Origin: a virus
Lineage: Duplodnaviria > Caudoviricetes
IMG/VR virus record: IMGVR_UViG_3300011113_000415
Direction: 5' to 3' (one strand)
DNA length: 64,000 bases
Shown here: positions 1-64,000 of the stretch, piece after piece
How the letters are laid out: every line of letters starts with the position of its first letter
Position numbering within the stretch: the stretch's first letter is position 1
Program-made: the position numbers and the translations under genes
Notes under the pieces: generated by a model
The model's database searches: none
Told to the model about the DNA's origin: nothing
The model's input: only the letters and a program-made list of their open reading frames with translations

Positions 1-75
1 AGGCGCCAATGGCGACTCGGAGTATTTTTGTTTCACCCAGGGCTTGCCCTATGGTTATTTTAGAAAGGTAGCATA

Positions 76-339
76 ATGAAAGCACTCACAGCATACATTG
101 AACAAAAGAACCAGTGGACTGCAATCTTCAAAGGCAAGCAATTTGAAATTAAAACTGCTGAAGGTCGCCGGCGTGTGGCCGAGAGCATTGACTGTGAACT
201 GAGCCCAGAGAACTTGACCTGCGATGGTGAATTGCCTCGTAGCCAAGTGCAGGCTCGCTACCGAGCACTGACCAGTGCCGCACAGGATCTGATCCAATTG
301 GATCCTAGTGTTGCTCAATACATGTACGAATTCAACTAA
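76..339 (+). CDS. hypothetical phage protein (87 aa)
   Basis: ORF with AGAAAGG RBS, tightly packed with downstream ORFs. Confidence 0.75.
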   Translation: MKALTAYIEQKNQWTAIFKGKQFEIKTAEGRRRVAESIDCELSPENLTCDGELPRSQVQARYRALTSAAQDLIQLDPSVAQYMYEFN

Positions 340-349
340 GGAGCCCTCC

Positions 350-697
350 ATGACAGTAACAGTAAACGGTGTCAAAGTAGACACAATCATAGCCGAAGCC
401 AAGTCAGCCGCTAGACAGGCCGCTGAAAAGTTTTTCCAAGAAAAACTAAACGGACGAGATCAGTTTGCCTGTGGCTTTGCCTGGGTTGACATCTTTGGTG
501 TTCGAGGCAATACCAAACTGGGCCGGGCTCTAAAAGAAGCAGGCGTGAGCAAGAGCCACACAGGTGCTTTCCAAATCTGGAATCCATCCAACATGTACGT
601 GCAAAACGTAGACACCCTGGAAGCCGGTGCCCAAGCGGCGGCTGATGTGTTCAACAAATACGGCTTCAAGGCCTACGCTGGTAGCCGTTTGGATTAA
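350..697 (+). CDS. hypothetical phage protein
   Basis: AAGGAG RBS then ATG 350, in frame with the 308..697 ORF. Confidence 0.8.
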   Translation: MTVTVNGVKVDTIIAEAKSAARQAAEKFFQEKLNGRDQFACGFAWVDIFGVRGNTKLGRALKEAGVSKSHTGAFQIWNPSNMYVQNVDTLEAGAQAAADVFNKYGFKAYAGSRLD

Positions 698-706
698 GGA
701 AACGTC

Positions 707-778
707 ATGATTGAAATGTTCTTATTCCTGGCCATTACCTTTGTGATCAAAGTTTGGTTCATCAACCGATACATGTAA
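707..778 (+). CDS. very small hydrophobic membrane peptide MIEMFLFLAITFVIKVWFINRYM
   Basis: TAAGGA RBS, fills the gap between ORFs, single TM-like stretch. Confidence 0.5.
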   Translation: MIEMFLFLAITFVIKVWFINRYM

Positions 779-789
779 AGAGAAAACAT

Positions 790-972
790 ATGAGACTATC
801 ACCACTTGACGAGCGCATGAATGCAGACATTGATGCGCTGATTGCCAAATTAGAAGCGGCAAAAACAAGTAGAACCTATCTACAACGTGCCAGCCTTGTG
901 GGCAAAGTTGCCGAACAATGCCAAAGTTATGAATTTTATTGGGAAGATAGACTTTACAGTCTAATGGATTGA
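790..972 (+). CDS. hypothetical protein
   Basis: ORF in co-directional early cluster. Confidence 0.65.
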   Translation: MRLSPLDERMNADIDALIAKLEAAKTSRTYLQRASLVGKVAEQCQSYEFYWEDRLYSLMD

Positions 973-1176
973 ATGTATAATGTAGCAAGCCCAACTCAAC
1001 AACAAGATTTTGAATCTTTAGATCTAGCCATGGCGCATGCCCGGGCGTTGGGTGAGTTTGTTACTATCACAGGTAATGGCATGGAGATTGTGGGTGTGTT
1101 TGGCGCTGACAGCATTCGAGATGGTCGGTGCCCTGACGGTGAGGCATACACATGGATGAAGCGGAGATCGCAGTGA
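973..1176 (+). CDS. hypothetical protein
   Basis: abuts upstream ORF and overlaps the next start (GTGA). Confidence 0.7.
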   Translation: MYNVASPTQQQDFESLDLAMAHARALGEFVTITGNGMEIVGVFGADSIRDGRCPDGEAYTWMKRRSQ

Positions 1177-1397
1177 ACAGGCGTATCAAACAACTAATGG
1201 GGCAGACTCTAGACGAGCGGTTCAAGGAAACTTGGAGCACCATGACGCCTGAGGACTTGGAACGGTTTGTGAAACACTTTGCCGAACTGCTGATTTGTGA
1301 CTGTGCTGACGTTGCCTATCGCTTTGATGGTGTCACACTGGGACAAGGCTACACCATTGCCAAGCATATCAAAAAGAACTATGAGATTGAACTATGA
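1173..1397 (+). CDS. hypothetical protein, FAELIxxxC family
   Basis: GTG start with GGAG RBS; motif shared with 1394..1651 and 29653..29871. Confidence 0.65.
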   Translation: MNRRIKQLMGQTLDERFKETWSTMTPEDLERFVKHFAELLICDCADVAYRFDGVTLGQGYTIAKHIKKNYEIEL

Positions 1398-1651
1398 CGC
1401 ATTATTCGAACACAAATAATCCCATTGACTTTCCAAAAAAGAAAGAGATACCAATGTTGGAACGGTTCGCCGCACAGAGTCTTGTGGACCATGGCGGTGA
1501 ATTAATCTTCAGTAAAGAAAAGTTCGCCGAGTTGATTGTGCAGGAATGTGCTCGGGTAGCGGACCAATGGGTCGATGATGAAGACAATGGCCACAACTTG
1601 GTCAGTGAACGATTGCGACAACATTTTGGAGTTGAAGAATGTACGAACTAA
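1394..1651 (+). CDS. hypothetical protein, FAELIVQEC...HFGVE family
   Basis: start overlaps upstream stop codon; shared motif. Confidence 0.7.
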   Translation: MTHYSNTNNPIDFPKKKEIPMLERFAAQSLVDHGGELIFSKEKFAELIVQECARVADQWVDDEDNGHNLVSERLRQHFGVEECTN

Positions 1652-1836
1652 TATTTACATTTTTGGTTGTGACCAAAGCCGGGCTTCCGGGCTTTCACAT
1701 GGAACGCATGAGTCAGTTTCGTGAAATAGAAGACTGTGAAAAGACCAAGACCGCCATGGTTGCATACATGGATCGGTTAGTGCGAGAGAACAAGATGTTC
1801 CCTGGTGTGTTTGAATGTCAAAAGGTACAACGATGA
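1639..1836 (+). CDS. small protein with hydrophobic N-terminus
   Basis: ORF in operon; GGAG upstream. Confidence 0.65.
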   Translation: MYELIFTFLVVTKAGLPGFHMERMSQFREIEDCEKTKTAMVAYMDRLVRENKMFPGVFECQKVQR

Positions 1837-2102
1837 ACCGAGAAATTACACTCACACCCGAAGGTGGTCGATTCTATCGTGCCATGACATTCCACTGGGT
1901 CACGGTGGCCATATGTTTGCCGCCCTTGATGGCACTCATGATTGTGGCCATATTGAATCCCTTGTGGTTCCGTGACTCAATGTTTAACTGGGTTGAACGA
2001 CAAGTCAACGCATTCACACGTTGGCGCAACAATGTCAAATACCGCATCTATCTCAACTGTGACCCTGTAGTTTGGCACACCCTCAAAGGAGACTTGAAAT
2101 GA
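1833..2102 (+). CDS. hypothetical membrane protein
   Basis: ATGA overlap; hydrophobic segment WVTVAICLPPLMALMIVAIL. Confidence 0.7.
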   Translation: MNREITLTPEGGRFYRAMTFHWVTVAICLPPLMALMIVAILNPLWFRDSMFNWVERQVNAFTRWRNNVKYRIYLNCDPVVWHTLKGDLK

Positions 2103-2497
2103 CCATGCCCGCTGGAAAATATTACATTGGTGACTTGTGCTATGTTATGCACCCTGAATGGGACGAGGCTGTGAGCCTCATGTTCCCTGACAATCATTCG
2201 GGACGTGGTGTAGATGGCGAGTTTGTTCTACGAGATGGCCGCAGATTTGCAAATTTTGGAACTCGCTGGGGCGACGGTACTTACACAAGTAACATTAGAA
2301 CACGTCACCTAGTGGACTCTGGGTCAATTGGTTGCATACGTGTAGAAGACATTCGAGACAACACCTATGACAACATTGAAACCCTGGGTGCTGTGGTAGA
2401 GTTTGCACAGCCTTTTGAAGTGTCAGAAGATTCAGGCTTGATTTGCTTTGGTGCAGTGGAAATTGAAACCAACCCCGAATACGAATTTGATGAATAA
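2099..2497 (+). CDS. hypothetical phage protein (YYIGDLCYV...VDSGSIG)
   Basis: ATGA overlap, GGAG RBS. Confidence 0.8.
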   Translation: MTMPAGKYYIGDLCYVMHPEWDEAVSLMFPDNHSGRGVDGEFVLRDGRRFANFGTRWGDGTYTSNIRTRHLVDSGSIGCIRVEDIRDNTYDNIETLGAVVEFAQPFEVSEDSGLICFGAVEIETNPEYEFDE

Positions 2498-2798
2498 ACT
2501 AATCCGTGATGGCCGTGTAGCAGTACTGTATTCGCCTAAGTATGGAGGCGGATGGTATTCGTGGAATCCAAATCACCCTGAAATCTTGTTTGATCCTGCC
2601 ATAGTGGACTTTTTGGAAAAGAAACAACTTGAAGAATTGCAGGTATATGTTACACTGAAATATCCCGATGTTAGTCAATGGGGCTTGGAGGGATTAGCAA
2701 TTGAGTGGATTCCCCAAGGTGTTCATTTCCGGGTGAAGGAATACGATGGCAGCGAAAGCATTGAATTAAGAGACGGAGTAAACTGGATACAGGCTTGA
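2490..2798 (+). CDS. hypothetical phage protein (VAVLYSP.YGGGW...EYDGSE)
   Basis: ORF in operon. Confidence 0.8.
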   Translation: MNKLIRDGRVAVLYSPKYGGGWYSWNPNHPEILFDPAIVDFLEKKQLEELQVYVTLKYPDVSQWGLEGLAIEWIPQGVHFRVKEYDGSESIELRDGVNWIQA

Positions 2799-2823
2799 CA
2801 CTAAATAGATTTCCTAGTATAGT
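2795..2823 (+). promoter_or_regulatory. sigma70-type promoter for the isolated CAT tRNA
   Basis: TTGACA-N17-TATAGT ending 10 nt before the tRNA. Confidence 0.75.
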
Positions 2824-2832
2824 ATTTGATAC

Positions 2833-2918
2833 ACAACGGACGCCGTATTGGTCGCAGGCCCTAGACTCATAATCTAGTTCGAAAGACACTGTGGGTTCGA
2901 ATCCCACCCGTTGTACCA
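2833..2918 (+). tRNA. tRNA with CAT anticodon and class II (Leu-like) body
   Basis: acceptor ACAACGG/CCGTTGT, A73, CCA; anticodon stem CTAGA/TCTAG with loop CTCATAA; T arm GTGGG-TTCGAAT-CCCAC; 13-nt variable region. Confidence 0.85.
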
Positions 2919-2926
2919 CAATAACC

Positions 2927-3406
2927 ATGACCAAAGTAAATTCCAGTCCCCAACGTCACACATTCCAACACAGCAAAATTGAGTTGGAAGCAGTGCTGGA
3001 AGATATCCGCAATCAGGATCGCCTGAAATTGGCCGACCCAGAGTGGCAAAAAGACAATCTAGAGTACGACTTGCGTAGTACCAAATGGATCTGCGACCGA
3101 GTCAAAAGCACCAAGACCTATGCTCAAAACTTGTATGCGGCCCTGTGCAACAATGACTTTCAAAAGAACGCGGTATGGACCAGACTTGAAGACAAAGTAT
3201 GGGGTTGTAGTTGGCGACATGCTGGAGGTATCGTAGCCGACATGCGTGAAGAAGGTGACTACATTGATTGGTACTGTTCGGGCATACAAGGCGAGCCTGA
3301 TGAGTCCTGGATAGATCTAGGGCATGTTCCTGAAGGCACTGTTACAGACCAAATCCGTGAAGACTTGTTTCGCCTGGGATGGCTTGTGCTAGAGTCCCGA
3401 GACTAA
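2927..3406 (+). CDS. conserved hypothetical phage protein (YAQNLYAALCNN...CSWR.AGGIVA...DWYCSG)
   Basis: ORF; ATG at 2927. Confidence 0.85.
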   Translation: MTKVNSSPQRHTFQHSKIELEAVLEDIRNQDRLKLADPEWQKDNLEYDLRSTKWICDRVKSTKTYAQNLYAALCNNDFQKNAVWTRLEDKVWGCSWRHAGGIVADMREEGDYIDWYCSGIQGEPDESWIDLGHVPEGTVTDQIREDLFRLGWLVLESRD

Positions 3407-3413
3407 ATTTTTT

Positions 3414-3488
3414 CTATTGCCAACATAGATAATCTCAATAGCAAAAACCTATTTTTTGCTTGACTTCATTGATATATACTATTATAAT
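3414..3488 (+). promoter_or_regulatory. sigma70 promoter of ahpC with upstream OxyR-like ATAG-N7-CTAT repeats
   Basis: TTGACT 3460-65, N17, TATAAT 3483-88; CTAT-N7-ATAG 3414-28 and ATAG-N7-CTAT 3438-52. Confidence 0.6.
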
Positions 3489-3535
3489 AAACACTCAGTA
3501 CAAACACTGAGTTTCATTTCAACAAGGAGAAAAAT

Positions 3536-4075
3536 ATGAAAACTGTAGGCGATAAGTTAACCCCGTTTGCTGTCACTGGCGTCCGTCCTGGACAACCCGA
3601 AGACGCTTTTTATACCATTACCGACGAATCATTTGAAGGCAAGTGGAAAGTGATTGTGTACTATCCCAAAGACTTCACATTCGTTTGCCCCACCGAGATT
3701 GTGGCCTATGACAAGTTGGCTGATGACTTTGCTGACCGTGATGCAGTATTGCTAACAGGATCAACAGACAACGAGTTCTGCAAAGTGGCATGGCAAAAAT
3801 CGCATGATGACCTGCGCAAGATCACACATCATCAGTTTGCTGATACACAGCGTGGCGAGTTATCATTGATTGAACAACTGGGCGTGTTCTATGCGCCAGC
3901 AGGTGCCGCACTTCGTGCAACATTCATTGTTGATCCCAACAACGAAATCCAACACGTTACTGTCAACAACTTGAATGTTGGTCGCTCACCAGAAGAAACA
4001 CTCCGTGTGTTAGACGCTCTACAAACAGGCGAACTGTGTGCATGTAACCGTACAGTTGGTGGCGAAACCCTGTGA
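3536..4075 (+). CDS. ahpC: peroxiredoxin, alkyl hydroperoxide reductase C
   Basis: YPKDFTFVCPTE peroxidatic motif, GRSPEETLR, GELC; AAGGAG RBS. Confidence 0.95.
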   Translation: MKTVGDKLTPFAVTGVRPGQPEDAFYTITDESFEGKWKVIVYYPKDFTFVCPTEIVAYDKLADDFADRDAVLLTGSTDNEFCKVAWQKSHDDLRKITHHQFADTQRGELSLIEQLGVFYAPAGAALRATFIVDPNNEIQHVTVNNLNVGRSPEETLRVLDALQTGELCACNRTVGGETL

Positions 4076-4254
4076 AGATAAACTTCTTTAGTCGCGGCGT
4101 AGAAACTCTACGCCAACCTGATCGCAAACCTAGATGTTATGAACTAACCGAGCAAGAACGTCTGGACAAGATTCGTGAATGGAACAATCGTAATGTTTGG
4201 AACACTCCTGAGTTGGCTGAACAAGACCTTGAGTCCACTTATTACGGAGCATAA
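4072..4254 (+). CDS. hypothetical protein
   Basis: GTGA overlap with the ahpC stop. Confidence 0.6.
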   Translation: MKINFFSRGVETLRQPDRKPRCYELTEQERLDKIREWNNRNVWNTPELAEQDLESTYYGA

Positions 4255-4256
4255 TC

Positions 4257-4910
4257 ATGTTAGAAACCATTTGCGAAACATTGGTAGAAGCCTATCGTAG
4301 AAACTGGATTACCAGTCGTGATGGCAATGTCAGTATCCGTCATCACGACCGTGATCACTTTTATATCACCCCGTCGGGTGTGCGCAAGCAGACCATGCAA
4401 CCAGATCAGTTTAAGAAGATACGATTGGTCAACAGCATCAGTGCCACACCTCCGTTCTTGACACAGTCATGGCAAGAAGATGACTATACTGACATCAGTA
4501 GCAATCTAAAGCCTAGTGGTGAGATACCCTTGCACTTTGGTTTACAGCGAGCCATGGGCCAACATGCCAATGATGTGCGTGTGGTAGTACACTTGCATCC
4601 TACCTATTGTGTGGCGGCCATGCATGCTGGTATTGATTTGTCAACTATTGTGAATGACTTTCCTGAACTGAGTCGTTACACAAGGGTGGCGCCCAATGTG
4701 GGCGATGTGCCGCCTATCAGTCAAGAACTTGCAGATCGTTGTCACCAAAATCTACAACTGGATTCCGCGGGTAACATTGCCTACGATATTGTGGGCATCA
4801 AAGGTCACGGGGTGGTGGCCATTGATACCAGTCCCTGGCGTGCATTTGAGCATATAGAGAGGTTGGAACATATTTCAAAAATTGTATTATCATCAAGGAG
4901 ATTTCAATGA
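4257..4910 (+). CDS. class II aldolase/adducin family protein
   Basis: DGNVS, ITPSG, PSGEIPLH, VHLHP and GHG metal-binding motifs. Confidence 0.9.
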   Translation: MLETICETLVEAYRRNWITSRDGNVSIRHHDRDHFYITPSGVRKQTMQPDQFKKIRLVNSISATPPFLTQSWQEDDYTDISSNLKPSGEIPLHFGLQRAMGQHANDVRVVVHLHPTYCVAAMHAGIDLSTIVNDFPELSRYTRVAPNVGDVPPISQELADRCHQNLQLDSAGNIAYDIVGIKGHGVVAIDTSPWRAFEHIERLEHISKIVLSSRRFQ

Positions 4911-5422
4911 CAGCATGGGTTGATCAACTCAAAGAAGGCCTGCCCGAGTATGCCAAAGATACAAAGTTAAACTTGGACGCTGTGATCAAGCGTGGCACCA
5001 TTGATCCAGAACAAGCAGAAGCCATTGCCTTGGCGGCGGCTTTTGCTACAGGCAATGGTAAATTGGTCTCATTCATTCAAAGCAACGTTGCCAATGGGGT
5101 AGAGCGTGATGCGGCACTCACAGCCGGTTCAATCATGTCAATGAACAATACTTGGTATCCTTACGTTGAAATGGCGGAAGATCCTGCACTCAAAGGCTTG
5201 CCAGCACAACTTAGAATGAATGCCATTGCCACACACGGTGGTACTACAAAGGCTCGTTTTGAAGCCTACAGTCTAGCCGCTTCAATAATAGGCAAGTGCC
5301 ATTTCTGTGTCAAAGCACATTATGATACCTTGAAAAAGGAAGGCTACTCAGTTGAACAACTGAGAGACATTGGTCGTATTGCGTCTGTGATTGCCAGCGT
5401 TGCTCGTGTGCTGAACAGTTGA
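4907..5422 (+). CDS. ahpD: alkyl hydroperoxide reductase D (carboxymuconolactone decarboxylase family)
   Basis: SIIGKCHFCVKAH (CxxC..H) motif; same operon as ahpC. Confidence 0.85.
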   Translation: MTAWVDQLKEGLPEYAKDTKLNLDAVIKRGTIDPEQAEAIALAAAFATGNGKLVSFIQSNVANGVERDAALTAGSIMSMNNTWYPYVEMAEDPALKGLPAQLRMNAIATHGGTTKARFEAYSLAASIIGKCHFCVKAHYDTLKKEGYSVEQLRDIGRIASVIASVARVLNS

Positions 5423-5566
5423 GCAAGCGGCAAAACCAGTTGACCGGTGTTGGTTATTGAAACTGTTGCGAAGCACTTCACACTGAATCAAGGTCTCAAC
5501 GGGTCTTGATTCTTTGATCAAGGCATGATCGGCAGTGAAAATAAACAAAGTCAATATGTATTCCAT
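5348..5566 (-). CDS. possible small protein with hydrophobic N-terminus
   Basis: ORF convergent with and overlapping the ahpD end; N-terminus resembles other small ORFs here. Confidence 0.4.
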   Translation of the reverse strand: MEYILTLFIFTADHALIKESRPVETLIQCEVLRNSFNNQHRSTGFAACSTVQHTSNAGNHRRNTTNVSQLFN

Positions 5567-5644
5567 ATGATTATATATCCTACTAAACGTTGGAAATTGT
5601 GTTGTTTGTTATACAGAGTTCTTGGATTAATATAACCTGCAAAA

Positions 5645-5690
5645 CTAATACTTTTGTGTTATTGACCCAAATTGGATCCTGTGTTATAAT
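5645..5690 (+). promoter_or_regulatory. sigma70 promoter with degenerate upstream 7-4-7 palindrome
   Basis: TTGACC 5662-67, N17, TATAAT 5685-90; CTAATAC-TTTT-GTGTTAT. Confidence 0.7.
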
Positions 5691-5707
5691 TACAAACTAA
5701 GGAGAAT

Positions 5708-6178
5708 GTGATGCCATGGATCGAAAATGTAGCCGCCGCAGATGTGCCCCAAAGGCATCATCACGAGGCTGGCGACAATGCCATGCTGATCCAGATCATG
5801 GATCCGTGTCCCACCTGGTGGCCCGCTCCTGCACACAACTTTCGAGAAACACATCGTTTTGAATTTTTGGATGCAGAAGATGGTGATCGTTTTCCTGAAG
5901 AATGTTTGATCAGCGATGCCCAGGCTGAAAAAATTGTAGGCCTGTTGCAACATGCCTTGGCCAATCGCATGAACGTGGTTGTGCATTGTGTGGCAGGATT
6001 GTGTCGCTCAGGTGCAGTGGCTGAAGTTGGCGTGATGATGGGCTTTGATGAGTGTGAACGCACTCGCATACCCAACATTAGAGTCAAGCATAGGTTGATG
6101 AAGGCCTTGGGCTGGACCTATGATGCGAATGAACAGCCAGATGCAGAAGCCTGGCGTAAGATGAACCTAGATTATTAA
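5708..6178 (+). CDS. protein-tyrosine/dual-specificity phosphatase-like protein
   Basis: VHCVAGLCRS = HCxxGxxRS catalytic loop. Confidence 0.85.
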   Translation: MMPWIENVAAADVPQRHHHEAGDNAMLIQIMDPCPTWWPAPAHNFRETHRFEFLDAEDGDRFPEECLISDAQAEKIVGLLQHALANRMNVVVHCVAGLCRSGAVAEVGVMMGFDECERTRIPNIRVKHRLMKALGWTYDANEQPDAEAWRKMNLDY

Positions 6179-6188
6179 GGAGGCAATA

Positions 6189-6794
6189 ATGCCCGCAGTA
6201 TTTTTGACAAGCGACACGCACTTTGGACACGCAGGTGTCTGTCGCTTCACGCACCCAGATGATCCTGAAGTGAAATTGCGTCCCTGGACTGATCCAGACG
6301 AGATGGATGAGGCAATGATCAAGAAATGGAACGAACGTGTTCGTCCCAACGACAAGGTCTATCACTTGGGCGATGTTGTGATCAATCGCAAGGCTTTGAA
6401 GACCTTGGCACGTTTGAACGGCGACAAGGTGTTGATCCGTGGCAACCACGACATCTTTAGAGATGACGAGTATCGTGAATACTTTCGTGAATTGCGAGCC
6501 TACCATGTGATGAACGGCATGATCTTGAGTCACATTCCTGTGCATGAGGCTTCGTTGGGTCGCTTTGGAGTTAACATTCACGGACACTTGCATGCCACTC
6601 GTGTGAAAAAAGCACGTGGGGTTGACGCCAAGACCGGAACTGTTTTGTACAGCACTGAAATTGACCCACGCTACCATTGCGTGTGTGTGGAGCAAACTGA
6701 CTTTGCACCCATCTTGTTTGAAGATGTTATCAAACGGATTGAAGCAGAAGGTGGTAAAGTTGGCTTTCAAAATGGCAATGGACCCACAATGTAG
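6189..6794 (+). CDS. calcineurin-like metallophosphoesterase
   Basis: SDTHFGH, HLGD, GNHD, SHIP and HGHLH motifs. Confidence 0.92.
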   Translation: MPAVFLTSDTHFGHAGVCRFTHPDDPEVKLRPWTDPDEMDEAMIKKWNERVRPNDKVYHLGDVVINRKALKTLARLNGDKVLIRGNHDIFRDDEYREYFRELRAYHVMNGMILSHIPVHEASLGRFGVNIHGHLHATRVKKARGVDAKTGTVLYSTEIDPRYHCVCVEQTDFAPILFEDVIKRIEAEGGKVGFQNGNGPTM

Positions 6795-6797
6795 GGG

Positions 6798-6826
6798 TTG
6801 ACAAGGTATAAATAAACCTGTATAAT
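6798..6826 (+). promoter_or_regulatory. perfect consensus sigma70 promoter at the head of the tRNA array
   Basis: TTGACA-N17-TATAAT. Confidence 0.9.
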
Positions 6827-6835
6827 TAGCACATT

Positions 6836-6973
6836 ATGAAAACATTTGGACCTTATTCGTTATCAGTCCGTCCACAGAGTCTGGGCACATGCCCCGCCTT
6901 GTGGTCCACGATTGAGAACATGCATAATGGTCGTGAACTAGATCACAACAGGGTCCAAGGAGATCGGGAGTAG
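6836..6973 (+). CDS. putative 45-aa attenuator leader peptide MKTFGPYSLSVRPQSLGTCPALWSTIENMHNGRELDHNRVQGDRE
   Basis: ATG 9 nt after the -10 box (near-leaderless); all 20 amino acids and 37 distinct codons; followed by an intrinsic terminator. Confidence 0.7.
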   Translation: MKTFGPYSLSVRPQSLGTCPALWSTIENMHNGRELDHNRVQGDRE

Positions 6974-6999
6974 GTCAATACATACTCCAACTTCGAAGA

Positions 7000-7034
7000 C
7001 CCTGGAACTCGAAACTCCAGGGTTTTTTATTTTT
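7000..7034 (+). terminator. intrinsic terminator (attenuator 3:4 hairpin)
   Basis: CCCTGGA-actcgaaac-TCCAGGG followed by TTTTTTATTTTT. Confidence 0.85.
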
Positions 7035-7047
7035 AAAAAAGGAAAAA

Positions 7048-7203
7048 ATGACAGATACAAAATGTAAACGTCAGGCAGAGTACACGCGACAACACACACT
7101 AACTGAAGCAGATCTTCGCAGAATGATGGCAGAAAAATTAGAACGTGCTCGAGCGTGGCATAATGCCATGATCAAGCGACGAGTTCTTCAAGAGAACCGT
7201 TGA
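7048..7203 (+). CDS. small basic helical protein (51 aa), first gene after the attenuator
   Basis: AAGGA RBS; MTDTKCKRQAEYTRQHTLTEADLRRMMAEKLERARAWHNAMIKRRVLQENR. Confidence 0.6.
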   Translation: MTDTKCKRQAEYTRQHTLTEADLRRMMAEKLERARAWHNAMIKRRVLQENR

Positions 7204-7204
7204 T

Positions 7205-7390
7205 TCATGTAGTGGCGACAGGAAACGAGATCCTGCAACACACTTTAAACAGTTGCAAATGGGCGGCCTCGGGGATGGATTATCTTCTTGTAGACAAAAA
7301 AATCCGAGCGTATCGAAGCACTTTATCCTTCGGCTCTCTAGCACAAGGGCTAGAGCAAGGTAACCATAGAGTGCTTCGATACACGCATTC
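7205..7390 (+). ncRNA. structured intergenic RNA of unknown class
   Basis: hairpins CAGGA/TCCTG and TGCAAC/GTTGCA; 12-bp perfect stem 7311-7322/7370-7381 enclosing CTCTAGC/GCTAGAG. Confidence 0.4.
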
Positions 7391-7408
7391 ACAAGAGTGT
7401 GTTTATAT

Positions 7409-7486
7409 GCCCCTATGGACAAATTGGTAAAGTCATCTCTCTCAAAAGGAGAAGTCGTCTCTGTTCGAATCAGAGTAGGGGTACCA
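7409..7486 (+). tRNA. tRNA-Leu(CAA), short variable region
   Basis: cloverleaf, loop CTCAAAA, A73, CCA. Confidence 0.9.
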
Positions 7487-7490
7487 TCAT

Positions 7491-7582
7491 GGAAGATGAT
7501 GCAGGTGGGATGGTCCGCCGACGAGCCTTGAAAACTCGGTTCCGAGAAATCGGATGGGGTTCGACTCCTCCGTCTTCCGCCA
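7491..7582 (+). tRNA. tRNA-Ser(TGA)
   Basis: cloverleaf, long variable arm, G73, CCA. Confidence 0.92.
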
Positions 7583-7587
7583 ATTGT

Positions 7588-7664
7588 TGGGGATTCGCCA
7601 AGTTGGTTAAGGCATCGGATTTTGATTCCGACATGCATAGGTTCGAATCCTATATCCCCTACCA
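7588..7664 (+). tRNA. tRNA-Gln(TTG)
   Basis: TCGGA-TTTTGAT-TCCGA anticodon arm; U1:U72 mismatch; CCA. Confidence 0.9.
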
Positions 7665-7669
7665 AATTT

Positions 7670-8860
7670 TCAAACGTAAGGTTTGATCAATTCGTAAAAC
7701 TCAGGAAACGTAGATTCAAAAGACTGGTCGCGCATGCGATCTAAATCTTTTGTCATGTGCCAAAACCATTCCCAAGCATTTACATCATAGGATATGTATT
7801 CAGGTATACTTTGCATCATGAAATTAACTGTGGCAGTATCTTGAAGTATTTTTTCAGCGACTATTTTTTTCAATGACATTGGCATGTGTCGTATATCATA
7901 CTCAGGTGGACTGTAGACAAAATTACAGCCTACTATTATTCCAAATTTTGCTAAATTTTTTTTGATTTCATCAATATAAAATACATTTAGTGGTGTGACT
8001 GTGACACAGATGTTAATTTCTGTGTTGGGATGATTTGCGGTCCAGTCTTTGTAGCGTTGCAGATTTTCAAATACCACGTTAGCGTCAACTGGATATCTAA
8101 TATATTCAAGATGTTTGTGGACATGACTGTCTATGCTAATTCCAATTTTTACATATTTGTATTTGACCAGTGTGTCTAGATATGCTGGGTTCCATATTGT
8201 AGCATTGGTATGAAGTCTTAAACTAACTTTGGAACTCTTGCCAGCATCGGCCACTGTTTTTAATACACGAAACAACCCAGGTGTTAGGAATGGCTCACCA
8301 CCGTATATATCAAAAAACTCCAAGTTTGGTAACCATTGCTCCGTAGTCTCCCATATGGGATTATCTCTATCAAATGCAGATCTTATGCTTTCAAATCGTT
8401 TGGTATACTCTTGTTGTGTGCCTTTAAATCCATCGTGTTCTATCGCAAATTGATAGGCATTGTTATACCAACCTGTACTAGTGGCCGGATTGCACATTCT
8501 ACAGGCAAGATTACAAACGTTGCCAGGTTTCATAATCAGCACACGAGGCTGATCAGGCAATGACTCAAGATGACCAAACATGTGGTTGAATCGCTGTCTA
8601 CTACTGATTTTTCCACTGGCTTCTAGGTCCTGGCAAGGTCTGCAACTTTCAATGGTTTTTCCGTGGTCTAATCCAGCAGCCAACATTTTTCTAGTGGGAC
8701 TAGACCAGGCTTCAGCCAAGGTATTTTTGTCAGCAAACAGCACCTGTTGTTGACGATTGGTAAAACTCCAATTGTTTATGTTGCAGGCACAGAAGTCACC
8801 ATCGTTTTGAATGGCCAGGCCCATATGTGGCATCACACAAAAAGTGTCAGATTTAAGCAT
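7670..8860 (-). CDS. radical SAM protein with N-terminal twitch/SPASM-like domain
   Basis: CNLACRMC, GGEPF, N-terminal FCVMPH..CAC..CRPC; antisense within the tRNA array. Confidence 0.9.
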   Translation of the reverse strand: MLKSDTFCVMPHMGLAIQNDGDFCACNINNWSFTNRQQQVLFADKNTLAEAWSSPTRKMLAAGLDHGKTIESCRPCQDLEASGKISSRQRFNHMFGHLESLPDQPRVLIMKPGNVCNLACRMCNPATSTGWYNNAYQFAIEHDGFKGTQQEYTKRFESIRSAFDRDNPIWETTEQWLPNLEFFDIYGGEPFLTPGLFRVLKTVADAGKSSKVSLRLHTNATIWNPAYLDTLVKYKYVKIGISIDSHVHKHLEYIRYPVDANVVFENLQRYKDWTANHPNTEINICVTVTPLNVFYIDEIKKNLAKFGIIVGCNFVYSPPEYDIRHMPMSLKKIVAEKILQDTATVNFMMQSIPEYISYDVNAWEWFWHMTKDLDRMRDQSFESTFPEFYELIKPYV

Positions 8861-8909
8861 CCTTTATTTAACTGCTAGATATTGTGTTGTAAAAATACAA
8901 CAATCAGCA

Positions 8910-8938
8910 TTGACCAATAATTGGTAAACTGCTACAAT
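8910..8938 (+). promoter_or_regulatory. sigma70 promoter
   Basis: TTGACC-N17-TACAAT; upstream inverted repeat TGTTGTA-AAAA-TACAACA. Confidence 0.75.
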
Positions 8939-8944
8939 AGAACT

Positions 8945-9180
8945 TAACAAAGCAACAAAGTCGATCGAGACTGGTTGCACTAGATCTTTAAAATACTCAA
9001 AGAGGTTACCAGACCCGTTAGAGGCATTGGTAGAAGTGAACAAGGCATCGGCGGGTGCCCACTTGCTATCAGTCATGAAATAGGCTCTCACTCCCCCTCG
9101 GGAGGTGATCCGGTAGAAGCGGCGGACCGTCTGGCAGTAATGACCGTGGTGACTTGGCCTCGCAAGCCAAGCAGAATAAG
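8945..9180 (+). ncRNA. multi-stem structured RNA of unknown class
   Basis: own promoter; helices 9009-14/9129-34, 9026-33/9066-73, 9044-49/9054-59, 9088-95/9100-08, 9153-58/9166-71. Confidence 0.6.
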
Positions 9181-9212
9181 ATCCACAATGGTTCCTCAAT
9201 GTACAAAAACAT

Positions 9213-9288
9213 GCTCCGTTCGTCTATCGGTTAGGACACCGGCCTTTCACGTCGGTAAGGAGGGGTTCGATTCCCCCACGGAGTACCA
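9213..9288 (+). tRNA. tRNA-Glu(TTC)
   Basis: cloverleaf, CCA. Confidence 0.93.
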
Positions 9289-9291
9289 TTG

Positions 9292-9445
9292 TTTTTATAG
9301 TCAAGCATCGATAAGGTACCGTGTTGGGACGCCAACACTATTCGGGTCAAAGCGGCCGGCGACTGATCCTGACATAACTGCCTCGGCTTTGGAACTGTTA
9401 GCGCAGGACTCCTAAATTGGCATTCTCGGTGCTTGACTATAAAAA
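9292..9445 (+). ncRNA. structured RNA closed by a 20-bp terminal helix
   Basis: 9292-9311 pairs with 9426-9445 (one G-U); internal hairpin GTGTTGG-gacg-CCAACAC. Confidence 0.55.
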
Positions 9446-9448
9446 TTT

Positions 9449-9526
9449 GGTCTGTTAGTATAGTTGGCCTAATACGCCTGCCTGTCACGCAGGAGATCAG
9501 GGATTCGAATTCCCTACAGACCGCCA
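9449..9526 (+). tRNA. tRNA-Asp(GTC)
   Basis: cloverleaf, G73, CCA. Confidence 0.93.
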
Positions 9527-9532
9527 AGTTTT

Positions 9533-9595
9533 GAAGCCACATCGCCTGGGCACTTCTCTCAGCAATGAGACACTAGGTCCTGCAACCGTGGCTTC
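9533..9595 (+). promoter_or_regulatory. structured 5' element upstream of feoA
   Basis: nested helices GAAGCCAC/GTGGCTTC, CCTGG/CTAGG, TCTCA-GCAA-TGAGA. Confidence 0.4.
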
Positions 9596-9614
9596 TCCCT
9601 TTATGGAGTTGACT

Positions 9615-9857
9615 ATGACACTACACAATTTGACAGCCGGTGGTGTTGCTATCATTGAAACTGTCGACGGCAACTACAGTGCAAGGTTGAAATCAATGGG
9701 ATTTCGATCAGGACAAATGGTTCAAGTTCTTAGAAGAACCGCTCATGTCATGCATGTTCGTGTTGGTAGCACCGAGTGGGCCATACGTGATCGCGATGCT
9801 GAGTCAGTAAAAATTATTCCGGAAAACCCGAGCAAGGTGCATGGGCGTGACTGTTAA
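9615..9857 (+). CDS. feoA: FeoA (SH3-like ferrous iron transport A) domain protein
   Basis: RLKSMGFRSGQMVQVLRR..MHVRVGSTEWAIR matches the FeoA pattern; GGAG RBS; stop lies inside tRNA-Asn. Confidence 0.8.
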   Translation: MTLHNLTAGGVAIIETVDGNYSARLKSMGFRSGQMVQVLRRTAHVMHVRVGSTEWAIRDRDAESVKIIPENPSKVHGRDC

Positions 9858-9896
9858 TCACTGGTTAGAAGGGTTCGATTCCCTTATCCGGAGCCA
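9818..9896 (+). tRNA. tRNA-Asn(GTT)
   Basis: TCCGGA/TCCGGA acceptor, loop CTGTTAA, G73, CCA. Confidence 0.88.
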
Positions 9897-9900
9897 AATT

Positions 9901-9975
9901 GCCTCTGTAGTATAATGGATAATACACTGGCCTACGAAGCCGGCGATTGTGGTTCAATTCCCCACAGAGGCTCCA
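9901..9975 (+). tRNA. tRNA-Arg(ACG)
   Basis: cloverleaf, CCA. Confidence 0.9.
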
Positions 9976-9976
9976 T

Positions 9977-10050
9977 GCCCCTTTAGTTTAAAAGTAAAAC
10001 AGACGCTTGATAAGCGTCAGTCGGAGGAGCGTTACCTCCCGGGGGTACCA
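9977..10050 (+). tRNA. tRNA-Ile(GAT), non-canonical D and T loops
   Basis: GACGC-TTGATAA-GCGTC; T loop AGCGTTA; CCA. Confidence 0.85.
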
Positions 10051-10071
10051 TGTTTTTAAAAGGAGAATGCG

Positions 10072-10212
10072 ATGAAACGCAAGATAACCGTCCGGCAACG
10101 TAACCCCTTCGTTGCATTGGCCATGAAACGTAAAGCGGGTAGCCATCGAAAGACTAACAAAGCAGTTCGTCGATGGGACAAAGTAAGGGATCGTAATTCA
10201 AAGGTAGAATAG
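10072..10212 (+). CDS. small very basic protein (46 aa; RNPFVALAMKRKAGSHRKTNKAVRR)
   Basis: AAGGAG RBS; stop codon inside tRNA-Lys. Confidence 0.65.
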   Translation: MKRKITVRQRNPFVALAMKRKAGSHRKTNKAVRRWDKVRDRNSKVE

Positions 10213-10260
10213 TGGGCTTTTAACTCATCTATCCCAGTTCGAGTCTGGGCGGTCCTACCA
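10187..10260 (+). tRNA. tRNA-Lys(TTT)
   Basis: cloverleaf, loop CTTTTAA, CCA. Confidence 0.9.
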
Positions 10261-10289
10261 TATAAAAATATATTGTTTCAGTGTATTTC

Positions 10290-10333
10290 TATATGGTGTC
10301 AATAGTCTAGTGGCAAAACCGCGGGTTGTGATT
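10290..10333 (+). repeat. duplicated 5' half of tRNA-His (direct repeat with 12257-12300)
   Basis: 44-nt repeat with 2 mismatches, ending in the anticodon loop. Confidence 0.9.
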
Positions 10334-10348
10334 TAGATATGCTCGAAA

Positions 10349-10918
10349 CTATGCGATTATTTGTTGACTTAGTTCTTTTAATTTAGCCACTGTAGGAGCA
10401 TCATCTTTGAAACCGATTTGTAAGGCAGTTCTTGATCCGTCAACCATGTTTTCAACACTGTGCAAACATTGTGTGCTGAAAAATACCCACTGCCCAACTT
10501 GAAAGCGATGACGACATATTTCAATTAAATTACTGTAGTCTGTGCCAAAGGTAAAAGGTACCCTAATGTAAGGTTGGTTTTTTTCACGCCAGTGTACAGT
10601 ATCAACTTCGGAACCGCCGGTTTCGAATAACCACATTAACGCCCAATAACGCGACTGATCGGTATGCGGAGGTGATATTCCTTTGCCCATAACACTGATG
10701 CCAATATCTTGATTATGATCACTGCCTACATTTTCATCTACCCAGTCTTGGATTCTTTTACTAACTTTATATTTTGTATAATCCATTGGTAAAATTTCTT
10801 TACCATCTCTTATGGTTATCCTAGGTGTACACTTTATGTCATAAGTGTCATTTCCTAAAAAAAGTTGTTCAGGAAATGGGGGCAAGTCAGGGAAAAAAAC
10901 TAATTCATCTTTGGTCAT
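10349..10918 (-). CDS. 2OG-Fe(II) oxygenase/cupin-like protein
   Basis: PHTD...HSV...RTALQ (HxD..H..R) pattern; GAGG RBS. Confidence 0.6.
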   Translation of the reverse strand: MTKDELVFFPDLPPFPEQLFLGNDTYDIKCTPRITIRDGKEILPMDYTKYKVSKRIQDWVDENVGSDHNQDIGISVMGKGISPPHTDQSRYWALMWLFETGGSEVDTVHWREKNQPYIRVPFTFGTDYSNLIEICRHRFQVGQWVFFSTQCLHSVENMVDGSRTALQIGFKDDAPTVAKLKELSQQIIA

Positions 10919-10987
10919 AAAAGCCTCTCTCAACTATTTATCCTGCAAAATCTGCATCTTCAAAATCGCGTATATTAAATATAAATT

Positions 10988-12223
10988 ATGCTTACAAAAA
11001 ACATCTATTTACTGTATCCAGCAGGTTATTCAGGCAACTTCATCAAATGGGCCATTAGTGCCAGTGACATAGATTTGCAAAAAATCACAGTCAATGACCC
11101 TATAAACAAAACGTTTAGTCACAAATACGGTGGGCCCGGGACAACACATTTAGAGGACAGAGTACCCACACATCAAGACATTTATAGGCATCTTATTTGG
11201 ATGGCATACAATCGTCCGGTAGCCAATCAAATCTATATACTTTTTACAACTTCACAATCAATGAGTCAAACCTTAGACGGAATTTTGAGCACAGATCCTG
11301 ATCCATTGATTATTATCATACATGACAACAGAGATAGAGACACAAGAACCTACGGAAATTTAAATGCTATAACCAAATGGCCTACCTACATGCACACTAG
11401 ACAAACTCTTTGGAACTTTGAAAAACAATCAAGATTAGAATACAGTTTGATGACAAATCATGACTTTTTCAATTGTGAAAATGATATGAATTTGAGAAAT
11501 ATGATTGCTCTGAAGAGTTTTGCATGGCTAGTAGAACTTGATCCGTTTGACGATCAGTCAAAAAATCAATACCTTGAGGATTTGTTAAAAAATAAACTTT
11601 GGTTTGATACGAGACAGCAATATCAACCACATGAATTGCTGCCGCACATGTATGCGGTACATGAAGCACTGCCAAATAATGCAGTTCATCAACTGAGTTG
11701 TAAAGATGTGGTCAGTGAAAATTTTCCAAATATTTTATATGATATTTTAAAGACCAGTGGTTGTTGTAGTGAATTTGATATATCACCAGTCAAACAGATA
11801 CATGAAAAGTATATCTCTGCTCAGAAAAATTTAGATTGGTTCTCTTCAATTGCGCATTGGAGAAAAACTGGTTATCTTGATCAATACCTAGTAAGTCATG
11901 CAGTCATTCAAGGCTTTGTAATTCAAGAAATTTTAGAAAAGTTGAAATTCATTGATTACATCAAGTTTGATCCACATTACAAATGGTACGATTTTTATCA
12001 GGCTGTTCGTGACCAGGGTTGGCCGGATTGTGATCAAGAAAAAGATTTTTTGACATTGCCTTTACATATTAGAGAAGAATTAATTACAAAATTTAATTAC
12101 AAATTTGAACCTATACAGGTACAAAATAATCAAATTTTAAAAGCATTAGAAAATTGGGAATCAATGTCTATACAAGAAATCAATGATTTGTATCTACAAA
12201 GTGATGTTTGGTCTATTTATTAA
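10988..12223 (+). CDS. hypothetical protein, possible P-loop/sulfotransferase-like N-terminus, with C-terminal FY..RD..WPDC module
   Basis: long AT-rich ORF; YPAGYSGNF; WYDFYQAVRDQGWPDC. Confidence 0.75.
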   Translation: MLTKNIYLLYPAGYSGNFIKWAISASDIDLQKITVNDPINKTFSHKYGGPGTTHLEDRVPTHQDIYRHLIWMAYNRPVANQIYILFTTSQSMSQTLDGILSTDPDPLIIIIHDNRDRDTRTYGNLNAITKWPTYMHTRQTLWNFEKQSRLEYSLMTNHDFFNCENDMNLRNMIALKSFAWLVELDPFDDQSKNQYLEDLLKNKLWFDTRQQYQPHELLPHMYAVHEALPNNAVHQLSCKDVVSENFPNILYDILKTSGCCSEFDISPVKQIHEKYISAQKNLDWFSSIAHWRKTGYLDQYLVSHAVIQGFVIQEILEKLKFIDYIKFDPHYKWYDFYQAVRDQGWPDCDQEKDFLTLPLHIREELITKFNYKFEPIQVQNNQILKALENWESMSIQEINDLYLQSDVWSIY

Positions 12224-12261
12224 ACAAAAAACATCGTAATTCCTTAATTTATCAATTATAT

Positions 12262-12336
12262 GGTGTCCATAGTTTAGTGGCAAAACCGCGGGTTGTGATT
12301 CCGCTATCATGAGTTCGATTCTCATTGGATACCCCA
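12262..12336 (+). tRNA. tRNA-His(GTG)
   Basis: G-1:C73, loop TTGTGAT, CCA. Confidence 0.92.
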
Positions 12337-12337
12337 G

Positions 12338-12412
12338 GGATGAGTAGCATAATGGTAGTGCGCCTCCTTCATACGGAGTCAGGTGGTAGTTCGATTCTAC
12401 CTTCATCCACCA
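12338..12412 (+). tRNA. tRNA CAT (elongator Met or Ile2)
   Basis: cloverleaf, loop TTCATAC, paired 1:72, CCA. Confidence 0.88.
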
Positions 12413-12415
12413 TGA

Positions 12416-12613
12416 TTATTCGCCGGAGCGGTTGGCCACTTCTTGTGCGTCACCCATGACTTCAGGCGGGGCACCTGGCACATTGTTTGTGGTTGGGTCC
12501 AGCAACATTTCATTTGCCGCAAGTGCCGCAATTAGGTAATGTACTTTTTTCTCAAGATCCCGAAGTGCGCTGTTGGGATCAATACGTGTGTCTCTAGCAA
12601 AAAAATTGTCCAT
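12416..12613 (-). CDS. hypothetical protein
   Basis: AAGGA RBS; antisense insert in the tRNA array. Confidence 0.65.
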   Translation of the reverse strand: MDNFFARDTRIDPNSALRDLEKKVHYLIAALAANEMLLDPTTNNVPGAPPEVMGDAQEVANRSGE

Positions 12614-12646
12614 AATAGTTTCCTTTGTAGAGTATTCAACACGTTT

Positions 12647-12730
12647 GCCCCGGTGGTGTAATGGCAGCCACGATGGTCTTAGAAACCATTGCTTAACAGC
12701 GTGTCGGTTCGAGTCCGACCTGGGGCACCA
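12647..12730 (+). tRNA. tRNA-Leu(TAG)
   Basis: cloverleaf, long variable arm, A73, CCA. Confidence 0.93.
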
Positions 12731-12736
12731 TGATAT

Positions 12737-12810
12737 GGCTCGTTAGTATAGTGGCAGTGCGGAAGTCTCCAAAACTTCTAGCGGTGGTTCGATTCCATCA
12801 CGAGTCGCCA
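12737..12810 (+). tRNA. tRNA-Trp(CCA)
   Basis: GAAGT-CTCCAAA-ACTTC, G73, CCA. Confidence 0.92.
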
Positions 12811-12817
12811 AAAATTT

Positions 12818-12892
12818 GGGCTGTTGGTATAGTTGGGAACACAGTGGCTTTGCAAGCCTCAGTCCCCGGTTCGAACCCGGGACGGTCCACCA
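12818..12892 (+). tRNA. tRNA-Ala(TGC)
   Basis: G3:U70 pair, A73, CCA. Confidence 0.92.
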
Positions 12893-12900
12893 TAAAATTC

Positions 12901-12988
12901 GGAGGTATCGCATAGCGGTCGATTGCACGGGACTGTAAATCCTGCGCCCTTAGGGGCCTCGGTGGTTCAAATCCATCTACCTCCACCA
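12901..12988 (+). tRNA. tRNA-Tyr(GTA)
   Basis: cloverleaf with long variable arm, CCA. Confidence 0.93.
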
Positions 12989-12991
12989 CTT

Positions 12992-13065
12992 GCCTCGTTA
13001 GTTTAATGGTAGAACTCCGTCTTTACACGGCGGTTACGGCAGTTCGATTCTGTCACGAGGTACCA
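12992..13065 (+). tRNA. tRNA-Val(TAC)
   Basis: cloverleaf, CCA. Confidence 0.93.
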
Positions 13066-13094
13066 TTGACACATAATTAAATATTGTATATAAT
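13066..13094 (+). promoter_or_regulatory. internal consensus sigma70 promoter
   Basis: TTGACA-N17-TATAAT. Confidence 0.85.
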
Positions 13095-13109
13095 ACAACA
13101 AGAAACAAT

Positions 13110-13187
13110 GCAACGGTGGCAGAGTGGTCCAATGCATGGGATTGCAAATCCCAAAAACCGCTGGTTCAAATCCAGCCCGTTGCTCCA
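13110..13187 (+). tRNA. tRNA-Cys(GCA)
   Basis: cloverleaf, U73, CCA. Confidence 0.93.
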
Positions 13188-13189
13188 TA

Positions 13190-13432
13190 CGTTCCAGCGT
13201 CACTGGATAGTCCGACCCAGACGATGAGAAGTGCAATGACATGCACGGGTGGTTCTGAAGAGGCGAATCTTCACAGTAGAGATACTGCGGTCCAACCAAA
13301 CCGGCGTTAGCAACACGAGAGCGGTCCCTGTCGGGAAGCGGGTGGAGGGTGTAAGTGATGAATAGACTAGTTGGGGCAACTTGACGAAATTTCTGATACA
13401 CTATAATTACCGCCGGGGGACGTCAGAGCAAT
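13190..13432 (+). ncRNA. GC-rich, probably pseudoknotted RNA of unknown class
   Basis: long-range pairs 13252-58/13423-29, 13301-06/13411-16, 13324-28/13417-21 (crossing), plus several hairpins. Confidence 0.6.
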
Positions 13433-13439
13433 CAAATAC

Positions 13440-13514
13440 CGCGGGATGGAGAAGCGGTAACTCGTCAGGCTCATAACCTGAAGATCGGCGGTTCGATTCC
13501 GCCTCCCGCAACCA
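13440..13514 (+). tRNA. initiator tRNA-fMet(CAT)
   Basis: C1:A72 mismatch, loop CTCATAA, CCA. Confidence 0.9.
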
Positions 13515-13517
13515 ACT

Positions 13518-13591
13518 GCCCTTTTAGTTAAATGGTATAACAGTTGATTTGTAATCATCAATTGGCAGTTCGATTCTGTCAAGGGGCACCA
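13518..13591 (+). tRNA. tRNA-Thr(TGT)
   Basis: cloverleaf, CCA. Confidence 0.92.
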
Positions 13592-13596
13592 CAATT

Positions 13597-13845
13597 ATGC
13601 TAGATTATATCATTACTTTTGTTGCTGTGTTTGCTACTGATTTGATTTACATTCTTTTTGTAAAGTCAATTCAGGACAACCAGCCTTGGCGTGCCGCATG
13701 GTGGTCAATGGTTTGTACACTCACAGCCTCAGTGGCCGTGATCAACTACATTGAAAATCATTGGGCCTTGATTCCGGCCCTGGCAGGTGCATTCTTCGGT
13801 GCCTATGTAGGCATGAAGTACAAGAAAAAAATCATCTCCGATTAG
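13597..13845 (+). CDS. small multi-TM membrane protein
   Basis: three hydrophobic segments; stop codon inside tRNA-Pro. Confidence 0.75.
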   Translation: MLDYIITFVAVFATDLIYILFVKSIQDNQPWRAAWWSMVCTLTASVAVINYIENHWALIPALAGAFFGAYVGMKYKKKIISD

Positions 13846-13911
13846 TATAGCCTGGTAGTACCCGTGGTTTGGGACCATGAAGCGGGAGTTCAAATCTCTC
13901 ATCGGAGACCA
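13836..13911 (+). tRNA. tRNA-Pro(TGG)
   Basis: CGTGG-TTTGGGA-CCATG, CCA. Confidence 0.9.
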
Positions 13912-14081
13912 TAAGTGTGGTATCAGGCACAAACTCACGTGGAGGATTTATCAGCATGGGATCTGGCACAAAGTCTCTACGCACAGTAGAGTAACCATGC
14001 TCTTGATAAACAACTTCAGCGGCCACACAATACAAGGCTTCAATGCCCAATTCATTGTCATATTTCATAGCCCTATTTATT

Positions 14082-14157
14082 CTGGCGTTAGTATAATGGA
14101 TCAATACAGCGGGCTTCTACCCCGCGAATGTGGGTTCGATTCCTGCACGCCGGACCA
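14082..14157 (+). tRNA. tRNA-Arg(TCT)
   Basis: GCGGG-CTTCTAC-CCCGC, CCA. Confidence 0.92.
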
Positions 14158-14160
14158 CTC

Positions 14161-14168
14161 TATAAATA
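14161..14168 (+). promoter_or_regulatory. T4-like late promoter TATAAATA (representative copy)
   Basis: TATAAATA 14 nt before the ATG; TAAATA-like motifs sit just before many other starts (e.g. near 17345, 21146, 29937 and on the minus strand near 10940, 57147). Confidence 0.6.
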
Positions 14169-14181
14169 AAAGAAAGACCAT

Positions 14182-14649
14182 ATGAAAAAACTTGACCTAG
14201 ACCAAGTGAAAAATTATATACGGGCACAAACGCCCCAAACTGCTGTGTATCTTGGTTGCGACAGTGAACGTGTGAAAGTTCGCGGACGCTGGTATGCTGA
14301 CTATGCTTTGGCCATTGTGGTTCACATTGACAGTTGCCATGGTTGCAAAATCTTTGGCGAAGTTCAAAGAGAACTGGACTGGGATCAACGAAGTGATCGT
14401 CCCAGCATGAGACTCATGAACGAAGTATACAAAGTGGGTGACCTTTTTCAGAGTCTGGCAGATGTGTTGGAAGATAGATTGGTTGAAGTACACCTTGACA
14501 TCAATCCTGATCAAATGTACAAGTCAAGCATGGTGATCAATCAGGCCATTGGCTATATCAAAGGCACCTGCAATGTTACTCCCATGGTCAAGCCACTCTC
14601 TTTCGCGGCAAGTTACGCGGCGGACCGTTTACTTGTAGTTAACGGTTAG
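14182..14649 (+). CDS. ribonuclease H-like YkuK family protein
   Basis: VYLGCDS, RLMNEV, VHLDIN and AASYAAD motifs. Confidence 0.8.
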   Translation: MKKLDLDQVKNYIRAQTPQTAVYLGCDSERVKVRGRWYADYALAIVVHIDSCHGCKIFGEVQRELDWDQRSDRPSMRLMNEVYKVGDLFQSLADVLEDRLVEVHLDINPDQMYKSSMVINQAIGYIKGTCNVTPMVKPLSFAASYAADRLLVVNG

Positions 14650-14717
14650 AGACTGCTACCTATGCCGCAGATGATTAGATTTAATATAAAAGTTCAATTA
14701 AAAATTCCGCTCCAGAA

Positions 14718-14746
14718 TTGACAACACACACAGTTTGTTGTATAAT
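14718..14746 (+). promoter_or_regulatory. internal consensus sigma70 promoter
   Basis: TTGACA-N17-TATAAT. Confidence 0.85.
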
Positions 14747-14755
14747 TACATTGAA

Positions 14756-14845
14756 GGAACGGTCCCATAATGGTATTGGAGCAGATTGCTAATCTGTCGG
14801 CTGGTTTAATCCGGCTTCGGGGTTCAAGTCCCCGTCGTTCCGCCA
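14756..14845 (+). tRNA. tRNA-Ser(GCT)
   Basis: long variable arm, G73, CCA. Confidence 0.93.
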
Positions 14846-14851
14846 AGTAAA

Positions 14852-14926
14852 GCGGGTATTATTCAGTGGTAGAATATCTCGTTGCCAACGAGACTGTCGT
14901 CGGTTCGAACCCGACTACCCGCTCCA
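14852..14926 (+). tRNA. tRNA-Gly(GCC)
   Basis: GCGGGTA/TACCCGC, U73, CCA. Confidence 0.93.
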
Positions 14927-14931
14927 AGTTG

Positions 14932-15120
14932 AGTAAAGAAAGCGTGTTAAAAACTCATTGACGATGGGCCCAACTATCAGGGACACTATTTAATCCAGAG
15001 CCGCTGACCGGGCGAAAGCCGCAGGAGGACTGCTAGTCACAGTAGAATCATGCTTGTGGAGGGAAGGGAGTGCAGACATGTATTCCGCACCCTTAAACAT
15101 GGGATAGTGCTTTCTTTATT
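14932..15120 (+). ncRNA. structured RNA closed by a 14-bp terminal helix
   Basis: 14932-45 pairs with 15107-20; internal GGC-GAAA-GCC and AAGGG..GTGC/GCAC..CCCTT helices. Confidence 0.5.
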
Positions 15121-15125
15121 TCACT

Positions 15126-15199
15126 GCTCCTATAGTATAAAGGAATTACACCGTCTTGGTAAGGCGGAAACCCAGGATCGTTACCCGGTAGGAGCACCA
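15126..15199 (+). tRNA. tRNA-Thr(GGT), non-canonical T loop
   Basis: CCGTC-TTGGTAA-GGCGG; T loop ATCGTTA; CCA. Confidence 0.85.
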
Positions 15200-15200
15200 A

Positions 15201-15902
15201 TTACTTGACTGTGGCCAATCCAAGGTTCCGAAGAATACAAATGTACATCCAACCTATGTCAAACTCCCACCAGTTTCTACTGAGGCGAGCACTGGCTGGA
15301 TCCAAGTGGTGGTTGTTGTGTAGTTCTTCGCCACCAATCACGATACCCCAGGGACTGATATTTCTACTGAGATCTCGGGTTTCTCCATTTCTATAGCCCC
15401 ACCAGTGTGCTAGACCGTTGACGACACCAGCGGCCCAGAACGGTATCCATATTATCTGTATGAGCCAAATTATGGCGCCAACCCAACCAAAGAGCCAGAG
15501 GTTGAACACAAGGCAAATGCCAAGCCCAAGTCCGGAGTGAGGAGTGTATATGTTACGCTCCAACCAGTCACTAGGAGTGCCACGACCATATGTATCAACC
15601 ATGTCCGTATCTTTTGCGGCTTCATTGTATAACCATGCTCCTCGAAACAAAACTTGCCAGATTCCATACACATGTGGACTGTGCGGATCACCTGCCCGAT
15701 CACTGTATCTATGATGCTTGCGGTGTATGGCCACCCATTGCTTTGTGACCATGCCTGTTGTGAGCCACAGCCAGGTTCGCATGAAGTGTTCTATTAGGGG
15801 ATGAAATGTCACAGATCGGTGTGCTTGTGATCTATGCAAATACAGTGTGACGCAGGCTATGGTGATGTGTGTGGCGATTAAAGTGTATAGGAGTTCTGTC
15901 AT
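15201..15902 (-). CDS. membrane fatty acid (delta-9 acyl-CoA/acyl-lipid) desaturase
   Basis: three His boxes HRSQAH, HRKHH, HNNHH plus TM segments. Confidence 0.93.
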   Translation of the reverse strand: MTELLYTLIATHITIACVTLYLHRSQAHRSVTFHPLIEHFMRTWLWLTTGMVTKQWVAIHRKHHRYSDRAGDPHSPHVYGIWQVLFRGAWLYNEAAKDTDMVDTYGRGTPSDWLERNIYTPHSGLGLGICLVFNLWLFGWVGAIIWLIQIIWIPFWAAGVVNGLAHWWGYRNGETRDLSRNISPWGIVIGGEELHNNHHLDPASARLSRNWWEFDIGWMYICILRNLGLATVK

Positions 15903-15913
15903 CTCTTACTTAT

Positions 15914-15988
15914 GGGTCCTTAGTTCAATGGATAGAATGCCTGGCTTCGAACCAGGTGGTGTGGGTTCAATTCCTGCAGGACCTGCCA
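15914..15988 (+). tRNA. tRNA-Arg(TCG)
   Basis: CCTGG-CTTCGAA-CCAGG, CCA. Confidence 0.9.
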
Positions 15989-15991
15989 AAT

Positions 15992-16067
15992 GCCCCTTAA
16001 ACTAATCTAGTGAAAGTGCGGGACTGAAAATCCCGAAAGCCAGGAGCGTAACCTGGAGGGGGCACCA
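15992..16067 (+). tRNA. tRNA-Phe(GAA), non-canonical T loop
   Basis: CGGGA-CTGAAAA-TCCCG; T loop AGCGTAA; CCA. Confidence 0.88.
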
Positions 16068-16079
16068 ACTAAATATCAT

Positions 16080-16463
16080 ATGTCTTACAAAACCTACTAC
16101 TGCGAGCACTGTAGATCCCCTTATGGCTGGGTGCAACAAGAACAAACACCGGGCTATTGCAGTACCCGATGCCGCAGTGCAGACTCAAGTCGTCAGGCAA
16201 AGAAATCATTTGATCAGATACAACTGGATCGAATAGCCAGTAGAATTCCAGCAAGTGCAAAAAATTCAGAAACCCTGGCACCGCGTCAAGACCGTGAGCC
16301 AACGCCGTTGCGCGAACAACGCTGTGAGTGCTGTGGTATAACAGAACACAATGGCCTGCCCATCCGGTTTCGTTGGTTCCGCATTGATGGCAACGAGTAC
16401 AATGACAATCCGCCCAATTTAAGACTGTTATGCCCTAACTGCTTGAGTCAACAAACTACCTAG
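16080..16463 (+). CDS. zinc-binding, degenerate HNH-like protein
   Basis: CEHC, CSTRC, CECCG...IDG...NLRLLCPNCLSQ; catalytic His positions substituted. Confidence 0.65.
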   Translation: MSYKTYYCEHCRSPYGWVQQEQTPGYCSTRCRSADSSRQAKKSFDQIQLDRIASRIPASAKNSETLAPRQDREPTPLREQRCECCGITEHNGLPIRFRWFRIDGNEYNDNPPNLRLLCPNCLSQQTT

Positions 16464-16472
16464 GATTTTGCT

Positions 16473-16655
16473 ATGACCCGGACCTTGATTTGGGTGTTAT
16501 CGTTTAGTGTGCTGGGCCCTGTACCCGAAAGCGGAGAACTGGCCAAGTACAAAACTCAAGCAGAATGCGAACAAGCAAAAATTCAAAAACGCGAAGAGTA
16601 TCAGGCTCAGAAAAAACGCATTGTGGCCAGTTGTCATCCCAGCACCAAAGGTTGA
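16473..16655 (+). CDS. small protein with hydrophobic N-terminus
   Basis: AGGA RBS. Confidence 0.6.
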   Translation: MTRTLIWVLSFSVLGPVPESGELAKYKTQAECEQAKIQKREEYQAQKKRIVASCHPSTKG

Positions 16656-16680
16656 CAAACAATCAAAATAAATATATAAT
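16652..16680 (+). promoter_or_regulatory. consensus sigma70 promoter of the permuted tmRNA
   Basis: TTGACA-N17-TATAAT. Confidence 0.88.
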
Positions 16681-16686
16681 ACTGAG

Positions 16687-16751
16687 AACAGCGTAAACTG
16701 CGATTCAGAAAAGGATTCAAGACGGCGGGGCAGTGCCGCCCAGGTCCACCA
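16687..16751 (+). ncRNA. ssrA: two-piece tmRNA, acceptor piece
   Basis: GAC-GGCGG-GGCAGTG-CCGCC T arm then CAGGTCC-A-CCA, complementary to 17134-40 with G3:U70. Confidence 0.85.
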
Positions 16752-16763
16752 TAAGGAAGTTTG

Positions 16764-17132
16764 ATGCGTATTACTGAGATTGCTAATACAAAACTATCAT
16801 TTAAAACAACAAAAGGCAGTAATGCTATTGGTGTTGAAATGAACGTTGACGGGCAATACGCAGGGATGTTTCAATACGATGCAGGTAACGGAAGAAGTTT
16901 AGTAGAGTTAGATCCAGACTTTCAAGGCAAAGGTTTGGGTAAAATTCTAATACTAAAAGAAATCTATACTGCTATCATGTCTGGATTAGACTATGTAGAA
17001 GATGAGTCACGCACCCAAGCATTTGATAATGCTATGAATAGTTTGGCAGACGCTGGTTACATAGTCAATGATGACGAGTATTGGTATGTCACTAGTGAAG
17101 GTGAGCAATATCTCAAACAAGTTTCTTTATGA
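16764..17132 (+). CDS. GNAT-like acetyltransferase inside the tmRNA intervening segment
   Basis: ELDPDFQGKGLGKIL acetyl-CoA motif A; AAGGA RBS right after the CCA; stop 1 nt before tmRNA G1. Confidence 0.75.
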   Translation: MRITEIANTKLSFKTTKGSNAIGVEMNVDGQYAGMFQYDAGNGRSLVELDPDFQGKGLGKILILKEIYTAIMSGLDYVEDESRTQAFDNAMNSLADAGYIVNDDEYWYVTSEGEQYLKQVSL

Positions 17133-17133
17133 T

Positions 17134-17314
17134 GGGCCTGACACAGGATCGATTGGGTCAAGAGTAGGGATAGTGGCGCTCGGTAAGGTAGAAGCCGTTA
17201 GGGTTGGGAGTTCCCAGCCGAAGAAGCAAAAAAAGTAAAGGCAAACGACTCACAGTTCCAATTGGCCGCGTAAAGTAGCCTAGGGTAGGAAATACCTCGT
17301 AACAGAAACCACCA
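17134..17314 (+). ncRNA. ssrA: two-piece tmRNA, coding piece (tag ANDSQFQLAA)
   Basis: GGGCCTGA..GGATCGA 5' end; tag frame 17241-17273 GCAAACGAC...GCCGCGTAA; TTGGGTC pairs with GATTCAA 16714-20. Confidence 0.9.
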
Positions 17315-17315
17315 A

Positions 17316-17339
17316 GGCCCGCTTCGGTGGGCTTTTTTC
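17316..17339 (+). terminator. intrinsic terminator after the tmRNA
   Basis: GGCCCGC-TTCG-GTGGGCT followed by a T run. Confidence 0.85.
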
Positions 17340-17355
17340 TTGGCTAAATATCGGC

Positions 17356-17940
17356 ATGATAGTTTATATTCACGGTGCCAGTGCCACTGCCGAAAGTTTC
17401 ACACACATAAGAGAATACGTTAGAGAGCATACAGAACTGCCAGACACTGCCTTGGAATACAAGAGCGATGATGGTTTTGATCATAACCTTGGCCGCATGA
17501 TGGGACAACTGGATGACGCTGAACGGCTGTTCTTTGTGAGTCACAGCCTGGGTGGTATCTATGCCTTGTGCTTGGCCAACCACTATCGTGATCGTACCTT
17601 GGGCGGGGTGAGTCTCTCAACACCCTATGGTGGAAGCAAACAAGCAGACTTTGCCAGATACTTTTTGCCATTCAATCAACTGATGAAAGACATTGGTACC
17701 ATGAGTGAGCCCATGGCCGAATCAAGACGACTACCAGCACCCCCACGTTGGACCAATGTTGTGACCACAGTGGGCGACAGTCCTTGGATAACCGAGCCCA
17801 ATGATGGCGTGGTCACACTGGCCAGCATGCGAGCAAGAAAAGACTTTGAACTGGTAGAACTGCCACTGAACCACTATGAAGTGGTACTCAGCAATCAAGT
17901 GGTGCGCTTGATCCTAGACAGAATCAATGGTGCCTTATGA
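17356..17940 (+). CDS. alpha/beta hydrolase
   Basis: IHGA, SHSLGG nucleophile elbow, NDGVV, NHYE. Confidence 0.88.
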   Translation: MIVYIHGASATAESFTHIREYVREHTELPDTALEYKSDDGFDHNLGRMMGQLDDAERLFFVSHSLGGIYALCLANHYRDRTLGGVSLSTPYGGSKQADFARYFLPFNQLMKDIGTMSEPMAESRRLPAPPRWTNVVTTVGDSPWITEPNDGVVTLASMRARKDFELVELPLNHYEVVLSNQVVRLILDRINGAL

Positions 17941-18659
17941 AACCTGTACTGATCCTACAACATCAAACACCCGAACGTCCGGCTTATCTTGTGACATGGT
18001 TGACGCAACATAACATTCCTTATGAAACACGCTGTGCTGGCAGTGGTCAAGAGTTTCCCCAAAGCATAGAACCTTACTCGGCCCTGGCTGTGATGGGTGG
18101 TGGCATGAGTGCCAATGATCCGTTGTTGAGCAATCGTCAAGCAGAAATACTAATACTACAGGCCGTGAGGCAAGACCGTCCAGTGATAGGACATTGCTTG
18201 GGCGGACAACTGATGACTCGTGCCCTGGGCGGGCATGTGAGCCTGTCACCACAGCCCGAAATAGGCTGGCAACACATAGACTACGAAGATAATTCCTTGG
18301 TCACTCATTGGTTTGGTGCTGACCCCACACCCCGGGTAATACAGTGGCACTATGAAGCATTCAGCGTACCCCCGGGTGCCACACGATTGGCAGGATCACG
18401 ATCTTGCCCCAACCAAGCCTGGTGCCTGGGCCCGCATTTGGCCATGCAATTTCACATCGAAATTGATGCAGTCAAAGCCCAGGAATGGGCTGGAGACGAA
18501 GATCCCAAATGGGCCGCGGCCCGTGCCCAGTATGTCTCAGTGCAGGACAGCAAGGCCATCCTGGAGGGAATTGAGCCTTATCTTGCGCACCATCAGGCCA
18601 CTGCTGATCATGTTTACCAAACTTGGCTAAAAACCACACACTGGGCCAGAAACTTGTAA
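17937..18659 (+). CDS. type 1 glutamine amidotransferase-like protein
   Basis: GHCLGGQ, QWHYE, MQFHIE. Confidence 0.9.
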   Translation: MKPVLILQHQTPERPAYLVTWLTQHNIPYETRCAGSGQEFPQSIEPYSALAVMGGGMSANDPLLSNRQAEILILQAVRQDRPVIGHCLGGQLMTRALGGHVSLSPQPEIGWQHIDYEDNSLVTHWFGADPTPRVIQWHYEAFSVPPGATRLAGSRSCPNQAWCLGPHLAMQFHIEIDAVKAQEWAGDEDPKWAAARAQYVSVQDSKAILEGIEPYLAHHQATADHVYQTWLKTTHWARNL

Positions 18660-18702
18660 ACCAAATAGTTGGCTGTGGCGTTGTATATGTAAGGAGACAG
18701 CA

Positions 18703-18867
18703 ATGAAACCCATATACAACTGTTTTGCACACAAGCCCGGCAAAAATGAAATACCTCGTCAAACATTTGACTGGAGTAGAGTACAATATCTTCCAGATTG
18801 TGATCGCAAAAGAACTACCATGTGCCGTGTTCCTTCAAATCGTAGTGTTCAAAAAACTTTGATTTGA
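18703..18867 (+). CDS. small hypothetical protein
   Basis: TAAGGAG RBS, 54 codons. Confidence 0.4.
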   Translation: MKPIYNCFAHKPGKNEIPRQTFDWSRVQYLPDCDRKRTTMCRVPSNRSVQKTLI

Positions 18868-18914
18868 TTTTTCTAGACCAATAAATATCTGCCAAACAAC
18901 TCAGTAAGGCAGCA

Positions 18915-20588
18915 ATGAAAAATAGATTTGAAGAACTTGAAACACTAGTATCAAAATTTACCAAACAACTACCCCCTGGCACACACTACGCCAACAGACT
19001 TGAGCAAGAACTAGAACTCATAGTTCAACTCAACTTTGCCAAACACTTTTTGCGTGTGAGAGAAATACTAGATCTCACCCAAGACATACCACACATCACT
19101 CGAGGTTCAGCAGGTTCCAGCCTGGTGTGCTGGATGATGGGCATAAGTGATGTGGATCCTGTGGCCGAACACATACCACTTTCACGGTTCATGAATCCGC
19201 GTCGTGACGATTTGCCGGACATTGATCTTGACTTCCCACACTGGCAACAGGAAGAAGTCATGAATCGCATATATCGACGCTGGCCCGGACAGAGTGCTAG
19301 AGTATCAAACTATGTGACCTACAAAGAAAAATCAGCACGTCGTGAAGCAGCCAAACGCCTGGGTGCCGAAGGCCGGTTGGATCGCAACTTTCGCTTTGAA
19401 GATGTTGTGCCCGACTATGTGGCAGATGCTGAACGACTCACAAACAAGTTGCTGGGCAAGAAACGTTGTATATCAAAGCACTGTGGTGGCATATTGATTT
19501 TTGATCGACCAGTGCCGCCCAGTTTGATCAATGGTGAAAATCAAATCTTGTTGGACAAGTATGAGATTGAAGATCTAGAACACTTCAAGATCGACATTTT
19601 GGCCAATCGTGGTTTAAGTCAACTGTGGGAAATAGACCAGCGTGACCTGTTGGACTACCCTGAGCAGGACGAAGCCACTGCTCAACTGCTTGGTAGTGGC
19701 AATGTGCTGGGTGTGACACAGGCTGAGTCACCGGCCATGCGACGCCTGTTTCGAGCCATAAGGCCACAAAGTCGTGCTGACTGTGTGTTGGGCACTGCAC
19801 TCATACGCCCGGTGGCCACACAAGGGCGCAGGCGAGCCAGTTTCTTTCAAGACTGGTCAAAAGATCGTTTTGAAGATACCATTGTGTTTGAAGACGATGC
19901 CATAAGACTCATTGCCGACATCTTGAACTGCGATGAGTACACAGCCGACATGTGGCGTCGTGCGTTTGCCAAAAAGAACGAAGAAAAAATGTTTGAGTTC
20001 ATGACCTTGGTGGGTGATCATCCCCGGCGTGATGATGTGTTTGCCGCACTACGAGAACTCAGTCACTTTGGCTTGTGTCGTGCTCATGCCATCAACCTGG
20101 GTAGGTTGATCTGGGCCTTGGCCTATCAAAAAGCACACAACCCTATCAAGTTTTGGCAGGCCGCACTCAAGCACTGTCAAGGTAGTTATGCTAGATGGGT
20201 GTATTGGCAAGAGGCCAAACTGGCCGGTGCGGTGCCTGCCTTGATCGAAGGCAACGAAGTGGCAGACCTGGCTGCCACCGGGCGTTGGCAGTCACCACGA
20301 TTTATTCCGGTATGTCAGGAAATACGCAGGCCCGGAGAAGTGGAATTTTGTGGCTTGGTGGCCAACTATCGTGTGTTCAAGAGTTCGCCCAAAGAGTACA
20401 TTACCTTTGTGACCCTGGGCACAGGCAATGGTCGATATTTGGATGTGGTTGTGCCACGTGCCATGAGTTTTCAAGAACATCCAATCTTGTGGGGAATGGG
20501 CAAATTGGACTACAAAAACAACACAGAATATGTTATACTTAAACGTCATAAAAGACTACGATTACAAGAAGTTGCTCACATACAATGA
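18915..20588 (+). CDS. dnaE: compact DnaE-type (C-family) DNA polymerase without PHP domain
   Basis: RGSAGSSL, PDIDLDF, SKHCGG, KIDILANRGL; C-terminal OB-fold-like region. Confidence 0.88.
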   Translation: MKNRFEELETLVSKFTKQLPPGTHYANRLEQELELIVQLNFAKHFLRVREILDLTQDIPHITRGSAGSSLVCWMMGISDVDPVAEHIPLSRFMNPRRDDLPDIDLDFPHWQQEEVMNRIYRRWPGQSARVSNYVTYKEKSARREAAKRLGAEGRLDRNFRFEDVVPDYVADAERLTNKLLGKKRCISKHCGGILIFDRPVPPSLINGENQILLDKYEIEDLEHFKIDILANRGLSQLWEIDQRDLLDYPEQDEATAQLLGSGNVLGVTQAESPAMRRLFRAIRPQSRADCVLGTALIRPVATQGRRRASFFQDWSKDRFEDTIVFEDDAIRLIADILNCDEYTADMWRRAFAKKNEEKMFEFMTLVGDHPRRDDVFAALRELSHFGLCRAHAINLGRLIWALAYQKAHNPIKFWQAALKHCQGSYARWVYWQEAKLAGAVPALIEGNEVADLAATGRWQSPRFIPVCQEIRRPGEVEFCGLVANYRVFKSSPKEYITFVTLGTGNGRYLDVVVPRAMSFQEHPILWGMGKLDYKNNTEYVILKRHKRLRLQEVAHIQ

Positions 20589-20926
20589 AAACCTACGCTA
20601 GGCTCCATGTTTATCCGCATCAGGAACCCCAGGGTCGTGCCTATATAGTGGCTGACGCTCAAGCCTTGAGGGCTCTTGCAGATCTGTGCAGAACAGCCAG
20701 CCATAGTATGACCGGTATGGAAACAGCCACTTTCTTTGGCAGTGATGGTCATGAGTATGAATTGGCTGTGGTTTCTGATACCACTGAATCAGAATGGCAA
20801 CAGTTGCGTTTGCCTGGACTTGATATTCAAGCACCAAAAAAACTACTTGTGGTCCAGAATTTTGATGAACTTGTTAAACAATCTCAAAAGGAGAAAAACT
20901 CATGTCAACACTCAGTAGTGAACTAG
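20585..20926 (+). CDS. hypothetical protein
   Basis: ATGA overlap with dnaE. Confidence 0.7.
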   Translation: MKTYARLHVYPHQEPQGRAYIVADAQALRALADLCRTASHSMTGMETATFFGSDGHEYELAVVSDTTESEWQQLRLPGLDIQAPKKLLVVQNFDELVKQSQKEKNSCQHSVVN

Positions 20927-21135
20927 CAGTAGAACGCATTGGCAATCGTTATGATTTAATTTTGGTTGCCAGTCGCCGTGCCCGCGAACTTGGTCGCGGA
21001 GATAAGCCACGTGTAAACGCAGGAAGTAGCAATATCAGCACCGCCTTGATGGAAATCGAAGCAGGTGCTGTGGACCGTAGTTGGCTGTACAAGCCACAAG
21101 ATTTGTTAACAGCCAGTCACCACAGAAAATATTGA
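20902..21135 (+). CDS. rpoZ: RNA polymerase omega subunit homolog
   Basis: AVERIGNRYDLILVASRRAREL...TALMEIEAG. Confidence 0.88.
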   Translation: MSTLSSELAVERIGNRYDLILVASRRARELGRGDKPRVNAGSSNISTALMEIEAGAVDRSWLYKPQDLLTASHHRKY

Positions 21136-21180
21136 TTTTTTAGATAAATATTTTGATAATTAAAATACAAGGAAATCAAA

Positions 21181-21441
21181 ATGTATACAAAACTTACCAC
21201 AATGACTTGGTCAACTGCTGAAGCCCAACTACTTCAACCCATTATGGATGCCAGGATTACATATTTAAACACTGCTATAACCTTGGGCACTACCGATGGC
21301 ATTCCAATAGTAATTTCTCCAACTGTGACCAAAAGAGTATGGACCACTCAGGCAGCAGCCGACGACTGGGCAACATTTATATCAGGACTGGCCACTGATA
21401 ATGGTGTAACATGTGATGTGGCTATCACTGACAACGTTTAA
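21181..21441 (+). CDS. hypothetical protein
   Basis: AAGGA RBS. Confidence 0.65.
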   Translation: MYTKLTTMTWSTAEAQLLQPIMDARITYLNTAITLGTTDGIPIVISPTVTKRVWTTQAAADDWATFISGLATDNGVTCDVAITDNV

Positions 21442-21446
21442 AACTT

Positions 21447-21611
21447 ATGACACTAAAACCAGGATCTTCTTATCGAATGAGCCGTGCCAACAAACGAATG
21501 TTGGCCACTATTGTTGATCGCCATAAACAAGGCGAGATCAAACGCACTGTGATTTCTGCAGATCTTTATGGTCGACAGTTTGTTTCCAAAAGTACCACAA
21601 AAAACAAATAG
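21447..21611 (+). CDS. small basic hypothetical protein
   Basis: 54-codon ORF filling the gap. Confidence 0.5.
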   Translation: MTLKPGSSYRMSRANKRMLATIVDRHKQGEIKRTVISADLYGRQFVSKSTTKNK

Positions 21612-21771
21612 TAAATCAATAGATTAATAAATAACTCAGCAACGCCGGGTACTTCCGACGTCAGTATCTAAGACGCTTGGAGTATTGACTCCTTTACCAT
21701 TGTGTTACAAATGGAACGCCGACTGTGTGTAGAATTCTTCTACTAGCAATTTTCCAATCAAAATAAGTCTA

Positions 21772-22923
21772 ATGATTTTTTACGATTTGAACGGTATAAA
21801 ATTCCATAGTCCTTTTGCGGCTTTTCTATACGGATCAATACATGATCCTCACACTTTTCCAAGATTTAATTTTTTTGATGCAGAATTTTCTCTCATTGAT
21901 TGGACGTCAGAACCCACGCTTAGTTTTCAAACACTGTGCGATCTACGTGCCCATCAGTTGCGAAACAAATATGACCGATTGATATTGTTATTCAGCGGCG
22001 GCACTGATTCTATCACTGTATACAACACCTTTGTGCGTAATAATATACACATAGATGAAATTGTTGTTGTGTATTCTGGCACGGACGCTGAAATATTTTT
22101 ACCAACTGATTTGGCTCGATGGGTTATAACAAATCATAAAGATAAAACAACAAAAATCACTCTAAGAACTTATCAAACCCATGATGATACTGTTGAATAT
22201 GAAAAAAGATTACTCAACGAAAATTTTCTAATAGAGGATGACGATAATTTTAGACATCAAGATGCTAAATTTTGTATGCCAGTTGTGCATAGCGAACTTA
22301 TCAACCAGTCTTACGATAACTATAGCCATTGTGTGATAACAGGCTTTGAAAAGCCTCGACTGATCGAACTTAATGATGGTTATTATTTTGAATTTTTGGA
22401 TAAAGTTTTTTCTAGTGTAATGATGCGCCAAAATATAGAATTCTTTTTTGTATCTCCTGACATGCCTGAATTACATGCCAAGCAATGCCACATGATGTTG
22501 AACTATTGTTTAAAAACCAACACAACATTTACAGAAATAGAAAAAATAGAAAATTACTATCTCAAGTGTGCTGTTCAGGGCCGCGATCCGGAACCAATGG
22601 TCTTGCGAGGACACAGTATGTTAGAGAAAACGGCTACTAGGCAGCATGCAAATAAAATTAATCAGATTAATTTTTCAAAAGAAATACCCTTGGCCTTTGT
22701 ACAACAAATGTTCCACAATCAGATCAGTTTGCCTTTTGCATCAGCAGTAGAACGTAAATCGCCTGCTTTTAGAAAATATGTCAATGGATGGAATGCAATT
22801 CAGTCCGATAAAACATTGGTATCATACATGGTACGCATGGGATTGCTTTCTTCACAAACACAACCAGTTCAATCATACCACGGCATTCGTTCAAAAGCCC
22901 ACAAAATCAAATGCCTGAACTGA
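21772..22923 (+). CDS. PP-loop (adenine nucleotide alpha-hydrolase-like) protein
   Basis: LLFSGGTDS PP-loop; ITGFEKP. Confidence 0.7.
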   Translation: MIFYDLNGIKFHSPFAAFLYGSIHDPHTFPRFNFFDAEFSLIDWTSEPTLSFQTLCDLRAHQLRNKYDRLILLFSGGTDSITVYNTFVRNNIHIDEIVVVYSGTDAEIFLPTDLARWVITNHKDKTTKITLRTYQTHDDTVEYEKRLLNENFLIEDDDNFRHQDAKFCMPVVHSELINQSYDNYSHCVITGFEKPRLIELNDGYYFEFLDKVFSSVMMRQNIEFFFVSPDMPELHAKQCHMMLNYCLKTNTTFTEIEKIENYYLKCAVQGRDPEPMVLRGHSMLEKTATRQHANKINQINFSKEIPLAFVQQMFHNQISLPFASAVERKSPAFRKYVNGWNAIQSDKTLVSYMVRMGLLSSQTQPVQSYHGIRSKAHKIKCLN

Positions 22924-24236
22924 TTCAATTACTTCCACCCATACTTCTAGGCCTGTTCATTGGGGTGGTTATAGGTGTGTTTCCTGGGCTAGGTCCTGCA
23001 TCAGGAATTTTGATTTTGTATCCTGTGTTGGCAGGATTACCGGTGATAGATTTATTTGTTTTTTATGCAGTCATGATGTCATCGGTACAATATTACGGAA
23101 GTATACCATCAATTGTTTATGGTGTTGCGGGCGAGATAACCAGCGCACCAGCAGTGCATTATGGTCATGCCGAATTCAAGCAAGGCCGAGGGGCAGAACT
23201 CCTTAGCGGCACAGCCACATCCAGTTTGATAGCATCATTGGTAGGTGTAACAATTTTTACAGTTTCAACCTACTATATTGAATTTTTAAAATATTTTATC
23301 AATAACACTCCACGATTACTGATGTTGGCCATGATCATGACATTGATAAGTGTGGCTAGTCCTAAGAAATTGTTGGCATTGTTGTTTGCTATATTAGGCT
23401 TGCTAATTGGGCATATTGGATATGATCAATTGAGAAACGAACATTTTTTGTCATCATCGAGTTTTTTGGCAAGTGGTATTCCATTTGTACCGGTATTCAT
23501 AGGTTTTTTGATGTTGCCAGAAATATTTCTTTACGCAAAAAATCAACCTTGTGTGACCAGCATTGATTTACGACATTTTGATCTCAAAAGACGTATTTCA
23601 CATCTGTTGAAATTTCCCTCAATCACTGCTTCCATGCGTGGTAGTGTACTGGGTTCTATTTTGGGATTGGTTCCTATGGTAGGGACTTCTATATCATCAA
23701 TGGTAGCGGCTGCTTTGGAAAAAAAGATAAATTCAGACAATCAAAAAATAGTAATTTCTGCAGAAGCCGCAAATAATTCAGCCAGCATCACTGTGCTTAT
23801 TCCTTTGATTTTTTTGGCTCTGCCTGTTATCCCATCTGAGGGTGTTATAATGGCCATGGCAGAACGAAACGGTTTTGGCATGTCTAATAGTTTTGATGTT
23901 TTATCAAAAATATCAACAATGTTGTTAGTAATCTTGTTGCTGATTAACTTTGTCAATTGGATTGTGGCTGGAGTATTTTATCGCGGTATGGTTTCAATTT
24001 ATCTACGATTGTACAAGGTGATTTACCCAATCATGATTGCTTTGAGTGTAATAGTGTGTGTGTATGACGGTGTGATAAACAATCAATTGCTCCTGTATGT
24101 GCTGACAGCACTGATTTCTTTGCTTATAGGTTTTTGGATCAGTGAATTTTCGGTGAGGGTGGCTTTAGTGTTTGGCATGCTGTTGTCTGCATCTGTTTCG
24201 TCGGAACTATTCCGATTTATTTTACTTAATTTTTAA
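22911..24236 (+). CDS. tctA: tripartite tricarboxylate transporter TctA-family permease
   Basis: GVFPGLG, YYGSIPSI..G..GE, GLVPMVG, AEAANNS; about 11-12 TM segments. Confidence 0.85.
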   Translation: MPELIQLLPPILLGLFIGVVIGVFPGLGPASGILILYPVLAGLPVIDLFVFYAVMMSSVQYYGSIPSIVYGVAGEITSAPAVHYGHAEFKQGRGAELLSGTATSSLIASLVGVTIFTVSTYYIEFLKYFINNTPRLLMLAMIMTLISVASPKKLLALLFAILGLLIGHIGYDQLRNEHFLSSSSFLASGIPFVPVFIGFLMLPEIFLYAKNQPCVTSIDLRHFDLKRRISHLLKFPSITASMRGSVLGSILGLVPMVGTSISSMVAAALEKKINSDNQKIVISAEAANNSASITVLIPLIFLALPVIPSEGVIMAMAERNGFGMSNSFDVLSKISTMLLVILLLINFVNWIVAGVFYRGMVSIYLRLYKVIYPIMIALSVIVCVYDGVINNQLLLYVLTALISLLIGFWISEFSVRVALVFGMLLSASVSSELFRFILLNF

Positions 24237-24246
24237 AGGAGCATTT

Positions 24247-25068
24247 ATGAATAAAATTCTGAAATATTTTTTTGCGGTTGTATTGGTCGCAAGTTCAACT
24301 TTAGCCTGGGCTGATACTTTTTATTTCAACTATTACTATCCTCCTGGCGGAGGAACCGAACAATGGTCTAATCCTTTGATCACTGGTCTGCAAAATAAAG
24401 GACACATTGTTCGACAAGAATTCTTTAAATCTTGTCATGAGGCAATAACAAAAACATCAACACAACCCAATGGATTTATTGTTGCAGGCCCAGATATTTT
24501 GCCAGATGTTTCTGGCAAATGTCCTGCGCAGAAAGATTTCCCGCAATTAAAACTGCTGACCAATTTGGCTGCTTACAACTACTATCTTTGCACCTCACCT
24601 AAAAAAACACATATCACCCTGGCAGATCTGTCAGGATCCCAAATCTACAAAGTTGCGATTTCAGCAAGTCCATCGGCAGTAACAGAATGGACAAATTTTA
24701 TCACGAATAGTACAATAAAAAATAACATTCGCACTATTCCATATGAAGCCCAGGCTGCCGCCAGGGCCGCACTAATAGCAGGAACCGATGTTGATTTAAT
24801 GTATGTTGCTACAGGTGTTGAACATGTTATCAGTGCAGGCGGCAAGTGTTTGGCGGCCTCTAGCATCAAAAACCACTATAATTTGCCAGCACTGTCACAG
24901 TTGTCAACTGGAAAATACACAGAGCAATATGTCACAATAGATTTGTGGACCATGCACCCACAATCCAAAGACAATATTAATCTATTGACTGAAATATTAA
25001 AATCAAGTGTTTTTAAAGATTTCTTGGCTCAAAGAACGTCATCTGTGCATTTGGGCATAGGACGCTAA
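24247..25068 (+). CDS. TctC/Bug-like periplasmic binding protein
   Basis: signal peptide, YPPGGGT, IPYEAQAAA; follows tctA. Confidence 0.7.
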   Translation: MNKILKYFFAVVLVASSTLAWADTFYFNYYYPPGGGTEQWSNPLITGLQNKGHIVRQEFFKSCHEAITKTSTQPNGFIVAGPDILPDVSGKCPAQKDFPQLKLLTNLAAYNYYLCTSPKKTHITLADLSGSQIYKVAISASPSAVTEWTNFITNSTIKNNIRTIPYEAQAAARAALIAGTDVDLMYVATGVEHVISAGGKCLAASSIKNHYNLPALSQLSTGKYTEQYVTIDLWTMHPQSKDNINLLTEILKSSVFKDFLAQRTSSVHLGIGR

Positions 25069-25070
25069 AG

Positions 25071-25150
25071 GTAATACTCAAGTACTACAAAACCCTACAA
25101 TTCTGTAGGGTTTTATTTTGGTTGACCAAATATGGTGCATTTGCTATAAT
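25071..25150 (+). promoter_or_regulatory. 7-4-7 palindrome, hairpin and sigma70 promoter
   Basis: GTAATAC-TCAA-GTACTAC 25071-88; AAAACCCTAC/GTAGGGTTTT hairpin; TTGACC 25122-N17-TATAAT. Confidence 0.75.
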
Positions 25151-25180
25151 ATAGGCATATTGAAACATAAAGGAGTCCAA

Positions 25181-25648
25181 ATGGGTACACGTAGTCGTAT
25201 TGGTGTCATGCATGGTGACAAAGTCAAATCAGTTTATTGTCACTGGGACGGCTATCTTGAGCACAATGGTGCCATCCTACAAGAACACTATGATTCCAGC
25301 AAGGCCAACAACCTTGTGGCACTAGGCGACTTGTCAAGCCTGCGTCCAGAGATCGGCCAAGAGCATCCGTTCAGCCGCTTTGACAGTGATATATCTGATG
25401 CAGAATACGAACGACAGTTTGGCGACATGTGTACCTTTTACGGTCGCGATCGCGGTGAAACTGGCACTGAGTGGAAAGTGGCACACTCATTTAATGAGTT
25501 TTTTGAACAATGCGACAATTGTGGTGCTGAATACTTTTATATCATGCGAGATGGTGTCTGGTACTGTGGCGACACTTATGGATCAACTGGATTAAGTAAT
25601 AAGTTAACACCACTTGCAGAGGCTCTACAAGCCTTAGAAAAAGTTTGA
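25181..25648 (+). CDS. conserved phage protein (MGTRSRIG...YCHWDGY)
   Basis: AAGGAG RBS. Confidence 0.85.
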   Translation: MGTRSRIGVMHGDKVKSVYCHWDGYLEHNGAILQEHYDSSKANNLVALGDLSSLRPEIGQEHPFSRFDSDISDAEYERQFGDMCTFYGRDRGETGTEWKVAHSFNEFFEQCDNCGAEYFYIMRDGVWYCGDTYGSTGLSNKLTPLAEALQALEKV

Positions 25649-25673
25649 CACAAAATCGCATTTCACTTATAAT
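25645..25673 (+). promoter_or_regulatory. consensus sigma70 promoter
   Basis: TTGACA-N17-TATAAT. Confidence 0.85.
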
Positions 25674-25703
25674 TGACTTATCTTAACCAGCAAAGGAAAC
25701 ACA

Positions 25704-26786
25704 ATGTCAGAAAGTCGTACAGTCACAGCCACGCAGGCTCGCAAAAGTTTGCTTCGTGCATTCCAAGTCAAACGTCCTTTGTTCTTGTGGGGTCCTCCTG
25801 GCATTGGCAAGAGTGAACTGGTAGAAGGTATTGCTCGCGAACTGGGTGGTCTCATGATTGATCTGCGTTTGGGTCAAATGGAGCCCACAGACATTCGTGG
25901 TATTCCGTTTTATAACAAGGACTCAGGCAAGATGGACTGGGCTCCTCCTGTGGAGTTGCCCGATGAGGCCACTGCCAGTCAGTATCCTATCGTTGTGTTG
26001 TTCTTGGACGAACTCAACTCAGCCGCACCCTCGGTGCAAAGTGCCGCATATCAACTTATCTTGAATCGACGCATTGGCAAGTATTACCTGCCTGACAATG
26101 TGGTAATGGTTGCGGCAGGTAATCGTGAGTCGGACAAAGGCGTTACCTATCGCATGCCAACTCCACTAGCCAATCGTTTCATCCACCAAGAGATGAAAGT
26201 GGACTTTCCTTCTTGGCAAGAGTGGGCTGTGAACAACAACATCCACAAAGACGTGGTTGGTTATTTGAGTTTTGCCAAGCAAGACTTGAATGACTTTGAC
26301 GCAAAATCAGCAAGTCGTGCATTTGCTACACCACGCTCATGGACCTTTGTGAGTCAGTTGTTGGATGATGAAAACGACACAGATACCATTACCAACTTGA
26401 TTGCTGGTACAATTGGTGAAGGTCTTGCTGTGAAGTTCATGGCTCACCGCAAGGTTGCATCAAAGATGCCCAACCCAGCAGATATTTTGAGTGGCAAGGT
26501 CAAAGACTTGGCTGTAAAAGAAGTTTCGGCCATGTACAGCCTGGTGATCTCCATGTGCTATGAACTCAAGGCCGCGGTAGAAAACAAAGTGGAAGACAAG
26601 AAGTTCCACGAAATGAGTGACAACTTCTTTGGCTACATGATGAAGAACTTTGAGACAGAGTTGGTTGTGATGGGTGCCAGAATTGCACTTACCACATATA
26701 ACCTGCCGTTCCAGCCCAGCAAGTTGAAGAACTTTGACGAGTTCCATCAACGATACGGTAAGTACATTTTGCAGGCGTCAGCCTAA
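25704..26786 (+). CDS. MoxR-like AAA+ ATPase
   Basis: GPPGIGKS Walker A, LFLDELN Walker B, AAGNR, ANRF. Confidence 0.92.
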   Translation: MSESRTVTATQARKSLLRAFQVKRPLFLWGPPGIGKSELVEGIARELGGLMIDLRLGQMEPTDIRGIPFYNKDSGKMDWAPPVELPDEATASQYPIVVLFLDELNSAAPSVQSAAYQLILNRRIGKYYLPDNVVMVAAGNRESDKGVTYRMPTPLANRFIHQEMKVDFPSWQEWAVNNNIHKDVVGYLSFAKQDLNDFDAKSASRAFATPRSWTFVSQLLDDENDTDTITNLIAGTIGEGLAVKFMAHRKVASKMPNPADILSGKVKDLAVKEVSAMYSLVISMCYELKAAVENKVEDKKFHEMSDNFFGYMMKNFETELVVMGARIALTTYNLPFQPSKLKNFDEFHQRYGKYILQASA

Positions 26787-26793
26787 ACTGGAC

Positions 26794-26815
26794 AGGGCCC
26801 TAGGGCCCTATTTTT
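26794..26815 (+). terminator. palindromic hairpin terminator
   Basis: AGGGCCCTAGGGCCCT followed by ATTTTT. Confidence 0.6.
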
Positions 26816-26818
26816 CTA

Positions 26819-27136
26819 ATGGATCTAGTGAAAGTCAAAGTCACCAAATTGGATGGTAGACACAGCCATACTGGTTTGTTCGGTCACATGTTGCAGTTTG
26901 GATTTTTGGTAGGGTACGAACCTTATCAAAGAGCCATGTGCTACTGCAACCATCAATGGGGACCCAGTGTGGATGTTGAAACCTACAGCAAAATCTACTG
27001 GGATGCCATCAAAAGAAACTACCAATTCAAATTCAACCCCACCTGGAGTTATCTTGCACGATATGGCGATCATCGCATCTACCTAACAGACGATGCCGCC
27101 ACTTGGATCAAACTTGCAGAACCTTGGAAGTCATGA
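26819..27136 (+). CDS. hypothetical protein
   Basis: ORF. Confidence 0.7.
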   Translation: MDLVKVKVTKLDGRHSHTGLFGHMLQFGFLVGYEPYQRAMCYCNHQWGPSVDVETYSKIYWDAIKRNYQFKFNPTWSYLARYGDHRIYLTDDAATWIKLAEPWKS

Positions 27137-27399
27137 GTGCCAAAATTGTTGTCAAAAAGAATCTCATTGTGTTTCGTGATCCAGAGAAAGACTGGACACC
27201 CATTCGCAAGAGGTTGATTGCAGAATACGGGCAAAGCATTGTGTTCACCTATGCCATGCGTGAGCGGCTGGGCTTTAGTTCAAGGTATCACACCGAATGG
27301 ATTCCTACTAGCCTTGGCAACCGATATCCTGAGGAACAAATACACCTGGACTTTTACAACCAAGCCGCACAAACATGGTTTCAATTGAAATACTTATAA
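27133..27399 (+). CDS. hypothetical protein (..IHLDFY.QAAQTWFQLKY)
   Basis: ATGA overlap. Confidence 0.7.
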   Translation: MSAKIVVKKNLIVFRDPEKDWTPIRKRLIAEYGQSIVFTYAMRERLGFSSRYHTEWIPTSLGNRYPEEQIHLDFYNQAAQTWFQLKYL

Positions 27400-28215
27400 T
27401 AATCGCATAGTTCTAAATGATGCTTTTTTCAGCAATTCCAACTGAGAAAGATCTTTAACTTTACCGACGCGAACATTTCCATAATAACTTAACATTTGTT
27501 CTGAAGAAAACAAAGATTCTAACTGATCACGATTGGCTTGGTACCATTCTAAAAGTCGACTGTGTTGCTGTGATCTTTGTTGGTTGTTGATTTTTTCAAA
27601 TTCTAACTCATTTACACCTTCAAGGAAAATAAAAAAACCTGGAGCACAAGCATCTGCCAATCTACAACTTTGTTGCAATTTTTGATTGTCCCCGTGCAAC
27701 ATGCTGATCCAAGGACTTTTGCCCACATGCGGATAATCCACCGTCACGTCACCTCGACGAAGCACACATTCATGAGTTGGTTCTTCGGGCCAGGCAAGGC
27801 TTGAATCATACCATTTCACCTGAATAAATGTTCTGTTTTTTACAAAACGACCTGGATTGTTTGGTTCTGCTTCATGTAGAGCATTGTGTAAATCAATAAA
27901 AAAATGGTCTTGATCTTGAGTCCAAGATGGCTGTTGACTTGGATCCAAAAGTTCTATATCTCTGTGCCATTTATTAAAGGATTCCTGTGTCAACTGAGAT
28001 AAATCCCAGTCAAAATTTAGAACTTGATTGGCTTTGTTTGCCAATACTAAAAAATTGTGCAAACTTTCTGCAGGAGATTTATTGTATTGAATACTGTCTG
28101 CAGGTCTATGCATACGAGATAAATTATCCCAAAAAAACTTAGCATTCGGTTGAGGTTCGACTATAATGGTAATCAATTCTGAAATACCATCAAATTGTAA
28201 ATATATTTCTTGCAC
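27394..28215 (-). CDS. hypothetical protein
   Basis: long AT-rich ORF; probable GTG start after an ATAAATA late motif. Confidence 0.7.
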   Translation of the reverse strand: MQEIYLQFDGISELITIIVEPQPNAKFFWDNLSRMHRPADSIQYNKSPAESLHNFLVLANKANQVLNFDWDLSQLTQESFNKWHRDIELLDPSQQPSWTQDQDHFFIDLHNALHEAEPNNPGRFVKNRTFIQVKWYDSSLAWPEEPTHECVLRRGDVTVDYPHVGKSPWISMLHGDNQKLQQSCRLADACAPGFFIFLEGVNELEFEKINNQQRSQQHSRLLEWYQANRDQLESLFSSEQMLSYYGNVRVGKVKDLSQLELLKKASFRTMRLL

Positions 28216-28300
28216 GATATAGATATTTATAAACAAAACCGTCGGTTGACCAATGATTAACAATTTGCTGTAATTCTACGAAGATAGAAATGTATAATTT

Positions 28301-28355
28301 GTAATACTTTTGTATTACTTTTGCATTTGACTGATAATTCATGACATGTTATAAT
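28301..28355 (+). promoter_or_regulatory. perfect 7-4-7 palindrome plus sigma70 promoter
   Basis: GTAATAC-TTTT-GTATTAC 28301-18; TTGACT 28327-N17-TATAAT. Confidence 0.8.
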
Positions 28356-28381
28356 ACATACATAGACAACAGAGGAACACA

Positions 28382-29653
28382 ATGACCACTACTGCCACAA
28401 AAGAAGACGCTAAAAAGTTCGCCAATCTCATTGGTCCAACTGACGCCCGACTAGATCGTGAAGTGCGTGAGACTTTGATCACTGCCCGTGTGGGTTTGTT
28501 GCTCAAGGCTTCATTCTTTGGCAATCTTGCTACTCGACTCCGACTGGTCAATGCAGATGAGTGGTGTGCCACTGCCGCAACTGATGGCAGAAACTTCTAC
28601 TACAATGCTAGATTTATCAAAATGCTCAAGCCTAAAGAAGTTGAATTCTTGTTTGGTCACGAAGTATTGCATTGTGTATATGATCACTTTGGACGTAGAG
28701 GTGATAGGAATCCACAGTTGTGGAACATTGCTGATGACTTCTGTGTCAACGCAGACTTGAAGAAGCACCATGTGGGCGAGTTTATTACTTCAGTTCCTTG
28801 CTTGTATGATCACAAGTATGATGGCATGAGTGCCGAAGAAGTGTATGACATATTGTATGCCAAAGCAGACAAGATCGACATTGATGACTTGCTGGAAAAA
28901 ATGATTGACGAGCACATGGATGGTGACGATGAATCCGGCAGTAGTGGTGGCGATGGAGATGAGCAAGATAACAAAGGTCGTCCACGACTTACCAAAGAAG
29001 AGCGTCAACAGATACGTGACGAAATCAAAGAAGCCATGTTGGCGGCCGCCAATGCCAGTGATGCAGGCAATATTCCAGCCGGTGTTAAACGCATCATACA
29101 GGAGTTGACTGAGCCCAAGATGAACTGGCGTGAACTGTTGCGTATGCAATTGGAGTCAACCATCAAGTCGGACTATACCTGGATGCGAGCCAGCCGCAAA
29201 GGTTGGCACATGGATGCTGTGATGCCTGGTATGAAACTGGATCCCATGATTGATATTGCTGTGGCATTGGATGCTTCGGGCAGTATCAGTGAAAAGATGT
29301 TGAAAGATTTTTTGGGTGAGATTCAAGGCATTATGGATTCATTCTCAGCCTATCGTATTCATGTGTTTACATTTGACACCGACGCATACAATCCTGCACA
29401 ATACAACTCCGACAACCTGGATGACATCTGTGACTACGAAGTGTCAGGTGGTGGCGGCACTGACTTTGATTGTATCTTCAAGTATTTGAAGGACGAAGAG
29501 ATTGAACCCAAACGCCTGGTGGTATTCACAGATGGCTACCCATTTGGTTCGTGGGGTGACGAGAACTATACAGATACAGTTTGGATCTTGCATGGTACCA
29601 CTAGCATTGTACCACCTTGGGGTCAGTTTGCTTACTATGATGAGGCTGAGTAA
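28382..29653 (+). CDS. metallopeptidase-like plus vWA domain protein (DUF2201-like), partner of MoxR
   Basis: TAATDG, HEVLH (HExxH), DASGS, GGGGTDF, FTDGY. Confidence 0.9.
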   Translation: MTTTATKEDAKKFANLIGPTDARLDREVRETLITARVGLLLKASFFGNLATRLRLVNADEWCATAATDGRNFYYNARFIKMLKPKEVEFLFGHEVLHCVYDHFGRRGDRNPQLWNIADDFCVNADLKKHHVGEFITSVPCLYDHKYDGMSAEEVYDILYAKADKIDIDDLLEKMIDEHMDGDDESGSSGGDGDEQDNKGRPRLTKEERQQIRDEIKEAMLAAANASDAGNIPAGVKRIIQELTEPKMNWRELLRMQLESTIKSDYTWMRASRKGWHMDAVMPGMKLDPMIDIAVALDASGSISEKMLKDFLGEIQGIMDSFSAYRIHVFTFDTDAYNPAQYNSDNLDDICDYEVSGGGGTDFDCIFKYLKDEEIEPKRLVVFTDGYPFGSWGDENYTDTVWILHGTTSIVPPWGQFAYYDEAE

Positions 29654-29871
29654 TGAACCCGCTTATTGAAAAATTTGCACGTGAGTGCGGTGCTTGGAAT
29701 CAAATGTATGGCAACAAGAACTTCATGATCGACGAGCATTTTGACATTGAGAAATTTGTAGGCTTGATTATCCAAGAATGCCAAATTGCGTTGAATCCTA
29801 TGTTGCGTGATATGATCAGCCGCGGACAAGCATACGATTTAATCAAACAACATTTTGGAGTTGAATCATAA
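29653..29871 (+). CDS. hypothetical protein, FAELIxxEC...HFGVE family
   Basis: EKFVGLIIQEC...IKQHFGVES. Confidence 0.7.
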   Translation: MNPLIEKFARECGAWNQMYGNKNFMIDEHFDIEKFVGLIIQECQIALNPMLRDMISRGQAYDLIKQHFGVES

Positions 29872-29947
29872 CAACATCTGGAGTGCCAATTTTGCCAAAA
29901 TCCCCAAGAAAATATAATCTTGGGGATTTTCCTATGTAAATATCAGC

Positions 29948-30175
29948 ATGAACGATTCAACACAATTTACCATCGCTGATCTTGCTGGAATACGCGGGAT
30001 CATTGACCTGGCCTGCCAGCGTGGCGCTTTTCGCGGAGAAGAAATGAAGGACGTGGGGCTAATATACGAACGCCTGACCAACTTCATTGTACAAGCCCAA
30101 CAAGCCGCTGAAGCACAAGCCCAGGCTCCAGATTCTGAATCTGATGAGCCAGCCACACCAACTCAAGGAGAATAA
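29948..30175 (+). CDS. hypothetical protein (IIDLACQRGAFR)
   Basis: ORF after a TAAATA motif. Confidence 0.75.
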   Translation: MNDSTQFTIADLAGIRGIIDLACQRGAFRGEEMKDVGLIYERLTNFIVQAQQAAEAQAQAPDSESDEPATPTQGE

Positions 30176-30177
30176 GC

Positions 30178-30909
30178 ATGGCATTTTTAAAACACATAGG
30201 CAAACACGGCGATCGCAAGATTGTTATTATTTTTAGACAACTTCCTGGAGATGAACACATGTGTTTGTGTATCTATCCAGACTTGTTGCCTTCACACTGG
30301 CACGACACCATTATGAAAGTGTTGGAAAGTCCTGTGGGTCAGACCGCAGAAGAATTTGCTGATGCCTTGCACCGCAATCTCTTGCCTGATGGTCGCAACA
30401 TCTTGACTGCTTTACATACTGAAAAGATGATGAAGCGTGTGAATACTGAACAAGTGTTGATAACACCAACTCCTACCAGTAATGTCAAACTCAGCGAACT
30501 TAACAACATCTTGAACGAGATGAAGAAAGGTGAAGATGCTGTGCGCAAGATGGCCGAGATTGATGGTGCGCGAGGCCTGGTCGACCCCAAACAAAAACGT
30601 GCGGCTGAAGCACAATTCAAAGCAGAACAACAGGTTCCCAAAGCACCCGGCACATATTCAGCACCACAAGATGGTGTGTTAGATGACAAAACCCTGGCTG
30701 CCAACATGCTCACACAAGCAGTGAAGATGCACAACGAAGCCACTGGCATGATCAACGAAGCCGCACGTATGCGTAAAGAAGCAGAAAAACTGTTTCCTGG
30801 TGTGAAGATGATGGACCTTCCCAAGATGGCTCCTGAGCCCACAGTAGAAACAGAATCAGCGCCCAAAAAGCGCGGACGTAAACCTGCTGTGGCTCATGCA
30901 ACTCAGTGA
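30178..30909 (+). CDS. conserved jumbo-phage hypothetical protein (FLKHIGKH)
   Basis: GGAG RBS. Confidence 0.8.
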   Translation: MAFLKHIGKHGDRKIVIIFRQLPGDEHMCLCIYPDLLPSHWHDTIMKVLESPVGQTAEEFADALHRNLLPDGRNILTALHTEKMMKRVNTEQVLITPTPTSNVKLSELNNILNEMKKGEDAVRKMAEIDGARGLVDPKQKRAAEAQFKAEQQVPKAPGTYSAPQDGVLDDKTLAANMLTQAVKMHNEATGMINEAARMRKEAEKLFPGVKMMDLPKMAPEPTVETESAPKKRGRKPAVAHATQ

Positions 30910-31198
30910 TGAATTTATTGCCCAGTGGGATCATATAATTTCCGGTGTAGACAAAACCGAAGTTCCGTTAGAGTGTATCAACAAAATTGTGATTAGATTG
31001 CAAGGTGGTCGTCAAAAGACCATCAACCTTGCTCGACTCCGACGTGATGGTTTTGATCTAGAGGAGATTGAATCCTATCTCACCAGAAATCTAGTTGAAC
31101 TAGGTGACCTTGTGCGTGACATAGACTTCTTGGTAGATGTCAATGCAGTGGCCAAACTGGTTCAACCCGAAACCGATCGACTTTTAAAAGATTTATGA
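30896..31198 (+). CDS. hypothetical protein
   Basis: overlapping operon arrangement. Confidence 0.75.
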   Translation: MQLSDEFIAQWDHIISGVDKTEVPLECINKIVIRLQGGRQKTINLARLRRDGFDLEEIESYLTRNLVELGDLVRDIDFLVDVNAVAKLVQPETDRLLKDL

Positions 31199-31866
31199 AT
31201 GTCCGCCTTGTATCCTATTCACAACCAACACCTGAGTTCGCAAATCTTGGCATATCAGATGCTCAAGAACTCATTGCCTACTGCGCTAGAGTCTCAAACC
31301 CTGCCAACCAATTCAACACCGAAACCAGTGAACGACTCATCCGCTACCTCGTGCGGCACCAACACTGGAGCCCACTTGAAATGGTCTCAGCATGCATGGA
31401 AATTACGACAACACGAGATATTGCACGGCAAATCCTACGTCATCGATCATTTAGTTTCCAAGAATTTAGTCAACGATATGCTGACCCGACAACGGATCTT
31501 GAGTTTGTTACCCGCAGTGGACGACTCCAAGACCCACAAAATCGACAGAATAGTATAGAGCACGACGACCACTTGTTGGAGAACGATTGGTATCGTGCTC
31601 AACAAAGAGTAATCTATGCGGCACGGAGAGAATATGAGTGGGCCATTGCCAATGGTATTGCCAAAGAGCAGGCCAGGGCTGTGTTACCCGAAGGCCTTAT
31701 ACAAAGTCGTATCTACATGAACGGCACCTTGAGATCATGGATTCATTTCATTGAGTTGAGGAGTGCCAATGGTACGCAACAGGAACACCAATCTGTTGCT
31801 CGTGAGTGTGCTCGAGCCATTGCTGAAATCTTTCCAATGGCTCAAGATCTAGTTGCAAAAACTTGA
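31195..31866 (+). CDS. thyX: FAD-dependent thymidylate synthase
   Basis: HWSPLE, RHRSFSFQEFSQRY, ARAVLP. Confidence 0.95.
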   Translation: MNVRLVSYSQPTPEFANLGISDAQELIAYCARVSNPANQFNTETSERLIRYLVRHQHWSPLEMVSACMEITTTRDIARQILRHRSFSFQEFSQRYADPTTDLEFVTRSGRLQDPQNRQNSIEHDDHLLENDWYRAQQRVIYAARREYEWAIANGIAKEQARAVLPEGLIQSRIYMNGTLRSWIHFIELRSANGTQQEHQSVARECARAIAEIFPMAQDLVAKT

Positions 31867-31886
31867 TCCTTGTGCTATACTAGAGT

Positions 31887-32213
31887 ATGGCCAAATACCT
31901 GCCCGAACAATCCAATCTTTCCCAACCACGCGAAGTAAAAGTTATAGATGGCATAGCCACAGCCTACAGCGATATAGTTGTGTATGACTTTCCCATGGGC
32001 GATGTGGAGGATCCAGACTTGTATGCGGCTGATCCTTTGTACAAATGGCAACAGAGTGAGGCGGGTGCTTGGGTAATGGCTCATGCTGTGGAGCCACCAT
32101 TTTGGGTCAGGCAACCCGACCTCAGCAGTTACGGACATCGCTACTATATTGTAGCCAGACTTCGAGAACAAGATCAAACTTATTTTAGACTTAAATGGAG
32201 TAATAACAAATGA
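31887..32213 (+). CDS. hypothetical protein (GDVEDPDLYAA)
   Basis: ORF. Confidence 0.75.
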   Translation: MAKYLPEQSNLSQPREVKVIDGIATAYSDIVVYDFPMGDVEDPDLYAADPLYKWQQSEAGAWVMAHAVEPPFWVRQPDLSSYGHRYYIVARLREQDQTYFRLKWSNNK

Positions 32214-33178
32214 AATTTTTAGTAACAGGCGGCTTGGGCCTTATTGGTCACAATGTGGTTGAACGTTTACAAAAGCGTGGCGAAGAAGTTGTAATTGTAG
32301 ACAATCGCACCACCTATGGTATCATACCACAGGCAGAACTAGACTATCTCATGGCCGAACGTTGGCAAAAAATTACACCAACAGATGTATACTACACTGA
32401 CATTGCTGATGGTGATAAAGTTGATCAGATTGTGGCCACTCATCAGCCTCAAATAATCATACACATGGCGTCATTCCCAAGACAAAAAGTTGTCAATGCC
32501 AACCCTGCCTGGGGTGCTAGGGTCATGATGGAAGGTTTGATGAACATCTGCGAGAGTGCCAAAAAACACCAAGTTGAGCGTGTGGTATATATAAGTTCAA
32601 GCATGGTGTACGGTGACTTTGAAGACCAAGTGGAAGAAGAAGCCCAGTGTAATCCCATTGGCCAATACGGTATCATGAAACTGGCAGGAGAAGACATTGT
32701 CAAAGACTATCATCGTCGTGGTTGTTTTGATTATGCTATTGTCCGTCCCAGTGCTGTATATGGGCCCTTGGATGTGGAGGATCGGGTGGTTGCAAAGTTT
32801 ATGCTTCAGGCCATGCGTGGTGACATTCTCCGGGTCAACGGAGCAGGAGAAACACTTGACTTCACCTATGTTGATGATGCGGCAGATGGAATTGTGGCAG
32901 CGGCCACAAGAGTTATGGCGGCAAATCGTACATATAATATCACCAAATCGCATTCAGTAAGTTTGCTAGAAGCCGCAGAAATGATTGTGAAGATTGTGGG
33001 TCGTGGAACAATTGAAGTTAGAGATCGTGATCAAGATTTTCCTAGTCGCGGCGCATTAAATATTGATCGCGCACGAGTGATCTTGGGTTTTGATCCCAAG
33101 GTAGATGTAGAACAAGGATTCAAAAATTACTACAACTGGCTTAACAATTCCCCATACTGGTCTCCGAAAACAGTATAA
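32210..33178 (+). CDS. NAD-dependent epimerase/dehydratase
   Basis: VTGGLGLIG, SSSMVYG, YGIMK (YxxxK), VYGP. Confidence 0.93.
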   Translation: MKFLVTGGLGLIGHNVVERLQKRGEEVVIVDNRTTYGIIPQAELDYLMAERWQKITPTDVYYTDIADGDKVDQIVATHQPQIIIHMASFPRQKVVNANPAWGARVMMEGLMNICESAKKHQVERVVYISSSMVYGDFEDQVEEEAQCNPIGQYGIMKLAGEDIVKDYHRRGCFDYAIVRPSAVYGPLDVEDRVVAKFMLQAMRGDILRVNGAGETLDFTYVDDAADGIVAAATRVMAANRTYNITKSHSVSLLEAAEMIVKIVGRGTIEVRDRDQDFPSRGALNIDRARVILGFDPKVDVEQGFKNYYNWLNNSPYWSPKTV

Positions 33179-34223
33179 CACGCTTCGCACAGAAATTCTG
33201 GATGTGACAGATGAAGTGTTGCGTTCAGGTGTTCTTATGAATGGCAACTACACCGCCGAATTTGAATCATGGTTAGCCAAGAAGAATAGTGTGAGTTATG
33301 CTGTGACCTGTCACTCAGGCACACAAGCACTTGAGATCTTGGCCAATTTTTATCGCGACCACGACCTGGCCTTTGTACATCCTCCCACAGTGATAGTGCC
33401 GGCCCTAACCTATCCTGCCACTGCCAATGCCTTCTTGCGATCAGGTTGGCAAGTAATCATTGGAGATACTGACCGTTATGGTCAGATTGACGTGAAAAAA
33501 ATGATCCAGGACCTAGACACACATTATCATGCTGTATGTGCTGTGGGCCTGTATGGGGCGGCCTTGCGTGACATGCCGCCAGTTGAAAATCGAGCCATCT
33601 TGATAGAAGATGCCGCACAACACTGGCTCAGCGATGGATGTAAGAGAACCGGCGTGGCCGCAGCCATCAGTTTTGATCCCACAAAGAACTTGGCCAATTA
33701 CGGCAATGGTGGTGCCATAGTGTCCAATGACAGAAATCTCTTAGACTATGCAAGAAACTGGATCAACAATGGCAAGCACACACGGCACGATCAGACTGGC
33801 ACCAACTCCCGAATGAGTGAAACAGATTGTGCTCAAATGATGATCAAAACACGACACATTGATGCCTGGCAAAAGCGGCGAGCAGACATTGCCCATTACT
33901 GGATTAGTCGACTCAAGAACACAGGCATACGTACCTTGATTGATGATTCTAACTTTTCAACTCACTGCTATCACAAATTTGTTATCGAACTAGACTCAAG
34001 AGATCGTGTGCAACGCAATCTGGCCATACGCAAGATTGAAACCCGGATACACTATGCTGAACCTTTGCACGAACTACCTGCGTATCAAAATCTTTCGGGT
34101 CCAGATCTACTGAGTCCGGCCAGTGCGCTGAGCCGCCGTTGTCTAAGCCTACCTATCTACCCGGAGTTGACAGATTTAGAGGTGGAATACATCATGGATC
34201 AACTGTTAGATTCCGCTTCATAA
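33126..34223 (+). CDS. DegT/DnrJ/EryC1/StrS PLP-dependent sugar aminotransferase; true start uncertain (ATT 33126 or GTG 33204)
   Basis: SGTQAL, IEDAAQ, SFDPTKNL..GNGG, GTNSRMSE, LSLPIYP. Confidence 0.9.
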   Translation: MTTTGLTIPHTGLRKQYNTLRTEILDVTDEVLRSGVLMNGNYTAEFESWLAKKNSVSYAVTCHSGTQALEILANFYRDHDLAFVHPPTVIVPALTYPATANAFLRSGWQVIIGDTDRYGQIDVKKMIQDLDTHYHAVCAVGLYGAALRDMPPVENRAILIEDAAQHWLSDGCKRTGVAAAISFDPTKNLANYGNGGAIVSNDRNLLDYARNWINNGKHTRHDQTGTNSRMSETDCAQMMIKTRHIDAWQKRRADIAHYWISRLKNTGIRTLIDDSNFSTHCYHKFVIELDSRDRVQRNLAIRKIETRIHYAEPLHELPAYQNLSGPDLLSPASALSRRCLSLPIYPELTDLEVEYIMDQLLDSAS

Positions 34224-36006
34224 ATGCATAGGTTGCCAACCAAGACCACTCATAACTTTTCTTGAGAGCCTCAAAGTCTCCACCAACCTGTTCATAGTAC
34301 TCTACAGCATCCTGCGCACCTTTGGAACTCCATTGTCCGGCTCCATGATCCACATCAAGCCAAACTTTCAATCTATATTCATTCTCCACATCAGGCAAAC
34401 TGGCTCGCAGTTTCAGTGCTTCACGGAACGCTGTGCGCCAAGCGATCCAGTTTGAAGTGTAATATATGGCTTCTCCTGACAAGATGGGCACAACTTCGTG
34501 TGGTTGATCCAAGGTGAAATCCAGTCCCTGTCCGGTATTTTCTAGCACCAACTTCCGATTATAGGCAATCATGCCTTGGTGACCGTATTCGAGATCGTTG
34601 ATGCTGTTTCTGGCATGAAAGATATAGTGCTTGGCCTGTTGCATGCGATCCGGCTGCCAACTCCAATCAAAGTCTTTGTTTACACGCAATTTGGCAAACA
34701 CAGCAAAGAACCAAGGTGTGGTACTCATTTCGGCCGCGGCATGATAGGCCGCCACACGCCCCGACACACCATCTGACCAGTGTATCCTATTGACAGCAGG
34801 CTGGGCCACAGTTGTTAACCAATTGAAGTTGGCTTCGGTATCCTTTTCACCATTAGAGATAAACACAATATCTAGGGGCTGATCTATATCATGTACACGA
34901 TGTGTTTTGTCTATATAGGGATAGTCATATAACTGTGTCTTGATATAAGGAACTGCTGTTTTGGGAACAATTACACTGCTGGCACCTAACGAAAGTGGTA
35001 CAACAGTTTTGGTTAGTTCTCTCCATAGCGGGATTGTTATCTTGGGCAACGATTCTGACTCACTTTTTGTAAACAGAGCCAATGGCCCTGCCCAGTCTAG
35101 GCTTCGAACAGCATCTGCTTGACTATCTAAATCATGTGTGATCACGGGTATAGGTCTACGTGGCACACTTATACTGATAAAGTTCACATCATACCATTCC
35201 AGCAAATCAACATGTTCTGCTCGAGCCGCAAATGTAGGCACATGCATAAAGAATGTGTCTCCAAATTTCTCTCCATTAGATGCAAACACATGCAACATTG
35301 TGGCTTGCCATTGCTCAGGGTGCCATGAAAAATCAAAGTTGGTGTAATCGCAAATTGAGGAACACACCCACACAAATTCATGTTCGGTGCCTATACTTCG
35401 AGCCAGTCGAATTAAAGTATCTCTATAGTTGTCAAAATATCGCACAGTGCGAGTGGTGTTGGCAATTTTCCCTGCGGCACCATCCATGTGATCAATTTCG
35501 TATATGGCTGTGGCCACTCGATTGGTGTGTACACGTATCTGATCCACAAACTTGATATCTGTGGCGCCAGGCACTCGATACTGTGGACCACCAGTGCGTT
35601 GGTGTTGTGTGCCAAATTGATATATGTAGGGAGGGTCTGTGAAGTCAGGATGCCAGGTCCAATCAAAACTTGCGGTGTCTATACCTTTAGGAACTTGCCA
35701 ACGACTTGGTTCTTTATGCACACGATTTACAACAGGTTCAGTATGATAATTAGTATCTGTGTATCCTTGTCTGGGCACAAGATACACACCAGCATCTTTT
35801 TGCCACTGGCTGGGCCAAGCATGTCTCTGATGACTTTGCCAGGGCGGGGGCTCCCAAAGAAAATCAAATGCCGAATAGTCCGCTAAGTATGTGATCCACC
35901 AAAAGTATCTAGTACGACTTTGCTTTTGTGCCTGTTCAACTGATTTTACCTGCCGTTCATGCGGAAATAAATTGGGTTTGGTGCCTGTATAAAATACATC
36001 AAACAT
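34192..36006 (-). CDS. glycosyltransferase-like phage protein
   Basis: DIVFISNGE, WRTAFREALKL; resembles 50935..51861. Confidence 0.7.
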   Translation of the reverse strand: MFDVFYTGTKPNLFPHERQVKSVEQAQKQSRTRYFWWITYLADYSAFDFLWEPPPWQSHQRHAWPSQWQKDAGVYLVPRQGYTDTNYHTEPVVNRVHKEPSRWQVPKGIDTASFDWTWHPDFTDPPYIYQFGTQHQRTGGPQYRVPGATDIKFVDQIRVHTNRVATAIYEIDHMDGAAGKIANTTRTVRYFDNYRDTLIRLARSIGTEHEFVWVCSSICDYTNFDFSWHPEQWQATMLHVFASNGEKFGDTFFMHVPTFAARAEHVDLLEWYDVNFISISVPRRPIPVITHDLDSQADAVRSLDWAGPLALFTKSESESLPKITIPLWRELTKTVVPLSLGASSVIVPKTAVPYIKTQLYDYPYIDKTHRVHDIDQPLDIVFISNGEKDTEANFNWLTTVAQPAVNRIHWSDGVSGRVAAYHAAAEMSTTPWFFAVFAKLRVNKDFDWSWQPDRMQQAKHYIFHARNSINDLEYGHQGMIAYNRKLVLENTGQGLDFTLDQPHEVVPILSGEAIYYTSNWIAWRTAFREALKLRASLPDVENEYRLKVWLDVDHGAGQWSSKGAQDAVEYYEQVGGDFEALKKSYEWSWLATYAFMKRNLTVDP

Positions 36007-37135
36007 GATTAGAATAGACGAAATTTACGAAAATACATTTTTACCCTGGGTGCAAAAAAATTGTCCCAATACTTCACTATTTTATTGTGATCCTTTTGGT
36101 CGAAGCGATCCTGACAGTATTCTCTGCAGAGGACTTGCGGATGGTGGAGAGAAAAATAGCATATTCTTTTTTGATCAGGAACCTATACAATTAACTCAAC
36201 ACATTCCAACTTTTGACCGTTATTTTATGAACACTGGCTATGCCGCTCTTGATTGTAAATTTGTAGTATCTAGTGAAACCAACAGTGACAATCTTGATTA
36301 TATATGCAAACGTTTTCATTTGCGACCTTTTTATTATTTTTTCCACGGTTGGGCGGCATTGGATTGGTATAGAGGATACGACAAAACATTTTTGATCAAA
36401 CCACCGGATCAAAGACAAATAAAAAAAACTTTCTTTAGTCCTAATCGTATCATTGGAGGGGAGAGGAAACACAGAGTTTTAGGATTGTACCATATGGCAA
36501 GGCTCAATCTATTAGACAATCATATAAGTGTTCCTGAAGTTTGTCCTGTGGAAAACCAATCTATTCAACAAATTGCTTCTTATTTTGAAAATTATTGGCC
36601 CGCGCCCAATTGGGGTATAATGGATACAATATCAGCCATGTCTGTGCCTAGACTTTTTCCTGGAGAAGATACACAGAAAATGAGTAGTTGTTGGTTAGAT
36701 CAATTCGACCTAACAGCCGAATCTTTGGTATACTATGTTAGTGAAACTGTGTATTTTGGACGTAGACAACATTTAACAGAAAAAACATTTAAACCCATTG
36801 CTATGGGAATGCCATTCATTCTCAACGCACCTGCTGGTAGTCTTGCCTATCTTAAAAAATACGGATTCAAAACCTTTGACGGCATATGGAACGAAGGTTA
36901 TGACCAAAATACCAACGATTTAAATCGAGTTGAAGACTCGGTCAAAATATTGCACGGATTAGAGAGTCTTTCTCAGAAGGAAAAACAAAAAATATTTGAA
37001 AGATGCATTCCAATTATTGAACATAACTGGAATCATTTTTATAATGGTGGATTTGAAAAACTTTTGTGGGAGGAATTAACTTCCATGTTAGACAATCTCA
37101 AGGCAGCAGTGAATGGTGATTTATCTAGCCATTGA
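36005..37135 (+). CDS. ET..TEK.FKPI family protein (possibly glycosyltransferase-like)
   Basis: SETVYF..HLTEKTFKPIAMGMPF..LKKYGFKTF. Confidence 0.75.
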   Translation: MIRIDEIYENTFLPWVQKNCPNTSLFYCDPFGRSDPDSILCRGLADGGEKNSIFFFDQEPIQLTQHIPTFDRYFMNTGYAALDCKFVVSSETNSDNLDYICKRFHLRPFYYFFHGWAALDWYRGYDKTFLIKPPDQRQIKKTFFSPNRIIGGERKHRVLGLYHMARLNLLDNHISVPEVCPVENQSIQQIASYFENYWPAPNWGIMDTISAMSVPRLFPGEDTQKMSSCWLDQFDLTAESLVYYVSETVYFGRRQHLTEKTFKPIAMGMPFILNAPAGSLAYLKKYGFKTFDGIWNEGYDQNTNDLNRVEDSVKILHGLESLSQKEKQKIFERCIPIIEHNWNHFYNGGFEKLLWEELTSMLDNLKAAVNGDLSSH

Positions 37136-38303
37136 TCATAGAGACCATATATCTGGCAGGCCCATGCCCAATGGTATTCCTTTGGAACAACATCACATGA
37201 TCGAGCATATGGATAGTTATAGATTAGATTATCCAAGGATTATATATTATCTTCACCAATGTCGTATTCCAATGCAAATTGTTTCAACAGTTGATGCGCC
37301 TTTAGGTTCTTGGTATCCGGTAGTCTTGAGTTGGTTTGATTTTTCATTAGACTATTTTACAATGATTAGTGCAGTTGCTTTTGAACGCATACAGAAAAAA
37401 CAAATGCGTCTTGTGTTTACCTATCACGAAGGAGATAATCCTAAAAGAATAAGAGAAAGAATCAATCAGTTGTGCGCTGATCACTCAGTTGATCCTACCA
37501 TGACATGGCTCATAAGCGGTAACAGTTCAGCAGATTTAGTACCCGGTTGTATATACTGGCCAGAATTAGAATTTATGTATTGGCGTACAGTTGATAGATC
37601 AGCAGGTGCTCAGTATCATGAACACGCAAGATCGCGTGCGTTTACCGGATTGTGCAGGATAGACAAATTGTGGCGCAAGGTGTTCATGAGCGAACTATGG
37701 GCCGAGAATTTACACAATAATGGATACTTTAGTTATACCCAACACTTGCTAGGCGGCGAAGACAACTACTTTGAATGTGCATTGCGTAATGGTTATCTTC
37801 AAAAAAAACAAAGTCAAGTTGATAAATTTATCAAGGCAGGCCCTTTTTATGTTGATACCTTAGACTCACATGCTCACAACAATTATTCAGTGAATATGAC
37901 TGAACTGTATGAAGACAGTTATTTTAACATTGTATTGGAGACTATGATTGATGTAGACAACTCAGGTGGACAATTTTTAACAGAAAAAACATTCAAACCC
38001 ATATTCAATAATCAATTTTTTGTAGCGGTAAGCAGTCACAATCATATGGCACACCTGCGCGAACTAGGATACCAAACTTTTGGACGTGTGATAGATGAAC
38101 ACTATGACTCAATTGACAACAATCAACAAAGATTTGAGGCTGTGTTAGAAATCACTAAGAGTCTGTGTGCTCGGCAATTATCAGAGTTGCATGAGATCTA
38201 TCACGAATTACGGCCCGAGATCACGCACAACCATCAGGTGTTCATGGCAGGTATGAGGCATAGATTACAGGCCGTAGTTGATAGAATCAACTGCAAACAG
38301 TAA
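37113..38303 (+). CDS. ET..TEK.FKPI family paralog
   Basis: LETMI..FLTEKTFKPIFNNQFF..LRELGYQTF. Confidence 0.75.
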   Translation: MVIYLAIDHRDHISGRPMPNGIPLEQHHMIEHMDSYRLDYPRIIYYLHQCRIPMQIVSTVDAPLGSWYPVVLSWFDFSLDYFTMISAVAFERIQKKQMRLVFTYHEGDNPKRIRERINQLCADHSVDPTMTWLISGNSSADLVPGCIYWPELEFMYWRTVDRSAGAQYHEHARSRAFTGLCRIDKLWRKVFMSELWAENLHNNGYFSYTQHLLGGEDNYFECALRNGYLQKKQSQVDKFIKAGPFYVDTLDSHAHNNYSVNMTELYEDSYFNIVLETMIDVDNSGGQFLTEKTFKPIFNNQFFVAVSSHNHMAHLRELGYQTFGRVIDEHYDSIDNNQQRFEAVLEITKSLCARQLSELHEIYHELRPEITHNHQVFMAGMRHRLQAVVDRINCKQ

Positions 38304-39768
38304 CACCATACAACTGTTCAAATCTATCAGCGTCTGCCCGATCATTGACCATGGGCTCACCGCGTATGTTGAGACTGGTGTTCAACAACATCGGGCAGCC
38401 AGTCATCACATACCATTTCTCAAGCAGTTCTCGTATTCCTGATCCATCTTTCGGCACAGTTTGAACACGACTAGTGTTGTCAACGTGAACAATAGCAGGA
38501 AATAACTCAGGAACCCTACAGCGAGCGACTGACTGCATATACCTACTATGATGCCAACCACTAGGCATATCAAAGTAAGTATCACATAATTCCTCCAGTA
38601 TAACTGGCGCAAAGGGTCTAAATTGTTGTCTGCGTTTGATCTCATTTACTTTCTCCTTGATCTCGCTGCCTCTAGGGTCTGCAAGGAGGCTACGGTTTCC
38701 GAGTGCGCGGGGGCCGAACTCGGCTCTTCCTGATGCCACTCCGACAATTTTATCACTAAGAAGCCGGTCCAATAACTTGTTAACAGGATAAACACCTGGA
38801 ATGCAATGGCCCAAATAACTGTCGCGCCAGTTAATTCTACGCCCAAAAGCCAAAGCGGCAGCACCGAGACTGCTACCAGCGTCACCAGGGCAAGGCATAA
38901 TCCAGATTTTGTCAAAGTAATCTCCTAACATGCGGTTGGCTGTGCAATTTAAAGCCACCCCACCCATATATACCAAGTTTGCACTAAAATTCAAGTTTCT
39001 TGCACGAATCATGACTTCGCGAATCAAATCTTCGGTGACCAACTGCGCGGCAGCCGCAATGTTTTCTGGGCTTGAATGCTCCAAAAATTCAGGATCCATG
39101 CCAGTATGAAAGTTGCGTTTCATACGTATGTCACGCTGATCTGCAATCACATGTTTGCGCATGTCCTGATACCATGTGTTGCGGCCCCAGGCTGCCATGC
39201 CCATGGTGATATATTCTTCGTCCAGGGGGTGTAGACCAATGCGTTCGGTGACTGCACTGTAGAACAAACCAATTGAGTGTGGATACAGTTGACGCCACAA
39301 CCGACGGTACTGAGCCCGACCATTTCGATCATATTCTGCACCCCATATGCTGATGGTATCCCATTCGCCTATGGCATCTATTACCACCACTGTGGCACGT
39401 TCAAACGGTGATGTTTGAAATCCTGCGGCTGCATGACTCAGGTGATGATTGTAGTTTATAAATTTGCAATAATCGGTGGCCAAGCCGGGCAACTGCGATC
39501 TCAGTATTTGTCGAACAGTTATTTTGTCTCGATCTATGCCTTGACCTGCATATAATTGTCTCAGTTGTTTGGCCCAAGGCCTTTCATAATATGCAATAAC
39601 ATCTATGTCGCGTCCATATAGTTCACTTACCAATGCAGGTGCAATGTTGGCATCATTTTTTATTTTGCTGTAGCGTTCGCTATGACTAGCAAACAAGATT
39701 TCACCTTCAGGCGAAATTACAGTGGCGGCCGCATCATGGAAACCGGCCGAAATGCCCAGTATGTTCAT
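38287..39768 (-). CDS. carbamoyltransferase (NodU/CmcH family)
   Basis: HDAAA, HHLSHAA, DAIGE, GGVALN, RAEFGPRALGNRS, RQQFRPFAP, LNTSLN. Confidence 0.95.
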   Translation of the reverse strand: MNILGISAGFHDAAATVISPEGEILFASHSERYSKIKNDANIAPALVSELYGRDIDVIAYYERPWAKQLRQLYAGQGIDRDKITVRQILRSQLPGLATDYCKFINYNHHLSHAAAGFQTSPFERATVVVIDAIGEWDTISIWGAEYDRNGRAQYRRLWRQLYPHSIGLFYSAVTERIGLHPLDEEYITMGMAAWGRNTWYQDMRKHVIADQRDIRMKRNFHTGMDPEFLEHSSPENIAAAAQLVTEDLIREVMIRARNLNFSANLVYMGGVALNCTANRMLGDYFDKIWIMPCPGDAGSSLGAAALAFGRRINWRDSYLGHCIPGVYPVNKLLDRLLSDKIVGVASGRAEFGPRALGNRSLLADPRGSEIKEKVNEIKRRQQFRPFAPVILEELCDTYFDMPSGWHHSRYMQSVARCRVPELFPAIVHVDNTSRVQTVPKDGSGIRELLEKWYVMTGCPMLLNTSLNIRGEPMVNDRADADRFEQLYGVTVCS

Positions 39769-39866
39769 TTGTAGATAAATGGATCTCGCTTGCGCAATTC
39801 TTTTAGTTTTTTACGATATCTAATTTCCAATGTAATTCTTGCCCAAAGTCTGCGTATCCAATTCAT
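39765..39866 (-). CDS. 33-aa basic protein MNWIRRLWARITLEIRYRKKLKELRKRDPFIYK
   Basis: ATGA overlaps at both ends. Confidence 0.6.
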   Translation of the reverse strand: MNWIRRLWARITLEIRYRKKLKELRKRDPFIYK

Positions 39867-40900
39867 TTCATGCTCCTGATTTGTTGTTCCATATAATCTG
39901 AGTCACTCCAGCGGTAATCATACGTGGCCTGGGCGGTACTGGTACGTATTGCGTACACATCTTGATGCTGTCTCAGTTGTGAATATATGGCTTCCCAGTT
40001 TTGCGTACCAAAGGACCTCAAGAGATCAACCTGTCCGATTTGAGGATGACCGATTGTGAGACTCGGGTCATCTGGGTCAAATCCATTCCGTTCAAGCCAT
40101 TTTCGAAATTCTGCCAACTGTTGCTTTTGCCAATGAAATGCACCGGTATCACGGGCCCATTCAATATCAAAATCACCAGTCGCTTGAGTCTGAGTACGTA
40201 ATCCTGTAGTAACCAGTTCACCGATGCGCGAATCTTTGCCTTCATCACAAAATACTTCCCAATGATGTTTGCCTACTGCTTTATTTACGCCCACATACAC
40301 CCCGCCTAATTTTCTGTTGATTGTTTCTATACCAAACATTTCAAAATCAGATTTTTCTAATTCAAAACGTGGAGCCTGCAACCAACACATGAGTTGACTA
40401 GGTCTGCGCCATTCGGGTGCCTGTATTGCTTTTCTCATGCTTAAAACTAGACTTTCCAATTCGTGACATAACAAGTTCAACTGACGTATGTGCCAGCGTG
40501 TGATATCATCTGCGGCATTATAAAGCGGACTCATTGCACCTGCTGTGCCTTGCAAATCTTCAAAATACCTATGCAATTGATTCATTTGATCATGATTGAT
40601 ATCTAGGTTTGATTGAATTACATTTGCGGGGCTAAAATAGTTTTCGATTCGATATTCCAACGTGCTGGAATTTATGGCGTTTATTGATCTATTGATTAAT
40701 GTACACAAATATTCAGCATTTCGTTCGCTCTCAGCCCAGCCCAACCAGCAGTAATTTTTTTCCAGGTGAAGATTACGATGAATAATATTGTTTAATGCAG
40801 TCAACCACTTGCGACTTAAACTATTGTCGGCCACATCTATATACACTGTCAATAATTGACTGTTGGTACTGCGTAGGTCTATTTCAATTGAATCAAGCAA
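39863..40900 (-). CDS. hypothetical protein
   Basis: long ORF in operon. Confidence 0.8.
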   Translation of the reverse strand: MLDSIEIDLRSTNSQLLTVYIDVADNSLSRKWLTALNNIIHRNLHLEKNYCWLGWAESERNAEYLCTLINRSINAINSSTLEYRIENYFSPANVIQSNLDINHDQMNQLHRYFEDLQGTAGAMSPLYNAADDITRWHIRQLNLLCHELESLVLSMRKAIQAPEWRRPSQLMCWLQAPRFELEKSDFEMFGIETINRKLGGVYVGVNKAVGKHHWEVFCDEGKDSRIGELVTTGLRTQTQATGDFDIEWARDTGAFHWQKQQLAEFRKWLERNGFDPDDPSLTIGHPQIGQVDLLRSFGTQNWEAIYSQLRQHQDVYAIRTSTAQATYDYRWSDSDYMEQQIRSMK

Positions 40901-42191
40901 TTTTCATCCACCATTGTGCCACTTCTGGGCGCTGACTTAGTATGTCTGTCATTGTTACTTTTTGTGTTCTTATTCGTTCTAGTTGCAACACACGAGCCTT
41001 GCCCTTTGCTAGACCTGCGCGATACTGATCTGGCCACTGTTCCGCAAATGTAGGCCGGATCTTTAATTGTAGCAGTACATCACGCATGGCACCTGCGGAG
41101 CGGCCTGCTAGTTCGTCTATCCAAGGGTCCAATAACTCTCTAGGCAGAGCCAGTGGACTCATTATGATATCTGGTGAAAAACTGAATATGACCTTGGCCA
41201 GTAATTCTACTTCCAACTCTTTGGCTAAAGAATTCATAGCATCTACTTCAAACATGCCAGGCAACGTGAGAGTAAAATCCAGTCGCATGTGTCTAGGATC
41301 AGTGGCTATCTCTAAACCTTTGCGGAAATTCACAAGGAATGATTCAAAACATAGGCCTGTGCGAAGATATTCTCCAATGTATCCTGTTCCGTCAAGACTT
41401 GCACAGATTTGCCAATCACGTATGTTTTGAAGTATATCTTTGTAAAGATCAATCCCATTATGAGTAATCCTACTGAGATTAGTATTGTATCTTGCATATA
41501 GTCGGTCTCCATCTCCTAATTCAATGATTCTTTGCATGTAGCGCCAATGTTGTTCATACATCAGTGGCTCTCCACCAACCCAATATACTTCTTCAACACG
41601 GTGTTCCTCAACTGCGGCAGCAAACTCGGCTTCGACCTGATTTGCTTGAAAGTGTGCTATCTTTCCACGTATATCTGATCGCATCCAATTGTTTTTTGGA
41701 TCTGCCCAGTTGACCATGTCATGAGACTTTTCTTCGCTTTCCCAACTGGACGAAAGCATATCTCCGCAGGTTCTGCATCGGAAATTGCATAAGTTTGAAA
41801 ACCTATAATCCCACGACACAGGAGTCATGGTCGTTGATCCATCCGGCAGTGTGTTATTGTAAACTTCTTCGAGTTTGTGTTGAAATAAATGATCAAAGTA
41901 AGTTCTGTACACGTTTGTATTGAGTAACTTGTCATTGCATACTTCGCATTCTGGTAAAGTTTCTCCGGCCATCATTCTGCGCCGAACTGAGCGCATGTGA
42001 TCACTATTCCAATGCTGTTCTAGTGTGATAGGAATGTAATGACCTGTGCCCGAGTCTGTGTCTATATATTGTTCAAAGTTTTGCGCAGGCTCACGGCTGG
42101 CACAGCACATGCGCCGCTCGGTTTGTGGGCTTAGATATGTATGCACCCAAGGTGCCAGGCACATGGTATCAGGCTTTTGCATAAGGTTCAA
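40893..42191 (-). CDS. radical SAM/twitch domain protein
   Basis: CLAPW..MCC..CEVC; CNFRCRTC; GGEPL. Confidence 0.9.
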   Translation of the reverse strand: MNLMQKPDTMCLAPWVHTYLSPQTERRMCCASREPAQNFEQYIDTDSGTGHYIPITLEQHWNSDHMRSVRRRMMAGETLPECEVCNDKLLNTNVYRTYFDHLFQHKLEEVYNNTLPDGSTTMTPVSWDYRFSNLCNFRCRTCGDMLSSSWESEEKSHDMVNWADPKNNWMRSDIRGKIAHFQANQVEAEFAAAVEEHRVEEVYWVGGEPLMYEQHWRYMQRIIELGDGDRLYARYNTNLSRITHNGIDLYKDILQNIRDWQICASLDGTGYIGEYLRTGLCFESFLVNFRKGLEIATDPRHMRLDFTLTLPGMFEVDAMNSLAKELEVELLAKVIFSFSPDIIMSPLALPRELLDPWIDELAGRSAGAMRDVLLQLKIRPTFAEQWPDQYRAGLAKGKARVLQLERIRTQKVTMTDILSQRPEVAQWWMKIA

Positions 42192-43302
42192 GTTCGGGGA
42201 ACACAGTCAACAAATTGTTACCTCTGTGTTGGTCATGATGTTGTAGCCATGCTAAAGCACTGGAAAAATCCCATCTGTTTTCAGCAAGACAACTAGTGAT
42301 ACAAGTGTCAATTGCAAATTCAATTCTTTCTGACACATGCCCAGCGTATTTGCTTTTTAGATTTTGATAAGCAGTCAACCGTTGATTTTTTATATCTTGT
42401 GGTAGATTTATGTAATGCATTTCTATAGGCTCATAAACCGGAGTTACAAATAAATCTGCTATAGAATTTTCTATTGCCCATTCAATCACTTGATAATAAC
42501 CCATGAGAGACAGATTGCTCAATGTCGTGGTCACCAACAAACTCATATTTGAATATTTTTGTGCAAGTAAAACACGTGACTCTAAATCTTGCCACACCGA
42601 TGGATAACGAAGATAATTATTTATTGGTCCTATTCCATCAATGCTGGCCTTGATATAAACATATTTAAAATTTTCACTTAAAAAGTCCAGTTTATCTTGA
42701 TCTATCAGTGTGGCATTTGTGTTGAGGTCCAGCGTGATATTTTTGGATTTGTTGTGTGTAACAAGATTTTCTAAACATTGAAAAGTCACTTTATCCCCAA
42801 AAGGTTCGCCTCCAAGAAATGTTATTTCTTCAAAATCAAAATTATGTACCTGGTCCAAAATTGAATTTTTTTTGAGATGTAGTATTGATCCTGATCGAAG
42901 CCCTAACTTTTTTAGTTCAATTTCTCTTACATAACTACTGTTGTTGACGCAAGACAAACACAGCAAATTGCAAGTATTACTGGTTATCACTTCTAAACTT
43001 GTCGGGGTTTGATTATAAAGCGGATTTGATAGAATCTCTTGTGTTCTTTCATCATGAAATTTATTATGAAGCAATCTAAAACTGTGTTTGTTTTCTTTTT
43101 CTTGATCCACGCAATTTTGGCATTGTACGGGGGCTTGTCCTGCCAGCAATTGAGACTTTACTTGCATTAACTCGTTAGAATCAAGATATTTTTCCAGGGT
43201 GGTCAATTGAGATTTATTTGTAGGCTTATACATGCAACAAGGAGCACAATTGGCTGGTCCTATATGCACAGCAGTCCAGGGCAAGTGACAGAAAAAACTC
43301 AC
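42169..43302 (-). CDS. radical SAM/twitch domain protein
   Basis: FCHLPW..PCC..CQNC; CNLLCLSC; GGEPF. Confidence 0.9.
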   Translation of the reverse strand: MSFFCHLPWTAVHIGPANCAPCCMYKPTNKSQLTTLEKYLDSNELMQVKSQLLAGQAPVQCQNCVDQEKENKHSFRLLHNKFHDERTQEILSNPLYNQTPTSLEVITSNTCNLLCLSCVNNSSYVREIELKKLGLRSGSILHLKKNSILDQVHNFDFEEITFLGGEPFGDKVTFQCLENLVTHNKSKNITLDLNTNATLIDQDKLDFLSENFKYVYIKASIDGIGPINNYLRYPSVWQDLESRVLLAQKYSNMSLLVTTTLSNLSLMGYYQVIEWAIENSIADLFVTPVYEPIEMHYINLPQDIKNQRLTAYQNLKSKYAGHVSERIEFAIDTCITSCLAENRWDFSSALAWLQHHDQHRGNNLLTVFPELEPYAKA

Positions 43303-44507
43303 AATTGCTCCTTTGAATAATCAAGTAATTTGGCCAATTCAGGAGCAACCGTGGCCAAATTTTGATCACGGCGTTGATCCAGTTTTAATATTTGTTTTCG
43401 AATCTCAATACCATCAGTTGATTGACCACGCATCATAAAATCTACAATGTCTGCAAAATCTTTTTTGTATACAGTGAGTGCATTATTTAAATGGTCAGCA
43501 ATGGCTTGTTTGGCTGTGTCGGGCAAGGCAGCGATTGAAAAGTACCAAGCATCATGCATGATATTCCAATACACAAAGTCAAACCCTTGTACCGTAATCC
43601 AGTCAGCCAATTGGTCAATATAACGTACATTGAAAATGTTCACAGTACTACAACATTGCAATTGGATATTGCGGCATTGTTTTCTCAATTCGCGAAAACG
43701 TTGTATATTTTCTTGCACTTCTGTCCACCGAGCCCCTGTGCGTTGGTATTCAAATCTTTCGCACAAGTCATCAATTGAGAATGCAATCTCTACTGTTTTG
43801 AAATGTTTCCAAATGTGTTCTGCGTCGGGCCACTGAGTGCCGTTTGTGTTGTAGTGTATTTCAACTTGATGTGCAATACCACAATCCACGATGCCTTGTA
43901 GCATTTCAAAATGTTCTTGGATCATAAACGGCTCGCCACCAGTAAATTCTATATAGCGTATATGCTCAAGACACTGATCAATTTGTTTCCAAAATTTTTC
44001 ATTTTCACGTGGCCATCGGCCGGCTCGTAACATTTTATATGCAAAACTGGTCTTGCTGTGTGCCTCAACAGAATTGGCAATTTCTTCTACTGCAAAACTG
44101 CTGGAACTCCAGGATCCACATATACGGCATTTCAAGTTGCAGATGTTGCCCAACTTCAAATCCAAAAATATCAAAGGTTTGGCATCATGTGTCCACTGAT
44201 CACCTAGATCATTGTGCTTCAATCGATCCAATGTGTGTTGACGCTTTGATGTACCACCAGCATCCTCTACAGCCCAACATTTGCGACAGGTAACAGGTCG
44301 TTCACCTGCCAAAAATGCCTGTCGCAACTGATACATGTATTCTGAGTTTTGAATGTCTGCAAAATCGGCAGATTTCAAATTGAATTTGACACTGTTGCTG
44401 TCTACTATTTCATCGTCGGCCAAACAACAAGGACGTACAGTGCCAATGGGACTGGCCTCAAGGCTGATCCAGGGTAATACACAGAATTGATCGTGTGGTA
44501 GGTTCAT
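43299..44507 (-). CDS. radical SAM/twitch domain protein
   Basis: FCVLPW..PCC..CRKC; CNLKCRIC; GGEPF. Confidence 0.9.
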   Translation of the reverse strand: MNLPHDQFCVLPWISLEASPIGTVRPCCLADDEIVDSNSVKFNLKSADFADIQNSEYMYQLRQAFLAGERPVTCRKCWAVEDAGGTSKRQHTLDRLKHNDLGDQWTHDAKPLIFLDLKLGNICNLKCRICGSWSSSSFAVEEIANSVEAHSKTSFAYKMLRAGRWPRENEKFWKQIDQCLEHIRYIEFTGGEPFMIQEHFEMLQGIVDCGIAHQVEIHYNTNGTQWPDAEHIWKHFKTVEIAFSIDDLCERFEYQRTGARWTEVQENIQRFRELRKQCRNIQLQCCSTVNIFNVRYIDQLADWITVQGFDFVYWNIMHDAWYFSIAALPDTAKQAIADHLNNALTVYKKDFADIVDFMMRGQSTDGIEIRKQILKLDQRRDQNLATVAPELAKLLDYSKEQL

Positions 44508-45889
44508 AATTTTAAATTGTATTGAGCAAATACATCAACCAACCAGGGGAATACATTGGGCCAATGTGTATTCCTTCTTTGGTCCATGGTATTTAAAAAT
44601 TCAAACAACTTGGCAATTTCTTTTGTGTTAGGAGGAAAGTGCTCTGACTGTTTGGCAATGCCTGCTAGATAGTTTTTACTAGATATCTCTTCGGGTGTGT
44701 TATTGGGTTTAAGTGCAAGTGCCGCATCAAAATCCTGCCGGAATATATCTCCAAATATATCAATAAACATGTAACTGGGGCTATTGACTGAATTTTGATA
44801 ATGGTACACTTTTCTAGTCTGATTCCAGATGTTTATTTTTTCCAGCATTGCTGGCAGCGTTTTAACAGTCAATGGAGTGATTGTTGAATTAATAATTAAA
44901 TTAATCCAGGGCTGAGCCAACAAGTATTCAAAATTCTTTTCCCATACGGTCAAGTTCAATGGAAATCGCACGTACTCTTGCGGTGCGCCCCAACAATCTA
45001 AACTGGCGGTTACTTCAAATTCTCTAATACAACCAAGATCTATCAATTGCTTTACTCTAGCAACAATTTTTTGCACATGACTTAATTTGGCATTTAGATT
45101 TGTAAAAATTTGTAGTTTTAATTCTGGTGCAGGGTAATGTTCAAACAAGTCAAGACACTGTTCTAATTCTGGTTGATATAAAGGTTCTCCACCTAGAATA
45201 TTGAATATTGAAAGTTCATGTGCATTTTGTTTGAGCCAATCAAACAGTTTGGCTTTGTTTGATTCAATGTTGGCGCTTTTTATAAATGCTGGATCGCCAT
45301 GACGAATGTTTTCTGCATCCCATAAACTGCTAAAGTGTGGTCCGCAGTACAGACACTTTAGATTACAGGTGTTGTCAAAATAAACTTCCAACATTCGGGG
45401 GGTTACACGTACAGCCCCAGGATTCTGATCCAGTTCAAGAGGTGCATGAACGCCCGGAAAGTCTAAGTTTGTGATTCTATCGCTGGCACCGCCTGCGGCC
45501 TCAATGTTACGACAGTAATTGCATCCTGACTCGGGCCATTCACCTGCCAACATGCGTCTACGATCATCTAATTTTGAAGGAGTGTTGTGAAAGTCAAAAG
45601 ATTTTGTGTCAAATCGGTGGTTGTTGGTTCTATGACAACTGGCTGTTGTTTCCATGGTCAAATAAACTGTGCTCCAGGTCCATTTCAGTTGGCAAGCAGT
45701 AGCAGTGTTAATGGCAAACCGTCGATTGGCCCTTTTGCTTTGTTTACGAAAACTCCCAGGAACATAACCAAATTGTTCTTGGCATTCTTTTTGAATTTCT
45801 TGCGGCAGTAGATAAAAATCTGCTTCTTGATCACAGTCGGGCCAAGCAGGATCACGTATCTGTGTGTAAAATTCTGCCCATGTGCTCAT
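44504..45889 (-). CDS. radical SAM/twitch domain protein with N-terminal FY..RD..WPDC module
   Basis: ATG 45889 overlaps upstream stop; CQLKW..SCH..CNYC; CNLKCLYC. Confidence 0.9.
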   Translation of the reverse strand: MSTWAEFYTQIRDPAWPDCDQEADFYLLPQEIQKECQEQFGYVPGSFRKQSKRANRRFAINTATACQLKWTWSTVYLTMETTASCHRTNNHRFDTKSFDFHNTPSKLDDRRRMLAGEWPESGCNYCRNIEAAGGASDRITNLDFPGVHAPLELDQNPGAVRVTPRMLEVYFDNTCNLKCLYCGPHFSSLWDAENIRHGDPAFIKSANIESNKAKLFDWLKQNAHELSIFNILGGEPLYQPELEQCLDLFEHYPAPELKLQIFTNLNAKLSHVQKIVARVKQLIDLGCIREFEVTASLDCWGAPQEYVRFPLNLTVWEKNFEYLLAQPWINLIINSTITPLTVKTLPAMLEKINIWNQTRKVYHYQNSVNSPSYMFIDIFGDIFRQDFDAALALKPNNTPEEISSKNYLAGIAKQSEHFPPNTKEIAKLFEFLNTMDQRRNTHWPNVFPWLVDVFAQYNLKL

Positions 45890-47148
45890 TTCAACGCCGC
45901 CAATTCTGGCAATGCATGATGCCATTTTTCGCCTCTAATCTCATCTAGTTCGTGTGTCTTACGCCAAAATGTATCAATCAATTGTGTGTTGTCTATGGCA
46001 TTCATAAACGTAATTGCGCTCCGAAAGCCTTGTGTGGCACGCCCTAATGGATCTCGATCACTCATCCAAGACAGATGCTTACAATATTTTTCTTCTAGAC
46101 GTTGTTTGTATTCTGTAGGAGCAATATCTATTCTATAGTATGTAGGGTCTTGCAATATGTTTACATTGAGATCTTGTGGTTGAATTAAGCCAGCCGCACA
46201 CCATTCCTGATGAAAATCGGGCAGATGCCAGGCATTTAATATGCTGAGTGTGGGCGAAATATAAAAGTCTACTTTGGGGCATACTGCAATCATGTCATGG
46301 CGATTTTTTACCACGTCATACCAACGGGTACCTTTTCGTATGTATTCTGCGGCGGTGCCCATGCCATCCAAACTAGCACCCACTGCCACTGATTCAAATT
46401 GTCGCCAATACTCAAATACACTTCGGCCTTTTAGGTCTGTATGCGTGAAGTTTGTGTTGTAAATCAAGCGCACATTAAATCTTTTTCTTTTTACAAGTTC
46501 TTCCAGGATGTTATAGTGTTCTTCCATTAGCAAGGGTTCGCCACCAGCAAAGTATATTTGCTCTACATAGTCCAAGTGTGGTTCCAATTGTGACCACATG
46601 TCTGTTTCTGTGCGGCCAGCATAATTTAAAACTGTATTGCGTTCTCGCCATTCTGGGCCTGCTAATTTTACTTGATCTTGATACCATTGGCTTGAAAAAA
46701 TATGTCCGCAACTACGGCATTTTAAATTGCAGAGATTGCTAAAGCGAATATCCCAATAGGTCATTTCAAAAGGATTTTTATCTAGTTTTTTTATATGATG
46801 TCCGTGATGCTTGTTGGCCGATCGGCGTCCTGAGAAGAATCCCGACGCTTCTTGTTCATAACAACGAGTACAGGCGGCATTGGGTGTTTCACTCAACATG
46901 TCTGCACGTAGTTTCTGCATGGCATTGCCTCGCCATATTTCTTCTAGGGTGTTGGTTCTACAGTTGCCCACAACACCCGGCTTCATTTCAGCATGGCAGC
47001 AGGGATATGCTTCGCCAGTGGGGTAAGCGTGTAGATGTATCCAAGGATAGATACAGAATGTTCGTGATTCCTCTAAGAGCCAACGCTCACGTTCAGTGAG
47101 TTCTGTAGGACGCACTAGATCTGTAGAGTTATACCGGTATTGAGTCAT
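45886..47148 (-). CDS. radical SAM/twitch domain protein
   Basis: FCIYPW..PCC..CTRC; CNLKCRSC. Confidence 0.9.
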   Translation of the reverse strand: MTQYRYNSTDLVRPTELTERERWLLEESRTFCIYPWIHLHAYPTGEAYPCCHAEMKPGVVGNCRTNTLEEIWRGNAMQKLRADMLSETPNAACTRCYEQEASGFFSGRRSANKHHGHHIKKLDKNPFEMTYWDIRFSNLCNLKCRSCGHIFSSQWYQDQVKLAGPEWRERNTVLNYAGRTETDMWSQLEPHLDYVEQIYFAGGEPLLMEEHYNILEELVKRKRFNVRLIYNTNFTHTDLKGRSVFEYWRQFESVAVGASLDGMGTAAEYIRKGTRWYDVVKNRHDMIAVCPKVDFYISPTLSILNAWHLPDFHQEWCAAGLIQPQDLNVNILQDPTYYRIDIAPTEYKQRLEEKYCKHLSWMSDRDPLGRATQGFRSAITFMNAIDNTQLIDTFWRKTHELDEIRGEKWHHALPELAALK

Positions 47149-48466
47149 ACCATTCTTTTAGTTCAGGAAAGGCAGCACCAAAGTCTTTTGATCTGCGTTG
47201 ATCATATTGTGTGTAAAACTGCCGAAAATCATGTAATAATTTAGGACGATCAAATGCTTCTGAGTGCGGAGTTTTGACCACATCCAAATAATCAATCAAG
47301 CGTTGTGTGTGATTTACTTCGTGTTCGTGAATAAATTCTGAATTAGCCCAGTGCTCCAACCAGGTCTCTAAACGTTGTCTATAGACTGTTCGCAGATGGT
47401 TGGGCAGTACCAATGGTGATTGAAATGATGGAAAGCGTAGAATATTTAGTGTGAAACTGATAGCATCACGTCCGTATTCCAGTTTCCAATTCATTATACA
47501 TTCCAACAATTGATCCAAGGTGCTTAAACACAAGGCATTGATGGTTGACATCACATGTATGCCACGAAACTGCCCAGAGTCTAGAAGTCTTTCGACATTA
47601 TTAGCCCAGTCGTCCCATACTAGCCCATCACGGATATATTCTGCTTGAGTGGAGATTGCCTCATTTGACGTGTATAAGTCGATTGCCAGCCCGGCTGTAC
47701 TGTCAAGTAATCGGTCAATGTCAACGTCGGTGCCCAGGTTACTGTTGATAGCCAAGCGTGTAGTACTCTTGCCCTGATTATCTTTAAACCAATCAATGAG
47801 TCGCCAGGTGTGGGCGGACATGAGGGGCTCTCCTCCTGTGATTCTGAGTTCTGATAGTGTACGATGTAGATCCGTTTCCCACCAACTAAAAAATGCGTTA
47901 ACATAGGCATTATCCTCACCGTACGCAAACAGTTGAGAGTTGTCATGAGTGTGAGTAAAGTGGTTACGACCATCACTGACCAAGTTAGCGTAGGGTCCAT
48001 TATTTCTAATGTCCTTAACCCAAGTTGTGCTAAATGCAGGGTTGCAGTAACTACAAGCAAACTGACAAGTACGATCAAAAGCAATTTCCAAAGTACGGAG
48101 ATTGACGTCTTCTGTGGGTAGTAGATTTCTAGCCTCATGCAATGCCTCTATAGGATAAATTTTTGATTTATATACACGGTCTGACACAGCGTCGCGACCC
48201 ATGTCTTCAATCTTCCAGCAGTACTCACAGCCTGCGGGACGTTCTCCGGCCAGCATCTGGCGACGATCTTCTTTCTTTTGATCAGTATTGTGCAACAGCC
48301 TAGGGTTGGCCTGAACTCGATCAATGTCCACCAAATGGGCTGGAGGGTGGTGACAACTTGTGGTCATACCAGAGCCTAACCAAATGGTCGCATTGTACCA
48401 TTTTGCCGCACAAAAACTAGCCGAGAGTTTGTCTAATACTTGATGTTTGAATTCTAGATCGTTCAC
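47129..48466 (-). CDS. radical SAM/twitch domain protein
   Basis: FCAAKW..SCHH..CEYC; CQFACSYC. Confidence 0.9.
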   Translation of the reverse strand: MNDLEFKHQVLDKLSASFCAAKWYNATIWLGSGMTTSCHHPPAHLVDIDRVQANPRLLHNTDQKKEDRRQMLAGERPAGCEYCWKIEDMGRDAVSDRVYKSKIYPIEALHEARNLLPTEDVNLRTLEIAFDRTCQFACSYCNPAFSTTWVKDIRNNGPYANLVSDGRNHFTHTHDNSQLFAYGEDNAYVNAFFSWWETDLHRTLSELRITGGEPLMSAHTWRLIDWFKDNQGKSTTRLAINSNLGTDVDIDRLLDSTAGLAIDLYTSNEAISTQAEYIRDGLVWDDWANNVERLLDSGQFRGIHVMSTINALCLSTLDQLLECIMNWKLEYGRDAISFTLNILRFPSFQSPLVLPNHLRTVYRQRLETWLEHWANSEFIHEHEVNHTQRLIDYLDVVKTPHSEAFDRPKLLHDFRQFYTQYDQRRSKDFGAAFPELKEWYDSIPV

Positions 48467-49572
48467 ACGTTGCTTTGGATAAAATTAACAAAGCGGTCAG
48501 GAAATTCGCTAAAGATTCTAGCACCTTCTGCCGCCAAGTGTTGTTGATTATACTTAGTTATAGCCATACTTGCAACCAGAAATTCCGCCATATCACTCCT
48601 ACACAGGTCTTGAACCACTTGGGCGATTCTATCCAATCGGTCTTGATTGTTGTCTATCAAGTCAAATGATTCGTCTATTAGATGACCAAATGTTTGATAT
48701 CCAGCACGATGCAGGTCTTGATAAAATCCGCGATTGGCCACTGCCACAAACGGATGTCCCATGGCAATGGGTTTGTAGATTTTTTCACTGCGTAGACTGT
48801 AAGGATAATCAAACACAGTTTCTGTGACCAAACTGAAATAGGTATCAATATAGGGTTCGGCACGAATGTACACGTCGCCCCATTTGTTATCAAACAGTTC
48901 ATGCTTGACAAAGGCATGTTGATATTGATTTTTCTGCCCTGAAACAAACTGTTCTACTTCGTAATTAGCGGGCAACAGTTGTATCTCACTGGGTCTTTCA
49001 AACAGATCAGTTGAGTAGGTATGATGATATACTGGAGTGGTATCTAGGTTGGTCCATAATGCATGAGTCAACAATCCTGTATCACGAATTTTTTCTATCA
49101 TGTATTTTCTGTGTGGTCTTGTGCGACCATTCAAGAACAAGAATTTATAGGGTTTGTGTAACTTGTTGTATATTTCATCTGCACGACCGCATTGTTCAGT
49201 GTTGCTTTCATAGCATGTTGCTCTGTAAGCATAATGATCGTAGACCATGCAGTTGAGTTCAGGCTCCATGTTGCCACACCCCACTAACAACAGTTTGTGA
49301 TTTTGAATTAAATCTAGCAATCCTAGCCGTTGACATTGAAGTTTGAGTGTTTGTGATCCTTCTGACGGATTGGCCAATATGGGCAAACAGGTCTCGGCCA
49401 GTTGTTTTACTCGATCGGCATAGCGATTTACAGTTTGTCTGGCTAGTATGACAATGTCACCGGGTTGAGATTCGTACTGCTCAAAATCCCAAAACGTGTC
49501 ATCCACCAGATGTTGTATTTCTGTATGTATCTCACAGGAAGTGTCACATACAAGTCTGCGATTACCTAGCAT
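48463..49572 (-). CDS. ET..EK.YKPI family paralog
   Basis: VTETVF..SEKIYKPIAMGHPF..LHRAGYQTF; ATG 49572. Confidence 0.75.
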   Translation of the reverse strand: MLGNRRLVCDTSCEIHTEIQHLVDDTFWDFEQYESQPGDIVILARQTVNRYADRVKQLAETCLPILANPSEGSQTLKLQCQRLGLLDLIQNHKLLLVGCGNMEPELNCMVYDHYAYRATCYESNTEQCGRADEIYNKLHKPYKFLFLNGRTRPHRKYMIEKIRDTGLLTHALWTNLDTTPVYHHTYSTDLFERPSEIQLLPANYEVEQFVSGQKNQYQHAFVKHELFDNKWGDVYIRAEPYIDTYFSLVTETVFDYPYSLRSEKIYKPIAMGHPFVAVANRGFYQDLHRAGYQTFGHLIDESFDLIDNNQDRLDRIAQVVQDLCRSDMAEFLVASMAITKYNQQHLAAEGARIFSEFPDRFVNFIQSNV

Positions 49573-50941
49573 GATATTGACATTCTTTCCACCATGACCG
49601 CATTTCTGGAAATGTGGCCAAGAAATCTGTGCTACGTCGACGATCGTGTTCTGCAAAGAATCTATAAAAGTCTGCTCGTGCCTGGGAATGATCCTGATCT
49701 TGAGCACTACGCATCCAGGCGATGTCTCTGTCCAGTCGTGCCACTTCGTAGTCCTTGAATCCTTGATGTGGGTATCTTGGATCTTCCATGTGTTCCAGCA
49801 TAAATGCTTTGACTTCTTCTAATTTGACTACGTAACTTGGGGGCAAGATTTGTAGACTTTGCCAAGAGGGTGTGCGTAGCACAGGAGTATCAAACCATAT
49901 GCGTTGATAGTTGCGACTGTGCGTTCTTCTTAGGAACAGGATCCAGCCCAGTAATGATTTTAATCCTGTCACAGATAGATTGTTCATGGTAATGATAAAC
50001 GTGAGACTGTTGTAGGCGGGCACTTCGGTTAGATAGCGATCCACATTGTCAAACATTCGCATGTAGTCAAGACCGTGGCGTATGTATTCGGCCTGAGCAG
50101 GTATGCCCGAATCCACACTTACGTATTGCATGAAGTGTTCAATACGCCCGTCGCAGATTTTTTTCACTGAGTCAAGATACCGTTTGAACAATTCGGGTTC
50201 TACTGAGAAGTTGCTCGTGACATTTAGATGTAGTTTCTTAGAGGGATTCTCTAGCACATAATCAAACACTCGATAAGTGTTCCGGTCCATGAGTGGCTCG
50301 CCACCAGTCATTCTAAAATGTTCTAGTTCAGGGTATAGTGTGGGCCACCATGCCCAAAATGCATCAACATAGGGATTAGCATCCTTTACCGGAATAGGTC
50401 GATTACGCCCGGTAAAATGAGTAGGATCGTTATGAGTAGTGCTAGTTGGGTAGCCGCCCCACCGATCAACTTCTGCTTGCCATGTGGAACTAAATTGTGG
50501 ACTGCAATAACTACAAGCAAGATTGCAAGCATGGTTAAAATTAACTTCAACGTAACTAGGGATAACATCTTCTTCTCCTGAGGAATTTTTTATTTTGTCA
50601 AAATCTACGGCAGCCCAAGTCTCTCCTGAACGGTAGTGTCTGTCGCTGAGTTTGCCCTGATCTTCCATATTCCAGCAGTAACTGCATTCTGAGGGGCGCT
50701 CTTGACCCAACATAATTTTACGCTGTTGTTTTTTGTGTTCAGTATTGTGTAGTGCGGCAGGATTGATTGCTATTGCTTCAGGATCAATTGGGTGTAAGGG
50801 AGGATGATAACAACTGTTGTTGAGTCCTGTAGGCAAGTGTAGACTTACCTGTTTCCATTTGGCCAAACAAAGTGCTGGACCCAACTGATCTTTCATTTGT
50901 TCAGCAGAACTCATAAAAACACTTTTGTTTTCCATTACCAA
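49562..50941 (-). CDS. radical SAM/twitch domain protein
   Basis: LCLAKW..SCYH..CSYC; CNLACSYC; GGEPL. Confidence 0.9.
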   Translation of the reverse strand: MVMENKSVFMSSAEQMKDQLGPALCLAKWKQVSLHLPTGLNNSCYHPPLHPIDPEAIAINPAALHNTEHKKQQRKIMLGQERPSECSYCWNMEDQGKLSDRHYRSGETWAAVDFDKIKNSSGEEDVIPSYVEVNFNHACNLACSYCSPQFSSTWQAEVDRWGGYPTSTTHNDPTHFTGRNRPIPVKDANPYVDAFWAWWPTLYPELEHFRMTGGEPLMDRNTYRVFDYVLENPSKKLHLNVTSNFSVEPELFKRYLDSVKKICDGRIEHFMQYVSVDSGIPAQAEYIRHGLDYMRMFDNVDRYLTEVPAYNSLTFIITMNNLSVTGLKSLLGWILFLRRTHSRNYQRIWFDTPVLRTPSWQSLQILPPSYVVKLEEVKAFMLEHMEDPRYPHQGFKDYEVARLDRDIAWMRSAQDQDHSQARADFYRFFAEHDRRRSTDFLATFPEMRSWWKECQYHAR

Positions 50942-51861
50942 CCTTCTTGAGACCTAATAACATCAATCTCTCGGATCATGATTCCTCGATTGTGCCAATT
51001 TGATCTATAGTGATGCTTGAAGAATCTGCTGGCTTCGGCTGTGAGCATGTGCATGGGCAAGTCCAGTTGTGTAGCCAAGTCATCTGCCAGTCTGTTGGCT
51101 ATGATTTCTGGCTGATCGTTTTTAACTGTTTCAAAAAGTTCAGCAAGTGCCTCAAAGTTTTGTACCTGTAGGTAGTCCCAGTTTGTGAGCATGGTCATGT
51201 AAGTGCCCTGACGTGCGCCGGCAATTGACCAGTAGCCATAGTCCACATCCCCACCTACGTTGTGCCATATAGTCAAATGATCTAGATTGCGTTGGTGCAC
51301 ACGATCACGGAACTCTGCCACACTAGGTCTTGCTCCGCGATTCAAACACATCTTTACACCTTCACGGAAACCGGCACGCCAAGCGTGAAATGCTGACCCA
51401 TTGGGATAGGTAACTGAATAGCAGTCATGCATGGCCCAGTACATAGGGTCAAAACAAAATTCTATTTGTGTTTCTGTACGACCATCTGTGGCTTCGTGTG
51501 TGCGCATGTTGCGTACAAATTCACGTGTCCAGGAACTTAGGCCACCATTGCCGTACATGAGTCCGTTTACATGATTACGTGCTCTCCATCTAAACACAGC
51601 CTGCTCATAATCACCAGCAGGAAAATCCAATGTTTGATTAAAAAACGCCGGGTCGGGGAGATTGTCTCCATCAATGAGAATAAATCTTTCTGTATCACTT
51701 GCATCAGCGGCTGCCTTGTGTGCCGCGTCAGAGCCGAATACACCATCAATTCTTTGTGCCCATGGAACCATGTTTTTGATCTTGACCCAGAATTCTTCTT
51801 TTTGTGGTTCATCATATGATAGGTAAATGCAATCTAAATCTGCTATGTCAATCTTGCTCAT
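50935..51861 (-). CDS. glycosyltransferase-like phage protein
   Basis: DCIYLSYDEP, IDGD (DxD), WRAGFREGVKM. Confidence 0.7.
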   Translation of the reverse strand: MSKIDIADLDCIYLSYDEPQKEEFWVKIKNMVPWAQRIDGVFGSDAAHKAAADASDTERFILIDGDNLPDPAFFNQTLDFPAGDYEQAVFRWRARNHVNGLMYGNGGLSSWTREFVRNMRTHEATDGRTETQIEFCFDPMYWAMHDCYSVTYPNGSAFHAWRAGFREGVKMCLNRGARPSVAEFRDRVHQRNLDHLTIWHNVGGDVDYGYWSIAGARQGTYMTMLTNWDYLQVQNFEALAELFETVKNDQPEIIANRLADDLATQLDLPMHMLTAEASRFFKHHYRSNWHNRGIMIREIDVIRSQEGW

Positions 51862-52189
51862 ATTGTTTTAATTTCCATTGTTGATTGAATTTTTGCTTAC
51901 TCACAACAACAGCAACATCATCAGGGTGACAAGGTGTTCCTGTGCTACTGGGCACTAGTTTTGGTGGGAGTGGCCGCTTGCGTGGTGTTAACACCCCATT
52001 GACTACACGCACCTGCAGGTCTCTCAATGCAAACTGTTCTGGAGTAAGGTCAATGTACTTACCAGGTTGATCTTCGTGACTGTAAAACAATGGTAGTCCT
52101 GAATCATCATAGTAAAGTCTGTAGTAAACCTTTTTCTCTTCAGGCCATTGGAAATTTTTCCAAAAGTCTAGAAATTCTTGATCATTCAC
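51848..52189 (-). CDS. hypothetical protein (YRLYYD..G)
   Basis: overlapping operon arrangement. Confidence 0.75.
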   Translation of the reverse strand: MNDQEFLDFWKNFQWPEEKKVYYRLYYDDSGLPLFYSHEDQPGKYIDLTPEQFALRDLQVRVVNGVLTPRKRPLPPKLVPSSTGTPCHPDDVAVVVSKQKFNQQWKLKQYEQD

Positions 52190-52958
52190 TGCGCCAATCC
52201 TTTACGTGATAGTGTACCGCGCCCCATTGTGCAACTGTATTGAATCTAAGTGGGTTGTATTCCCAAACCAATTCTTGTGTCCAATTGTGTGACTGCGTGG
52301 GTATCATGTGGCGTTTCATATGCACGATTCGAGGATAACTGGCAAATGGCATAGTGACTTGTTCTGGTCCTACTATCTGTGCGGCCATAGCATACACTAG
52401 ATCTGTAGAAGGCACATCGTCTGGAAACTTTAACAAAGTGCGATATTCAGTCCAGTTTTCGAATATGTTGCGTACTAATTGAAAAAACTCTTGTGCTGTT
52501 TGACTCACTCGCCAGTAGGTGATAGCATTGTAAACATCGGGTAAATGGTTAGCGTCAAACACTTTTCTGTAATATCTACTCTCAGCCGGTTGATCATAAA
52601 AGTCTCTGGCGCCTGTGGATATCACAACATCTCTATGTTCCAGCATGGTCCACCAGTGATCAATTGCGCTGGCTATGACCATGTCTGCTTCCAACTTAAT
52701 GGTTTGTCTAAATGGGCTGGCGCGAAACACCTGCCAATCATTGGCATAAGGATTATCACTAAGTGGTTGTTCAAATGTTTTGTAATAATCTATCAAATGC
52801 GGCCAATTGGCATCTGTCCTATCAGTAAGCAAACACACCTTGGCCTCAGGATGATGCGTCTTGAGTGTTTTGATCAAGTTATAGGCACAGTCTATGTAAT
52901 TGATTTCGGCAGTATTTACTGCTGTAATCAAGTAACCACGTTCATCCACTATTGGCAA
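52182..52958 (-). CDS. nucleotide-diphospho-sugar transferase-like protein
   Basis: TIKLEADM, DVYNAITYW; paralog of the next gene. Confidence 0.65.
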   Translation of the reverse strand: MPIVDERGYLITAVNTAEINYIDCAYNLIKTLKTHHPEAKVCLLTDRTDANWPHLIDYYKTFEQPLSDNPYANDWQVFRASPFRQTIKLEADMVIASAIDHWWTMLEHRDVVISTGARDFYDQPAESRYYRKVFDANHLPDVYNAITYWRVSQTAQEFFQLVRNIFENWTEYRTLLKFPDDVPSTDLVYAMAAQIVGPEQVTMPFASYPRIVHMKRHMIPTQSHNWTQELVWEYNPLRFNTVAQWGAVHYHVKDWRSE

Positions 52959-53748
52959 CTATGTCTCCTAAATGCTTTTTGCCCATGGCATGGAAACTGG
53001 TACCAGCCCAGGCTATCTTTTTTAGACGTTTGTTATCCAAATATTCTATGGCAAAAAAGTCTTCATCCAATTGTGTAAGAGTGTGTTCAGGCATGACACT
53101 GGCCAGATCAAATGGTATGTTGTCTACTGTTAGTGTATGGCCGCTTATAATGCCCAGTGCAATACTGAGAGCGTAGTCGTTACGATAGGTAGAGCCTTGT
53201 ATGTGATAAAGATCTTTGTAGTGGCGCCAGTTTTCACGTATCATACTCATGCTGTCAAAAATGTATTGTGCGGTATTTGATCGGCGAAACATCATCACAG
53301 TAGCCCACCACATGGGCATGCGATTGTGTCCAAACCAGTTGAGACCTTCAAAATCATTCATGTTGGTCATGTCCCAGGCCAATCTGTGACACATAAAGTC
53401 TTGTGGACTGTTGAGCACTGTCGATAATTCGTTGCCGCACACCACATAGTCGGCATCTAGTACTAGAGTTTGATCCCAAGGAGTAAGTGAATATGCGTCA
53501 GTTCTACCTGCGTTATGCCAAGACACAGTCGCTTGATAATCCTCAAACCAACGTGTTCCTCCTGTGGCAGCATCTGCTGTAATGACTTGATCAAATCCGC
53601 TAACTCTTGGATCTCCTGGATCTGCGTCTGTGACGATGGCCACCGGAATGTTGAGGTGGCGACGAATTCTTCGAGCACTCCAGCCAGCCATAGCAACATA
53701 GTCGGTTTGTTCATTGTCAAACGCAAATATCAATGCGCCTGTGGTCAT
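52942..53748 (-). CDS. nucleotide-diphospho-sugar transferase-like protein
   Basis: TLVLDADY (DxD), WATVMMF, RNDYALSIA. Confidence 0.7.
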   Translation of the reverse strand: MTTGALIFAFDNEQTDYVAMAGWSARRIRRHLNIPVAIVTDADPGDPRVSGFDQVITADAATGGTRWFEDYQATVSWHNAGRTDAYSLTPWDQTLVLDADYVVCGNELSTVLNSPQDFMCHRLAWDMTNMNDFEGLNWFGHNRMPMWWATVMMFRRSNTAQYIFDSMSMIRENWRHYKDLYHIQGSTYRNDYALSIALGIISGHTLTVDNIPFDLASVMPEHTLTQLDEDFFAIEYLDNKRLKKIAWAGTSFHAMGKKHLGDIVANSG

Positions 53749-54053
53749 CGTTTTTGACTTTGCTCATTATATTCTACCAACCAAGCATTCATTTGCTCTT
53801 GCCAGTGTGCATGCGCCTGGGCAAATAACTCAGGTACATTCACACGCACAGGAGTTTCATACAAGTCTAATATCACCACATCCTTGTCTTGAGCACAACT
53901 CAACAACACACATTGTAGTTCGGGTCCTGCTCGCCACATGCCGCCGGCATGAGCAAACAACATTCGAGCCTCATATTTTTCTTTTAACACACGGCGTGCG
54001 GCCACGTGATCAAAACGTGCTCGTGCATGAGCAATCAAATTGTCAGTATTCAT
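53745..54053 (-). CDS. hypothetical protein
   Basis: ORF in operon. Confidence 0.75.
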   Translation of the reverse strand: MNTDNLIAHARARFDHVAARRVLKEKYEARMLFAHAGGMWRAGPELQCVLLSCAQDKDVVILDLYETPVRVNVPELFAQAHAHWQEQMNAWLVEYNEQSQKR

Positions 54054-54064
54054 TGAGATAGTAT

Positions 54065-54096
54065 AAAAGAAAAAAGGGCAAAAGTCTACCTTTTGC
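54065..54096. terminator. hairpin terminator on the minus strand
   Basis: GGCAAAAG/CTTTTGCC stem with adjacent A tract on the + strand. Confidence 0.6.
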
Positions 54097-54114
54097 CCAG
54101 ATTGAGTTTGCCGA

Positions 54115-55116
54115 TTAGGCTACACTGGCAGCAATTGTAGGTGTTCCCCACGAACTGGTTAAGGTGGCCGAACTTGGTGGGAGATATGTGACCAAGGTGG
54201 TTGGTGCTGTGGCTACTCCAATCGAGGTGGCTGGACTAGTTACTGCTGTACCGCCTGAAATATTTGCAGTGGTGCCTGCGCCCGATGATCCATCACTGAC
54301 CCAGGTTGTGACCAAAGTCAATATTGTTGAGGTAGCATCAACTGCGGCTGTGGTCCGAATGTACTCACCCGAGTATGGTGCAGTGGCATTGGTCAACTGG
54401 AATATTGTAGTTGCCGCGGCACCAGCCACCAGTGTGTACCAACCTGTTGTGGTAGTCAACGTAGTTTGAGTGCCGCCTGTGCCGTTCAACCGTGTGGTTC
54501 CAGTGTAGGCTTGTCCTGCTATGGTCTGCGAATTGCTGTTGACTCGTCCAGAAAAATAAATTGATCCGCACTGTCCAGCAAAAGTATTCCAGTCTGGATC
54601 AGTGTCAGTGCCTGTAGAACTTTTGCCATATTGAAGGCGAACAATACCACCTGCATTCCAAAAATAACGTGCCTGAGCCGCACTTGGAAATGTCACAGTA
54701 TGTGTAAATGTAATAGTCCAAGCGGCTTGTCCTGAACCTGTAGCGGTGGTCTTGCTTGTGGTGCCTGTAAATGTTCCATATTCAGTGCCTGATGCTATTG
54801 CATTGCCACGATTGGTTGTTACACTAGTAATGTCAGCACTTACGTTGGCCAAAATACCAATCACATTTCCGGTTACAGGTGCTGTTCTTGATGTAAGAGT
54901 TGTGTTGGTTTGTGTGCCAGATGTGGCCAAATTGTTGACTAGTGTAGCCCATTGCGTGGCGGTTACGGTATTACCAGTGGTCTGTGCTACAAAAGCAGTT
55001 TGGCCCCAACCCTTATCACCCGATCCAGTGCCCCATATGTCATTCAAACCGCCTGCAGTAGTTGTAAAGGTATTGTAATCACTTGCTTGTATAATGTTAC
55101 CTGTTGAGTAAGTCAT
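54115..55116 (-). CDS. virion structural protein (tail fibre/baseplate-like, T/G/S-rich)
   Basis: low-complexity T/G/A composition; within structural operon. Confidence 0.75.
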   Translation of the reverse strand: MTYSTGNIIQASDYNTFTTTAGGLNDIWGTGSGDKGWGQTAFVAQTTGNTVTATQWATLVNNLATSGTQTNTTLTSRTAPVTGNVIGILANVSADITSVTTNRGNAIASGTEYGTFTGTTSKTTATGSGQAAWTITFTHTVTFPSAAQARYFWNAGGIVRLQYGKSSTGTDTDPDWNTFAGQCGSIYFSGRVNSNSQTIAGQAYTGTTRLNGTGGTQTTLTTTTGWYTLVAGAAATTIFQLTNATAPYSGEYIRTTAAVDATSTILTLVTTWVSDGSSGAGTTANISGGTAVTSPATSIGVATAPTTLVTYLPPSSATLTSSWGTPTIAASVA

Positions 55117-55128
55117 TGCTGTTTCCTG

Positions 55129-56352
55129 TTATTTGATTGTGACTATGGCTTCTACTGTGCCAAGTCCTGCGTCTAATTTATCTGCCAACGCACGGCCAAT
55201 GACATTAAATGCAGTGGCTTCTTCGGGTTGGGCAGATCTAGCAATACCGTCGCCTGCCGAAATCAATCTGTCACCTTTGCGCACTATGCCTGTTACACGC
55301 ACAGGCACACGACCTGTCATGGCCACTGGAGGATGTGTGTCATTTTCGCCTGCACCACCATTCATGGTAAATGCTGGGCGTGTAGAAATCACACCAAATA
55401 CTGAGTCACTGGCATCTGATTTGACTCGAGTAATTTCAGCCAAGCCGCCCAGTTCAACCACGGTACCTGGCTCGTACACTTCATCTGCGGCAAAACGTTC
55501 TGCAACGTCAGCATACAAGGCTGTGGTTGCTGTGGCAAAAATTGTGTTGAAATAACTGCCTGATGATCCAATGTTACCAATGGCGTTTCCAGCACCGTTC
55601 ACAATGGCAGTGGCAGCACCACCTGTGTTTATTGTTACAGCACCAGTCACGCTTAATGTGCCACCAGTTACTAAGTTGCCGCCAGTTACAGTACCGGTCG
55701 CCGACACAGTTCCTGAGGCTGAGAGATTGGTTCCAACCACATTGCCATACACAGCATTGTTTGAAACACCTGTTGCAAGAGTCAAACCAGGACTTATATT
55801 TTGAACACCCCAACCTCCGCCAACACTACTACCGGGAGTAAAAGTTGAATCTTTGCTGATGATGCCAACTATGGTATTGGCGGCATAGAGTTCAATTACA
55901 CTGTGTGTTACTGCGGTATTGTCAGTGATGGTAGCAACAATAGCACCTGTGGTACCTGTGCCTGGTGTGTAAGCAGGTCCTACCACAATCCAAGCAGAAC
56001 CAGTCCAAACATTCAGTTGTTGGTTGACAGTATCGTACCACAAATCACCTGTTACATTGTTACTTGGAGCACTAGATGCCGAAGTAGCACCACCAAGAGT
56101 TTTGAATCCGGTGCCATTGTATACTTGCATTGTGCCAGTGGTTTTGTTGAACCAAAGTTGACCAGTAAGTGGTGCGCCGGGCGCTGTGGTATTGGCACCA
56201 CTTTCTAGCAATCGAATAAAGTTATCGTCTAGAAATTGTCCATAGCCGGCCCAGTTTTTGCCTACCAAAGTCATGCTGGACGCAGTGTTTACAGTTCCGT
56301 CCGCTATGGTAGCAAAAATTGCGCCATCAGTTAGTGTAATTGTATATGCCAT
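55129..56352 (-). CDS. tail fibre-like structural protein
   Basis: LVGKNWAGYG..NF, GQLWFN and GDLWYD repeats, YADVAERF, GRVPV. Confidence 0.8.
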   Translation of the reverse strand: MAYTITLTDGAIFATIADGTVNTASSMTLVGKNWAGYGQFLDDNFIRLLESGANTTAPGAPLTGQLWFNKTTGTMQVYNGTGFKTLGGATSASSAPSNNVTGDLWYDTVNQQLNVWTGSAWIVVGPAYTPGTGTTGAIVATITDNTAVTHSVIELYAANTIVGIISKDSTFTPGSSVGGGWGVQNISPGLTLATGVSNNAVYGNVVGTNLSASGTVSATGTVTGGNLVTGGTLSVTGAVTINTGGAATAIVNGAGNAIGNIGSSGSYFNTIFATATTALYADVAERFAADEVYEPGTVVELGGLAEITRVKSDASDSVFGVISTRPAFTMNGGAGENDTHPPVAMTGRVPVRVTGIVRKGDRLISAGDGIARSAQPEEATAFNVIGRALADKLDAGLGTVEAIVTIK

Positions 56353-56379
56353 TTGTTACTCCGAATACTCTATCTCTAT

Positions 56380-56994
56380 TTATGCTACGCTCAAGTTGGT
56401 TAGAGTCTGTATACGCACAGTGTAATCAATTTGTATTTGGCGATTTAGACTCTTTTGCACAGGGTGAAAAATCACATGGGTCAGAAGTCGATCCGCTGTG
56501 GTTCCTGTCCATGCTTTCAACCCTAATTCATCAAACACATATTCACCATTAAAATTGGTAGAATTATCAAATGCTTGCTGTCCTGGAGGCTCTCCATAAT
56601 CCAGTAAACATGTGACCAAAATGTCAGTGTAAACCTTGCCAGACGTATGCAACACAGTCATTTTGTTGTTGGTAGGATCTGTATCGGCTGCTGAGTTGTC
56701 ATCAACAACTTTGGCATAGGTTTGATTGTAGAGATCTGCATTGATGCCAGTGGTATTTGGGGGCAAATATGTAATGATGCCAGTGGGATCTACACTGCTT
56801 CCACCATTGCCAAATGCCATTTCATAAATCCAGCCACCGCCCTGTGCGCTGGTTCTATTGCTGAGAGTTTCAGCCAGGCTAATGCTCATGTTTTCGTAAT
56901 GAATTGCATTCTTCTTGTCAACAAATACTTCTTTGGAATTTGGATCAAATATCTTTACAAATCCCTCGATTTTTACCATGCTAGGAGAAATCAT
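56380..56994 (-). CDS. virion structural protein
   Basis: MAFGNGG, LDYGEP, FDELGL, THVIFHPVQKS; within structural operon. Confidence 0.8.
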   Translation of the reverse strand: MISPSMVKIEGFVKIFDPNSKEVFVDKKNAIHYENMSISLAETLSNRTSAQGGGWIYEMAFGNGGSSVDPTGIITYLPPNTTGINADLYNQTYAKVVDDNSAADTDPTNNKMTVLHTSGKVYTDILVTCLLDYGEPPGQQAFDNSTNFNGEYVFDELGLKAWTGTTADRLLTHVIFHPVQKSLNRQIQIDYTVRIQTLTNLSVA

Positions 56995-57137
56995 GCTCTA
57001 GTCTCCACAAAAGTTTGTTTGGTTTTGGGATCAAAAATCTTCACAAATCCTGTAACCGAAACTGATCCCTGTTCATTAGGGCGTTTGGGCTGTGAGTCGG
57101 TTTTTTGTTTGACAGGTTGTTGATTATTTTGCATCAT
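56991..57137 (-). CDS. small protein with GFVKIFDP motif
   Basis: ATGA overlap; shares GFVKIFDP with the N-terminus of 56380..56994. Confidence 0.6.
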   Translation of the reverse strand: MMQNNQQPVKQKTDSQPKRPNEQGSVSVTGFVKIFDPKTKQTFVETRA

Positions 57138-57156
57138 GTTTTATTTACCTTGTTCT

Positions 57157-60100
57157 TTAGCCTCTAAAAAACTCGGCGGCTTCAGTGTTGGTATATTCCA
57201 AACCTACACCATCGTAAGCAGTGGTCGAACCCGCACCGTACCAACTGAGTCCTTGACGTACTCGAATTGTGACCTGATAACCTGCTGTGGGTGCTGTGGT
57301 AAATTGTACTGTGACTGGGTTGTCTCCAGTGACTGAGTACCCACTGGTTTGCAGAAGTCCGCCTACATAAACCAAAACAGCCTGCTCGTCAAAAGTGGAA
57401 TCTTCTTGGCTTAGATCTACATCTGCTGTGAAGATAGTGGTAGTTCCGTCTGCCAAGGTGTTAGATCCCACGTAGTGATCTTGATATATCACTGGTGCCA
57501 AATTGTCTCTATTCAAGTTATAGACAAGTATTGGGGATATTGTACGGGCCCAGTACTCTGTATCAGAAATTGGTACTGCTTCGCTAGAAGGAACATTCTG
57601 GATGGCTGTATAAAAAACATCACTATCATTGACTATCTGACCTTTAGTATAAGAATTAGCAATATTCCATATTACCGGAATTAAATGATCAGTAGCGGCA
57701 GTACCAGCAGTACCTCTTAAGAGACTGCTTACTGTGTTTGTTATAAGATTGCGTTCACGATACATGATGCGCTCGCCATTGACTGTTAGCACCCCCCATA
57801 CATTATTGGCAAGATCAGGTTCCGCAAGTGCACCTGCATCGTTGACATATATTGTGTCCTGGTCAGGATACAATGTTTGAATCAATTCAGTGGTGGTTGC
57901 TGGTGTCATTCTATATGTGGCCTGAACGCCACGCATGTCTTGGAAAATACGCAATTCCAAACCAGTTATTGGATCACTTTCAAGCACCACGATGACAGAT
58001 CCATTGGCCGGCGCAGTATTGAAAGTTACTTCGGCCACTGTACTATCACTGCTGACTGTGTATTGATCTGGAGATATCACCACATTGTTCACTGCTACCT
58101 CAACGTCCAATGAAGCAGTGGGTGCATAGTAAGGCCCAGTTGTGGAGCCGTCCCCATAAGAAAGGTTGAATTGTCTAGAGTACACACGGAAGTCCAAGGT
58201 ATCAAAGACAGCACCAGGAACAAGTTCTTCTGGAGCATGACTTTCATATGGACCAACAAATTGGCCGCCATCAACATTGATATCTGTGGCTCTGGTTCCC
58301 AAGTAGGGATCTAAAAAACTGCTTTCGTAGATGGCATCAAGTATGGCCGGATCATATGTGGGACGCCCCTCAGGTCCATAACTGATGTTGTCAAAAGGAT
58401 TGATGTCAAAATTCCCCACATCAAATCCAGTGTTTTGTGAAAATGTGGGTGCCGAAACCTGCACCCCAGGATAGGCAATTCCATCAATCAACAACGGTAA
58501 ATCCAGTCCTGGTTCATTGGGTCCTGGCACATAGTAACCCATGGTGCGGTCAACGCCACTTAGAGCACTGGCTGGAATCAACAGCCAATTGTCAGGATCA
58601 AATTCAGCAGATTGCACAGGCGTACTGTCACCGCTGTTGGCTTGCCATACTCTGTTGTCATAGCGCACTTGAACGCCGTTGTCATAAGCCACGTTGGCTT
58701 GCCAAGTTTCAATTGTCGTGGTGTATTGATAACGATCGTACCGGATAGTGGTGTTGATGCTACGAACCAAATCGTTGCCCATGACAGCCACGATCCGTCC
58801 TCCTGTACCGTTACCACCCGAAACAGTTATGATGGCTGTTGAGGTATAACCTGACCCTGGGTCAGTTATAGTTACAGAACTGATCGCGCCTGCGCTGTTG
58901 ACAGTGGCTGTCATTGTGGCCTGAGACACACAGTCTCCTGTGACAGTAAGTTCAGGTGCAACTGTGTAGCCACTGCCGCCGTCGGCAATGACCACATCCT
59001 GAATGCTGAGAGTGTAGTTTTCAAACCAAAAACTGTAAGGTTGAGTTTGCCATAAAGCACTGTCAGGATCAACGTCACTGTAGGTACTGGGATGGCCTGT
59101 TCCTGTGGCTGTACTTAAAGTATAAGGAGTCAACACAGGACTCATGTACTGATTGGGCACTTGTGTGGTATTGTAAAATGCCGGCAAATCAAAATCGGCT
59201 AGGGTACCTTGATACACATCAAGACCGTTGTAGATCAAATTGAATTCACGTATTTGCACATGATAGGGTTTGACTTCTTGAATATAGTTCAACACAAAGT
59301 CTTGATTGTCTCTTTGATATGTTTGATAAGGAATCAACTGACGAATTTTGTGGTCAACGTCAATCAAACTGGTCTTGGTCAGCCACTCAGGTGCTTCAAA
59401 TTCGCTCAGCACAAAGTTGAACATAAGGATCAATGCACGGTTGCGTTCGATCAGTAGATCTCCAATCAACAACTGCTCGTTGATTGCCTGTATAATCTTC
59501 CTGGTTTCTGTCACAGGCTCTTGATCAAAGTGCTGTGCATCAAAAACCTCAACATCAAATCCATAACGACCCAAAGCATAATCCCACAGTTGTGCTAGGA
59601 ACTGTATGGTTCCGTCCTGTAAACCCACTCGATCCCATCCTGTGTTGGTTCTCAAGTATATTTCAAATTTGCCTTGACTGTTGGCAGTAACTTTGACACT
59701 ACTGCCCACAGGAGCCGCTGTCAAACTTAGAGTGTTGAGAGTGGTCACATTGGACACTTCAGCAATGATCTTGACACTTGAATTGTAGCCCGGCAAATAC
59801 CATGTGACATATTCCCAATAGTTCCTAGTGTCATAATTTTGCACACGACTCAAGAACAGAGTAGCAAAAGTCTTGGGAGTGGTTATTGTGTAAATGGTCC
59901 ACAAACCGTTTTGAGTGCTGTCGCTGACCACCAGATACTTGTAGCCTACTGGTACTTGAGCCAGGTCTTGATAACTGAGTTCTTCGATGTTGGCCACACG
60001 CTTGTTCCAGGCTCCAGTGCCTGCTTGAGGTTCTGGTTCACTGCTGTTCAACAAATTAAAACTGCGAATTTCTGATATAGGATACTGTAGCAACACTGCA

Positions 60101-63100
60101 TTCACGTACTGCAAATAATTTTGCAAAGCCAAAAATCTGTTGTCAAACATGCTTTGTCTAGGGCGGAACTGCACACCATAGCGTTGTGCAGGACTCAACC
60201 CAGGATCAGGCACAAGAGCCCCCAATGGATCTGCACCACATAAACTGTCCTGTAATTTTTGATAGAGATTGTCTGGTAAAAATCCATTAGCACGATCTTG
60301 TGGCAACAAATCATATTGCACATGAACATTGTCATCAGTATACTGTCTATCAAACTCAATGCTGAGCACAGTATCGTAGGCACTGAGTTGATCCATTCCG
60401 TTGTAGATGGCTGTGGCACTAGGGCTCACAAATGCCACATAAGGGATACCACTGCTACGAGGATCAGCAATGTATCTAGCAACGCCAGTAGGACTCAGAG
60501 TCTTTCCGGCTGTGGTATTGATTGTGACGATATTTTTTACCCAGAAATAGTATGTGGTTCCAAACACACCTGTGGTGTTTAATCCAGTGGTCACACAGTA
60601 GTTGGTTACGTTTCTAGGTATACCAGGACCTGTGTAGTTGGCAGGAGGTACTGTGCTCGAGACCCACTGATAAACGTCCACTGTACTTCCTGGGAATATT
60701 TGAGCCCAGCGTCGTGCGGCGTACACAATGTCGTCCTGGTTGGGGTCAATGAATCTCACTGAGTTAGTGTCCCACCACATTTGGCCTTCGTGTGTGGCTG
60801 CCCAAATTCTACCGTTGTTGTTTTTGGCGCCCACGTTGTAGGCAGCAGGATCAACTGCGCCGATGTAGTCAATGTTTTGACGTGCGGCACCCAATATCTT
60901 GCCTTGTAGCGGATCAACAAAATCAAAGAATGCAGTTTTGGCGCTGGTGATACGATCGTATGTGAATACTCCGTTGATTAGATCAATGTCTACCACTGGC
61001 TGTTGCACGTTGGTTACCGTCCAGGCAGGAGAAAGATCTGGATTGTTGAAGATAGAAACTGCTCCATAGTTGTGAGGATCTAACGTGCTATCGCCGAGGT
61101 CATCTCCAGGACTGCCTGCTAACAATATGCCATTAGTATAATCAACTGAGGTGCCGTATTGATCCAACTCACTTACTGTTTGATCGTAAACTTGTTGTCC
61201 AAATGCAAACTTGCCAGGGTTTGAGACAGAACTTTCTGCACTGGCAAAGTAATCGTATGTGTATACTGCACCGCTTTGAATTAATGGTCCATTGAATATT
61301 GTGGTCTTGCTGTCAAAATATGTATCGCCGGCATCAAAGGTTGTGGGGCGGTACAGATTACCACGTGGTGCTCCTACTGTGAGTGTGAGCGCCGTGGTGT
61401 CAATGTTCACGGCACTACCAAATCCTGCATAAGCCACTGGGTATGGACTGGTGATAGTCTGAGTGTATACAAAAGTCTCAAAGCCCAGGCTGCTAAAGAT
61501 GCTACCAACCAGGCCAGGAAGCACAGTCAACTTGTTGCCGGCCACTGCGGCATCTGTGTTCTTGACGCTGACTGTGAGTAGGCCAAACGTTTGTGTTCCT
61601 GAGGCGCCGGCACGAGCAATCACGTTGGGAACTGTGCTAGAGTTGATGTCTTGAGCAAGTTGTGCGGCCCAACTGCTGACCTGCCAATATGTGGTGTCAG
61701 TCAATGCTGTGCCTGTTGGTACTGCCTTGATAGCAACATAAAGATCAGCACCGTCAATAACAATAGTACCAACAGTATAGGTCAACCCAATCAACCAGGT
61801 AGTGGGTGCGCTTAACTCAACTTCCATATTGTTGATTCTAATGGTGTCGCCAACAGTCAATGTGGCGTTTGTTGTTGACGTTGTTATACCATAAACGCGA
61901 CTTTGATTCACTTGACGTTCTACAGAACCTGCGTATGGTAAAACACTACTGTCTTGTGGTGCACCAGCGTACAGACTACAATTGTAAAGGCAAAGATCCA
62001 CTGCCTGCCCAAAGTTTGCATTGTACAATGGACTTGCAGATCCAACTTTCTGAATCAGAGAAAATGTGTTGACGTCAATCTCTAGTATGTCTCCCACTGC
62101 GGCAGATGCGGCCAAGGTGATTTCATTGGCACCAGTTACTGTATACTGTCCTGTTGGATTGCCAGCACTGTTGGTCAAGAATTGATTGTTCAACATCACT
62201 GAAGTTGGTGACACCAAAGACGTATCTGTTTGATACACTGTTTGTGTAGCACTTGTAACAATAAATCTCTGTACTGATCGATCATACACGTAAACTGACC
62301 CTGCATCACCTACAGAATCATATGTGTCATTTGGACAACCAATCATTATTTGTCTGCCATCTGTGGAACAACTGATTGATTCACCAAATCTTGCATCGGC
62401 AGCAAGTCCTGTCGGGGCCAAGGTGGTGACATAATTGTAATAACTTTGTGTGCTAACATTGATAGAGCCAGTTGGTATATGGGCAGAATCAAATGTTATG
62501 TCTCTAGTGCTGTTGCTAAATGTGTAATCTATGTTGGGGCGTTGCACAATGCCGTTTACTTCAACTCTAAAACTGTAGATATTGGTAGCACTGTACAAGT
62601 ATTCATTCAATGAGAACACCTGTGTGACTCCATTGCCTGTGAACGTTTGGGCAATACGACGACCAATCTTCAACACAAGATCTTGTACCGGAGTCGAATT
62701 CAAAGAAACGCTGGTTCCGTTTACAGTATAGTCAGTTGTGTAAGTTAGCAGTTGATTGTTCAGCACCACAAACAACTGTTCGTACTCTCCAGAATCAATT
62801 ATTACATCATTGTTGTATTGGAAAACAGATTGTGTTCCATCTGTGACATATTCTACAAGTTGTGCCTCTATGTCTACTCGTCCATAGGCAAACACTTGAT
62901 TGATGCCAGGAGCACCAATATACATCCATTGTTCGTCTGGACTTACCACAACGCTGGTTCCAAATTTACTGCCCGAATCTATGTAACTGGGATTTGGAAC
63001 AGTCAGCAGATTTGATAACAAGAAAGTTGGACTGTTGGGAAATCTATAAATTATCGCGGCGTATCCAGAATTTGCACTGGAGTCAGATCCGATACTGTCG

Positions 63101-64000
63101 GGTGCTCCAACTGCTCCCCAGGTCTGATTACCAATGCTGACAACTGATCCAAACCCATATGTTCCTGGGTTGTTACACTCAATGATACTGTTTTGAGTAA
63201 ATGGGTTACCTGAAGTTCTTACATAGGTATACAGTGCGCCTGATTGTGTGTCTCCATAGCCTGGGGCGCCTACAAAAGCAAACACATTGTCATGAGCCTG
63301 GGCAACACTTGTGCCAAACTCACTACCTGCCACAGGAGAAGTTACCAGAATTTGTCCACTGGTATGGAATACTTCTTGTTTTTGTACCACTTCCCACAAA
63401 CCTGCACCGTTGTCATCGATCCAGGCGCGATCTCCTGGTATTAGATTGTTAACATATGGCAGTGTAATAATATCACTGCCTTGTGCTATCCGTTGACTCT
63501 GTAGTGTAAAGGGTGTGCCTGTTCCTGAGGCCACAATTTGGTCTGACTGCAAGAATGTGAAAGCAATAGTAACCTGGAAAATGTTAGGCACATTGATCAC
63601 TCGGTACACACCATCTACACCAGAGCCAAAATACTTGATCAACAAAATATTGTCTGCTACCAACCCGTGAGCCTGACTGAAAGTAACCACAGCAGTACCA
63701 TTGAGGTTTGAATTAACTTGCGTGACTTTGCCTGACACTTGCGCTGTTCTGTAAATGCCCCAGTCGTAGTCATTGATCTTGGCCACCCATACTATGGATC
63801 CCACATTTACATTGTTTAAATCTGCTGCCAACGAAGCAGTGTTATCAATGTTGAACACTGTGATGTCAACATCGTCAATGTTCACGTATCCAGCACTGGG
63901 CAACACAGTGTCAGTTTTTTTGACCAAAGTTGTGGTCAAAATATCAGGACTAGTTATTTTGTAACTTTGATTCCAGATATCGTTGACTAAAACTGTTTGT
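57157..64000 (-). CDS. very large baseplate wedge-like structural protein, 5' truncated by the window edge
   Basis: more than 2260 aa; frame stays open from 63939 to 64000; GSGYT repeats, beta-propeller-like FG-x-S-V repeats, VKPYH. Confidence 0.85.
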   Translation of the reverse strand, partial: QTVLVNDIWNQSYKITSPDILTTTLVKKTDTVLPSAGYVNIDDVDITVFNIDNTASLAADLNNVNVGSIVWVAKINDYDWGIYRTAQVSGKVTQVNSNLNGTAVVTFSQAHGLVADNILLIKYFGSGVDGVYRVINVPNIFQVTIAFTFLQSDQIVASGTGTPFTLQSQRIAQGSDIITLPYVNNLIPGDRAWIDDNGAGLWEVVQKQEVFHTSGQILVTSPVAGSEFGTSVAQAHDNVFAFVGAPGYGDTQSGALYTYVRTSGNPFTQNSIIECNNPGTYGFGSVVSIGNQTWGAVGAPDSIGSDSSANSGYAAIIYRFPNSPTFLLSNLLTVPNPSYIDSGSKFGTSVVVSPDEQWMYIGAPGINQVFAYGRVDIEAQLVEYVTDGTQSVFQYNNDVIIDSGEYEQLFVVLNNQLLTYTTDYTVNGTSVSLNSTPVQDLVLKIGRRIAQTFTGNGVTQVFSLNEYLYSATNIYSFRVEVNGIVQRPNIDYTFSNSTRDITFDSAHIPTGSINVSTQSYYNYVTTLAPTGLAADARFGESISCSTDGRQIMIGCPNDTYDSVGDAGSVYVYDRSVQRFIVTSATQTVYQTDTSLVSPTSVMLNNQFLTNSAGNPTGQYTVTGANEITLAASAAVGDILEIDVNTFSLIQKVGSASPLYNANFGQAVDLCLYNCSLYAGAPQDSSVLPYAGSVERQVNQSRVYGITTSTTNATLTVGDTIRINNMEVELSAPTTWLIGLTYTVGTIVIDGADLYVAIKAVPTGTALTDTTYWQVSSWAAQLAQDINSSTVPNVIARAGASGTQTFGLLTVSVKNTDAAVAGNKLTVLPGLVGSIFSSLGFETFVYTQTITSPYPVAYAGFGSAVNIDTTALTLTVGAPRGNLYRPTTFDAGDTYFDSKTTIFNGPLIQSGAVYTYDYFASAESSVSNPGKFAFGQQVYDQTVSELDQYGTSVDYTNGILLAGSPGDDLGDSTLDPHNYGAVSIFNNPDLSPAWTVTNVQQPVVDIDLINGVFTYDRITSAKTAFFDFVDPLQGKILGAARQNIDYIGAVDPAAYNVGAKNNNGRIWAATHEGQMWWDTNSVRFIDPNQDDIVYAARRWAQIFPGSTVDVYQWVSSTVPPANYTGPGIPRNVTNYCVTTGLNTTGVFGTTYYFWVKNIVTINTTAGKTLSPTGVARYIADPRSSGIPYVAFVSPSATAIYNGMDQLSAYDTVLSIEFDRQYTDDNVHVQYDLLPQDRANGFLPDNLYQKLQDSLCGADPLGALVPDPGLSPAQRYGVQFRPRQSMFDNRFLALQNYLQYVNAVLLQYPISEIRSFNLLNSSEPEPQAGTGAWNKRVANIEELSYQDLAQVPVGYKYLVVSDSTQNGLWTIYTITTPKTFATLFLSRVQNYDTRNYWEYVTWYLPGYNSSVKIIAEVSNVTTLNTLSLTAAPVGSSVKVTANSQGKFEIYLRTNTGWDRVGLQDGTIQFLAQLWDYALGRYGFDVEVFDAQHFDQEPVTETRKIIQAINEQLLIGDLLIERNRALILMFNFVLSEFEAPEWLTKTSLIDVDHKIRQLIPYQTYQRDNQDFVLNYIQEVKPYHVQIREFNLIYNGLDVYQGTLADFDLPAFYNTTQVPNQYMSPVLTPYTLSTATGTGHPSTYSDVDPDSALWQTQPYSFWFENYTLSIQDVVIADGGSGYTVAPELTVTGDCVSQATMTATVNSAGAISSVTITDPGSGYTSTAIITVSGGNGTGGRIVAVMGNDLVRSINTTIRYDRYQYTTTIETWQANVAYDNGVQVRYDNRVWQANSGDSTPVQSAEFDPDNWLLIPASALSGVDRTMGYYVPGPNEPGLDLPLLIDGIAYPGVQVSAPTFSQNTGFDVGNFDINPFDNISYGPEGRPTYDPAILDAIYESSFLDPYLGTRATDINVDGGQFVGPYESHAPEELVPGAVFDTLDFRVYSRQFNLSYGDGSTTGPYYAPTASLDVEVAVNNVVISPDQYTVSSDSTVAEVTFNTAPANGSVIVVLESDPITGLELRIFQDMRGVQATYRMTPATTTELIQTLYPDQDTIYVNDAGALAEPDLANNVWGVLTVNGERIMYRERNLITNTVSSLLRGTAGTAATDHLIPVIWNIANSYTKGQIVNDSDVFYTAIQNVPSSEAVPISDTEYWARTISPILVYNLNRDNLAPVIYQDHYVGSNTLADGTTTIFTADVDLSQEDSTFDEQAVLVYVGGLLQTSGYSVTGDNPVTVQFTTAPTAGYQVTIRVRQGLSWYGAGSTTAYDGVGLEYTNTEAAEFFRG

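What the first reader, a model, noticed from the sequence alone, without database searches (positions are those of the whole stretch)
13190..13432. Pseudoknotted GC-rich ncRNA between tRNA-Cys and initiator tRNA
Crossing long-range helices (13301-06/13411-16 and 13324-28/13417-21) lie inside an outer helix (13252-58/13423-29), with hairpins TCCAG/CTGGA, GTGCA/TGCAC, TGAAGA/TCTTCA and CAGTA-GAGA-TACTG. This compact architecture is typical of ribozymes or large structured RNAs found in phage tRNA clusters.
Basis: seen in the sequence. Interest (0 to 1): 0.62.

Follow-up and report, generated by a model that had tools for sequence, protein, structure and literature searches.

The report
Knotted orphan RNA in phage tRNA array
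The gap between the tRNA-Cys and initiator tRNA genes of this giant lake phage is the gene for a tightly folded RNA of about 243 bases; it belongs to a large RNA family seen only in phages, absent from the RNA catalogue searched, whose fold is well supported but whose job is unknown.

Summary
Window 13188-13431 (+) is a real structured non-coding RNA gene. No Rfam 15 family matches it even at E<=10, and folding the single sequence gives no signal (z about 0). The evidence comes from comparing copies. At least 116 distinct copies occur in uncultured phage contigs, many over 300 kb, with one copy in four of five near-complete (99-100%) genomes and two in the fifth. Across them 92.7% of proposed pairs hold, against 32-49% when partners are slid, and 29 pairs change on both sides.

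The fold has hairpins H1, H2, H3 and H6, an H1-H3 loop-loop contact, and the H2 and H6 loops pairing side by side on GGGUGGU. A long irregular 3' helix carries a swappable kink-turn arm.

Its helix 13301-06/13411-16 is contradicted, and its outer helix 13252-58/13423-29 is unsupported.

The RNA fills a tRNA slot in the array, and contigs from lake RNA libraries of four studies cover parts of it. RNase P RNA, T-box, box C/D, GOLLD/ROOL, manA and T4 rnaC/rnaD membership were tested and not met.

Function is inferred only: most likely a stable, trans-acting RNA released by tRNA processing. This scan has met the same family before on other DNA, and those reports also left its function unknown.

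The parts
13066..13094 (+). Sigma-70-type promoter-like site (TTGACA, 17 nt, TATAAT; 12 of 12) upstream of tRNA-Cys; probable start of the transcript that carries the RNA
   Evidence: A consensus match only; function is inferred.
13110..13187 (+). tRNA-Cys (GCA) with encoded CCA; its 3' end abuts the RNA
13188..13431 (+). The structured RNA gene, from the conserved start (N)ACGUU to the conserved end CAGAGCA(N)
   Evidence: Sharp boundaries of similarity at 13188/9 and 13430 in relatives with different flanks. Model R1, built without this copy, scores 13186-13330 at 86.1 bits, E 4.6e-26.
13193..13207 (+). H1 hairpin (13193-97/13203-07). Its loop 13199-202 GUCA pairs with the H3 loop.
   Evidence: Covariation. 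Loop-loop pair 13199:13240 is GC 82, AU 25, GU 8.
13210..13222 (+). H2 hairpin (13210-14/13218-22). Its loop ACC 13215-17 pairs with GGU 13248-50. The window copy has one C-A mismatch, 13213/13219.
   Evidence: Compensated loop changes in L080, L232 and 3-4 other copies.
13223..13230 (+). Conserved purine-rich joiner within GAUGAGAAG
   Evidence: Nearly invariant in 116 copies.
13231..13246 (+). H3 hairpin (13231-35/13242-46). Its loop 13237-40 UGAC pairs with the H1 loop.
13247..13253 (+). GGGUGGU strand. It receives the H2 loop (13248-50) and, probably, the H6 loop (13251-53) side by side.
   Evidence: The H6-loop register is less certain than the H2-loop one.
13254..13287 (+). Optional insert with hairpins H4 (13256-61/13268-73) and H5 (13274-78/13283-87); absent from 78 of 116 copies
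13288..13303 (+). H6 hairpin (13288-91/13300-03) with the loop motif AACC
13305..13321 (+). Stem A (13305-07/13315-17) plus the crossing single pair 13314:13321
   Evidence: 13307:13315 is CG 72, UA 44. 13314:13321 is UA 102, CG 14, with never a mismatch.
13324..13341 (+). 5' strands of the long 3'-domain helix: PL1 13324-28, bulge UG, PL2 13331-33, bulge GGAA, PL3 13338-41
13342..13348 (+). Invariant internal-loop strand GUGGA(R)G, opposite 13402-09
   Evidence: The reading as a UAA/GAN-type loop comes from memory and was not tested.
13349..13401 (+). Peripheral arm with a kink-turn. C-stem is 13349-53/13397-401; bulge AGU; GA (13357-58) faces GA (13395-96), i.e. box C-like GUGAUGA and box D-like CUGA. 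The inner hairpin 13369-73/13377-81 is invariant.
   Evidence: C-stem covariation. 88 of 116 arms keep the NNN-GA...GA signature. Arm length is 2-60 nt, and arms are exchanged between cores.
13402..13421 (+). Loop strand (C)UAUAAUUA, then the 3' strands of PL3 (13410-13), PL2 (13414-16) and PL1 (13417-21)
13422..13431 (+). Invariant single-stranded tail G(N)CAGAGCA; partner unknown
13440..13514 (+). tRNA-Met (initiator-like), 8 nt downstream. RNase P cutting at its 5' end would set the RNA's 3' end.
   Evidence: The processing step is inferred from established RNase P function.

Best explanation
Window 13188-13431 (+) is the gene for a stable, non-coding, multiply pseudoknotted RNA of about 243 nt. 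It is one copy of a large family seen only in phage sequences and absent from Rfam 15; the copies here come from uncultured phage contigs, many from freshwater lakes.

Shown. The family has a conserved core:
- hairpins H1, H2, H3 and H6;
- an H1-H3 loop-loop contact;
- the H2 and H6 loops docked side by side on the strand GGGUGGU;
- a small knotted stem A;
- a long irregular helix PL1-3 with invariant bulges and an invariant internal loop.

It also has two variable peripheral sites: the H4/H5 insert and a mostly kink-turn arm.

Inferred. The RNA is transcribed with its neighbouring tRNAs from the consensus promoter at 13066-13094. It is freed because it sits in a tRNA slot. 3' maturation of tRNA-Cys would define its 5' end, and RNase P cutting at tRNA-fMet (13440) would define its 3' end. 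It then accumulates and acts in trans through its invariant core. The kink-turn arm only braces the fold.

My best guess for the target is the translation apparatus: tRNA acceptor ends or the ribosome. The exposed invariant G-rich loop GGGUGGA(R)G and the GGAA bulge would be the contact surfaces. I put only about 0.2 on that last step.
For: - Homologs. Three IMG/VR word scans, one metagenome scan and one genome scan gave 116 distinct full-length copies.
- Boundaries. Similarity begins and ends sharply at 13188/9 and 13430, whatever the flanks.
- Structure. On 33 close copies, 97.6% of cells pair against 36-46% when slid, 29 of 57 pairs change on both sides, and 0 of 500 shuffles reach this. 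On 116 copies the figures are 92.7% against 32-49%, 654 both-side cells against 200 in shuffles, and 0 of 500.
- Tertiary pairs. Mutual information found them. They are compensated in L080 and L232 and in the UAACG/CGUUA subfamily.
- Independent membership. Model R1, built from 43 short-form copies that do not include the window, scores the window at 86.1 bits, E 4.6e-26. It is the only hit in 64 kb.
- Gene-like distribution. There is one copy in four near-complete (99-100%) genomes of 345-364 kb and two in a 525-kb genome.
- tRNA-slot position. 66 of 116 copies start 0-3 nt after a tRNA's CCA. 37 end 1-9 nt before the next tRNA. All are on the tRNA strand, and the neighbours are many different tRNAs.
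- RNA-library cover. Contigs from four freshwater metatranscriptome runs of four studies cover parts of the element. Examples are 13337-13413 and 13335-13422 with no differences, and 13348-13430 with two. Loose ends show other family variants in the same libraries.
- Not coding. Indels of whole hairpins and swapped arms would break any frame.
- Peripheral arm. Arms are 2-60 nt long. Identical arms sit on cores only 54% identical, and cores at least 97% identical carry unrelated arms.
Against: - No function was tested, and no partner is known.
- The RNA-library contigs cannot show ends, strand or level, and DNA carry-over in those libraries is not excluded.
- The enzyme that cuts between the upstream CCA and the RNA is not identified.
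- The invariant 5' strand (R)AACGUU and the 3' tail CAGAGCA have no assigned partner.
- Acting in trans is an inference from independence of context.
- The suggested contact with tRNA ends or the ribosome rests only on a resemblance of G-rich loops, recalled from memory, to the CCA-binding loops of RNase P and T-box RNAs.
- No kink-turn-binding L7Ae-type protein was found in ten phage records.
Confidence: 0.7

Rival explanations
1. It is a cis-acting element of the tRNA operon. It could be an RNA that changes the transcribing polymerase, as the put RNAs of phage HK022 do for antitermination. It could instead be a sensor that gates transcription or processing of the downstream tRNAs and genes.
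For: It is promoter-proximal in the window: the promoter is at 13066, and the RNA is the second gene. Several relatives sit just after promoter-like or hairpin sequences rather than after a tRNA. Its complexity is riboswitch-like.
Against: There is no terminator or expression platform; the next tRNA often starts 1-9 nt after the tail. What lies downstream is unrelated from copy to copy: tRNAs of many kinds, ORFs, or nothing within 100 nt in 67 of 116. No riboswitch or antiterminator family in Rfam matches.
Confidence: 0.12
2. It is a self-cleaving ribozyme. It would cut at its own 5' edge, as HDV-like, glmS and hatchet ribozymes do, and so free the 3' end of the upstream tRNA where no RNase P site exists.
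For: 66 of 116 copies begin 0-3 nt after the CCA of a tRNA. The first bases, (R)AACGUU, are nearly invariant and unpaired. The fold is knotted with swappable peripheral arms, as in known ribozymes.
Against: 36 of 116 copies have no tRNA within 100 nt upstream. Such a cut would leave a 2',3'-cyclic phosphate on A76, which blocks charging (established chemistry). No known self-cleaving family matches. No read-level 5' ends could be obtained.
Confidence: 0.08
3. It is a decoy or sponge: an abundant RNA that ties up a host RNA-binding protein, a nuclease, or a defence system that targets tRNA.
For: Phage tRNA arrays are linked to counter-defence (PMC12851939 abstract, listed). The family is seen only in phage sequences. 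RNA-library contigs cover it.
Against: It has no tRNA-like anticodon arm, T-arm or acceptor end. There are no repeated protein-binding motifs. A decoy rarely needs three pseudoknots and such strict conservation of single-stranded joiners.
Confidence: 0.07
4. It is a much reduced RNase P RNA, or a T-box-type RNA that binds tRNA.
For: There are short resemblances, compared from memory. GGAUAGUC recalls CR-I, and GAUGAAUAGACU recalls J18/2-P2 of RNase P. GGGUGGA...ACCGCC recalls the T-box sequence. All three RNAs deal with tRNA.
Against: No RNase P or T-box model hits the region at E<=10. RF00010 finds nothing at E<=10 in five near-complete family genomes. The 'CR-I' bases form the local hairpin H2, with covariation. 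The 'J18/2' bases lie in the dispensable arm. No RnpA was found. There is no terminator/antiterminator pair.
Confidence: 0.02
5. It is merely a spacer that holds an internal promoter for tRNA-fMet (TTGACG 13381-86, TATAAT 13402-07).
For: Both hexamers are present, and they are fully conserved in the copies that carry this arm type.
Against: The spacing is 15 bp, whereas the phage's own promoters have 17 bp and 12 of 12 matches. TTGACG exists only in one arm type. UAUAAU is part of an internal loop kept in every arm type, and also where no gene follows. A promoter does not explain 29 pairs that change on both sides.
Confidence: 0.01

Closest known systems
Phage T4 species 1 and species 2 RNAs (rnaC, rnaD; NC_000866 70908-71171)
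   Same: They are small stable RNAs encoded inside a phage tRNA cluster on the tRNA strand, a few bases from the neighbouring tRNA. They are cut out of tRNA transcripts, and their function is still unknown.
   Different: There is no sequence or fold relationship: R1 scores at most 10.5 bits on the T4 cluster. In T4, rnaD ends in ACCA and rnaC in a tRNA-like T-arm. This RNA has no tRNA-like end, is about twice as long, and is pseudoknotted.
GOLLD (RF01998) and ROOL (RF03087) 'ornate' RNAs
   Same: They are phage or prophage RNAs, often near tRNA islands. Their folds are elaborate and supported by covariation, with pseudoknots. No protein partner is known, and the function is unknown (PMC12286853).
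   Different: They are 580-800+ nt against 178-281 nt here. No model match at E<=10. Their homo-oligomeric cages are shown by cryo-EM; nothing is known about oligomers of this RNA.
Kink-turn motif, box C/D type
   Same: The window's arm has a C-stem supported by covariation. It is followed by a 3-nt bulge and GA facing GA, within GUGAUGA...CUGA, and 88 of 116 arms keep the signature.
   Different: It is not a box C/D guide RNA. There are no guide stretches and no C'/D' boxes. No L7Ae-family protein was found in ten phage records. The arm is dispensable: L163 has a plain hairpin there.
manA RNA (RF01745), a riboswitch candidate of T4-like cyanophages
   Same: It is a phage-borne, pseudoknotted candidate RNA known mainly from aquatic metagenomes (PMC2864571).
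   Different: manA sits in 5' UTRs of metabolic genes. This RNA is free-standing in tRNA arrays. No match at E<=10 for the window copy or at E<=1 for two relatives.

Membership tests
Uncatalogued tRNA-array RNA family of uncultured jumbo phages (this report) | Match to a covariance model of the 5' domain built without the window copy | tested here: met
   R1 scores 13186-13330 at 86.1 bits, E 4.6e-26.
Uncatalogued tRNA-array RNA family of uncultured jumbo phages (this report) | Core 3'-domain sequence CUGUCGGGRAGCGGGUGGA and CUAUAAUUACCGCCG with PL1-PL3 pairing | tested here: met
   Present at 13328-46 and 13401-15. PL pairs hold in 115-116 of 116 copies.
Bacterial RNase P RNA (RF00010 and relatives) | Score against the family model | tested here: not met
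   No hit at E<=10 in the region or in five near-complete family genomes.
Bacterial RNase P RNA (RF00010 and relatives) | Long-range P4 helix formed by CR-I and CR-V | tested here: not met
   The CR-I-like bases 13208-13222 form the local hairpin H2, with G:C to C:G and C:G to G:C/A:U exchanges.
T-box leader (RF00230) | Model match; Stem I with specifier; competing terminator and antiterminator before a regulated gene | tested here: not met
   No hit at E<=10. No terminator follows. The downstream genes are unrelated from copy to copy.
Kink-turn motif | Canonical stem, 3-nt bulge, tandem sheared G-A pairs | tested here: inconclusive
   The sequence pattern fits, and the C-stem covaries. The G-A pairs are invariant within this arm type, so they cannot be tested by covariation, and there are no structure data.
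Box C/D guide RNA | C/D and C'/D' boxes, 10-12-nt guides, an L7Ae partner | tested here: not met
   Only 5 nt lie between the candidate boxes. PF01248 is absent from ten phage records.
GOLLD / ROOL / manA / self-cleaving ribozyme families in Rfam 15 | Score against the family model | tested here: not met
   cmscan of 13100-13520 at E<=10 lists only tRNA and chance matches. The same holds for two relatives at E<=1.
T4 rnaC/rnaD | Sequence or structure likeness; tRNA-like 3' end | tested here: not met
   R1 scores at most 10.5 bits. The tail here is CAGAGCA, with no T-arm or CCA.

The most novel reading that the evidence does not exclude
The conserved core is a new natural ribozyme, or a new RNA that binds the tRNA acceptor end (after RNase P RNA and the T-box). 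Jumbo phages would carry it to process, protect or sequester tRNAs. The swappable kink-turn arms would serve as stabilising or specificity modules.
Probability: 0.12. Interest if true: 0.9.

Novelty: new variant of a known kind. Interest (0 to 1): 0.66.

Why it matters
Complex, knotted folds with strictly conserved unpaired joiners are mostly seen in ribozymes, riboswitches and the RNAs of the translation machinery. New widespread classes of that complexity are rare.

This class is compact, about 200 nt in its commonest form. It has at least 116 distinct natural variants that already define the fold. It occurs as one copy in four of the five near-complete giant-phage genomes examined and two in the fifth, and it is present in lake RNA libraries.

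It sits where phages keep the genes with which they take over translation, next to tRNAs and a phage tmRNA. Its function therefore bears on how giant phages reshape host translation or evade defences aimed at tRNA. It also bears on the sixty-year-old puzzle of the orphan stable RNAs in phage tRNA clusters, such as T4 species 1 and 2.

At this size, structure determination and in vitro assays are feasible.

Tried and rejected
- Single-sequence folding is uninformative on both strands: z is 0.26 and -0.13.
- Rfam 15 gave only tRNAs, the tmRNA and chance hits, at gathering score and at E<=10.
- INPHARED cultured phages matched only the flanking tRNAs, so no cultured carrier is known.
- RNase P idea. 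Short look-alike motifs raised it. The models, the H2 covariation, the dispensable arm and the absence of RnpA argue against it.
- T-box idea. GGGUGGA and ACCGCC are the two sides of one helix and loop here, not a bulge, and there is no terminator.
- SRP, 5S loop E, sarcin-ricin loop, hammerhead core and group I P7 resemblances were noted by eye from memory. All are short and within chance. None is supported by Rfam, so I dropped them.
- L7Ae-family protein: not found in ten phage records.
- Pairing of UGGA with the U73-CCA end of tRNA-Cys. tRNA-Cys is a neighbour in 21 of 129 tRNA neighbour slots, against about 5% of nearby tRNAs. Shared gene order can explain this, and most neighbours have other discriminator bases. 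It remains a speculation.
- Antisense targets of the arm, 5' strand, joiner and tail within the 64-kb window: nothing beyond chance. The best is a 12-nt match to the tail at 11502-13, E 0.03.
- A partner for the invariant tail CAGAGCA: TGCTCTG occurs no more often than chance.
- Bacterial homologs. One hit in 185,579 species genomes, on a 23-kb contig binned with a Haliscomenobacter MAG whose flanks match phage contigs. No credible hit in 300 genomes sampled from two phyla; the best, at 22 bits, lies inside a coding region that I read by eye as a HAD-type hydrolase.
- RNA contigs. The low or absent cover of 13168-13200 and 13069-13101, and the summed depth peak over 13300-13365, cannot be read as ends or levels.
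- Literature: four full-text searches found no description of this family. The supplement of the IMG/VR structured-RNA survey (PMC10690425) is not held, so the family may be among its 8,495 unnamed candidates.

Full report
**What is there**

The window carries a phage-type tRNA array: 24 tRNAs by ARAGORN, plus a permuted tmRNA at 16690-17273. Between tRNA-Cys, which ends at 13187, and an initiator-like tRNA-Met, which starts at 13440, lie 252 bases with no credible ORF. No Rfam 15 family matches them even at E<=10. Folded alone, the stretch is no more stable than shuffled sequence: z is 0.26 on + and -0.13 on -. A perfect TTGACA-17-TATAAT site at 13066-13094 precedes tRNA-Cys.

**Homologs**

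A 16-mer from the stretch found 17 true relatives in IMG/VR. A 22-mer found 51 contigs in the metagenome collection, many of them the same records as freshwater-lake IMG/VR contigs. Similarity always begins at window 13188/9 and ends at 13430, whatever lies on either side.

Contigs from RNA libraries then showed variants in which the middle of the element continued into unrelated sequence. Many of these contigs are 100-525 kb.

In all I collected 116 distinct full-length copies of 178-281 nt; the commonest form is about 200 nt. Five family genomes that CheckV puts at 99-100% complete, three of them with terminal repeats, carry one copy (four genomes of 345-364 kb) or two (one of 525 kb).

Among 185,579 species genomes, the only true hit is a 23-kb contig binned with a Haliscomenobacter MAG. 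Its flanks resemble the phage contigs. A covariance model of the 5' domain found nothing credible in 300 genomes sampled from two phyla.

**Structure**

On 33 close copies, my helix set pairs in 97.6% of cells, against 36-46% when the 3' partners are slid. 29 of 57 pairs change on both sides, and no shuffle in 500 reaches this. On all 116 copies, with the tertiary pairs included, 92.7% of cells pair against 32-49% slid. There are 654 both-side cells against 200 in shuffles, and again 0 of 500. The low value for H1 in that run comes from MAFFT shifting the window row. In my own alignment H1 pairs in 88-100% of copies.

The helices, in window coordinates:
- H1: 13193-97/13203-07
- H2: 13210-14/13218-22
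- H3: 13231-35/13242-46
- H4 and H5, optional: 13256-73 and 13274-87
- H6: 13288-91/13300-03
- stem A: 13305-07/13315-17
- PL1: 13324-28/13417-21
- PL2: 13331-33/13414-16
- PL3: 13338-41/13410-13
- arm stem: 13349-53/13397-401

Mutual information added four tertiary contacts:
- The H1 loop GUCA (13199-202) pairs with the H3 loop UGAC (13237-40). The pair 13199:13240 is G:C in 82 copies, A:U in 25 and G:U in 8. A subfamily has UAACG with CGUUA instead.
- The H2 loop ACC pairs with GGU 13248-50. This is compensated in L080 (C:G to A:U), in 3-4 other copies (A:U to G:C), and wholesale in L232 (GUCC with GGAC).
- The H6 loop ACC probably pairs with the next GGU, 13251-53. In L232 it is AGG with CUU or CCU.
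- A lone crossing pair, 13314:13321, is U:A in 102 copies and C:G in 14, with never a mismatch.

**Peripheral parts**

The arm at 13349-13401 reads as a box C/D-type kink-turn: GUGUA-AGU-GAUGA...CUGA-UACAC. 88 of 116 arms keep that signature. But arms range from 2 to 60 nt, and one copy (L163) has only a plain hairpin. Identical arms sit on cores only 54% identical, while cores at least 97% identical carry unrelated arms. The arm is therefore a swappable brace, not the active part.

No L7Ae-type protein was found in ten phage records. I therefore expect the turn to be held by RNA contacts. That is an inference.

The hexamers TTGACG and TATAAT inside the arm region are 15 bp apart. Only the second is kept in other arm types, as part of an invariant RNA internal loop.

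Four hairpins and helix 13324-28/13417-21 are confirmed. Helix 13301-06/13411-16 pairs in only 67% of cells, and all its bases have other partners supported by covariation. The outer helix 13252-58/13423-29 never changes on both sides, and five of its seven pairs are missing from 78 of 116 copies.

**Context and expression**

All copies lie on the tRNA strand.
- 66 of 116 start 0-3 nt after a tRNA's CCA.
- 14 more follow an unrecognised piece of about 70 nt.
- 37 end 1-9 nt before the next tRNA.
- The neighbours are many different tRNAs.

Contigs from four freshwater metatranscriptome runs, from four studies, cover parts of the element. Several cover it without a single difference, and they also reveal other family variants. 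Contigs cannot give ends, strand or level, and DNA carry-over in such libraries is possible. I count this as support for transcription, not as proof.

**What it is not**

- RNase P RNA. No model hit in the region or in five family genomes. The look-alike 'CR-I' bases form hairpin H2. No RnpA was found.
- T-box, GOLLD, ROOL, manA or a known self-cleaving ribozyme. No model hits.
- T4 rnaC or rnaD. In T4, rnaD ends in ACCA and rnaC in a tRNA-like T-arm, and they score at most 10.5 bits with R1.

**How it most likely works**

Shown: it is a conserved, knotted RNA gene that sits in tRNA slots and is present in RNA libraries.

Inferred: it is transcribed with the tRNAs. RNase P cutting at the next tRNA and 3' maturation of the previous one would release it. 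It is stable, and it acts in trans through its invariant core, because its surroundings differ from copy to copy while the core does not.

The exposed invariant pieces are the candidates for contacting a partner:
- (R)AACGUU at the 5' end
- GAUGAGAAG between H2 and H3
- the GGAA bulge
- the loop GGGUGGA(R)G opposite CUAUAAUUA
- the tail CAGAGCA

Given the company it keeps (tRNAs and a tmRNA), I favour the translation apparatus as the target, at about 0.2. The rivals are a cis-acting operon element, a self-cleaving ribozyme that frees the upstream tRNA, and a decoy.

**Novelty**

Four full-text searches found no description. The family may be hidden among the unnamed candidates of PMC10690425, whose supplement I could not read.

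This scan has met the same family several times on other DNA. Those follow-ups reached the same verdict: real, uncatalogued, function unknown.

The kind, an orphan structured RNA in a phage tRNA cluster, is known from T4 species 1 and 2 and from GOLLD and ROOL. The fold is new.

Noticed in passing
L014:2553-2622; L009:7329-7403 (also L027, L056, L066, L072, L081, L055, L090): In several relatives a conserved piece of about 70 nt lies between a tRNA and the RNA. Two types occur: GCCACACCGCCUGG...CACUAGGUCCUGCAACCGUGGC..., and ...GGCUAAGUGGUCGCCCGUUAUGGGGCCAGCCCACC. ARAGORN and Rfam (E<=1) recognise neither. They may be odd tRNA-like RNAs or further orphan small RNAs.
   Followed up: partly
window 13337-13413: One RNA-library contig (run X4) covers exactly the PL3 hairpin and arm with no differences, and then runs straight into Illumina adapter at 13413. 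Another (run X6) starts with adapter at 13206. These are short inserts. Whether they mark natural fragments cannot be told from contigs.
   Followed up: no
window 14182-14649 (+): A 155-aa ORF inside the tRNA array matches Pfam PF04308 (RNaseH_like, E 4e-14). It is a possible nuclease gene sitting among the tRNAs.
   Followed up: no
L110 (NZ_JBBAKG010000090.1, Haliscomenobacter sp. MAG, 23-kb contig): This is the only hit among the species genomes. Its flanks match phage contigs (L059, L060, L073). The contig is either a phage contig binned with the MAG or a weak hint at the host.
   Followed up: partly
L275 (T4 NC_000866 70908-71046, rnaC): T4 rnaC contains GGAACGUUCGGAUA. This resembles the family's 5' end, GAACGUUCC...GGAUA, with H1 removed. 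It is too short to count as homology, and R1 does not support it.
   Followed up: yes
window 13597-13845 (+) and 13836-13911: The stop codon of an 82-aa ORF after tRNA-Thr lies inside tRNA-Pro. An earlier first-reader note flagged the same thing.
   Followed up: no
G006 (IMG/VR record of L209, 525 kb): 119.6 kb (-) and 424.2 kb (+): The largest genome carries two copies of the RNA on opposite strands, far apart.
   Followed up: no

What the first reader, a model, noticed from the sequence alone, without database searches (positions are those of the whole stretch)
16652..17339. Circularly permuted two-piece tmRNA with a protein-coding GNAT gene in its intervening segment
Seen: promoter 16652-80; acceptor piece ending T arm-CAGGTCC-A-CCA at 16751; a 382-nt intervening segment; then the coding piece starting GGGCCTG at 17134, which forms a perfect 7-bp acceptor stem with G3:U70; tag ANDSQFQLAA; terminator. 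The intervening segment is filled exactly by an RBS and a 122-aa ORF with a GNAT motif A (DFQGKGLG), whose stop ends 1 nt before G1. Established: permuted two-piece tmRNAs occur in alphaproteobacteria, some cyanobacteria and some betaproteobacteria, normally with a short discarded spacer. Inference: tmRNA maturation (RNase P at G1, trimming to CCA) would release a stand-alone mini-mRNA, tying acetyltransferase expression to tmRNA processing. Some GNATs act on aminoacyl-tRNAs or ribosomal proteins.
Basis: partly seen in the sequence, partly recalled or inferred. Interest (0 to 1): 0.85.

Follow-up and report, generated by a model that had tools for sequence, protein, structure and literature searches.

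The report
Protein gene inside phage tmRNA spacer
A freshwater giant phage carries a split (two-piece) tmRNA gene whose "throw-away" spacer holds a real, conserved 122-codon gene for a small acetyltransferase-like protein. Related phages put many unrelated small genes in the same stem-closed spacer, so one transcript seems to serve both as a messenger and as the precursor of a stable RNA.

Summary
Rfam's permuted-tmRNA model scores 80 bits over 16690-17273. A perfect sigma-70 promoter, a G3:U70 acceptor stem, the tag ANDSQFQLAA and a terminator are all present. The 382-nt spacer is 12 nt with a ribosome-binding site, a 122-codon ORF, and 1 nt.

The ORF is a real gene (dN/dS 0.17), and 15 related metagenomic loci have identical geometry. 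Its product is a minimal GNAT-like domain. This is supported by motifs, by fold and by transitive homology, but it falls below Pfam thresholds.

- **Closing helix.** The spacer ends form a conserved, covarying helix. One strand is the ribosome-binding site and the other is the last codons. The stop codon lies in a leader that empty spacers also have.
- **Gene slot.** In the wider phage tmRNA family, spacers of 130 nt or more are almost always ORF-filled, by at least 21 unrelated peptide families.
- **No sign of a tmRNA-specific role.** The GNAT-like domain mostly occurs as a module of large phage proteins that have no tmRNA nearby.

So this is a gene slot, not a tmRNA-specific acetyltransferase. 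How the RNA is processed and translated is inferred, not shown. This scan has already noted the same layout on many other phage genomes. I found no paper that describes it.

The parts
16652..16680 (+). Sigma-70 consensus promoter (TTGACA-N17-TATAAT). The inferred transcription start is near 16687.
   Evidence: 12 of 12 matches. It is one of five perfect consensus promoters in the window.
16688..16751 (+). tmRNA acceptor piece. It comprises the 5' strands of the P2 helices, the T arm (stem 16724-16728 / 16736-16740, loop GGCAGUG 16729-16735), the acceptor 3' strand CAGGUCC (16741-16747), A73 and the encoded CCA (16749-16751).
   Evidence: RF04321, model positions 1-63.
16752..17133 (+). Intervening segment, 382 nt. 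It is removed in a mature two-piece tmRNA.
   Evidence: The length and junctions are identical in 16 loci.
16753..16763 (+). 5' strand of the closing helix (AAGGAAGUUUG). It contains the Shine-Dalgarno sequence AAGGAAG (16753-16759).
   Evidence: It pairs with 17118-17128. The register is conserved in 88 of 99 unique spacers.
16764..17132 (+). 122-codon ORF (P0001) encoding a minimal GNAT-like domain. The stop codon TGA is at 17130-17132.
   Evidence: dN/dS 0.17. AlphaFold model with pLDDT 85.5. GNAT fold hits.
17118..17128 (+). 3' strand of the closing helix (CAAGUUUCUUU). It overlaps the last codons of the ORF (QVSL).
   Evidence: It explains the recurrent VSL, FL and LL C-termini of unrelated slot ORFs.
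17129..17133 (+). Conserved 5' leader AUGAU before G1. It holds the ORF's UGA stop codon, can pair with ACCA-U, and has U at position -1.
   Evidence: ATGAT or ATAAT in nearly all spacers, empty ones included. (fold).
17134..17340 (+). tmRNA coding piece. It comprises the acceptor 5' strand GGGCCUG (17134-17140), the D-loop analogue, the 3' strands of P2, the pseudoknot region, the tag frame and the 3' block.
   Evidence: model positions 87-213.
17241..17273 (+). Tag reading frame: resume codon GCA, tag ANDSQFQLAA, stop codon TAA.
   Evidence: Read. Relatives keep intact tags ending LAA, VAA or MAA.
17314..17341 (+). Intrinsic terminator (9-bp stem, loop TTCG, T run).

Best explanation
This is a functional-looking, phage-borne two-piece tmRNA gene, related to the betaproteobacterial type. 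Its stem-closed intervening segment is used as a slot for a small protein gene. Here the slot holds a free-standing 122-aa minimal GNAT-like domain.

One transcript of about 650 nt runs from a consensus early promoter to a terminator. It contains, in order, the acceptor piece, the gene and the coding piece.

Inferred mechanism:
1. The ribosome-binding site is transcribed about 370 nt before its pairing partner, so ribosomes can load during transcription and translate the gene from the unprocessed transcript.
2. A ribosome terminating at the UGA, 1 nt before G1, covers the acceptor 5' strand and the RNase P site. Translation and folding or processing of the tRNA-like domain are therefore mutually exclusive on any one molecule.
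3. When no ribosome is present, the 11-bp closing helix forms. Together with leader:ACCA pairing and the acceptor stem it makes a nearly continuous duplex that hides the ribosome-binding site.
4. The duplex brings the two tmRNA halves together for cleavage (RNase P at G1; an RNase III- or RNase E-type cut plus 3' trimming to CCA). This yields the two-piece tmRNA, which must use host SmpB.

The GNAT-like protein is most likely an accessory phage protein whose job is unrelated to tmRNA. It is one interchangeable cassette among many.
For: Shown:
- RF04321 scores 80.2 bits.
- In 45 unique tRNA-like cores the acceptor stem, G3:U70 and the T stem are paired in 100% of cases, apart from one U:U at acceptor pair 6. 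P2a is paired in 94.8% of cells, against 67% (maximum 75%) when the 3' strands are dealt among loci.
- Relatives keep intact, varied tags.
- All 16 loci of the window's clade share the geometry CCA + 12 nt + 122 codons + 1 nt.
- The ORF has dN/dS 0.17, with variable sites 26/17/61 by codon position.
- The closing helix is present in a fixed register in 88 of 99 unique spacers, against a mean of 19 (maximum 30) in controls, with 37 distinct strand sequences. It appears in both the MFE and the centroid fold of the window's precursor. Its energy is about -7 kcal/mol, against about -6 for SD:anti-SD pairing.
- Spacers of 130 nt or more are ORF-filled in 20 of 22 cases (shuffles: mean 0.17). Spacers under 80 nt are filled in 0 of 24.
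- There are 21 unrelated peptide families among 42 filled spacers. An SD-like motif is present in 39 of 42 filled spacers and 12 of 57 unfilled ones.
- Loci with different ORFs share invariant junction sequences. L095 also has the same downstream neighbour gene as the window.
- All 14 sampled family loci hit RF04321 (79-142 bits), and 5 also pass the beta_tmRNA cut-off.
- No SmpB was found in 3 related phage genomes estimated at 92-100% complete.
- GNAT link: the AlphaFold model has pLDDT 85.5. The top rows in PDB and Swiss-Prot are nearly all GNAT-superfamily. VIA Z is 7-7.9, and the hits include the minimal GNAT YjdJ. The distant family member P0159 reaches Pfam's GNAT cut-off over the module.
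Against: - There are no RNA end data. Which RNA species is translated, which nucleases cut, and whether the two pieces form and are charged with alanine are all inferred.
- The window's T loop (GGCAGUG) is non-canonical. However, it recurs in at least 8 unique cores of the family.
- The window's tmRNA does not reach the beta_tmRNA cut-off.
- P0001 itself is below every Pfam GNAT threshold, has no significant PDB sequence match, and lacks the N-terminal arm of classical GNATs. Its fold Z-scores are in the range the tool calls middling.
- Metatranscriptome contigs give only weak hints.
Confidence: 0.7

Rival explanations
1. tmRNA maturation (RNase P at G1, trimming to CCA) liberates the spacer as a stand-alone mini-mRNA. 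That excised RNA is the translated form, so protein output is coupled positively to tmRNA processing.
For: - The gene has no promoter of its own.
- The junctions are exact and invariant.
- An excised spacer would have its two ends paired in the closing helix, which could protect it from exonucleases.
Against: - After an RNase P cut, the only way to reach CCA by 3' trimming is through the whole mRNA, unless an endonuclease cuts within the 12 nt between CCA and the ATG, where the ribosome-binding site lies.
- In the excised RNA the ribosome-binding site stays paired.
- The stop codon would lie 1 nt from the 3' end, so slight nibbling would make a non-stop message.
- In RNA-library contigs the ORF part has far lower depth than the tag part. 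This is only a weak hint.
Confidence: 0.2
2. Functional coupling. The GNAT-like protein acts on the trans-translation system or the translation machinery, for example on Ala-tmRNA, aminoacyl-tRNA, SmpB or ribosomal proteins, and that is why it sits inside the tmRNA gene.
For: - The physical nesting is strictly conserved in the window's clade.
- Fold hits include the ribosomal-protein acetyltransferase RimI among many other GNATs.
- From general knowledge, some GNAT toxins acetylate aminoacyl-tRNA.
Against: - The slot carries at least 21 unrelated peptide families in sister tmRNAs.
- Three relatives estimated 92-100% complete have the tmRNA but no GNAT module.
- Homologues at 63-66% identity lie in phage contigs with no tmRNA hit, between large proteins, one with a LysM / glycoside hydrolase 19 domain.
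- About four in five of the 150 listed family representatives (clusters at 50% identity) are modules of proteins of 200-2,400 aa.
- No specific similarity to tRNA-acetylating toxins was seen.
Confidence: 0.07
3. The ORF is a decaying or untranslated passenger, like the S23p ORF in the Coxiella 23S rRNA intervening sequence, or the tmRNA itself is a non-functional relic.
For: - The Coxiella precedent: the ORF there is apparently not synthesised in vivo and is decaying (PMC4990558).
- The ribosome-binding site here is sequestered in a helix.
- The window's T loop is non-canonical.
Against: - dN/dS is 0.17 and changes fall mainly at third codon positions.
- There are 58 protein clusters at 60-93% identity.
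- The SD and ATG are invariant.
- The tRNA-like domain covaries and the tags stay intact.
- The Rfam score is 33 bits above the cut-off.
Confidence: 0.03

Closest known systems
Circularly permuted (two-piece) tmRNA genes: Rfam RF04321, with the betaproteobacterial type RF01850
   Same: The gene order is acceptor piece, then intervening segment, then coding piece. The G3:U70 acceptor stem, encoded CCA, T arm, P2 helices and a tag of ANDxxFxLAA type are all present. Relatives of this family pass the beta_tmRNA cut-off.
   Different: The element is carried by a phage. The spacer is 382 nt and protein-coding. The window's copy has a non-canonical T loop and does not itself reach the beta_tmRNA cut-off.
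Two-piece tmRNA genes of aquatic phages, such as OM43 phage Melnitz and the pelagimyophages (PMC9004378)
   Same: They are phage-encoded permuted ssrA genes behind an early promoter, and the phage has no smpB. That survey found two-piece forms mostly in aquatic phages.
   Different: That paper describes a glutamine riboswitch in the 3' part. It does not describe protein genes in the intervening segment or a closing helix that hides a ribosome-binding site.
Unusual contents of tmRNA genes listed in the 2025 tmRNA database paper (PMC11915505): a tRNA-Ala gene and a repetitive element in intervening sequences, and group I introns with homing endonuclease genes in the T loop
   Same: Foreign genetic material is tolerated inside a tmRNA gene and removed from the mature RNA.
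   Different: In the passages I searched, no protein-coding gene is reported in an intervening sequence. Here the insert is an ordinary small gene, not an intron, a homing endonuclease or a tRNA.
Intervening sequences of bacterial 23S rRNA that carry the S23p ORF (Coxiella burnetii; PMC4990558)
   Same: It is a stem-closed segment of about 400 nt inside a stable-RNA precursor, excised so that the mature RNA is left in two pieces, and it contains an ORF.
   Different: The Coxiella ORF is apparently not made in vivo and is decaying. Here the ORF is under purifying selection with a consensus SD, and the slot holds many different genes. RNase III involvement here is only a guess.
Minimal GNAT-fold proteins, such as E. 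coli YjdJ (PDB 5i0c; Pfam Acetyltransf_CG)
   Same: It has the core beta sheet plus the motif A helix without the long N-terminal arm. 84 of YjdJ's 89 residues align to the model at Z 7.0. There is a weak Acetyltransf_CG hit.
   Different: There is no significant sequence similarity. The usual catalytic Tyr position in motif B appears to be an invariant Leu (my reading of the alignment). The substrate is unknown.

Membership tests
Permuted two-piece tmRNA (Rfam RF04321) | The covariance model scores at or above its gathering score, with the full model matched | tested here: met
   80.2 bits against 47, model positions 1-213, E 9.7e-14
Permuted two-piece tmRNA (Rfam RF04321) | Alanine identity elements: 7-bp acceptor stem with G3:U70, discriminator A73 and a 3' CCA | tested here: met
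   GGGCCUG (17134-17140) pairs with CAGGUCC (16741-16747), followed by A and CCA ending at 16751. G3:U70 is present in 45 of 45 unique cores.
Permuted two-piece tmRNA (Rfam RF04321) | T arm with a canonical T loop (UUCGAnU type) | tested here: not met
   The 5-bp T stem is intact and covaries, but the window's loop is GGCAGUG. Relatives have UUCGACU, UGCGAAU or GGCAGUG. This is a variant within the family, not a reason for exclusion.
Permuted two-piece tmRNA (Rfam RF04321) | Tag reading frame with a GCA resume codon and a hydrophobic C-terminus such as LAA | tested here: met
   17241-17273 reads ANDSQFQLAA then stop. Relatives have ANDEQFALAA, ANDSQFRVAA, ANDEKFLMAA and others.
Permuted two-piece tmRNA (Rfam RF04321) | Helices of the tRNA-like domain are supported by compensatory changes | tested here: met
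   P2a is paired in 94.8% of cells, against 67% (maximum 75%) when strands are dealt among loci. There are T stem GC/CG swaps and an acceptor pair 6 UA/AU swap.
Permuted two-piece tmRNA (Rfam RF04321) | Maturation into two base-paired RNAs, charging with alanine, SmpB binding and tagging activity | not testable with these tools
   There are no RNA end data. RNA-library contigs give only weak hints. No SmpB was found in three relatives estimated 92-100% complete, so host SmpB would be needed.
Betaproteobacterial two-piece tmRNA (Rfam RF01850) | Score at or above the gathering score of 84 bits | tested here: inconclusive
   It is not listed for the window, but 5 of 14 sampled relatives pass at 85-155 bits.
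GNAT acetyltransferase superfamily | Motif A: the pyrophosphate-binding Q/R-x-x-G-x-G/A after strand beta-4 | tested here: met
   Q54-G-K-G57-L-G59. G57 and G59 are invariant, and Q54 is Q or R across 18 homologues.
GNAT acetyltransferase superfamily | A Pfam GNAT model scores at or above its curated cut-off | tested here: not met
   For P0001 the best hit is Acetyltransf_7 at 16.4 bits against 27. The distant family member P0159 (profile E 9e-12) reaches Acetyltransf_1 at 26.4 bits against 20.7 over the module.
GNAT acetyltransferase superfamily | GNAT core fold | tested here: met
   The AlphaFold model has pLDDT 85.5. The Foldseek top rows are nearly all GNAT-superfamily, with E 3e-3 to 2e-2 and probability about 0.99. 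In VIA, 49 of the 50 rows shown are GNAT-fold proteins, Z 6.7-7.9 over 82-115 residues. The scores are moderate; the tool warns that Z under 8 can reflect a common arrangement.
GNAT acetyltransferase superfamily | N-terminal beta1-alpha1-alpha2 arm that forms part of the acceptor-substrate site | tested here: not met
   The model has four strands before motif A and no N-terminal helices. Hits align to the C-terminal two thirds of full-size GNATs. It is therefore a minimal, truncated form.
GNAT acetyltransferase superfamily | Acetyl-CoA binding and acyl transfer | not testable with these tools
   Needs biochemistry.
tRNA-acetylating GNAT toxins (TacT, AtaT, ItaT type) | A full-size GNAT toxin encoded next to a cognate antitoxin gene | tested here: not met
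   The ORF stands alone between the two tmRNA halves. It is only 122 aa, and these toxins did not stand out among the fold hits.
ORF-bearing intervening sequences of 23S rRNA (S23p type) | A stem-closed segment within a stable-RNA precursor that carries an ORF | tested here: met
   The closing helix is shown. The ORF is shown.
ORF-bearing intervening sequences of 23S rRNA (S23p type) | The ORF belongs to the S23p family, the host RNA is 23S rRNA, and excision is by RNase III | tested here: not met
   The host RNA is a tmRNA and the ORF is GNAT-like. The nuclease is not testable. This is an analogy only.

The most novel reading that the evidence does not exclude
The closing helix and the nested gene form a switch that reads ribosome availability. 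While free ribosomes are plentiful they load on the nascent ribosome-binding site, keep the helix open and occlude G1, so the transcript is used as a messenger. When ribosomes are scarce or trapped on broken messages, the helix forms, the precursor is processed, and more tmRNA is made. tmRNA supply would then be tuned by the very thing it repairs, and the slot genes would be expressed only while translation is healthy.
Probability: 0.15. Interest if true: 0.85.

Novelty: new variant of a known kind. Interest (0 to 1): 0.6.

Why it matters
Two-piece tmRNA spacers are treated as discarded sequence. Here the spacer is a conserved, stem-closed cassette site that carries real genes. The ribosome-binding site and the last codons are built into the processing helix, and the stop codon sits in the RNase P leader.

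That makes one transcript both a messenger and a stable-RNA precursor, which sets up a direct and testable competition between translation and RNA maturation.

It also affects annotation. ARAGORN misses this tmRNA, and gene callers report the ORF as an orphan hypothetical protein. The recurrent VSL-type C-termini of unrelated small phage proteins are explained by an RNA constraint.

Finally, it gives a compact natural scaffold for co-expressing a small protein with a stable RNA.

Tried and rejected
- **ARAGORN** found 24 tRNAs but no tmRNA.
- **Named phages.** blastn and tblastn of the locus and of P0001 against 50,697 GenBank phage records found nothing, so no named phage relative is available.
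- **PHROGs.** No family matched P0001 or P0055.
- **PDB sequence search with the profile.** Nothing scored below E 0.02. The top rows (eS10 N-terminal domain, residues 89-119) are not credible.
- **Whole genome.** None is held for the window, so SmpB and paralogue searches on the window's own genome were impossible. I used related IMG/VR records instead.
- **In-window paralogue of the GNAT-like domain.** None was found.
- **Bacterial genomes.** Only six have a downstream G1-like motif, and none of those has a closing helix, so I judge them chance matches. No cellular counterpart or host was identified this way.
- **RNA evidence.** Only small-share metatranscriptome contigs were available.
  - They come from relatives at about 90% identity.
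  - Summed depth is about 650-2,100 on the tag and 3' block, against 10-20 on the ORF.
  - One 438-nt contig carries the ORF with both junctions.
  - Two contigs skip 356-371 nt, with unknown content between.
  - Contig depth cannot rank parts of a gene and DNA carry-over is possible, so none of this counts as evidence of processing or expression.
- **Papers.** The two founding papers on two-piece tmRNA (PMC16621, PMC516066) are not held, so I could not check what they say about spacer stems.
- **Own promoter for the ORF.** Rejected. There is no promoter-like site between 16681 and 16764 on the + strand, and only 12 nt separate CCA from the ATG.
Full report
**1.

- A perfect TTGACA-N17-TATAAT promoter lies at 16652-16680, and an intrinsic terminator at 17314-17335.
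- Rfam's merged model for permuted tmRNA (RF04321) matches 16690-17273 at 80.2 bits (cut-off 47, E 9.7e-14). All 213 positions are matched, and a single large insertion sits in the loop between the 3' and 5' strands of the acceptor stem.
- ARAGORN finds the window's 24 tRNAs but not this tmRNA.
- By direct reading, the T arm is 16724-16740, the acceptor 3' strand CAGGUCC is 16741-16747, and A73-CCA ends at 16751.
- G1 of GGGCCUG is at 17134, which gives G3:U70.
- The tag frame GCA...TAA at 17241-17273 encodes ANDSQFQLAA.
- The intervening segment, 16752-17133, is 382 nt. It is 12 nt containing AAGGAAG, then ATG 16764 to TGA 17132 (122 codons, P0001), then one U.

**2. Both the tmRNA and the ORF are under selection**

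- The protein has 58 homologue clusters in metagenomes.
- Fifteen further loci, from IMG/VR and JGI contigs of up to 124 kb, carry the ORF at 81-90% identity. Every one has the same layout: CCA, 12 nt, 122 codons, 1 nt, G1.
- Rfam finds the permuted tmRNA around the ORF in every locus tested.
- The ORF has dN/dS 0.17 over all pairs, and its variable sites fall 26/17/61 by codon position.
- The tmRNA halves vary more than the ORF, but they keep their structure. In 45 unique tRNA-like cores the acceptor stem and T stem are always paired, apart from one U:U at acceptor pair 6, with UA/AU and GC/CG swaps. Helix P2a is paired in 94.8% of cells, against 67% (maximum 75%) when the 3' strands are dealt among loci.
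- Tags stay intact while varying: ANDEQFALAA, ANDSQFRVAA, ANDEKFLMAA, ANDSVYSLAA and others.
- The window's T loop (GGCAGUG) is not canonical, but the same variant recurs in at least 8 unique cores.

**3.

- The 11 nt after CCA-U (AAGGAAGUUUG, 16753-16763) pair with CAAGUUUCUUU (17118-17128). That is the Shine-Dalgarno sequence and its spacer pairing with the last codons of the ORF (QVSL).
- The leader AUGAU (17129-17133), which contains the UGA stop codon, can pair with ACCA-U.
- Both pairings appear in the MFE and the centroid fold of the precursor (z -4.05).
- The helix alone is worth about -7 kcal/mol, similar to SD:anti-SD pairing at about -6.

**4. The wider family shows a gene slot**

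- All 14 loci sampled are permuted tmRNAs (79-142 bits), and five also pass the betaproteobacterial model.
- Their spacers range from 27 to 373 nt.
- The closing helix is present in a fixed register (position +2 after CCA with position -6 before G1) in 88 of 99 unique spacers. Controls give a mean of 19 and a maximum of 30. There are 37 different strand sequences, so it is a covarying, selected structure that exists with or without an ORF.
- The leader ATGAT or ATAAT is likewise near-universal.
- Spacers of 130 nt or more are filled to at least 80% by an ORF starting within 30 nt of CCA in 20 of 22 cases (shuffles: mean 0.17, maximum 2). The figure is 10 of 41 for spacers of 80-130 nt, and 0 of 24 for shorter ones.
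- The 42 filled unique spacers hold 21 unrelated peptide families, from 22-aa membrane peptides to 120-aa proteins. One has a CxxCxxCC domain above Pfam's cut-off.
- An SD-like motif sits in the 5' helix strand in 39 of 42 filled spacers and in 12 of 57 unfilled ones.
- A 24-aa peptide family also varies mainly at third codon positions.
- The stop codon ends 1 nt before G1 in 23 spacers and 12 nt before in 8.
- Loci with different ORFs share invariant junction sequences. L095 has the window's downstream hydrolase gene but a different 56-aa slot gene.
- The window's 60-aa ORF just upstream of the tmRNA promoter (16473-16655) has a homologue that sits inside the slot in L082.
- So "filled exactly" is a property of the slot, not of this gene. 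ORFs use the purine-rich helix strand as their ribosome-binding site and run into stop codons that are part of the helix or the leader. This also explains why unrelated slot proteins end in VSL, SL, FL or LL.

**5. The protein**

- Pfam gives only sub-threshold GNAT hits around motif A. PHROGs and PDB sequence searches give nothing significant.
- The alignment shows the motif A signature Q/R-x-x-G-x-G with invariant glycines, and a motif-B-like A..L...GY segment.
- AlphaFold gives a confident model with pLDDT 85.5.
- The top Foldseek rows in PDB and Swiss-Prot are nearly all GNAT-superfamily proteins (E 3e-3 to 2e-2, probability about 0.99).
- VIA-align gives Z 6.7-7.9 for 50 rows, 49 of them GNAT-fold proteins, including the 89-residue minimal GNAT YjdJ.
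- A profile search finds 156 clusters at 50% identity. About four in five of the 150 listed are modules inside proteins of 200-2,400 aa.
- Those larger proteins also carry DUF6934, DUF6321, dCMP deaminase, amidoligase or Pol-beta nucleotidyltransferase domains. In some distant members the module itself reaches Pfam's GNAT cut-off.
- The 188-208-aa homologues lie in phage contigs with no tmRNA hit, between a DUF5661 protein and a large protein that in one locus carries LysM and glycoside hydrolase 19 domains.
- Three related giant-phage genomes estimated 92-100% complete have the tmRNA but no such module.
- I conclude that it is a free-standing, minimal GNAT-like domain of unknown substrate, and that nothing ties it specifically to tmRNA.

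**6. How it most likely works**

*Shown:* one promoter, one terminator, and no room for a separate promoter. The ribosome-binding site and the ORF end are paired in the precursor. The stop codon abuts G1. Both the RNA and the protein are under selection. Three related phage genomes estimated 92-100% complete have no phage SmpB.

*Inferred:*
1. The ribosome-binding site emerges about 370 nt before its partner, so ribosomes can load during transcription.
2. A ribosome at the stop codon covers G1-G7 and the RNase P site. This rests on the established size of the ribosome footprint. Translation and folding of the tRNA-like domain therefore exclude each other on one molecule.
3. Without ribosomes, a nearly continuous duplex forms from the acceptor stem, the leader:ACCA pairing and the closing helix. 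It hides the ribosome-binding site and presents the junctions for cleavage.
4. Trimming to CCA from an RNase P cut would consume the mRNA. Either an endonuclease cuts in or near the helix, or maturation of the acceptor piece is the decay of the mRNA.

**7. Literature and earlier notes**

- Phage two-piece tmRNAs are known (PMC9004378).
- The 2025 tmRNA database paper notes a tRNA gene and a repeat element in spacers, and homing endonuclease genes in T-loop introns. In the passages I searched, it does not mention a protein gene in a spacer (PMC11915505).
- My other literature searches found no description.
- The closest analogue is the ORF-bearing, RNase III-excised intervening sequence of Coxiella 23S rRNA, whose ORF is apparently silent and decaying (PMC4990558).
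- This scan has already noted ORF-filled phage tmRNA spacers about 90 times, in at least 85 genomes. My results agree with those notes and were obtained independently here.

**8. Verdict**

This is a new variant of a known kind. The general phenomenon is interesting and apparently unpublished. This locus is its largest example among those I sampled, and it carries the only GNAT-like cargo.

Noticed in passing
window 6798, 13066, 14718, 16652, 25645: There are five perfect TTGACA-N17-TATAAT promoters on the + strand in 64 kb. About 0.02 would be expected by chance (my estimate). At least two of them lie within or head the tRNA array and one heads the tmRNA, which suggests strong host-polymerase early units.
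   Followed up: partly
window 9977-10047 and 15992-16064: Rfam calls two further tRNAs (43.9 and 43.6 bits) that ARAGORN did not list, giving 26 in all between 2.8 and 16.1 kb.
   Followed up: no
window 16729-16735 (T loop) and 17141-17152 (D-loop analogue): The T loop is non-canonical (GGCAGUG). The family has three T-loop classes (UUCGACU, UGCGAAU, GGCAGUG) that change together with the D-loop analogue (GGUUUCGAC, AGUUUCGAC, GGAUCGAU). This may be covariation of the tertiary elbow contact.
   Followed up: partly
window 16473-16655; L082 about 374-553: The 60-aa ORF just upstream of the tmRNA promoter has a 54%-identical homologue that sits inside the tmRNA spacer of L082. Genes therefore move between the slot and its flank.
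   Followed up: partly
L002-L005 (for example L002 3001-3627): The 188-208-aa homologues of the GNAT-like protein carry a Lys- and Cys-rich C-terminal extension. They lie between a 1,247-aa DUF5661 protein and a large protein that in L004 (991 aa) carries LysM and glycoside hydrolase 19 domains. Rfam finds no tmRNA in these loci.
   Followed up: partly
L023 about 10671-11035 (- strand): This relative's tmRNA has an unusually long tag frame of 27 codons ending EMAA, against 10 codons in the window.
   Followed up: no
window 16754/17126 and 16762/17119 (read laying joints): Two metatranscriptome contigs match the end of the acceptor piece and the start of the coding piece but skip 356-371 nt, with unknown content between. 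They probably come from relatives with another or a shorter spacer.
   Followed up: no
window 15201-15902 (-), 17356-17940, 17937-18659, 18915-20588: Mosaic accessory genes surround the tmRNA: a fatty-acid-desaturase-like membrane protein, an alpha/beta hydrolase, a class I glutamine amidotransferase and a short DnaE-like polymerase. Neighbours differ between loci that share the tmRNA-ORF unit, so this is a hypervariable region.
   Followed up: partly
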